From assembly GCA_038239195.1 (NCBI GenBank), contig JBBSEZ010000028.1, positions 1-24,000 on the forward strand: a DNA stretch of 24,000 nucleotides, given 5' to 3'. The position numbers and the translations under genes are program-made. Every line of letters begins with the position of its first letter. The stretch's first letter is position 1. A model generated the notes under the pieces. The model did not search any database. It was not told the DNA's origin and worked only from the letters and a program-made list of their open reading frames with translations. Shown piece by piece: positions 1 to 24,000 of the stretch. Source of the stretch: Gemmatales bacterium. GTDB taxonomy: Bacteria > Planctomycetota > Planctomycetia > Gemmatales > Gemmataceae.

Positions 1-1378
1 CCCCAGGAGGTGGGGGCACCTGCTCGGCAGGCGGCGCGGGCGGATTGACCGGGAAGGCCGGCTGGAACGGATCGACCGCGGGGGGCGGCGGGATGGGCGG
101 GAGCGCCGGGACGGCCGGGGCCGGCGGCACGATGACGGGCGGCGGCACCGGCGCGCCGGGCGGTGCCCCGATGGCGGGCACCGAGGGCGGGGCCTTCGGC
201 AGCGGCAGCATCAAGATCACCGTCCCGTCCTTGACGAGCCGCAGGTGCAGCGAATCGACCGGCTTGCCGTCGGGCGAGACCAGCACCGGCACCTCCTTGG
301 CCAGCAGGCGGGCCAGCTTCTTGGCGGCGATCTCGTGGCCGCGCGTGTCGTGGGCCTTGACCTCCCCGACGGGGTATTTCTGCGTCAGCAGCCGGTTCGC
401 CACGCGGTACCTCGTCACGGCGCCCCCGTCGGGCCCGACGTCGTTCACTGGTTCGTAATAGACGACCTGCCGGCGAACGAGCAGCCGGTCCTTCTCGTAC
501 CGGGCGAGCACCTGGTAGGGCGCGGGGCTCGTCGGCAACTGGCCCTCCGCCGGTTTCGCGGCGGGGGCCTTCCCCTTGGGCGGCGCCGGGGGAAGCGCCC
601 CCTGCGGGACGGGCGCCGGGCGCGCCGCCCCCAGGCCAAGCCCCAGCACCACCAGTCCCGCGAGCACCAGGCTCACCCGTTTCAGCTTCGCCAGCCACAT
701 CATCTGCGTTACTCCTTTCACCAGAGCCAGCACCCGCGCCGGTCCGCAGACCTGGAGCGCGCGCACCGTCTCGCTCACCAGCAAGCTCGGCAGCGCCGCG
801 GGCGCCGCCGCCCACTCGCGCCCACCAAGCCGTTGCCGCAGCAGCGCGCGGGCGCGCGCCAGCCGGGCCGACAGCGTTCCCTCCGGCCAGCCCAGCAACG
901 CGGCCGCCTCGTGGCGCGACCGGCCTTCGAGCTCGCACAACACCACGGCGGCGCGATACTTCTCCGGCAAGCGCCCCACCTCCCGGTCCAGCAGCGCTGG
1001 CAGGTCGTCGGGCTCGCCCTCCACCCGGGCCTCGGGGCGGGCGGCGCGAGCCTCGCGGGCGCGCCGCCGGGCCGCGGCGCGCTGCGCCTCCAGCGCCGTG
1101 CGGCGGGCCACGCCGTGCAGCCAGTTGCCGACGAGGGCGCGCGGCCGAACCGACGACGCCTTGCTGGCCAGGACGAGGAACGTCGCCTGAAAGGCGTCCT
1201 CGGCGTCTTGCTCCTGGCGCAAGATCCGCCGGCACGTGCCCAGGACCATCGGCCCGTGGCGGCGAACCAGCGCCTCGAAGGCCCACCCCGCGCGGTCTGC
1301 GAGGAACTGGTCGAGCAACTGCTCGTCCGCCAGCGCCGCCGCGTCGCGCATCCTCAGGAGTTGCGACAGGTGCCGCAT
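1..1378 (-). CDS. ECF (sigma-70 family) sigma factor fused to a TM helix and a Pro/Ala-rich C-terminal extension; the 3' end runs off the window
   Basis: This ORF is absent from the supplied track because it is open to the window edge. My minus-strand translation starts at the ATG at 1378. It reads MRHLSQLLRMRDAAALADEQLLDQFL..HGPMVLGTCRRILRQEQDAEDAFQATFLVLASKA (sigma region 2), then LPEKYRAAVVLCELEGRSRHEAAALLGWPEGTLSARLARARALLRQRL (region 4 HTH). A TM helix follows (MMWLAKLKRVSLVLAGLVVLGLGLG), then a P/A-rich tail. I checked plus-strand triplets in this frame (starting at 2,5,8..) from 2 to 721 and found no TTA/CTA/TCA. Confidence 0.85.
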   Translation of the reverse strand, partial: MRHLSQLLRMRDAAALADEQLLDQFLADRAGWAFEALVRRHGPMVLGTCRRILRQEQDAEDAFQATFLVLASKASSVRPRALVGNWLHGVARRTALEAQRAAARRRAREARAARPEARVEGEPDDLPALLDREVGRLPEKYRAAVVLCELEGRSRHEAAALLGWPEGTLSARLARARALLRQRLGGREWAAAPAALPSLLVSETVRALQVCGPARVLALVKGVTQMMWLAKLKRVSLVLAGLVVLGLGLGAARPAPVPQGALPPAPPKGKAPAAKPAEGQLPTSPAPYQVLARYEKDRLLVRRQVVYYEPVNDVGPDGGAVTRYRVANRLLTQKYPVGEVKAHDTRGHEIAAKKLARLLAKEVPVLVSPDGKPVDSLHLRLVKDGTVILMLPLPKAPPSVPAIGAPPGAPVPPPVIVPPAPAVPALPPIPPPPAVDPFQPAFPVNPPAPPAEQVPPPPG

Positions 1379-1685
1379 TGTCGAGCTCAGCGGGCAGGTT
1401 TCCATCCCTTGTTGCTCCCCGGGTGCGTCGGGCCTTCCTCTTCTCTTGGTCGCCGAGGGCCGATTTCGTTCAACGATTTTCGGAGGGCCCTGTATGCCTC
1501 CTCGGTGATGAGACCGCGCAGTCCTCGCAGCCTCCCATCTCTGGCCCCCATCTTTCCCGCATCCAAGCGTAAGCGCTCCTCACTCGCCTGTCCAGCGCGG
1601 CGCCCGGGCCATCGAGCGGTCGGTCGCGCTTGCGTCTCCTCGCGCCTCTTGCCATCATGAGCGAAACAAGCAGGAGGGCCGGCTC

Positions 1686-2273
1686 ATGTCCACAGTCCAA
1701 CGGCAGCGCGGGGCGCGGGCGTGGCGCTGGAGCAAGAGCGAATACTACCGGCTGGGCGAGCTCGGCTTCTTTCGGGGCCAGCGCGTCGAGTTGATCGAGG
1801 GACGGCTCATGGTACGCTCTCCGCAAGGCCCCCTGCATGGCGGCACGATCAATCACGTGGGAGACGTTCTCCGCGCCCTCTTCGGCCCCGGGTATCGCGT
1901 GCGAGAACAGCTACCTCTGGACCTCGGGCAAACCACCGAGCCCGAGCCGGACTTCGCCATCGTGGCGGGCACCGTTCAGCAATTCCTCGCCGCGCACCCG
2001 ACCAATGCCGCCCTCGTCGTCGAGGTGAGCGACACCACCCTCTCCTACGACCGCAATCGCAAGGGCAGCCTCTACGCCCGCGCCGGCATCCTCGACTACT
2101 GGATCATCAACGTCGTCGCTCGCCAGGTCGAAGTCTACCGAGGCCCCGTGCCCGACCCAAACGAGCCGTATGGCCATCGCTACTCCAGCCGGACCGACCT
2201 GGTGCCGCCCGCCACCGTCAGCCCGCTGGCCCTGCCAAACAGCTCCGTCCCGGTCGCAAGCCTGTTTCCGTGA
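1686..2273 (+). CDS. Uma2-family (DUF820) putative endonuclease
   Basis: 195-aa ORF. It carries the family-typical layout EPDFAIV ... ALVVEVSDTTLSYDRNRKGSLYARAGILDYWIINV (PD-(D/E)xK-like core followed by G-I-x-(E/D)-Y-W-I-I/V). Codon usage matches the high-GC host. Confidence 0.85.
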   Translation: MSTVQRQRGARAWRWSKSEYYRLGELGFFRGQRVELIEGRLMVRSPQGPLHGGTINHVGDVLRALFGPGYRVREQLPLDLGQTTEPEPDFAIVAGTVQQFLAAHPTNAALVVEVSDTTLSYDRNRKGSLYARAGILDYWIINVVARQVEVYRGPVPDPNEPYGHRYSSRTDLVPPATVSPLALPNSSVPVASLFP

Positions 2274-2298
2274 GGCGAGCGGCAGGAGTTGGTTTGCT

Positions 2299-2348
2299 GT
2301 AGGACGGCTCTCCCGAGCCGTCCGGACGGCTCAGGAGGGCCGTCCTAC
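2299..2348. repeat. REP-like GC-rich double hairpin between the Uma2 stop and the permease start; possible terminator
   Basis: The sequence is gtaggacggctc-tccc-gagccgtcc-ggacggctc-aggag-ggccgtcctac. Hairpin 1 pairs 2302-2310 with 2315-2323 (9 bp, 4-nt loop). Hairpin 2 pairs 2324-2330 with 2340-2346. Alternatively, the outer arms 2299-2308 and 2339-2348 pair (10 bp). Confidence 0.6.
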
Positions 2349-2403
2349 AAGGAGGCCTGTTTCCTGCCGGTCACCGTGAGCAGAAACAACGCCCGGGTTT
2401 CTC

Positions 2404-3855
2404 TTGCCCTGGCGCCCGCGCCGCCCCATGATGGCCCTCTGGCTGCGTCCCCTGTCCCGGAGGCCCGTCATGATTCAGGTCGCGGTGAGCCTCGGCCTGT
2501 TGCTCCTACTCGGCGCCGTGGCGCTCGTGCCCTTCGCGCTCGCGCTCCTCGCCGCCGAGGCCGCGCTGGCGCGCTTCTCCCCCTACCCCGTCTCCCTGCT
2601 GCTCCTGCTGGTCCGCTCGCTGCGGCGCAACCGCACGCGCACCTACCTCACCTTCGTCGCCACCTTCGTCCTCGTCTTCGTCGTCGCCGGCATCTGGTCG
2701 GTCCTCTACTTCCTCGATCAACTCCTCTCCGACAAGGCCCGGTCGCCTCGCGTGGTCGTCTCGGAGAAGTGGCAGCTCACCAGCCAGATGCCCTTCAGCT
2801 ACGCCTCCAGCCTCGGCGACGGGGCGGCCCGCCGGCCCGGCGACGTTCGGCCCACCGACTCCATGACCTGGCAGATCTACCTCGGCACCACCGACCCGAG
2901 CAATCCCTCCCCCGACAACACCGTCCCCTGCATCGCCATGGAGCCGCGCAAGGTGCTCACCATGCTCGAAGACATCTTCGACGAGCTGGCCACCGACGGG
3001 GGGGCCCACCGCGGGAGCTCGAAGGCGCAGAAGCGCCAGCAGCTCGAGGAGGGAGTGCGCAAGCTCGAGGCCAACCGGCGCGGCGTTATCCTCGGCACGC
3101 GCCGCCTGGCTGCGCTCAACAAGCGCGTCGGAGAGCGCATCAATCTCACCGGCCTGCAGTATCGCGGCATCGACCTCGAGCTGGAGATCGTCGGCACCTT
3201 TCCCACCGGCCGCTACAGCGACCTCGGCGTGATCCACCGCGACTACGTCAACCACGCCTTCGACGATTTCGGGCGCAAGAACGGCGGGCGACACCCGATG
3301 GCCGCCCGCACCTTGACAATGGTCTGGCTCCAGATGCCCGATCAGGATGCCTGCGCCCGCGTGGCCGAGCAGATCCAGGCGTCGGGCCTCTATCAAGACC
3401 CACCGGTCAAGTGCCAGACGCTCTCCGCCGAGGTCTCCGCGGCCCTCGACGCCTACGCCGACCTCATCTGGGGGTTGCGCTGGCTGCTGTCCCCGGCCGT
3501 CCTCGTCATCATGACCCTGGTGATGGCCAACGCCATCGGCATCGGCGTCCGCGAGCGCGCCCAGGAGATTGCCCTGCTCAAGGTGCTCGGCTACCGGCCC
3601 CTTCACGTCCTCGTGCTCATTCTCGGCGAGCCGATGCTCATCGGCTCGCTGGCGGGGCTGCTCGGCGCCGTCTTCAGCCGCGTGGTGGTCAACGACGTGC
3701 TCAATCGATGGGGGGACAGCCCGATCGACGTGCCGATCCACGCTCTGTGGTGGTGCCCCGCCACGGGCGCGCTCACGTCCCTGGCCGGGAGCCTGTTCCC
3801 GGCCCTGTCGGCCTGCCGCATCAAGGTCGCGCAGGTCTTCGCCCGCGCCGTTTGA
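2404..3855 (+). CDS. ABC transporter permease, FtsX/MacB-like (start uncertain: TTG 2404, ATG 2428/2431 or ATG 2470)
   Basis: N-terminal TM with the RSLRRNRTRTYLTFVATFVLVFVV motif, a ~230-aa extracytoplasmic domain, then a C-terminal FtsX-type 3-TM domain (IALLKVLGYRPLHVLVLILGEPMLIGSLAGLLGAVF). Confidence 0.8.
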   Translation: MPWRPRRPMMALWLRPLSRRPVMIQVAVSLGLLLLLGAVALVPFALALLAAEAALARFSPYPVSLLLLLVRSLRRNRTRTYLTFVATFVLVFVVAGIWSVLYFLDQLLSDKARSPRVVVSEKWQLTSQMPFSYASSLGDGAARRPGDVRPTDSMTWQIYLGTTDPSNPSPDNTVPCIAMEPRKVLTMLEDIFDELATDGGAHRGSSKAQKRQQLEEGVRKLEANRRGVILGTRRLAALNKRVGERINLTGLQYRGIDLELEIVGTFPTGRYSDLGVIHRDYVNHAFDDFGRKNGGRHPMAARTLTMVWLQMPDQDACARVAEQIQASGLYQDPPVKCQTLSAEVSAALDAYADLIWGLRWLLSPAVLVIMTLVMANAIGIGVRERAQEIALLKVLGYRPLHVLVLILGEPMLIGSLAGLLGAVFSRVVVNDVLNRWGDSPIDVPIHALWWCPATGALTSLAGSLFPALSACRIKVAQVFARAV

Positions 3856-3858
3856 AGA

Positions 3859-5184
3859 TTGGCCCGGAGAGCGTTCATGCCTGGTCGGACGGAAACGTGG
3901 TCGGTCCTCGCGGCGCTGGCCGGCGCCTTGCTGGCGCTGGCTGTCCTCGCCCGCGTGGGCCGGGTGCCGTTGCTCTACAACCTCCGCAACCTCCTCATCC
4001 GCTGGCGGACCTCGCTCTCCACCACGCTGGCCTTCACCCTCGTCATCGCCCTGCTCATCGCCATGCTGGCCTTCGTCCGTGGCTTCCTGCGCATGACCGA
4101 GGGCAGCGGCCATCCCGCCAACGTCATGGTCCTCTCGCGCGGGGCCACCGACGAACTGGTCAGCTCGATCACCGCCCAGGAGGCGGGGGCGGACGTGGCC
4201 CTACAGCCTGGCGTCCTGCGCGACGCCCGCGGCCGGCCGTTGTGCAGTCGCGAGGTCTACGTCGTGGTCAATCAACTCCTGCCAGGGACGGAGCCGGGCA
4301 AGACCAAACGCCGGATCGTGCAGGTCCGCGGCCTCGCCGACCCCGACCTCGCCGCCGCGGTGCGCGACCTGGGGCCCCTGGCTGCCGGGGAGTGGTTCTC
4401 GACCGCGGGCGTTCGCGCGTTGCCTTCGGGCGGGGGCGGCCCCTCGGGGTACGCCATCGAGACGGTGATCGGCCAGGGGATCGCCCGGCAGTGGCACCTG
4501 GGCGTCGGCGACGTGGTCGAGGTCGGGCCGCGCTCGTGGCTCGTCGTGGGCATTCTGCCGGCGGGCGGTACGACCTACGACTCCGAGCTGTGGGCCAGGC
4601 ACCAACAGGTGGGGCAGGCCTTCGGCAAGGAGCACTCCTTCACGTCACTCCTGCTCCGCACCAAGAACGCCGACGCGGCCCGCGCCGTCAGCGAAGACCT
4701 CAACCTCAACTTCAAGAAGGCCTCCCTCCACTTCCTGCCGGAGACGGAATACTACGCGCGCCTCGCGGCCACCAGCCAGGGGTTCCTGACGGCGGCGTAC
4801 GTGCTGGCCGCCATCCTCGCCGTCGGCGGGGTGCTGGGCGTGATGAACACGATGTACGCCGCGGTGGCCGAACGGCGCAAGGACGTCGCGGTGCTGCGCG
4901 TGATCGGCTTCGCGCGCTGGCAGGTGCTGCTCTCCTTCCTGATCGAGTCGCTGCTGCTCTCCCTGATCGGCGGCGGGTTGGGCTGCGCGCTGGGCGGGCT
5001 GGCGCACGGTTGGTCGGCGAGCAGCCTGATCGGCAACCGCAACATGGTGTTCACGCTGCGCGTGGACGCCGAGACGCTGGCCGTCGCCATCCTCTTCACG
5101 TTGGGCATGGGGGCGCTGGGCGGGCTGCTGCCGGCCCTGTCCACGCTGCGCGTGCGGCCGCTGGAGGCGCTGCGGGCGGGGTAG
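3859..5184 (+). CDS. ABC transporter permease, FtsX/MacB-like (the likely true start is ATG 3877)
   Basis: NLRNLLIRWRTSLSTTLAFTLVIALLIAMLAFV forms the N-terminal TM. The C-terminal FtsX domain is VAVLRVIGFARWQVLLSFLIESLLLSLIGGGLGCALG. The ORF begins 4-22 nt after the upstream permease stop. Confidence 0.8.
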   Translation: MARRAFMPGRTETWSVLAALAGALLALAVLARVGRVPLLYNLRNLLIRWRTSLSTTLAFTLVIALLIAMLAFVRGFLRMTEGSGHPANVMVLSRGATDELVSSITAQEAGADVALQPGVLRDARGRPLCSREVYVVVNQLLPGTEPGKTKRRIVQVRGLADPDLAAAVRDLGPLAAGEWFSTAGVRALPSGGGGPSGYAIETVIGQGIARQWHLGVGDVVEVGPRSWLVVGILPAGGTTYDSELWARHQQVGQAFGKEHSFTSLLLRTKNADAARAVSEDLNLNFKKASLHFLPETEYYARLAATSQGFLTAAYVLAAILAVGGVLGVMNTMYAAVAERRKDVAVLRVIGFARWQVLLSFLIESLLLSLIGGGLGCALGGLAHGWSASSLIGNRNMVFTLRVDAETLAVAILFTLGMGALGGLLPALSTLRVRPLEALRAG

Positions 5185-5268
5185 ACGAGCGAGGCAGTCT
5201 GCGGGTTGGGCCGGCGCAATCCGGCCTGGCGACCGAGCGTTGCGCTCCCCATCCACTTTCTCTTGCGA

Positions 5269-5313
5269 AAAACCTTGCCGCCCCGCTGGCCATCGGCTTG
5301 TCCTTCCCGAGAA
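5269..5313. repeat. Interspersed 45-nt repeat, copy 1 (copy 2 at 12465-12509)
   Basis: aaaaccttgccgccccgctggccatcggcttgtcCttcccgagaa matches 12465-12509 with one mismatch (C/A at 5303 vs 12499). Weaker similarity extends ~15 nt upstream (ctttc..ttg). Both copies are intergenic. Confidence 0.75.
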
Positions 5314-5348
5314 CGACCAATCTAAGCGGCGTTGGGGGCCTTGGAAGC

Positions 5349-5843
5349 CTACGACTCGAGCGAAGCGTGATGGCCCCCAACGTCCGCCGAAGCGGCTTGT
5401 TCGCCGTGTTGCCCTACGTCCCTGGCGAGCCAGCCTTCTAGCACCGCCCGCACGCGCCGCAGTTCACCGTCCGGCGCCCCGTCCCAGGCCGCGATGGGCA
5501 CCCACCGGGCTCGCTGATCTGGCCGTACCCACCCGGCGTCGTCATCGACCAGCAGGACCTCCGACGGGGCCGCGCCGGGCACGAAGTGGAGGTCTTTGTG
5601 CTCGCCGCACCACGCAACGTACTCCAGGCGGCCCAGCATCTCCCGGGGCAGATAGCCGCGGCGCTCCAGTTCGCCCATGACGTCTCGGGCGTCCACCTCC
5701 TCGACAGTGGTGAACATGGCCACCCGGCCGAATCGTTCGTGGCAGAACGCCAGAAAGTCGAGCAGGCCCGGGCGCGGACGGCCGCTCAAAGCGTCGTCGA
5801 TCAGCGTGCGCTCCAGGTCGAGCGCCAGGACTTTGATGCTCAC
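5349..5843 (-). CDS. NIF/FCP1-like HAD-superfamily phosphatase (start uncertain; GTG 5843 is preferred over ATG 6002)
   Basis: VSIKVLALDLERTLIDDALSGRPRPGLLDFLAFCHERFGRVAMFTTVEE...EVLLVDDD...WVPIAAW matches the FCP1/NIF layout: motif I DLDxT-like, RPG, a small hydrophobic-T/S, then DD. The 53 residues upstream of V54 are Cys/Arg-rich and derive from a DNA direct repeat. Confidence 0.65.
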   Translation of the reverse strand: MSIKVLALDLERTLIDDALSGRPRPGLLDFLAFCHERFGRVAMFTTVEEVDARDVMGELERRGYLPREMLGRLEYVAWCGEHKDLHFVPGAAPSEVLLVDDDAGWVRPDQRARWVPIAAWDGAPDGELRRVRAVLEGWLARDVGQHGEQAASADVGGHHASLES

Positions 5844-6154
5844 CCCTTGGACGCCCGCCTTCTGCGAACTGGTGAATAGCCCACCCGGCGCCGGCTCAAG
5901 ATCACCGCGCCGGCACGTGATGAGGGCCGCGCCCACACAACAGCACCGGCCCAGCACGACGTCACCGCGCCGGCACGACGCCACGCCACAACATCCAACC
6001 ACCCCGCCACTTCCCTGTCGAGTGGTTGCCCTTTATCCTATCACTCTGCGGTTGATCCTCTTCTGGCCGGAGGGGGGACGGGCGACGTCCGCGAAACGTC
6101 CGTAGGGGCCCTGTGGGTGTTGCCTCTGGGGCCCACTTCCGCTCCCTTCTCTTC

Positions 6155-6559
6155 TCATGGCGCCTCCCAATCTTCGAGCAGCAACGCCGGCACGCGGGAG
6201 AACTCGGCCTGGTTGTGCGTTACCAGCGTGCAACCGTTGGTCAGGGCGATGGCGGCGATTTGCAGATCATAGGGGCCAATCGGGGTGCCGAGCAATTCCA
6301 GGTGCCTGCGGATAGTCACGAAGGAATCGACTGCGGCGTCATCGAACGGGAGGCTCGGATAGGGGGCGACCAGGGCATTGACCGCCGCCCGATTGGCAGC
6401 CGGTTTCGCACTGCGGACGCAACCATACCGCAGTTCGGCCACGACAACCGAACAGACGCGCAGGTCGGCGGTCGGGACGGCGCGGAACCGTGCCGCGACT
6501 TGCGGTTTGGTTCCGCGGAGCAACACCACCCAGACGTTGGAGTCGAGGAGGTAAGTCAT
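6155..6559 (-). CDS. vapC: PIN-domain toxin VapC (type II TA)
   Basis: MTYLLDSNVWVVLL...SVVVAELRYG...DLQIAAIALTNGCTLVTHNQAEF carries the conserved acidic residues (D6, E42, D98) in the classic PIN arrangement. Its ATG overlaps the upstream stop (ATGA). Confidence 0.9.
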   Translation of the reverse strand: MTYLLDSNVWVVLLRGTKPQVAARFRAVPTADLRVCSVVVAELRYGCVRSAKPAANRAAVNALVAPYPSLPFDDAAVDSFVTIRRHLELLGTPIGPYDLQIAAIALTNGCTLVTHNQAEFSRVPALLLEDWEAP

Positions 6560-6819
6560 TCCACCTCCACGGGGGGCGGCAGAGGTGGTTGCGCGTGGAC
6601 GATGAAGGTTTCGTCGTCGATGGAGCCGAGCAGGTCAAAATAGCCCGGCGGCAGCCGAGGGGCATCGGCCGGCGACTTCGGCTGGACGATCACCACGACG
6701 TCGAACTCCGTGTCCGGCAGGCCGAGCGGAATGCGCAGGGACAAGGTGCCGTCGCGGCCGGTGCGTTCGCGGGTTTGAATCGTGTGCATGGGCTCTTCTC
6801 GTCGGGCTCGGGGCTTCAT
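6556..6819 (-). CDS. vapB: VapB-like antitoxin partner of VapC (alternative start ATG 6789, MHTIQT..)
   Basis: A small ORF with a 4-nt ATGA overlap onto vapC. The N-terminal beta-rich segment GRDGTLSLRIPLGLPDTEFDVVVIV looks AbrB/SpoVT-like. The assignment rests mainly on position and size. Confidence 0.7.
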   Translation of the reverse strand: MKPRARREEPMHTIQTRERTGRDGTLSLRIPLGLPDTEFDVVVIVQPKSPADAPRLPPGYFDLLGSIDDETFIVHAQPPLPPPVEVE

Positions 6820-7003
6820 CCGATCCCGCGACTCCTTGGAGCGGTTTCAGCACGTCCTTCGACACCGCCGGGCTCGAACGACCCAGCTCAGCAGCCGGCT
6901 CGCGGGAGAGACCGTTGAAGTCTGAGAAACCGCCTATCGCGTGAGCGGTCTGCTGAAGCACCTGGTTCGGCAATAGTCCATCGTACCCCTTGGTCTCCGC
7001 TGA

Positions 7004-8032
7004 TCATTGGACATCGCTGGAAGATCGAACCAGCCGTTCAGCCTCTTCAATTTCCGCGAATGCCTGATTGACCTCGTCGTCTGTCAACTCTGTCCTCTTA
7101 CCCCAACCCATAGCTGCCCAAGCGTCGTGAGCTTCGTTAAAGCCTCTACTGATTTGTGCGAATACTTCCTGCCTTGTATTCGTGACATAGTCTACAGGCC
7201 CCCCTAACGGGGAAGCATTTGCGATCACCGAGCGTAGCGTTGCCCGAGGGTAGCTGCGCTCAGTGCCGACGCCAGCCTGATCTTCAACCGCTTCTACTAG
7301 ATGATACCACGTCGCGATGGAAAAACCCCACAATCGATAGCCGTCTGTCTTGAGCCTGGGAAACTGCGTACCCTGCACGCGGCTTGCGAGTGACTCGAAC
7401 AGGAGAGCAAACCCGGTAGCCTTGGCGTCCGCAATATGCTCAAACGCACGCCGTATTCTCTTCGGGACGGTGAAAGAAGTCTTTAAATAGTCGCAGTGAC
7501 CTTCGAATATGTGGCAAACCTCATGGAGGTACATGAACTGCAAGCTCCGATGGATCAGCAGTTTCAGTACAGATGTCCTCTCCGCATCTCCCAACGGCGG
7601 CTGGTTCTCATCTCCCTCTTTGAGCGCCTTAACCCCCTCTGCAAAAGTGATCGGCCCAAACAGCATGAGGGCAGGTTTGCCGAAATAATCTTGCGGAGCT
7701 TCGCCAATGTCCGGGAGCACCTCCGGATTAGACAGCATCCTCTGAAACGTGTCCCAAAGTTGGATTGGTGCGCCGCCGTCCATGGCGATAGCATACGAAC
7801 CTAGGCTCGTTCGCTTTGCCTCGGAGTAAAGCTCAAAATCTGCCGTCATGCCATAGATACTTTGAGCTAACTTTGGTGGTGGATCCCACACTGGTGTTCC
7901 CAAAATTAAACTCTCAGCGAACTCCTGCACTTGCTGTAGGAAGGTGCGAAAGGGCTCGGGAACACTTGCTAATTCAAGCCAATTATTCTCCCAGGGCCAT
8001 CCCGGAGGCTGCTTTGCATTAGTGCTCATCAT
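7004..8032 (-). CDS. HExxH protein, putative zinc metallopeptidase (gluzincin-like); family not recognised
   Basis: The ORF-track entry 7004..8131 is trimmed to the ATG-ATG at 8032/8029 (MMSTNAKQ..). The motif is LIHRSLQFMYLHEVCHIFEGH, followed ~25 aa later by AFEHIADAKATGF, a candidate third-ligand Glu in an E-x-x-A-D context. G+C is about half by eye, far below the flanks. The start lies inside the 3' end of the upstream gene. Confidence 0.7.
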   Translation of the reverse strand: MMSTNAKQPPGWPWENNWLELASVPEPFRTFLQQVQEFAESLILGTPVWDPPPKLAQSIYGMTADFELYSEAKRTSLGSYAIAMDGGAPIQLWDTFQRMLSNPEVLPDIGEAPQDYFGKPALMLFGPITFAEGVKALKEGDENQPPLGDAERTSVLKLLIHRSLQFMYLHEVCHIFEGHCDYLKTSFTVPKRIRRAFEHIADAKATGFALLFESLASRVQGTQFPRLKTDGYRLWGFSIATWYHLVEAVEDQAGVGTERSYPRATLRSVIANASPLGGPVDYVTNTRQEVFAQISRGFNEAHDAWAAMGWGKRTELTDDEVNQAFAEIEEAERLVRSSSDVQ

Positions 8033-8399
8033 TTGAATCCCACACGTCTGCGCACAGGTCTCGGACTCCTTGTTTTGCCAGCAGAGCTGCGAACGTTGCG
8101 AGCGCTTTGCTCTGACCAAAGTACTCGGCAATGACCATCCAGATCGCTTGCGCGAGGGGGAAAAGGTCCCCCTCCGCAGCAGAGCGCACCGTTTTGTTCG
8201 CGCAGACCTTGAACCTCACCTTGCTGACGCGTTCCTGAAGCCATTCTTTGCCGCTTGCAATCAGCTTTGCCGGTGTGCCCGGCACCGAGCCGAGATAGTT
8301 ATTTTCTCCGAGTTCACTGAGAAGGTCATTCTCGTCTTTCGCGAGAGCATCACGAAGCAATCGTGATACCTCTTCTGGTGACATACTCATCTCAGCCAC
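8019..8399 (-). CDS. Hypothetical small protein, translationally coupled to the HExxH gene (start GTG 8399 or ATG 8390)
   Basis: AAGGAGA lies 7 nt upstream of GTG 8399 (VAEMSMSPEEVSRLLRDALAKDEND..). The 189-aa track ORF extends further 5', but that extension looks non-coding. The TAA at 8019-8021 lies 14 nt inside the next gene. I recognise no family. Confidence 0.6.
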   Translation of the reverse strand: MAEMSMSPEEVSRLLRDALAKDENDLLSELGENNYLGSVPGTPAKLIASGKEWLQERVSKVRFKVCANKTVRSAAEGDLFPLAQAIWMVIAEYFGQSKALATFAALLAKQGVRDLCADVWDSNDEH

Positions 8400-8637
8400 T
8401 GCGGTGTCTCCTTTATAGTGTTGGCCAACCGTCAAGAAACCAGTAGGCCGCCGGTCTGTGGGGTTTCGATTTCCAACCTCCCGCATGAATTGTGGAAGCC
8501 GCGCCAGGGATGCTGGTGCGGCTTGGGCACCGAGTTTGCAAGCGATCACTGGATGAACCGGCCACGTATCCGCGATCACCGAAGGCAAACTACAACCGCA
8601 CTTGCTCGCCGACTAGATGGCAAACGTATACAGAACG

Positions 8638-9027
8638 CTATAGCTCAGCCGCCGGGGCCGCCTGCTTTGACGACGTTGGACCAGAAGCCGAATTGGCGGC
8701 CCCGGTCGGCTGGAGCGATTGGTTCGGCGAGCCGCCGCCCAAGAGCCGCGCTCGATTGTAATGTGCGGCCATGCTCCACTTCGATTCATCATCGTAGAAA
8801 ATGATCACGGCATACGCGGCATGGGCCATCGGATCGGGAAGCCAGGTCGCAAAGACCTCTGGCCTCAAGTCGCCCGGGGCCACGCCGATCTGTAGGCAGA
8901 GCTCACGGACACAGATCCATTCCCCGGATCGCTTGCTATCCAGGAGGTGCAGAGGAAAGGCTTCAGTCTTCCTCAAACTCACCAAGTCCGTGCACGTGTT
9001 GAACAGCGTGATTTCGTCGTCTTGCAT
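8638..9027 (-). CDS. Hypothetical protein, immunity/antitoxin-like by position
   Basis: GAGGAGG lies 5 nt upstream of ATG 9027 (MQDDEITLFNTCTDLVSLRKTEAFPLHLLDSKRSGEWICV..). The start is 10 nt after the upstream stop. The C-terminal ~40 aa are low-complexity and may be read-on. I recognise no family. Confidence 0.55.
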   Translation of the reverse strand: MQDDEITLFNTCTDLVSLRKTEAFPLHLLDSKRSGEWICVRELCLQIGVAPGDLRPEVFATWLPDPMAHAAYAVIIFYDDESKWSMAAHYNRARLLGGGSPNQSLQPTGAANSASGPTSSKQAAPAAEL

Positions 9028-9037
9028 CGGCCCCTCC

Positions 9038-9382
9038 TCACTGGACAAACGCCTTCAGCCTCTGAAACTCCTCTTCCGTAGCCGAGCGGATCGTCCCATC
9101 TCGCAGCCGAGCTTGATGAGCGGCATCCGGTCGCCTGACAGAGGTGACATGCTCGCCATGCTCCTCGACGATGTGTTCCCGTCCTCTCGAACCGCGCACG
9201 ACAAAGCGGCCATCGTCTGCTTGAACAAACACATCCTGTTGCCCAGCCCTCTGGATGTCGTTTACCACTTCCCCAATCGGGCGCCCTTGTCCGGATCGCA
9301 GTCGGGCGTGTTCGCTTCTCGTGATGCCTGCTTGGTCTTGCTCTCCTCCGTTGTCCGAAGCAGGTTCGTTCGCGTCAGGCAC
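9038..9382 (-). CDS. Hypothetical small protein with a toxin-like (DUF4258/BECR-like?) sequence pattern; the ORF is open up to 9508
   Basis: GGAGGA lies 6 nt upstream of GTG 9382. The sequence ITRSEHARLRSGQGRPIGEVVNDIQRAG..DVFVQADDGRFVVRGSRGREHIVEEHGEHVTSV loosely recalls small RNase-type toxin domains: an H-A-x-x-R helix, then a G-R..h-I-V..V-T strand pattern. This resemblance is from memory and is not a computed match. Confidence 0.5.
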   Translation of the reverse strand: MPDANEPASDNGGEQDQAGITRSEHARLRSGQGRPIGEVVNDIQRAGQQDVFVQADDGRFVVRGSRGREHIVEEHGEHVTSVRRPDAAHQARLRDGTIRSATEEEFQRLKAFVQ

Positions 9383-9510
9383 GAGCAGTCCTCCGGAACT
9401 GGCCTCGCAGCGCTCTCGTCCGCGACGGGTTGCTTGCGAGGCGCGACGCGGACGGGCCTCTTGTAGTCGCGAGACTGCTCGTTCACAGGGCACTGCGCCG
9501 AAACGCAATG

Positions 9511-9590
9511 GAATCTATGCTGCGTGGTCCGCGCGGAGAGGCCGTGTCCTCGCCGAAGTCGTGCCCCGCGGACCACGCAGCCATAGATTC
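9511..9590. repeat. Large imperfect inverted repeat (23-24 nt arms, ~33-nt loop)
   Basis: The left arm gaatctatgctgcgtggtccgcg (9511-9533) pairs with the right arm cgcggaccacgcagCcatagattc (9567-9590), which has one extra C. It sits between the low-GC islet and the IS91-like remnant. Confidence 0.75.
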
Positions 9591-9861
9591 TGGTTGAACT
9601 TACCCGCCGGTGGGGGCTTCTCCCCTGGGGGCATTCAATCCAGTCTCCCGACTCTCCACCCGATGCTACCCCACGCCGGCCCCTGCCGCAAGCACTTTCC
9701 GCCCGCCCCGGTCCCCGCATCGGCGCGGCGCTTTTGCCTCTCTACTGCCGCCCACGGGGCGCCCCCGCCACCCGGGCAACCGCAGCCGGCGCGCGCACCG
9801 CGTATGCCGACGGGCCGCCACGCCGCCCTGCGCCTGCCTCGCCGCCGCCACCACGCGCCCC

Positions 9862-10390
9862 TCACGAATTGTCCACTCCCTCGATGGCCACGACGGGCCC
9901 CGCCACCCCGGGCGCCACTTCGCCGTCCCGGACCAGCGGCCCCACCCCGCAACGCGGGCACAACTCCGCCTCGGCCGCCGATGCCACGAACGCAGGACCA
10001 CGTACGCCAGCGGCCACAGCAGCCGACGGCACAACGACAACTTCTCCTCACTCCCCCGGTTGGCCAGCAGGCCGTAGTGCCCCGCCGCCACGAATCCCCG
10101 CGGCAGCACGTGCCCCGTCCAGCGCCGCAAGAGCTCCACCACCCCCCGCGTCAACTCCTTGGCGCGGCCCCTTGCTCCTGCTACCCCGGGGCGTGACTCA
10201 CTGCCGCTCTCTTGCCGCGTCGTGGCCCGTCTAACGGGGCCGGCCTGTCGGGCTACAACAGCAGCGCCCGGCAGTTCAGCCGCTCGACCAGCAAGCGCCT
10301 GGGCAACGCGACCTCGTGCTTCTGGTCGCGGCACGTTACCAGCAGCGCGTGCTGCTCCGGCGTCGCGGGATCGCGTTCGACGTGACTGGC
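9862..10390 (-). pseudogene. IS91-family (Y2/rolling-circle) transposase, C-terminal remnant with frameshifts and an in-frame stop
   Basis: Three minus frames each carry a piece. The first is ..TPEQHALLVTCRDQKHEVALPRRLLVERL.. (compare the family GGPEQVLRYLGRYTHRVAISNRRL). After a TAG and a frame change comes ..KELTRGVVELLRRWTGHVLPRGFVAAGHYGLLANRGSEEKLSLCRRLL (the family hallmark HVLPxGFxRIRHYGLLANR). After another frame change comes ..AEAELCPRCGVGPLVRDGEV..VDNS followed by a stop at 9862-9864 (C-terminal CPxCG ribbon). No N-terminal catalytic half is present. Confidence 0.55.
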
Positions 10391-10630
10391 ACTCAAGATG
10401 GGTGAAAGCGAAGGGACACAAGGGGCGAGGAAGAAGGGTTTTGGCGGAGAACGCCAAGGGGCGGGCGCGCCCCTTTTCGTCGCGAGGGAAGAAATCGCCC
10501 ATGAAATCGGGGCCATCCCAAGAAGTCACTCAAAGGCGCCTCGCAACGACGTACGCGCCACCGGTAGCCTTCTTGATGGTGGGGCGCATTCCCTGTTCCG
10601 GGCGCCCCGTCCCCCATCGAGGCTCACGCC

Positions 10631-11572
10631 ATGTCCCCCTTCCTGCCCGATGAGGCCCCCCGCCCCGATGCCGCGCCGACCGCGGAGAGCTCCACGAGCC
10701 CCAGCGGCCGCGATCACCGCGGCCGGTTCATGAGAGGCAACCCCGGCGGGCCGGGCAACCCGTTCGCCCGCCGGGTCGCCGCCCTGCGGGTGGCGCTGCT
10801 GCGCCCGGTCGGGGAGGAGCAGATGGCGGCGCTGGCCGACCGCCTCCTCACGATGGCGCTGGGGGGCGACCTCGTCGCGGCGAAACTGGTGCTCTCCTAC
10901 TGCGTGGGCAAGCCCGGCCCGTCCGTCGATCCGGACAGCCTCGACCGGCACGAGTGGGAACTCTGCCGCAAGTCCTCGGTGTCCTCCGAGGAGATGGTGG
11001 TGGCGATGGGCGTGCCGCTGGCCTTCGCCACCACCGTCGTGCGCGAGTCCAGCCCCGGCGTCGCCCAAGGCCTCGCCGACCAGATGCTCGACGGCCTCGC
11101 CGAGCAGGCCCGACTTGACGCCGAGGAAGCGGAGGAGGAGGCCGCCCTCGACGCCGAGGAAGTGGAGGGCAAGGAGGACGAGGACGAGGAGGAGGCGCAG
11201 CCCGAGGCCGCTCCCGCCACGCCGGCGCCCGAGGCGGGCTGGGCCGTGCCGCAATCGCTGGCGGCGATCCTGGCGGCGCTGGGCCTCGGCTCCCTCCCGC
11301 TGCCCGGCGTGCCCGGCGCGGGCAGCCCGACGATCCCGCTGGCGGGCCCGGCGAGCGAGGGCGCGGCCGCCCGCCGCACAGCCTGCCCGCCGGCGGGGCG
11401 GGACTATTCCAGCCGTCACCCCACGGCGGCTAACGGCGGTGCGGGGGCCGCTCCGGACCGTCACCGCACGGTGGCTAACGGCGTGGCTAACGGCTGCCCG
11501 GGGCCCGATCCGCGCGGGGCGGGCCGTCACCAGACCGGGGCTAACGGCGGGCCTGTCTCTGGGGCGGGGTAA
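10631..11572 (+). CDS. Hypothetical protein with an N-terminal GRFxxGNPGGPGNPFA motif (DUF5681-like?), an acidic linker, and a C-terminus built from DNA repeats
   Basis: 313-aa ORF with host-like GC3-rich codon usage. It contains GRFMRGNPGGPGNPFARRVAALR..GDLVAAKLVLSYCVGKP and a long E/D/A-rich stretch. The last ~55 aa (RHPTAANGG..RHRTVANGVANG..RHQTGANGG) are encoded by the GTCACC/GCTAACGG boxes. Confidence 0.55.
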   Translation: MSPFLPDEAPRPDAAPTAESSTSPSGRDHRGRFMRGNPGGPGNPFARRVAALRVALLRPVGEEQMAALADRLLTMALGGDLVAAKLVLSYCVGKPGPSVDPDSLDRHEWELCRKSSVSSEEMVVAMGVPLAFATTVVRESSPGVAQGLADQMLDGLAEQARLDAEEAEEEAALDAEEVEGKEDEDEEEAQPEAAPATPAPEAGWAVPQSLAAILAALGLGSLPLPGVPGAGSPTIPLAGPASEGAAARRTACPPAGRDYSSRHPTAANGGAGAAPDRHRTVANGVANGCPGPDPRGAGRHQTGANGGPVSGAG

Positions 11573-12000
11573 GGGGCCAGGCGGAGCGCCGGGGGCCTCC
11601 GGCCTGCCTTCCGCAACGGGCAGGTCGAAGACCTGCCCCACCCCTGCCGAGCCGTCACCGCACGGCGGCTAACGGCGGCGCGAAGCCCGGCCCGGCCCGT
11701 CACCCAACGGCGGCTACTGCGTCCGACCTTTCTAAAGATACAGGCTCCGCAGCGACATAGCGATGTCACTGGGGTTGGTTTCCCTAGACATGAGGCAGTG
11801 ACATCGGCACGTCACCTAGAGGATGGGTGTCTTTAGAAAGGTCGGACGCAGTAACGGCGGCGCGGGACCGATGCGGGCGGGCCGTCACCAAACCGGGGCG
11901 AACGGCCGCCCCGCTCCCGCGGCGAGGTGAAGCGTCACGGATCGTGGGGCAAGCCTCCTGCCTGCCTTTTTACACGGGCAGGTCGGCGACCTGCCCCACG
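11411..12000. repeat. Tandem duplication of a ~235-bp unit (I: 11411-11650; II: 11651-12000, carrying a MITE). Each unit has three CCGTCACC-N2-AC(G/C)GG-GCTAACGG boxes and a terminal 9-bp-stem hairpin
   Basis: The boxes lie at 11413-11439, 11458-11494, 11524-11550, 11652-11678, 11697-11716 (resuming at 11852-11860) and 11882-11908. Within-unit spacing is conserved at 45 nt, then 66 nt in unit I and 48 nt in unit II (MITE removed). Both units end with gggcaggtc-NNN-gacctgccc (11618-11638 and 11976-11996). Confidence 0.75.
11715..11853. mobile_element. MITE-like element: 135 bp (11717-11851) with 22-bp perfect terminal inverted repeats, flanked by a TA target-site duplication
   Basis: The TIRs are ctgcgtccgacctttctaaaga (11717-11738) and tctttagaaaggtcggacgcag (11830-11851). 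The flanks read ..acggcggcTA[element]TAacggcgg... Uninterrupted sister boxes read acggcggcTAacggcgg, which serves as an internal empty-site reference. An inner 11-bp hairpin pairs cgatgtcactg (11761-11771) with cagtgacatcg (11796-11806). The core is visibly lower in GC than its surroundings. Confidence 0.7.
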
Positions 12001-12017
12001 GAGCTCGCTTTGTTCGC

Positions 12018-12404
12018 GCCGCTGTCGGGGGCCGTGTCAGCGCGTTGACGATCCCGTGGAGTACCCACACGAGCCCCGAGGTCGCCCGCGTCGGGCTGTC
12101 CGAGCGCGAGGCCAAGGAGCAGGGCCTCCCGGTGGACGTCTTCACGCAGTCGCTCTCCGGGGTGGACCGGGTGGCCCTCGACGACGAGGTGGAGGGCTTC
12201 GCCCGCGTGCTGGTGAGGAAGGGCGCCGGCAGGGTCGTGGGGGCGACCGTCGTGGCGGCGCACGCGGGGGAGATGATCGCCGAGGTAACGCTGGCGATGA
12301 CGGCCAAGCTGGGGCTGGGGGCGGTCGCGAGGGCCGTTCACCCATGCCCCTCGCGGGTGGAGGCGCTGAAGAAGGCGGGCGACGCCTCCAACCGCACGCG
12401 GCTC
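12018..12404 (+). pseudogene. 3' fragment (dimerisation domain only) of a pyridine nucleotide-disulfide oxidoreductase (mercuric reductase / dihydrolipoamide dehydrogenase-like)
   Basis: ..GGRVSALTIPWSTHTSPEVARVGLSEREAKEQGLPVDVFTQSLSGVDRVALDDEVEGFARVLVRKGAGRVVGATVVAAHAGEMIAEVTLAMTAKLGLGAVARAVHPCPSRVEALKKAGDASNRTRL matches the C-terminal interface domain (IPWxTYTxPEVAxVG, GFxKV, GxxIVGxxAGE, HPxPT/S). There is no FAD/NAD(P)-binding N-terminal ~350 aa upstream. The frame opens only at 11931, inside repeat unit II. Confidence 0.7.
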
Positions 12405-12464
12405 CACGCTCTACCGACGCGCTCCGCCACGCCCGCCGACCTCCTTTCGCGCTTTCCTATTGAG

Positions 12465-12509
12465 AAAACCTTGCCGCCCCGCTGGCCATCGGCTTGTCAT
12501 TCCCGAGAA
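12465..12509. repeat. Interspersed 45-nt repeat, copy 2 (copy 1 at 5269-5313)
   Basis: aaaaccttgccgccccgctggccatcggcttgtcAttcccgagaa lies ~260 nt upstream of the actA start. Confidence 0.75.
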
Positions 12510-12771
12510 TGTATTTGCCGCGAGTGGGACGATCTCTCTCCCGCGCGGCCGCCGCGCGGAGACGCGGCCCTCTCCTGTCGCGCCGGAGCGCCCGCCGGCC
12601 CTCGCAACGATCCTTGCCGAGAGGCCCCCACGAGAGGTGGCTTGCTCCTTCGCCCCGAGCGGCGAGCCCGAGAGATTTCCCGCTCGAAGCGTCGCGGGAT
12701 GGCACGTGACTTGCCTTTCTGATCGCGGCCCCACCCCGGGCCCGTGACCTGTCCTGACACGGGGAGGACCG

Positions 12772-13416
12772 ATGCCCCAGATCTTCCACCGCAGCTTCAA
12801 TACGCTCTCCAAGGTGAGCATCTACGGCGCCGTCTTTCTGATTGCCGGGGCTGGCTACGCCCTCGCCGTCTTCGTGCGCTCCTCCTACGCCACCGACGCG
12901 GGCGTCACCCGCGAACAGCCGATCCCGTTCAGCCATCAACACCACGTCAACGAACTGGGCATCGATTGCCGCTATTGTCATACGTCGGTCGAAGATTCGC
13001 ACTTCGCGGGCATTCCGCCGACGAAGACGTGCATGAACTGCCACTCGCAAATCTGGGTCGGCGCCGACATGCTCGCCGCGGTGCGCGAGAGCTACCGCAC
13101 CGACAAGTCGATCCCCTGGCAGCGCGTCCACAAGCTCGGCGATTTCTGCTACTTCGACCACAGCATTCACGTCGCCAAGGGCGTCGGGTGCGTCACCTGC
13201 CACGGCCGCGTCGATCGCATGCCGCTCGTCTGGCAGGAGAACAGCCTGTTGATGGAGTGGTGCCTCGATTGCCATCGCCAGCCCGACAAGTACGTCCGGC
13301 CGCGCGACCAGGTCTTCAACATGACCTACGAGCGCCCGGACGCCGACGAGGGCAAGCGCCTCGTGAAGGAAAACAACGTCAAGTCGAAGATGAGCTGTAA
13401 CACCTGCCATCGGTGA
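12772..13416 (+). CDS. actA: Alternative Complex III subunit ActA, pentaheme cytochrome c
   Basis: Five CxxCH motifs (CRYCH, CMNCH, CVTCH, CLDCH, CNTCH), an N-terminal TM anchor (VSIYGAVFLIAGAGYALAVFV), GGAGGA upstream of the ATG, and first position in the act operon. Confidence 0.9.
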   Translation: MPQIFHRSFNTLSKVSIYGAVFLIAGAGYALAVFVRSSYATDAGVTREQPIPFSHQHHVNELGIDCRYCHTSVEDSHFAGIPPTKTCMNCHSQIWVGADMLAAVRESYRTDKSIPWQRVHKLGDFCYFDHSIHVAKGVGCVTCHGRVDRMPLVWQENSLLMEWCLDCHRQPDKYVRPRDQVFNMTYERPDADEGKRLVKENNVKSKMSCNTCHR

Positions 13417-13438
13417 CGGCTGGGAGGCGGAGGCCCCG

Positions 13439-16400
13439 ATGAAACGGCAACCGATCGACCCCGAGCTGCTGCGCGACAAGCTCAGCGTCGCTCAGGGCAA
13501 GCAATACTGGCGCAGCCTCGAAGAGCTGGCGGGCGATCCCGCCTTCCTGGAGACGCTCCAGCGCGAGTTTCCCGCCCATGCCGCCGAGTGGGCTGCGGAG
13601 TGGGTGGATCCCGTCTCGCGCCGGCAGTTCCTGACGCTCATGGGCGCCTCGCTGGCGCTCGCCGGGCTGAGCGGCTGCACCAGCAAGCCGCGCGAGACGA
13701 TCATGCCCTACGTCCGCCAGCCCGAGAACATCGTGCTGGGCAAGCCGCTCTATTACGCCACCACCATGACGCTCGGCGGTTTCGGCACCGGCCTGCTCGT
13801 CGAGAGCCACGAGGGCAGGCCCACCAAGATCGAGGGCAATCCCCAGCACCCCGCCAGCCGCGGCGCCACCGACGTCTTCGCCCAGGCCGCCGTCCTCGGC
13901 CTCTACGACCCCGATCGCGCCCAGACCGTTAGCTTCCGCGAGCGCGCCCGCACCTGGGGCGAACTCATCGACGAGCTGCGCACTCGCCTCGGCCCCAAGA
14001 CGCCGCGCGCCAAAGGCGCGGGCGTCGCCGTCCTCACCGAGACCGTCGGCTCGCCGACCCTCGTCGGGCAGTTCGAGCAGTTCTTCACGCAGTACGACGC
14101 CGCCCGCCTGTATCGTTACGAGCCCGTCGCGACCGGCACCGCCGAAGAAGGGGCGCGGCTGGCGTTCAACAAGGCCCACCACTTCTACTATCGCGTGGCG
14201 CAGGCCGACGTCGTCGTCTCCCTCGACGGCGATTTCCTCGGCAGCGGGCCCGGGCACCTCGCCTACTCGCGCGAGTTTGCCGCGCGCCGCCGTGAGGGCG
14301 GCAAAGCGAAGGACAACAAGCGCGGGATGAATCGGCTCTACGCGGTCGAGAGCAGCCTGAGCATCACCGGGGCCAGCGCCGATCATCGGCTGGCGCTGCC
14401 TCCCAGCAAGGTCGAGGCCTTCGCGCGGGCGCTGGCAGCCAAGTTGGGCGTTGCCGGCTCCGCCTCCACGCTGGAAGGGGAGGCGGCGCGCTGGGTGGAT
14501 GCGGTGGCCGCCGACTTGCGGTATCAGAGCGGCCGCACCCGTCGCCTCGCCGGGACCACTCTGGTCGTCACCGGGCCTCAGCAGCCTGCCGCCGTCCACG
14601 GACTCGTTCATGCCATCAACGCCGAGCTCGGCAACCTCGGCACCAGCGTCGTCGTCACCGGCCCCGCGTTCGGCGCCACCGTCGCCGGCAAGTCGCCGGG
14701 CACGTTGAAGCAACTGAACGACGACGTCGCGAAGGGCACGATCACCACGCTCCTCATCCTCGGGGGCAACCCGGCCTATACCGCCCCGGCCGACGTCCCC
14801 TTCGCCAAGCTACTCGAAGACCAGCTCCTGGTGACCAGGGACCGCTGGCTCGCCGTCCACCTGTCGCCTCACAGCGACGAGACGTCGCGCCTGTGCCACT
14901 GGCACGTTCCCGAGGCCCACTTCCTCGAATCGTGGAGCGACGCCATCGCCTATGACGGCACCGCCTCGCTCGTCCAGCAGCTCATCGCGCCGCTCTACGC
15001 CGGCCGCTCGGCGCATGAGCTCGTCGCCGCCCTGTGCCGGCGGCGCAACCCCCAGGGCGAAACGTCGGGCAGCGACTACGACGACCGCACCCCCTACGAC
15101 CTGGTGCGCGACCACTGGAAGACGAAGAAAAACCTCGACGGCCAGGCCTTCGAGCGGTTCTGGAGGCAGGCCCTCCACGATGGGGTGATCGCCGACAGCA
15201 AGCTGCCCACACTCCCCGCGCCGTCTCTCGTCGAGGGCCTGGCGGGGCGCATCGGGCCGGCGCGGCCCGCGAGTGGCGGGTACGAGCTGGTCCTGGCGCC
15301 CGACCCGACGGTCCACGACGGCCGATTCGCCAACCTCGGCTGGCTCCAGGAACTGCCCAAGCCGCTGACCAAGTTGTCCTGGGACAACGCCCTCCTCCTA
15401 AGCCCGGCGACGGCCGAGGCGCTCGGCGTCGGCACGCGCATCGGGCACTGGCGCGGGGGCGAGCACGGCGACAGCAAGTGCGACGTGGTGAAGATCGGCC
15501 ACGCAGGGCGCGAACTGGAGGCGGCCGTCTGGATCGTCCCCGGCCACGCCGACGGCGCCGCAACGCTGCACCTCGGCTACGGCCGCACCCGCGCCGGCAA
15601 GGTCGGCAACGACCACGGCTTCAACGCCAACCTGCTCCGGCTCTCGACCAGCCCCTCGCTCCTCACCGGCGTCGAGCTGAGCAAGGTCGCGGGAAGGACC
15701 TACTTGCTGGCCTGCACCCAGGCCCACTTCAACATGCAGGGGCGCGACCCGGTGCGCTCCTCTACCGTGGAAAAGTACAGCAAGCACGAGCACTTCGGCC
15801 CGCACGAGCACGGCGGCAAGGTCGCGCTGCCAACCCTCTACCCCGACGAGCACAAGTATCCCGGCTACAAGTGGGGCATGGCGATCGACCTGTCGGCCTG
15901 CACCGGGTGCAGCGCCTGCGTCGTCGCCTGCCAGGCGGAGAACAACATTCCCGTCGTGGGCAAGGAGCAGGTGACGCGCGGCCGCGAGATGCACTGGCTG
16001 CGCATCGACCGCTACTTCGAGACGCCGCGGGGCGAGGCCGATGTCAAGGATCGGCTGCGCGTCCACTTTCAGCCGGTCCTGTGCATGCACTGCGAGAACG
16101 CCCCCTGCGAGGTCGTCTGTCCCGTCGAGGCGACGGTGCATGGCGACGAGGGGACCAACGACATGGTCTACAACCGCTGCATCGGCACGCGCTACTGCTC
16201 CAACAACTGTCCCTACAAGGTGCGGCGCTTCAACTTCTTCCAGTTCAGCGACTACGTGACGCCGAGCCTCAAGCTGCTCTACAACCCCGAGGTGACGGTG
16301 CGGTCGCGCGGCGTGATGGAGAAGTGCAGCTTCTGCATCCAGCGCATCTCGGCGGCGCGCATCGAGGCGTCCAAGGAGGCCCTGGCCGAGCCCGGCAAGC

Positions 16401-16648
16401 GCGTCGATCCCAACCGGCGCGAGGGCGTCGCGTACATTCGGGACGGCGAGGTGGTGACGGCGTGCCAGGCGGCCTGCCCCGCCGAGGCGATCGTCTTCGG
16501 CGATCTGGGCGACAAGAAGAACAGTCGCGTGTATCGGTTGCAGGAGTCGGACCTGCGCTACGACCTGCTGGGCGAGCTGGGCACCCGGCCGCGCGTCGTC
16601 TACCTGGCGGCGATCCGCAACCCCAACCCCGTGCTGGAAACGAAGTGA
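13439..16648 (+). CDS. actB: Alternative Complex III subunit ActB (fused molybdopterin-oxidoreductase-like B1 + FeS B2)
   Basis: Tat signal SRRQFLTLMGASLALAGLSGC and a large MopB-like domain. The C-terminal ferredoxin-type clusters are CTGCSACVVACQAENN, CMHCENAPCEVVCP, CIGTRYCSNNCPYKVRRFN, KCSFCIQR and ACQAACPAEAIVFG. Confidence 0.92.
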   Translation: MKRQPIDPELLRDKLSVAQGKQYWRSLEELAGDPAFLETLQREFPAHAAEWAAEWVDPVSRRQFLTLMGASLALAGLSGCTSKPRETIMPYVRQPENIVLGKPLYYATTMTLGGFGTGLLVESHEGRPTKIEGNPQHPASRGATDVFAQAAVLGLYDPDRAQTVSFRERARTWGELIDELRTRLGPKTPRAKGAGVAVLTETVGSPTLVGQFEQFFTQYDAARLYRYEPVATGTAEEGARLAFNKAHHFYYRVAQADVVVSLDGDFLGSGPGHLAYSREFAARRREGGKAKDNKRGMNRLYAVESSLSITGASADHRLALPPSKVEAFARALAAKLGVAGSASTLEGEAARWVDAVAADLRYQSGRTRRLAGTTLVVTGPQQPAAVHGLVHAINAELGNLGTSVVVTGPAFGATVAGKSPGTLKQLNDDVAKGTITTLLILGGNPAYTAPADVPFAKLLEDQLLVTRDRWLAVHLSPHSDETSRLCHWHVPEAHFLESWSDAIAYDGTASLVQQLIAPLYAGRSAHELVAALCRRRNPQGETSGSDYDDRTPYDLVRDHWKTKKNLDGQAFERFWRQALHDGVIADSKLPTLPAPSLVEGLAGRIGPARPASGGYELVLAPDPTVHDGRFANLGWLQELPKPLTKLSWDNALLLSPATAEALGVGTRIGHWRGGEHGDSKCDVVKIGHAGRELEAAVWIVPGHADGAATLHLGYGRTRAGKVGNDHGFNANLLRLSTSPSLLTGVELSKVAGRTYLLACTQAHFNMQGRDPVRSSTVEKYSKHEHFGPHEHGGKVALPTLYPDEHKYPGYKWGMAIDLSACTGCSACVVACQAENNIPVVGKEQVTRGREMHWLRIDRYFETPRGEADVKDRLRVHFQPVLCMHCENAPCEVVCPVEATVHGDEGTNDMVYNRCIGTRYCSNNCPYKVRRFNFFQFSDYVTPSLKLLYNPEVTVRSRGVMEKCSFCIQRISAARIEASKEALAEPGKRVDPNRREGVAYIRDGEVVTACQAACPAEAIVFGDLGDKKNSRVYRLQESDLRYDLLGELGTRPRVVYLAAIRNPNPVLETK

Positions 16649-16649
16649 C

Positions 16650-18100
<1,451 letters not shown>

Positions 18101-18104
<4 letters not shown>

Positions 18105-18640
18105 ACCAGTTGCTTCCGCCCTATGGCCTGGTGGCCGAGTTCGACAGCGCCAGTGCCCTCGTGCAGGCGTCGGCGGGGGCGCGCGACGCCGGCTACAAGC
18201 GCATGGACGCCTACAGCCCCTTCCCCATCGAGGACCTGACCGAGGCGCTGGGCCAGCGGCCGACCAAGCTGCCCCTCGTGGTGCTCCTCGGCGGAATCAT
18301 CGGCGGGCTGAGCGGCTACTTTTTGCAGTGGTACACCGCCTCGCAGACCTACCCGTTCAACGTCGGCGGCCGACCGTTCCACTCCTGGCCGATGTTCATT
18401 CCCGTGACGTTCGAGTGTACGGTGCTGGGGGCGTCGCTGGCGGCGGTCTTCGGCATGCTGACGATGAACGGCCTGCCGATGCCTTACCATCCGCTGTTTC
18501 ACGTGGAGCGCTTCGCGCGGGCGAGCCAGGATCGGTTCTTCCTGTGCATCCGGGCGGTCGATCCGCAGTTCGACCTGGAAGCCACGCGGGCGTTCCTCGC
18601 GAGCACGGGCGCCAAGGAAGTGACGGAGGTGCCCCAATGA
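18101..18640 (+). CDS. actD: Alternative Complex III subunit ActD (DUF3341)
   Basis: YGLVAEFDSASALVQASAGARDAGYKRMDAYSPFPIEDLTEALG plus two TMs. ATGA overlap with actC. Confidence 0.88.
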
Positions 18641-19329
18641 CTTCCCCGAGCCCGCGCCGCGCACGTTTTCGCCGCTTGCGGCTTGGCGTCTTCCCTGGCG
18701 CCTCGGTAAGCCGCAAGCGGGCCCTCCTCTGGGCCCTCCTCGTCCCGTGCGCGCTCGCCCTGCCCGCCTGCCGCCAGCAGATGGCCGACCAGCCTCACTA
18801 TCGCCCTCTCGAGGCGAGCGAGTTCTTTCCCGATGGCCGTTCCGCCCGTCCCGTCGTGCCTGGCACCGTAGCGCGCGGCCAGCTGCGTATCGACGATGCG
18901 CTCTACAAGGGCACGGACGACAAGGGCAAGCTCGTCGAGACGTTTCCGTTCGAGATGACGGAGGGCGTGTTGAAGCGCGGCCGCGAGCGCTACAACATTT
19001 TTTGCTCCGTCTGTCACGGGCTGACGGGAGAAGGCGACGGGCGGATCGTGCAGCGCGGCTTCACGCGCCCGCCGTCCTACTACCCGGTGAAGGGCAAGCA
19101 ACTCGACTACTTCTCGCGCGCCTACCGGATCAAGGGCGAGAAGCGCCCGCTCTGGCAAGTGCCGATCGGCCATTACTACGACGTGGTTACCAACGGCCAC
19201 GGGGCGATGGCCGGCTACGCGGAGCAAGTGCCCGTGCGCGATCGCTGGGCGATCGTGGGCTACGTCCGCGCCTTGCAGTACAGCCAGTCGGAAGAGGTGC
19301 GGAAGGCCATGAAGGGGGACAAGAAGTGA
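18637..19329 (+). CDS. actE: Alternative Complex III subunit ActE, monoheme cytochrome c lipoprotein
   Basis: The start ATG at 18637 (ATGA overlap with actD, GGAGGT 6 nt upstream) lies within the longer track ORF 18049..19329. It has a lipobox-like LALPAC and a single CSVCH heme motif with a downstream Met (GHGAMAGY). Confidence 0.85.
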   Translation: MTSPSPRRARFRRLRLGVFPGASVSRKRALLWALLVPCALALPACRQQMADQPHYRPLEASEFFPDGRSARPVVPGTVARGQLRIDDALYKGTDDKGKLVETFPFEMTEGVLKRGRERYNIFCSVCHGLTGEGDGRIVQRGFTRPPSYYPVKGKQLDYFSRAYRIKGEKRPLWQVPIGHYYDVVTNGHGAMAGYAEQVPVRDRWAIVGYVRALQYSQSEEVRKAMKGDKK

Positions 19330-20546
19330 GTGCCGGGCCCGCCGAAGGAACCGAACTGCAGACCGCGGCGCGCTGGCAGCGCGGCGCGTTCGTCGCCGGC
19401 GCCGTCGGCCTGGCGGCGTGCGCCGTCGGCGCGCTCGCCGGCTGGCAGGAGCAGTTCTTCCGCTCCTATCTGGTGGCGTTCAACGCGTGGGCCGGCGTTG
19501 CCCTGGGCTGCCTGGCGGTCCTGATGCTCCAGTATGTCACCGGCGGGACCTGGGGCTACCTGCTGCGCCGGCCCCTCGAGGCCGCCACGCGCACCCTGCC
19601 CGTTCTCGCTCTGCTCTTCCTCCCTCTGGCGCTGGGCCTGCCCGACCTCTACGCCTGGGCCGATCCCCACAAGGAGAAATGGCAAGGCAATCATCACCTC
19701 GAGGAGCAGCTCCACCACCTCGAGCCGTTCCTCAACGCGCCGTTCTTCCTGGCGCGAACGGCGGGCTACTTTGCCGTCTGGATCGGGCTGGCCTTTCTGT
19801 TCAACCGCTGGAGCCGGAAGCACGACGAGTCCGGCGAGGCGAGCCTGCCCGAGCGCTTCCAGAACCTGGGGGCGATGGGGTTGGTGCTCTACGCGGTGAC
19901 GGTGACGTTTGCGTCGATCGACTGGGTGATGTCGCTCGAGCCGCAGTGGTATTCGACCATCTACGGCGCCATGTTCGCCATGGGACAGGTGTTGTCCGGC
20001 TTCGCCTTCTGCGTCGCGGTGCTCCTGCTGCTGGGCACCCACCCGCAACTGGCGGGCGCGTTGAGCAAGAACAACCTGCGCGACCTCGGCAGCCTGCTCC
20101 TGGCGTTCGTGATGGTATGGGCCTACCTGGCGTTCTCGCAGTTCCTGCTCATCTGGGCGGGCAACCTGCCGGAAGAAATCCCCTGGTATCTCGCCCGCCT
20201 CCAGGGCGGGTGGAGCTTCGTGGGGCTGGCGCTGATCTTGCTCCACTTCGTCCTGCCTTTTGTCTTGCTTCTGGCGGCCGACCTCAAGCGCAACCGCAAG
20301 GCGCTGGCGGGGGTGGCGCTCTTCGTGGTGTTCATGCGCGTCGTCGATCTGTTCTGGCTGATCGTGCCGGCCTTCACGCAGGCCGACGGCAAGACGCGCG
20401 AGGGCCTCGGCGTCCACCTGCTCGACGTGACCGCCCTGATCGGCGTGGGCGGGGCGTGGCTGGGGACTTTCCTGTGGCAACTGCGCGCGCGCCCGCTGCT
20501 GCCCGCGCATGCCCCGCCGAGCGAGGAGGGCAACCATCATGGCTGA
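19326..20546 (+). CDS. actF: Alternative Complex III subunit ActF (second NrfD-like membrane subunit)
   Basis: GTG 19326 overlaps the actE stop (GTGA), in frame with the track ORF 18747..20546. The polytopic sequence runs from FRSYLVAFNAWAGVALGCLAVLMLQYVTGGTWG onwards. Confidence 0.82.
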   Translation: MSAGPAEGTELQTAARWQRGAFVAGAVGLAACAVGALAGWQEQFFRSYLVAFNAWAGVALGCLAVLMLQYVTGGTWGYLLRRPLEAATRTLPVLALLFLPLALGLPDLYAWADPHKEKWQGNHHLEEQLHHLEPFLNAPFFLARTAGYFAVWIGLAFLFNRWSRKHDESGEASLPERFQNLGAMGLVLYAVTVTFASIDWVMSLEPQWYSTIYGAMFAMGQVLSGFAFCVAVLLLLGTHPQLAGALSKNNLRDLGSLLLAFVMVWAYLAFSQFLLIWAGNLPEEIPWYLARLQGGWSFVGLALILLHFVLPFVLLLAADLKRNRKALAGVALFVVFMRVVDLFWLIVPAFTQADGKTREGLGVHLLDVTALIGVGGAWLGTFLWQLRARPLLPAHAPPSEEGNHHG

Positions 20547-21039
20547 GCACGCTCCCCCCACCGTCCCGGCCGATGGCGTGGTCGAACATGCCAGCGTGCG
20601 CTACGAGCACAGCGACGTCGAGGCGGGCGGCGTGATGGTGTTCGCGCTCGGCCTGATCGCGACGCTGATCGTCGTGTCCCTGCTCCTGTGGGGGCTGTTC
20701 GTGCTGTTCTCCAACCGGGAGACGGCCCGGAAGAAGACCACCCTGTCCCCCGCGGCCGTCGATGCCGACAACCAACTCCCCGAGCCGCGCCCCGAGCAAA
20801 TCGAGGACGTGCGCGACGGCAAGGTGTCGCTCTGGCCGGCGCGCGCCAGGGACTATCTCGCGCCGCAGGAGCAGCGCCTCGAGCAGGGCGACAAGAAGGC
20901 CGGCGCCCTCAAGATCGACGACGCCATGAAGGAGCTCTCGGGGAAGCTCGAGGTGCGCCCGAAGCGGCCCGCCGCCGCGACGCGCCCGCCCAACCAGGCC
21001 GCCTCGGGGCGCCCGATTTCCGAGAAGGGGGGCCCGTGA
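20539..21039 (+). CDS. Small single-TM membrane protein in the ActG position; unassigned
   Basis: ATG 20539 (MAEHAPPTVPADGVVEHASVRYEHSDVEAGGVMVFALGLIATLIVVSLLLWGLFVLF) overlaps the actF 3' end by 8 nt. Its stop overlaps the SCO start (TGATG). There is one TM, then a charged soluble tail. Confidence 0.6.
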   Translation: MAEHAPPTVPADGVVEHASVRYEHSDVEAGGVMVFALGLIATLIVVSLLLWGLFVLFSNRETARKKTTLSPAAVDADNQLPEPRPEQIEDVRDGKVSLWPARARDYLAPQEQRLEQGDKKAGALKIDDAMKELSGKLEVRPKRPAAATRPPNQAASGRPISEKGGP

Positions 21040-21875
21040 TGCGCCACCACGTCCTCGCCGTTCTGCTCGGCGCCCTCCTCTGGCCCGGGCTGGTCCACGC
21101 CGGCAACCTGCTGGCGTCGAAGGAGCAGTTCTTCACCCCGCACCTGGGCGATCGGGTGCCGCCCGAGCTCGCCTTCGTCGATGACGCGGGCAAGAAGGTG
21201 AAGCTGGGCGACTACTTCGGCGAACGGCCGATCGTTTTGGTGCTGGCCTACTACGAGTGCCCCATGCTGTGCAAGCTGGTGCTCAAGGACCTCGTCGATG
21301 GCCTGAAAGGCGTGCCGTTCACCGTCGGGCAAGAGCTCGAGGTGGTGGTGGTGAGCTTCGACCCGCGCGAGAAGCCCGACCTGGCGGCGAAGCACAAGGA
21401 GGCCTACGTCGAGAGCTACGGCCGGCCCGGCTCGGCGAAGGGCTGGCACTTCCTCACGGGCGACCAGGCCAACATCGACGGCCTCACCGAGGCGGTCGGC
21501 TTCCGGGCGGTGTGGGACGACGACAAGAAGCAGTATGCCCACGCCCGCGGCATCATGGTCCTGACGCCGAAGGGCGTGGTGGCCCGCTACTTCCTGGAGG
21601 GCGTGTTCCCGGCGCGCGACCTGCGCTTCGCCCTCGTCGAGGCGTCGGAGGGCAAGATCGGCGTGCCGATGGACCGCATCCTGCTGATGTGCTTCAACTA
21701 CGACCCGCAAACGGGGAGATACTCCGCGGCGATCCTGAGGCTGGTGCGCCTGGGCGGCGCGCTGACGATGGGAGGGATCGCGGCATTCTGGCTGGTGGGG
21801 TGGTGGCGATGCCGGCGGGCGCCACCCGTCGGGATGGCGCTTCAGGGCGACTCGGGCAACGCGACAGGGGGCTGA
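21039..21875 (+). CDS. SCO1/SenC-family copper chaperone with a C-terminal TM
   Basis: Signal/TM MRHHVLAVLLGALLWPGLVHA, a thioredoxin fold with YYECPMLC (CxxxC) and a downstream conserved His (YAHARGI), and a C-terminal TM GGALTMGGIAAFWLVGWW. Confidence 0.88.
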   Translation: MRHHVLAVLLGALLWPGLVHAGNLLASKEQFFTPHLGDRVPPELAFVDDAGKKVKLGDYFGERPIVLVLAYYECPMLCKLVLKDLVDGLKGVPFTVGQELEVVVVSFDPREKPDLAAKHKEAYVESYGRPGSAKGWHFLTGDQANIDGLTEAVGFRAVWDDDKKQYAHARGIMVLTPKGVVARYFLEGVFPARDLRFALVEASEGKIGVPMDRILLMCFNYDPQTGRYSAAILRLVRLGGALTMGGIAAFWLVGWWRCRRAPPVGMALQGDSGNATGG

Positions 21876-21879
21876 GCCG

Positions 21880-22887
21880 ATGGACACGAAGTTTCAACTG
21901 TTCCCCGATTCGGCCTCGACGATGGCGCCGCGCGTGGACGCCCTGTTCGGGTTCGTCTTCTCCGTGGCCGCCTTCTTCATCGTCCTCATCGCCGTCCTGC
22001 TGTTCTACTTCGCCATCCGCTATCGGCGCCGGTCGGAAGACTACTTTCCCAAGCCGGTCATCGGCTCCAAGGTGCTGGAAACGGTGTGGACGGTCGGCCC
22101 GCTGGGGCTGACGGTCATCATGTTCGTGTGGGGCGCCCGGCTCTACTTCGACATCGTGCGCACCCCCGACAACGGCCTGGAGGTCTACGTCACGGGCAAG
22201 CAGTGGATGTGGCAGTTGCAGCACCCCACCGGGCAACGGGAGATCAACCAGCTCCACGTCCCCGTGGGCGTGCCGATCAAGCTCATCATGACCTCGGAGG
22301 ACGTGATCCACGACTTCTACGTCCCCGCCTTCCGCATCAAGCAGGACGTGATCCCCGGGCGCTACACCTACCTCTGGTTCGAGGCGACCACGCCGGGCAC
22401 CTATCACCTGTTCTGCGCCGCCTACTGCGGGACGAACCATTCGCGCATGATCGGCTCCGTGGTGGTGCTGGAGCAGCCGGAGTACGAGAAGTGGCTGGCC
22501 AGCAACAAGGCCGACCGCTCGCTGGCGCTCCAGGGCCGGCAGCTGTTCCAGAAGTTCGGGTGCGTGACGTGCCACCACGCCGAGGCGGGCGGCCGGGCGC
22601 CGATCCTCGAAGCCATCTACGACCGCGAGGTCGATTTGCAGGACGGCCGGCGCGTACGGGCCAACGAGGCCTACCTGCGCGAGTCGATCCTTTATCCCAA
22701 CGCCAAGATCCGGGCGGGGTATCGCTCGCCGTCGATCATGCCGCCCTACGACGGGCAGGTGAGCGAGGACGACCTGATCCGGCTGATCGCGTTCCTCAAG
22801 GCGCTGAAGCCGGGCGAGACCCCGCCGCGCGTCGAGAACGCCGCCCCACCGGCCCGCGACGCGAAGTTGGGGGCGAAGAAGAAGTAA
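21880..22887 (+). CDS. ctaC: Cytochrome c oxidase subunit II with a fused C-terminal cytochrome c domain (caa3-type)
   Basis: Two N-terminal TMs, the CuA site HDFYVPAF...[13 protein letters not shown], and C-terminal heme c motif CVTCH plus IMPPY. Confidence 0.92.
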
Positions 22888-22955
22888 CCGCCCCGATTTG
22901 GCCGCCGAGCTCGCTCGGCGAGGGGCGCCCGGCCGATAACCCACGGAACGCCGCC

Positions 22956-24000
22956 ATGAGCACCCTAGGCCCCGAGCCTCGACCCGACCCGATCGAAGTG
23001 CGGCCCATGAATCGGGCCGACTACCTCAACGTCCATTACGGCGTGCGCTCGTGGCTGTTGACCACCGACCACAAGCGCATCGCCGTGCTCTATCTGCTGT
23101 CGATCACGCTGATGTTCTTCGTCGGCGGGGCCTTCGCCGTGGTGTTGCGCCTGGAGCTGACCACGCCCAAGGGCGACCTGGTCAGCTCCGACACCTACAA
23201 CAAGCTCTTCACGATGCACGGCATCGTGATGCTGTTCTTCTTCCTGATCCCGTCGATCCCGGCGACGCTGGGCAACTTCCTCGTCCCGCTCATGATCGGC
23301 GCGAAGGACCTCGCGTTCCCGCGCCTGAACCTGGCGAGCTGGTACGTCTACCTGGCCGGCTCCGCCTTCACCCTCTGGGCCATGATCGCCGGCGGGGTCG
23401 ACACCGGCTGGACCTTCTATACGCCTTACAGCACGCGCTCCGCTCACACCCACGTCATGATGACGGCCATCGGGGTGTTGATTCTCGGCTTCTCGTCGAT
23501 CCTGACGGGGCTCAACTTCGTCGTCACCATCCACCGCATGCGCGCGCCGGGCCTGACGTGGTTCCGCCTGCCGCTGTTCCTGTGGTCGATGTACGCCACC
23601 AGCCTCGTCATGCTGCTCGGCACGCCGGTCATTACCATCACCTTGATCCTGGTCGCCATCGAGCGCGTCTGGGGCGTGGGGATCTTCGACCCGACGCTGG
23701 GCGGCGACCCGGTGCTGTTCCAGCACCTGTTCTGGTTCTACTCGCACCCGGCGGTCTACATCATGATCCTGCCGGCGATGGGCGTGGTCAGCGAGCTGGT
23801 GACGACCTTCTCGCGCAAGATGATCTTCGGCTACAAGATCGTCGCCCTGGCGAGCGTGGCCATCGCGGTCTTCGGCTTTTTGGTCTGGGGGCACCACATG
23901 TTCGTCTCCAGTCAGTCGCCGTACTCCGCCATGATCTTCTCGGCGCTGAGCTTCCTGGTGGCCATTCCGTCGGCCATCAAGGTCTTCAACTGGACGGCGA
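22956..24000 (+). CDS. ctaD: Cytochrome c oxidase subunit I (heme-copper oxidase); the 3' end runs off the window
   Basis: This ORF is absent from the track because it is open to the window edge. My translation from ATG 22956 reads [82 protein letters not shown], which covers the canonical helix II His, the CuB His-Tyr region and GHHMF. Confidence 0.93.

Follow-up and report, generated by a model that had tools for sequence, protein, structure and literature searches.

The IS630 family, which includes IS630 of Shigella sonnei and ISY100 of Synechocystis, is part of the IS630/Tc1/mariner superfamily, and CTAG is the classical target site of IS630. Bacterial MITEs derived from this family are also known, namely RUP of Streptococcus pneumoniae and Nezha of cyanobacteria. 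In addition, MITEEc1 is an IS630-type MITE in ISfinder (bioRxiv 10.1101/2024.01.18.576219). For ISY100 it was demonstrated in vitro that the transposase alone binds the terminal inverted repeats (TIRs) via its N-terminal domain with two helix-turn-helix motifs, that it cuts both ends, and that insertion occurs almost exclusively into TA, which is duplicated; the flanking TAs were shown not to belong to the element that is excised, and the mechanism is that of Tc1/mariner (PMC2170065). In eukaryotes, the Stowaway MITEs of plants and insects depend on Tc1/mariner elements and often have only their ends in common with the autonomous element (PMC3814204). A literature search for IS630 MITEs in Gemmata or planctomycetes turned up no paper.

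We analysed a stretch of 24,000 nucleotides (hereafter the window; contig C28, bases 1-24000) from a Gemmataceae MAG of 10.1 Mb with 68.9% GC in 714 contigs, which is 92% complete with 6% contamination. The 135 bp at positions 11717-11851 of the window are very probably a non-autonomous MITE of an IS630-family lineage that circulates in Gemmataceae. Its related full-length elements resemble those of the IS630 family in size (~1.1 kb), in the single transposase gene with helix-turn-helix and DDE_3 domains and a full-length match to NF033545, and in the ~25-bp TIRs with insertion into TA and its duplication (PMC2170065), while the window element, unlike an IS630-type IS, is 135 bp long and without transposase. 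It is like the bacterial IS630-derived MITEs in being small, non-coding and intergenic, with strong hairpin potential, a TA duplication and TIRs in common with IS630-type IS. Unlike MITEEc1, RUP and Nezha, it is present in two full copies and two solo ends with no partner IS in the assembly, and it has only the TIRs in common with the IS; it is likened to these MITEs by description, not by sequence. With Stowaway it shares the presence of TIRs, the TA duplication and the putative mobilisation in trans by a mariner-like transposase, although Stowaway elements are eukaryotic, reach thousands of copies and have no evolutionary link to the window MITE beyond the superfamily.

The element and its insertion site

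The features of the region are as follows.

10631-11572, forward strand: ORF of 313 aa with C-terminal SRHPTAANGG-type repeats; paralogue on C357, 56% identical over 270 aa
11411-11641, forward strand: unit A, the uninterrupted sister unit and empty-site reference; the 3' end of ORF 10631-11572 makes up its first 162 bp
11650-11999, forward strand: unit B, non-coding tandem duplicate of the gene tail and hairpin, host of the MITE
11697-11862, forward strand: box 5, the interrupted repeat; left part to 11716, right part from 11852
11715-11716, no strand: left TA target copy; a single TA at the equivalent place in the sister boxes
11717-11738, forward strand: left TIR of 22 bp, CTGCGTCCGACCTTTCTAAAGA; putative transposase binding and cleavage site
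11739-11829, no strand: core of 91 bp, non-coding, lower in GC and roughly palindromic
11830-11851, reverse strand: right TIR, exact reverse complement of the left TIR
11852-11853, no strand: right TA target copy, the duplicated target

The TIRs are perfect (22/22), and the inverted repeat continues imperfectly past them, with 25 of 26 bases paired; by arithmetic, the chance expectation for a perfect 22-bp inverted repeat within ~150 bp in 24 kb is ~1e-7. An earlier note made from the window's letters had proposed a 135-bp element with 22-bp TIRs and a TA duplication at 11715-11853, and this description proved exact to the base. The same note described a lower-GC core with a nested 11-bp hairpin, which was borne out: the GC content of the MITE is 54.8% versus 68.9% for the genome, and a perfect 11-bp inner hairpin in the core pairs 11761-11771 with 11796-11806. 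As for coding capacity, a single ORF of 80 aa or more overlaps the element, on the minus strand at 11527-11769; it also extends through the flanking repeat, and we consider it spurious.

The suggestion that a transcript of the element would form a long rod-like RNA agrees with the predicted fold, a single rod of -72.1 kcal/mol (z = -8.7; none of 200 shuffles was as stable), and for the second copy in this genome the prediction is -87 kcal/mol (z = -11.8). Rods of such stability could also be those of a structured RNA gene or of a terminator-like palindrome kept for a host function, in which case the TIRs would be the stem of a long hairpin. However, an Rfam scan of the MITE matched no family, a scan for promoter-like sites found none in it, and no T-run follows the stem; further points against this explanation come from related genomes and are given below.

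Region 11411-11999 consists of two tandem units, A followed by B. The sister boxes at 11415-11436 and 11654-11675 are intact and have the sequence ACGGCGGCTAACGG, and once the MITE and one TA (137 bp) are taken out, unit B is collinear with unit A over its whole length, the joint is GGCTAACGGCGG and the box consensus is regained in box 5. Because unit B without the 137 extra bases aligns collinearly with unit A, these bases are an insertion into TA and not ancestral sequence, and the alignment contradicts an independent origin of the boxes around an ancestral 135 bp. The statement that the insertion and its TA duplication can be read from the window's own sister boxes thus stands, and the reconstruction is exact. 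The empty site is paralogous here (the sister units), not orthologous, and it is this paralogous sequence that points to mobility of the element.

In a fragmented MAG (714 contigs, 6% contamination), a chimeric join made in assembly or binning could also place foreign bases within a repeat. Against such an artefact, the join is base-exact on both sides and its removal restores the repeat unit, the same element with the same architecture lies on a second contig, and the architecture is found again in independent assemblies of other genera, so that we regard an artefact as extremely unlikely.

The boxes, which had been treated as independent DNA boxes of a repeat array, turned out to be duplicated coding repeats of a gene C-terminus: they translate in frame with ORF 10631-11572 into the SRHPTAANGG-type peptide repeat that ends the protein, and the C357 paralogue ends in the same type of repeats. 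We rejected the possibility that the boxes are protein-binding or regulatory DNA sites, as they are in-frame SRHPTAANGG codon repeats common to the 56%-identical paralogue. More copies of the box repeat are present on C214, C225, C211, C248, C161 and C82. Unit B repeats the gene tail together with the closing hairpin 3' of the stop codon, and is therefore a non-coding pseudo-duplicate. The target was the TA of ...GGCTAACGG... inside this non-coding tandem copy of the 3' tail of the gene, and the insertion thus spared intact genes. Units A and B diverge by 16-27% and the two MITE copies differ by 6%, and an insertion that postdates the tandem duplication would be consistent with these divergence figures.

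Copies in this genome and relatives across Gemmataceae

BLAST and pattern searches found a second full copy at C485:4702-4836, with 127 of 135 positions identical (94%), perfect 22-bp ends and TA on both flanks, at an insertion site unrelated to that of the window; the check for further TA-flanked copies, proposed in the earlier note, therefore had a positive outcome. This copy is intergenic, 63 bp 3' of a RES-toxin/Xre-antitoxin pair, and likewise downstream of an HD_assoc ORF in convergent orientation. The pair itself (L002:3553-4638 on C485) consists of a RES-domain toxin gene followed by an Xre/MbcA/ParS-type antitoxin gene, directly upstream of the second MITE. Both copies are thus in accessory, toxin-antitoxin-rich surroundings. 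All eight differences between the copies fall in the core and none in the 28 terminal bases of either side; under an even spread, the probability of this outcome is ~0.014 (by arithmetic), which hints modestly at present or recent constraint on the ends.

Two solo ends complete the set. One, at C48:4331-4358 (L001:1832-1859), is identical over 28 bp and has TA on its outer side, and the other, at C280:12674-12695 (L003:3175-3196), is a TIR variant with four mismatches, followed by TA. The C280 end resembles the TIR subtype CTGCGTCCCGCC... of three other Gemmataceae genomes (G063, G069 and G174). No inverted partner was found within 650 bp of the C48 end, and the C280 end is also without a detectable partner. 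A search of this genome with the transposase P0001 of a related IS (described in the next section) found no transposase near the solo ends, with no match on C48. The C48 end was considered as the start of a longer element, which was rejected given the missing inverted partner within 650 bp and the lack of a P0001 match on C48.

In this 92%-complete MAG there are accordingly full copies on C28 and C485 and solo ends on C48 and C280, the smallest number at which an element is still multi-copy. Two full copies at 6% divergence is a low number for a MITE, and there is no sign of current activity. The earlier note spoke of a MITE caught in the act; this is true to the extent that the adjoining unit shows the sequence as it was before insertion, but as a claim of a recent event it is overstated, since the two full copies are 6% apart.

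A search of 252 Gemmataceae species genomes for the 22-mer TIR, allowing three mismatches at most, gave matches in 15 genomes of 14 genera (this genome and 14 others), versus three single hits in all for a reversed-pattern control in the same 252 genomes. Pairing of the ends gave 12 distinct elements in 8 genomes, which are listed below.

99 bp, MITE: G048
100 bp, MITE: G012
119 bp, MITE: G063 (two elements) and G069
122 bp, MITE: G051
135 bp, MITE: this genome (two copies)
200 bp, MITE: G052
1,416 bp, full-size IS: G051
1,097 bp, full-size IS: G076 (two copies)

The dinucleotide TA is present at 24 of the 24 flanks of these elements, where ~2% per dinucleotide would be expected by chance at ~69% GC, and the possibility that other copies lack TA flanks is thereby contradicted. 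Beside the TA, 9 of 12 elements have A on one side, and 11 of 12 have T or C on the other. The preferred target looks like T/C-TA-A, to be compared with the CTAG of IS630.

The TA flanks alone leave room for another description, in which the ends are 23 bp long (A...T) and lie between a T and an A with no duplication. The element could also belong to another superfamily, either as a palindrome-associated IS200/IS605 derivative or as an IS5-type MITE. With a single TA in the empty site, TA+element+TA and T+(A-element-T)+A are indistinguishable by sequence alone. However, the full-length elements with matching ends encode IS630-family DDE transposases and not HUH/TnpA or IS5 enzymes, a 3- or 4-bp target duplication fits none of the 12 sites, and in ISY100 the flanking TAs do not belong to the element that is excised (PMC2170065). 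Taken together, these points make both another superfamily and an insertion with no duplication very unlikely, and the IS630-type MITE with a duplicated TA is the description we follow.

From one genome to another the MITEs keep their ends but have unrelated cores. A search of the 252 Gemmataceae genomes for the core of the 135-bp MITE recovered it in this genome alone, twice, with just chance-level matches (E ~0.003-0.006 per genome) elsewhere. These comparisons also bear on the structured RNA or palindrome described above: the stem sequence is that of the ends of transposase-bearing IS in related genomes, the core, which forms the structure, is not conserved between genomes, and all 12 elements have TA flanks. 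A host RNA or palindrome is for these reasons most improbable as an explanation of what we continue to treat as a MITE. An exact-pattern scan of all GTDB species representatives returned only Gemmataceae/Gemmatales MAGs and one Clostridia hit; the latter is in line with chance, as ~2 would be expected (by arithmetic).

IS630 elements with matching ends and the possible source of transposase

The 1,097-bp IS of G076 has a TIR that matches that of the window MITE at 19 of 22 positions, with differences at positions 5, 7 and 8, and contains one ORF for a protein of 341 aa (P0001), with the stop codon of the gene inside the right TIR. P0001 matches the NCBIfam model NF033545 'IS630 family transposase' over its full length with 172.8 bits (cut-off 100), its Pfam domains are helix-turn-helix domains followed by DDE_3, and its acidic residues are D167, D251 and D287/E288. 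The two intact copies (L024:1501-2597 on contig C7 and L047:1501-2597 on contig C14) are in opposite orientations and at different TA sites. Since they are 1092/1097 (99.5%) identical at different TA sites, this IS moved recently, and it is apparently active, which makes it the best candidate as transposase source for this MITE family.

Other genomes contain less intact relatives. The 1,416-bp IS of G051 (L019:1501-2916; C3:201625-203040) has the same transposase gene at ~60% identity, split into two frames and with ~280 extra bases, and is probably broken. The same genome also holds a 122-bp MITE (L044:1401-1522) with the TIR subtype of its IS, with which it has only 25-30 terminal bases in common. 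A truncated IS on contig C10 of G048 retains the last 128 transposase residues, 70% identical to P0001, directly beside a TIR that matches that of the window MITE at 21 of 22 positions; through this linkage the MITE ends are physically tied to IS630-type transposase genes. Another frameshifted copy of the transposase gene is present in G174.

Based on the C485 copy, the TA-flanked relatives and the IS630 elements with near-identical ends, we agree with the assignment of the element to IS630/Tc1-mariner-derived MITEs made from the window sequence. An origin of the MITE as an internal-deletion derivative of an IS was rejected, as only the ~25-30 bp of the TIRs align, both against the IS of G076 and G051 and between the G051 MITE and the IS of its own genome.

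As the MITE carries two ends and nothing else, it would move only with transposase provided in trans. By analogy with the IS630 family, an IS630-type DDE transposase would bind the ~25-bp ends with its N-terminal helix-turn-helix domains and excise the MITE through double-strand cuts; its 3' OH ends would then be joined at 2-bp staggered positions of a TA, and repair of the stagger would leave the TA duplicated.

The search for an autonomous IS630 element with the same ends succeeded in other Gemmataceae genomes, where the ends are near-identical, but found none in this assembly. The best match of P0001 in a tblastn search of this assembly has 24% identity and contains a stop codon. A Pfam DDE_3 scan of the genome gave six loci, and none of the six has the TIR when up to ten mismatches are allowed; TIR fragments were not found at the contig ends of the assembly either. 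The shortest contig kept is 2,312 bp, and the contig of a collapsed IS of ~1.1 kb could have been discarded; because a 1.1-kb contig falls below this minimum, the absence of a partner IS from the assembly is weak evidence of its absence from the genome. The window MITE is probably an orphan or near-orphan, inserted some time ago and now immobile, and the alternative to this state is a partner IS that is present but unassembled.

To hypothesize further, a single IS630 lineage in at least 14 Gemmataceae genera may have repeatedly given rise to unrelated MITEs that share only ~25 bp per end with it, with the MITE in this genome as an orphan whose ends stayed identical while its core diverged by 9%. 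We consider this scenario in its entirety as possible but rather unlikely. If it is true, either a distantly related resident transposase still mobilises the MITE or the partner IS was lost recently, and the system would be a natural case for the capture and upkeep of MITE ends without a cognate transposase.

Surroundings and significance

The ORF at 10631-11572 belongs to a multi-copy gene family for a protein of ~310 aa whose middle part is acidic and rich in E/D and whose C-terminus has SRHPTAANGG-type repeats, with paralogues on C357 (~3946-4125 region, minus strand), at C214:5235-5466 and at C225:12268-12399. The protein encoded by this ORF matched no Pfam or PHROG family. In the window, the last 160 bp of the ORF and the closing hairpin are tandemly duplicated. 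This closing hairpin of the repeat unit (GGCAGGTC-N3-7-GACCTGCC) lies at 11619-11638 and 11977-11996 of the window and is also found on C68, C136, C616 and C668; each of its six genome occurrences is followed by CCCAC or preceded by a GTGG-like context, and it may be a common terminator or REP-like motif.

Remnants of other genes adjoin the repeat region. On the forward strand, 12045-12400 encodes only Pyr_redox_dim (E = 7e-26), the C-terminal dimerisation domain of a pyridine nucleotide-disulphide oxidoreductase; the N-terminal ~330 aa are absent, and the break adjoins the repeat and the hairpin. On the reverse strand, 9666-10529 weakly resembles Y2_Tnp, the transposase of IS91 type (E = 4.5e-4, narrowly short of the Pfam cut-off), and a decayed remnant of an IS91 element beside the repeat region would fit this match. 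For annotation, we advise masking the 135 bp as a mobile element and treating the interrupted boxes as a pseudo-duplicate of the gene tail and the ~7.5 kb around the MITE as an accessory mosaic.

The window MITE is of the textbook IS630/Tc1-mariner type and is new only in its host group and in the particular IS/MITE lineage, and views on how such elements work are unchanged by it. It shows a target duplication cleanly, with a tandem sister repeat within the window for comparison, and together with its IS630 and MITE relatives it extends the sparse record of mobile elements in Gemmataceae (Planctomycetota).
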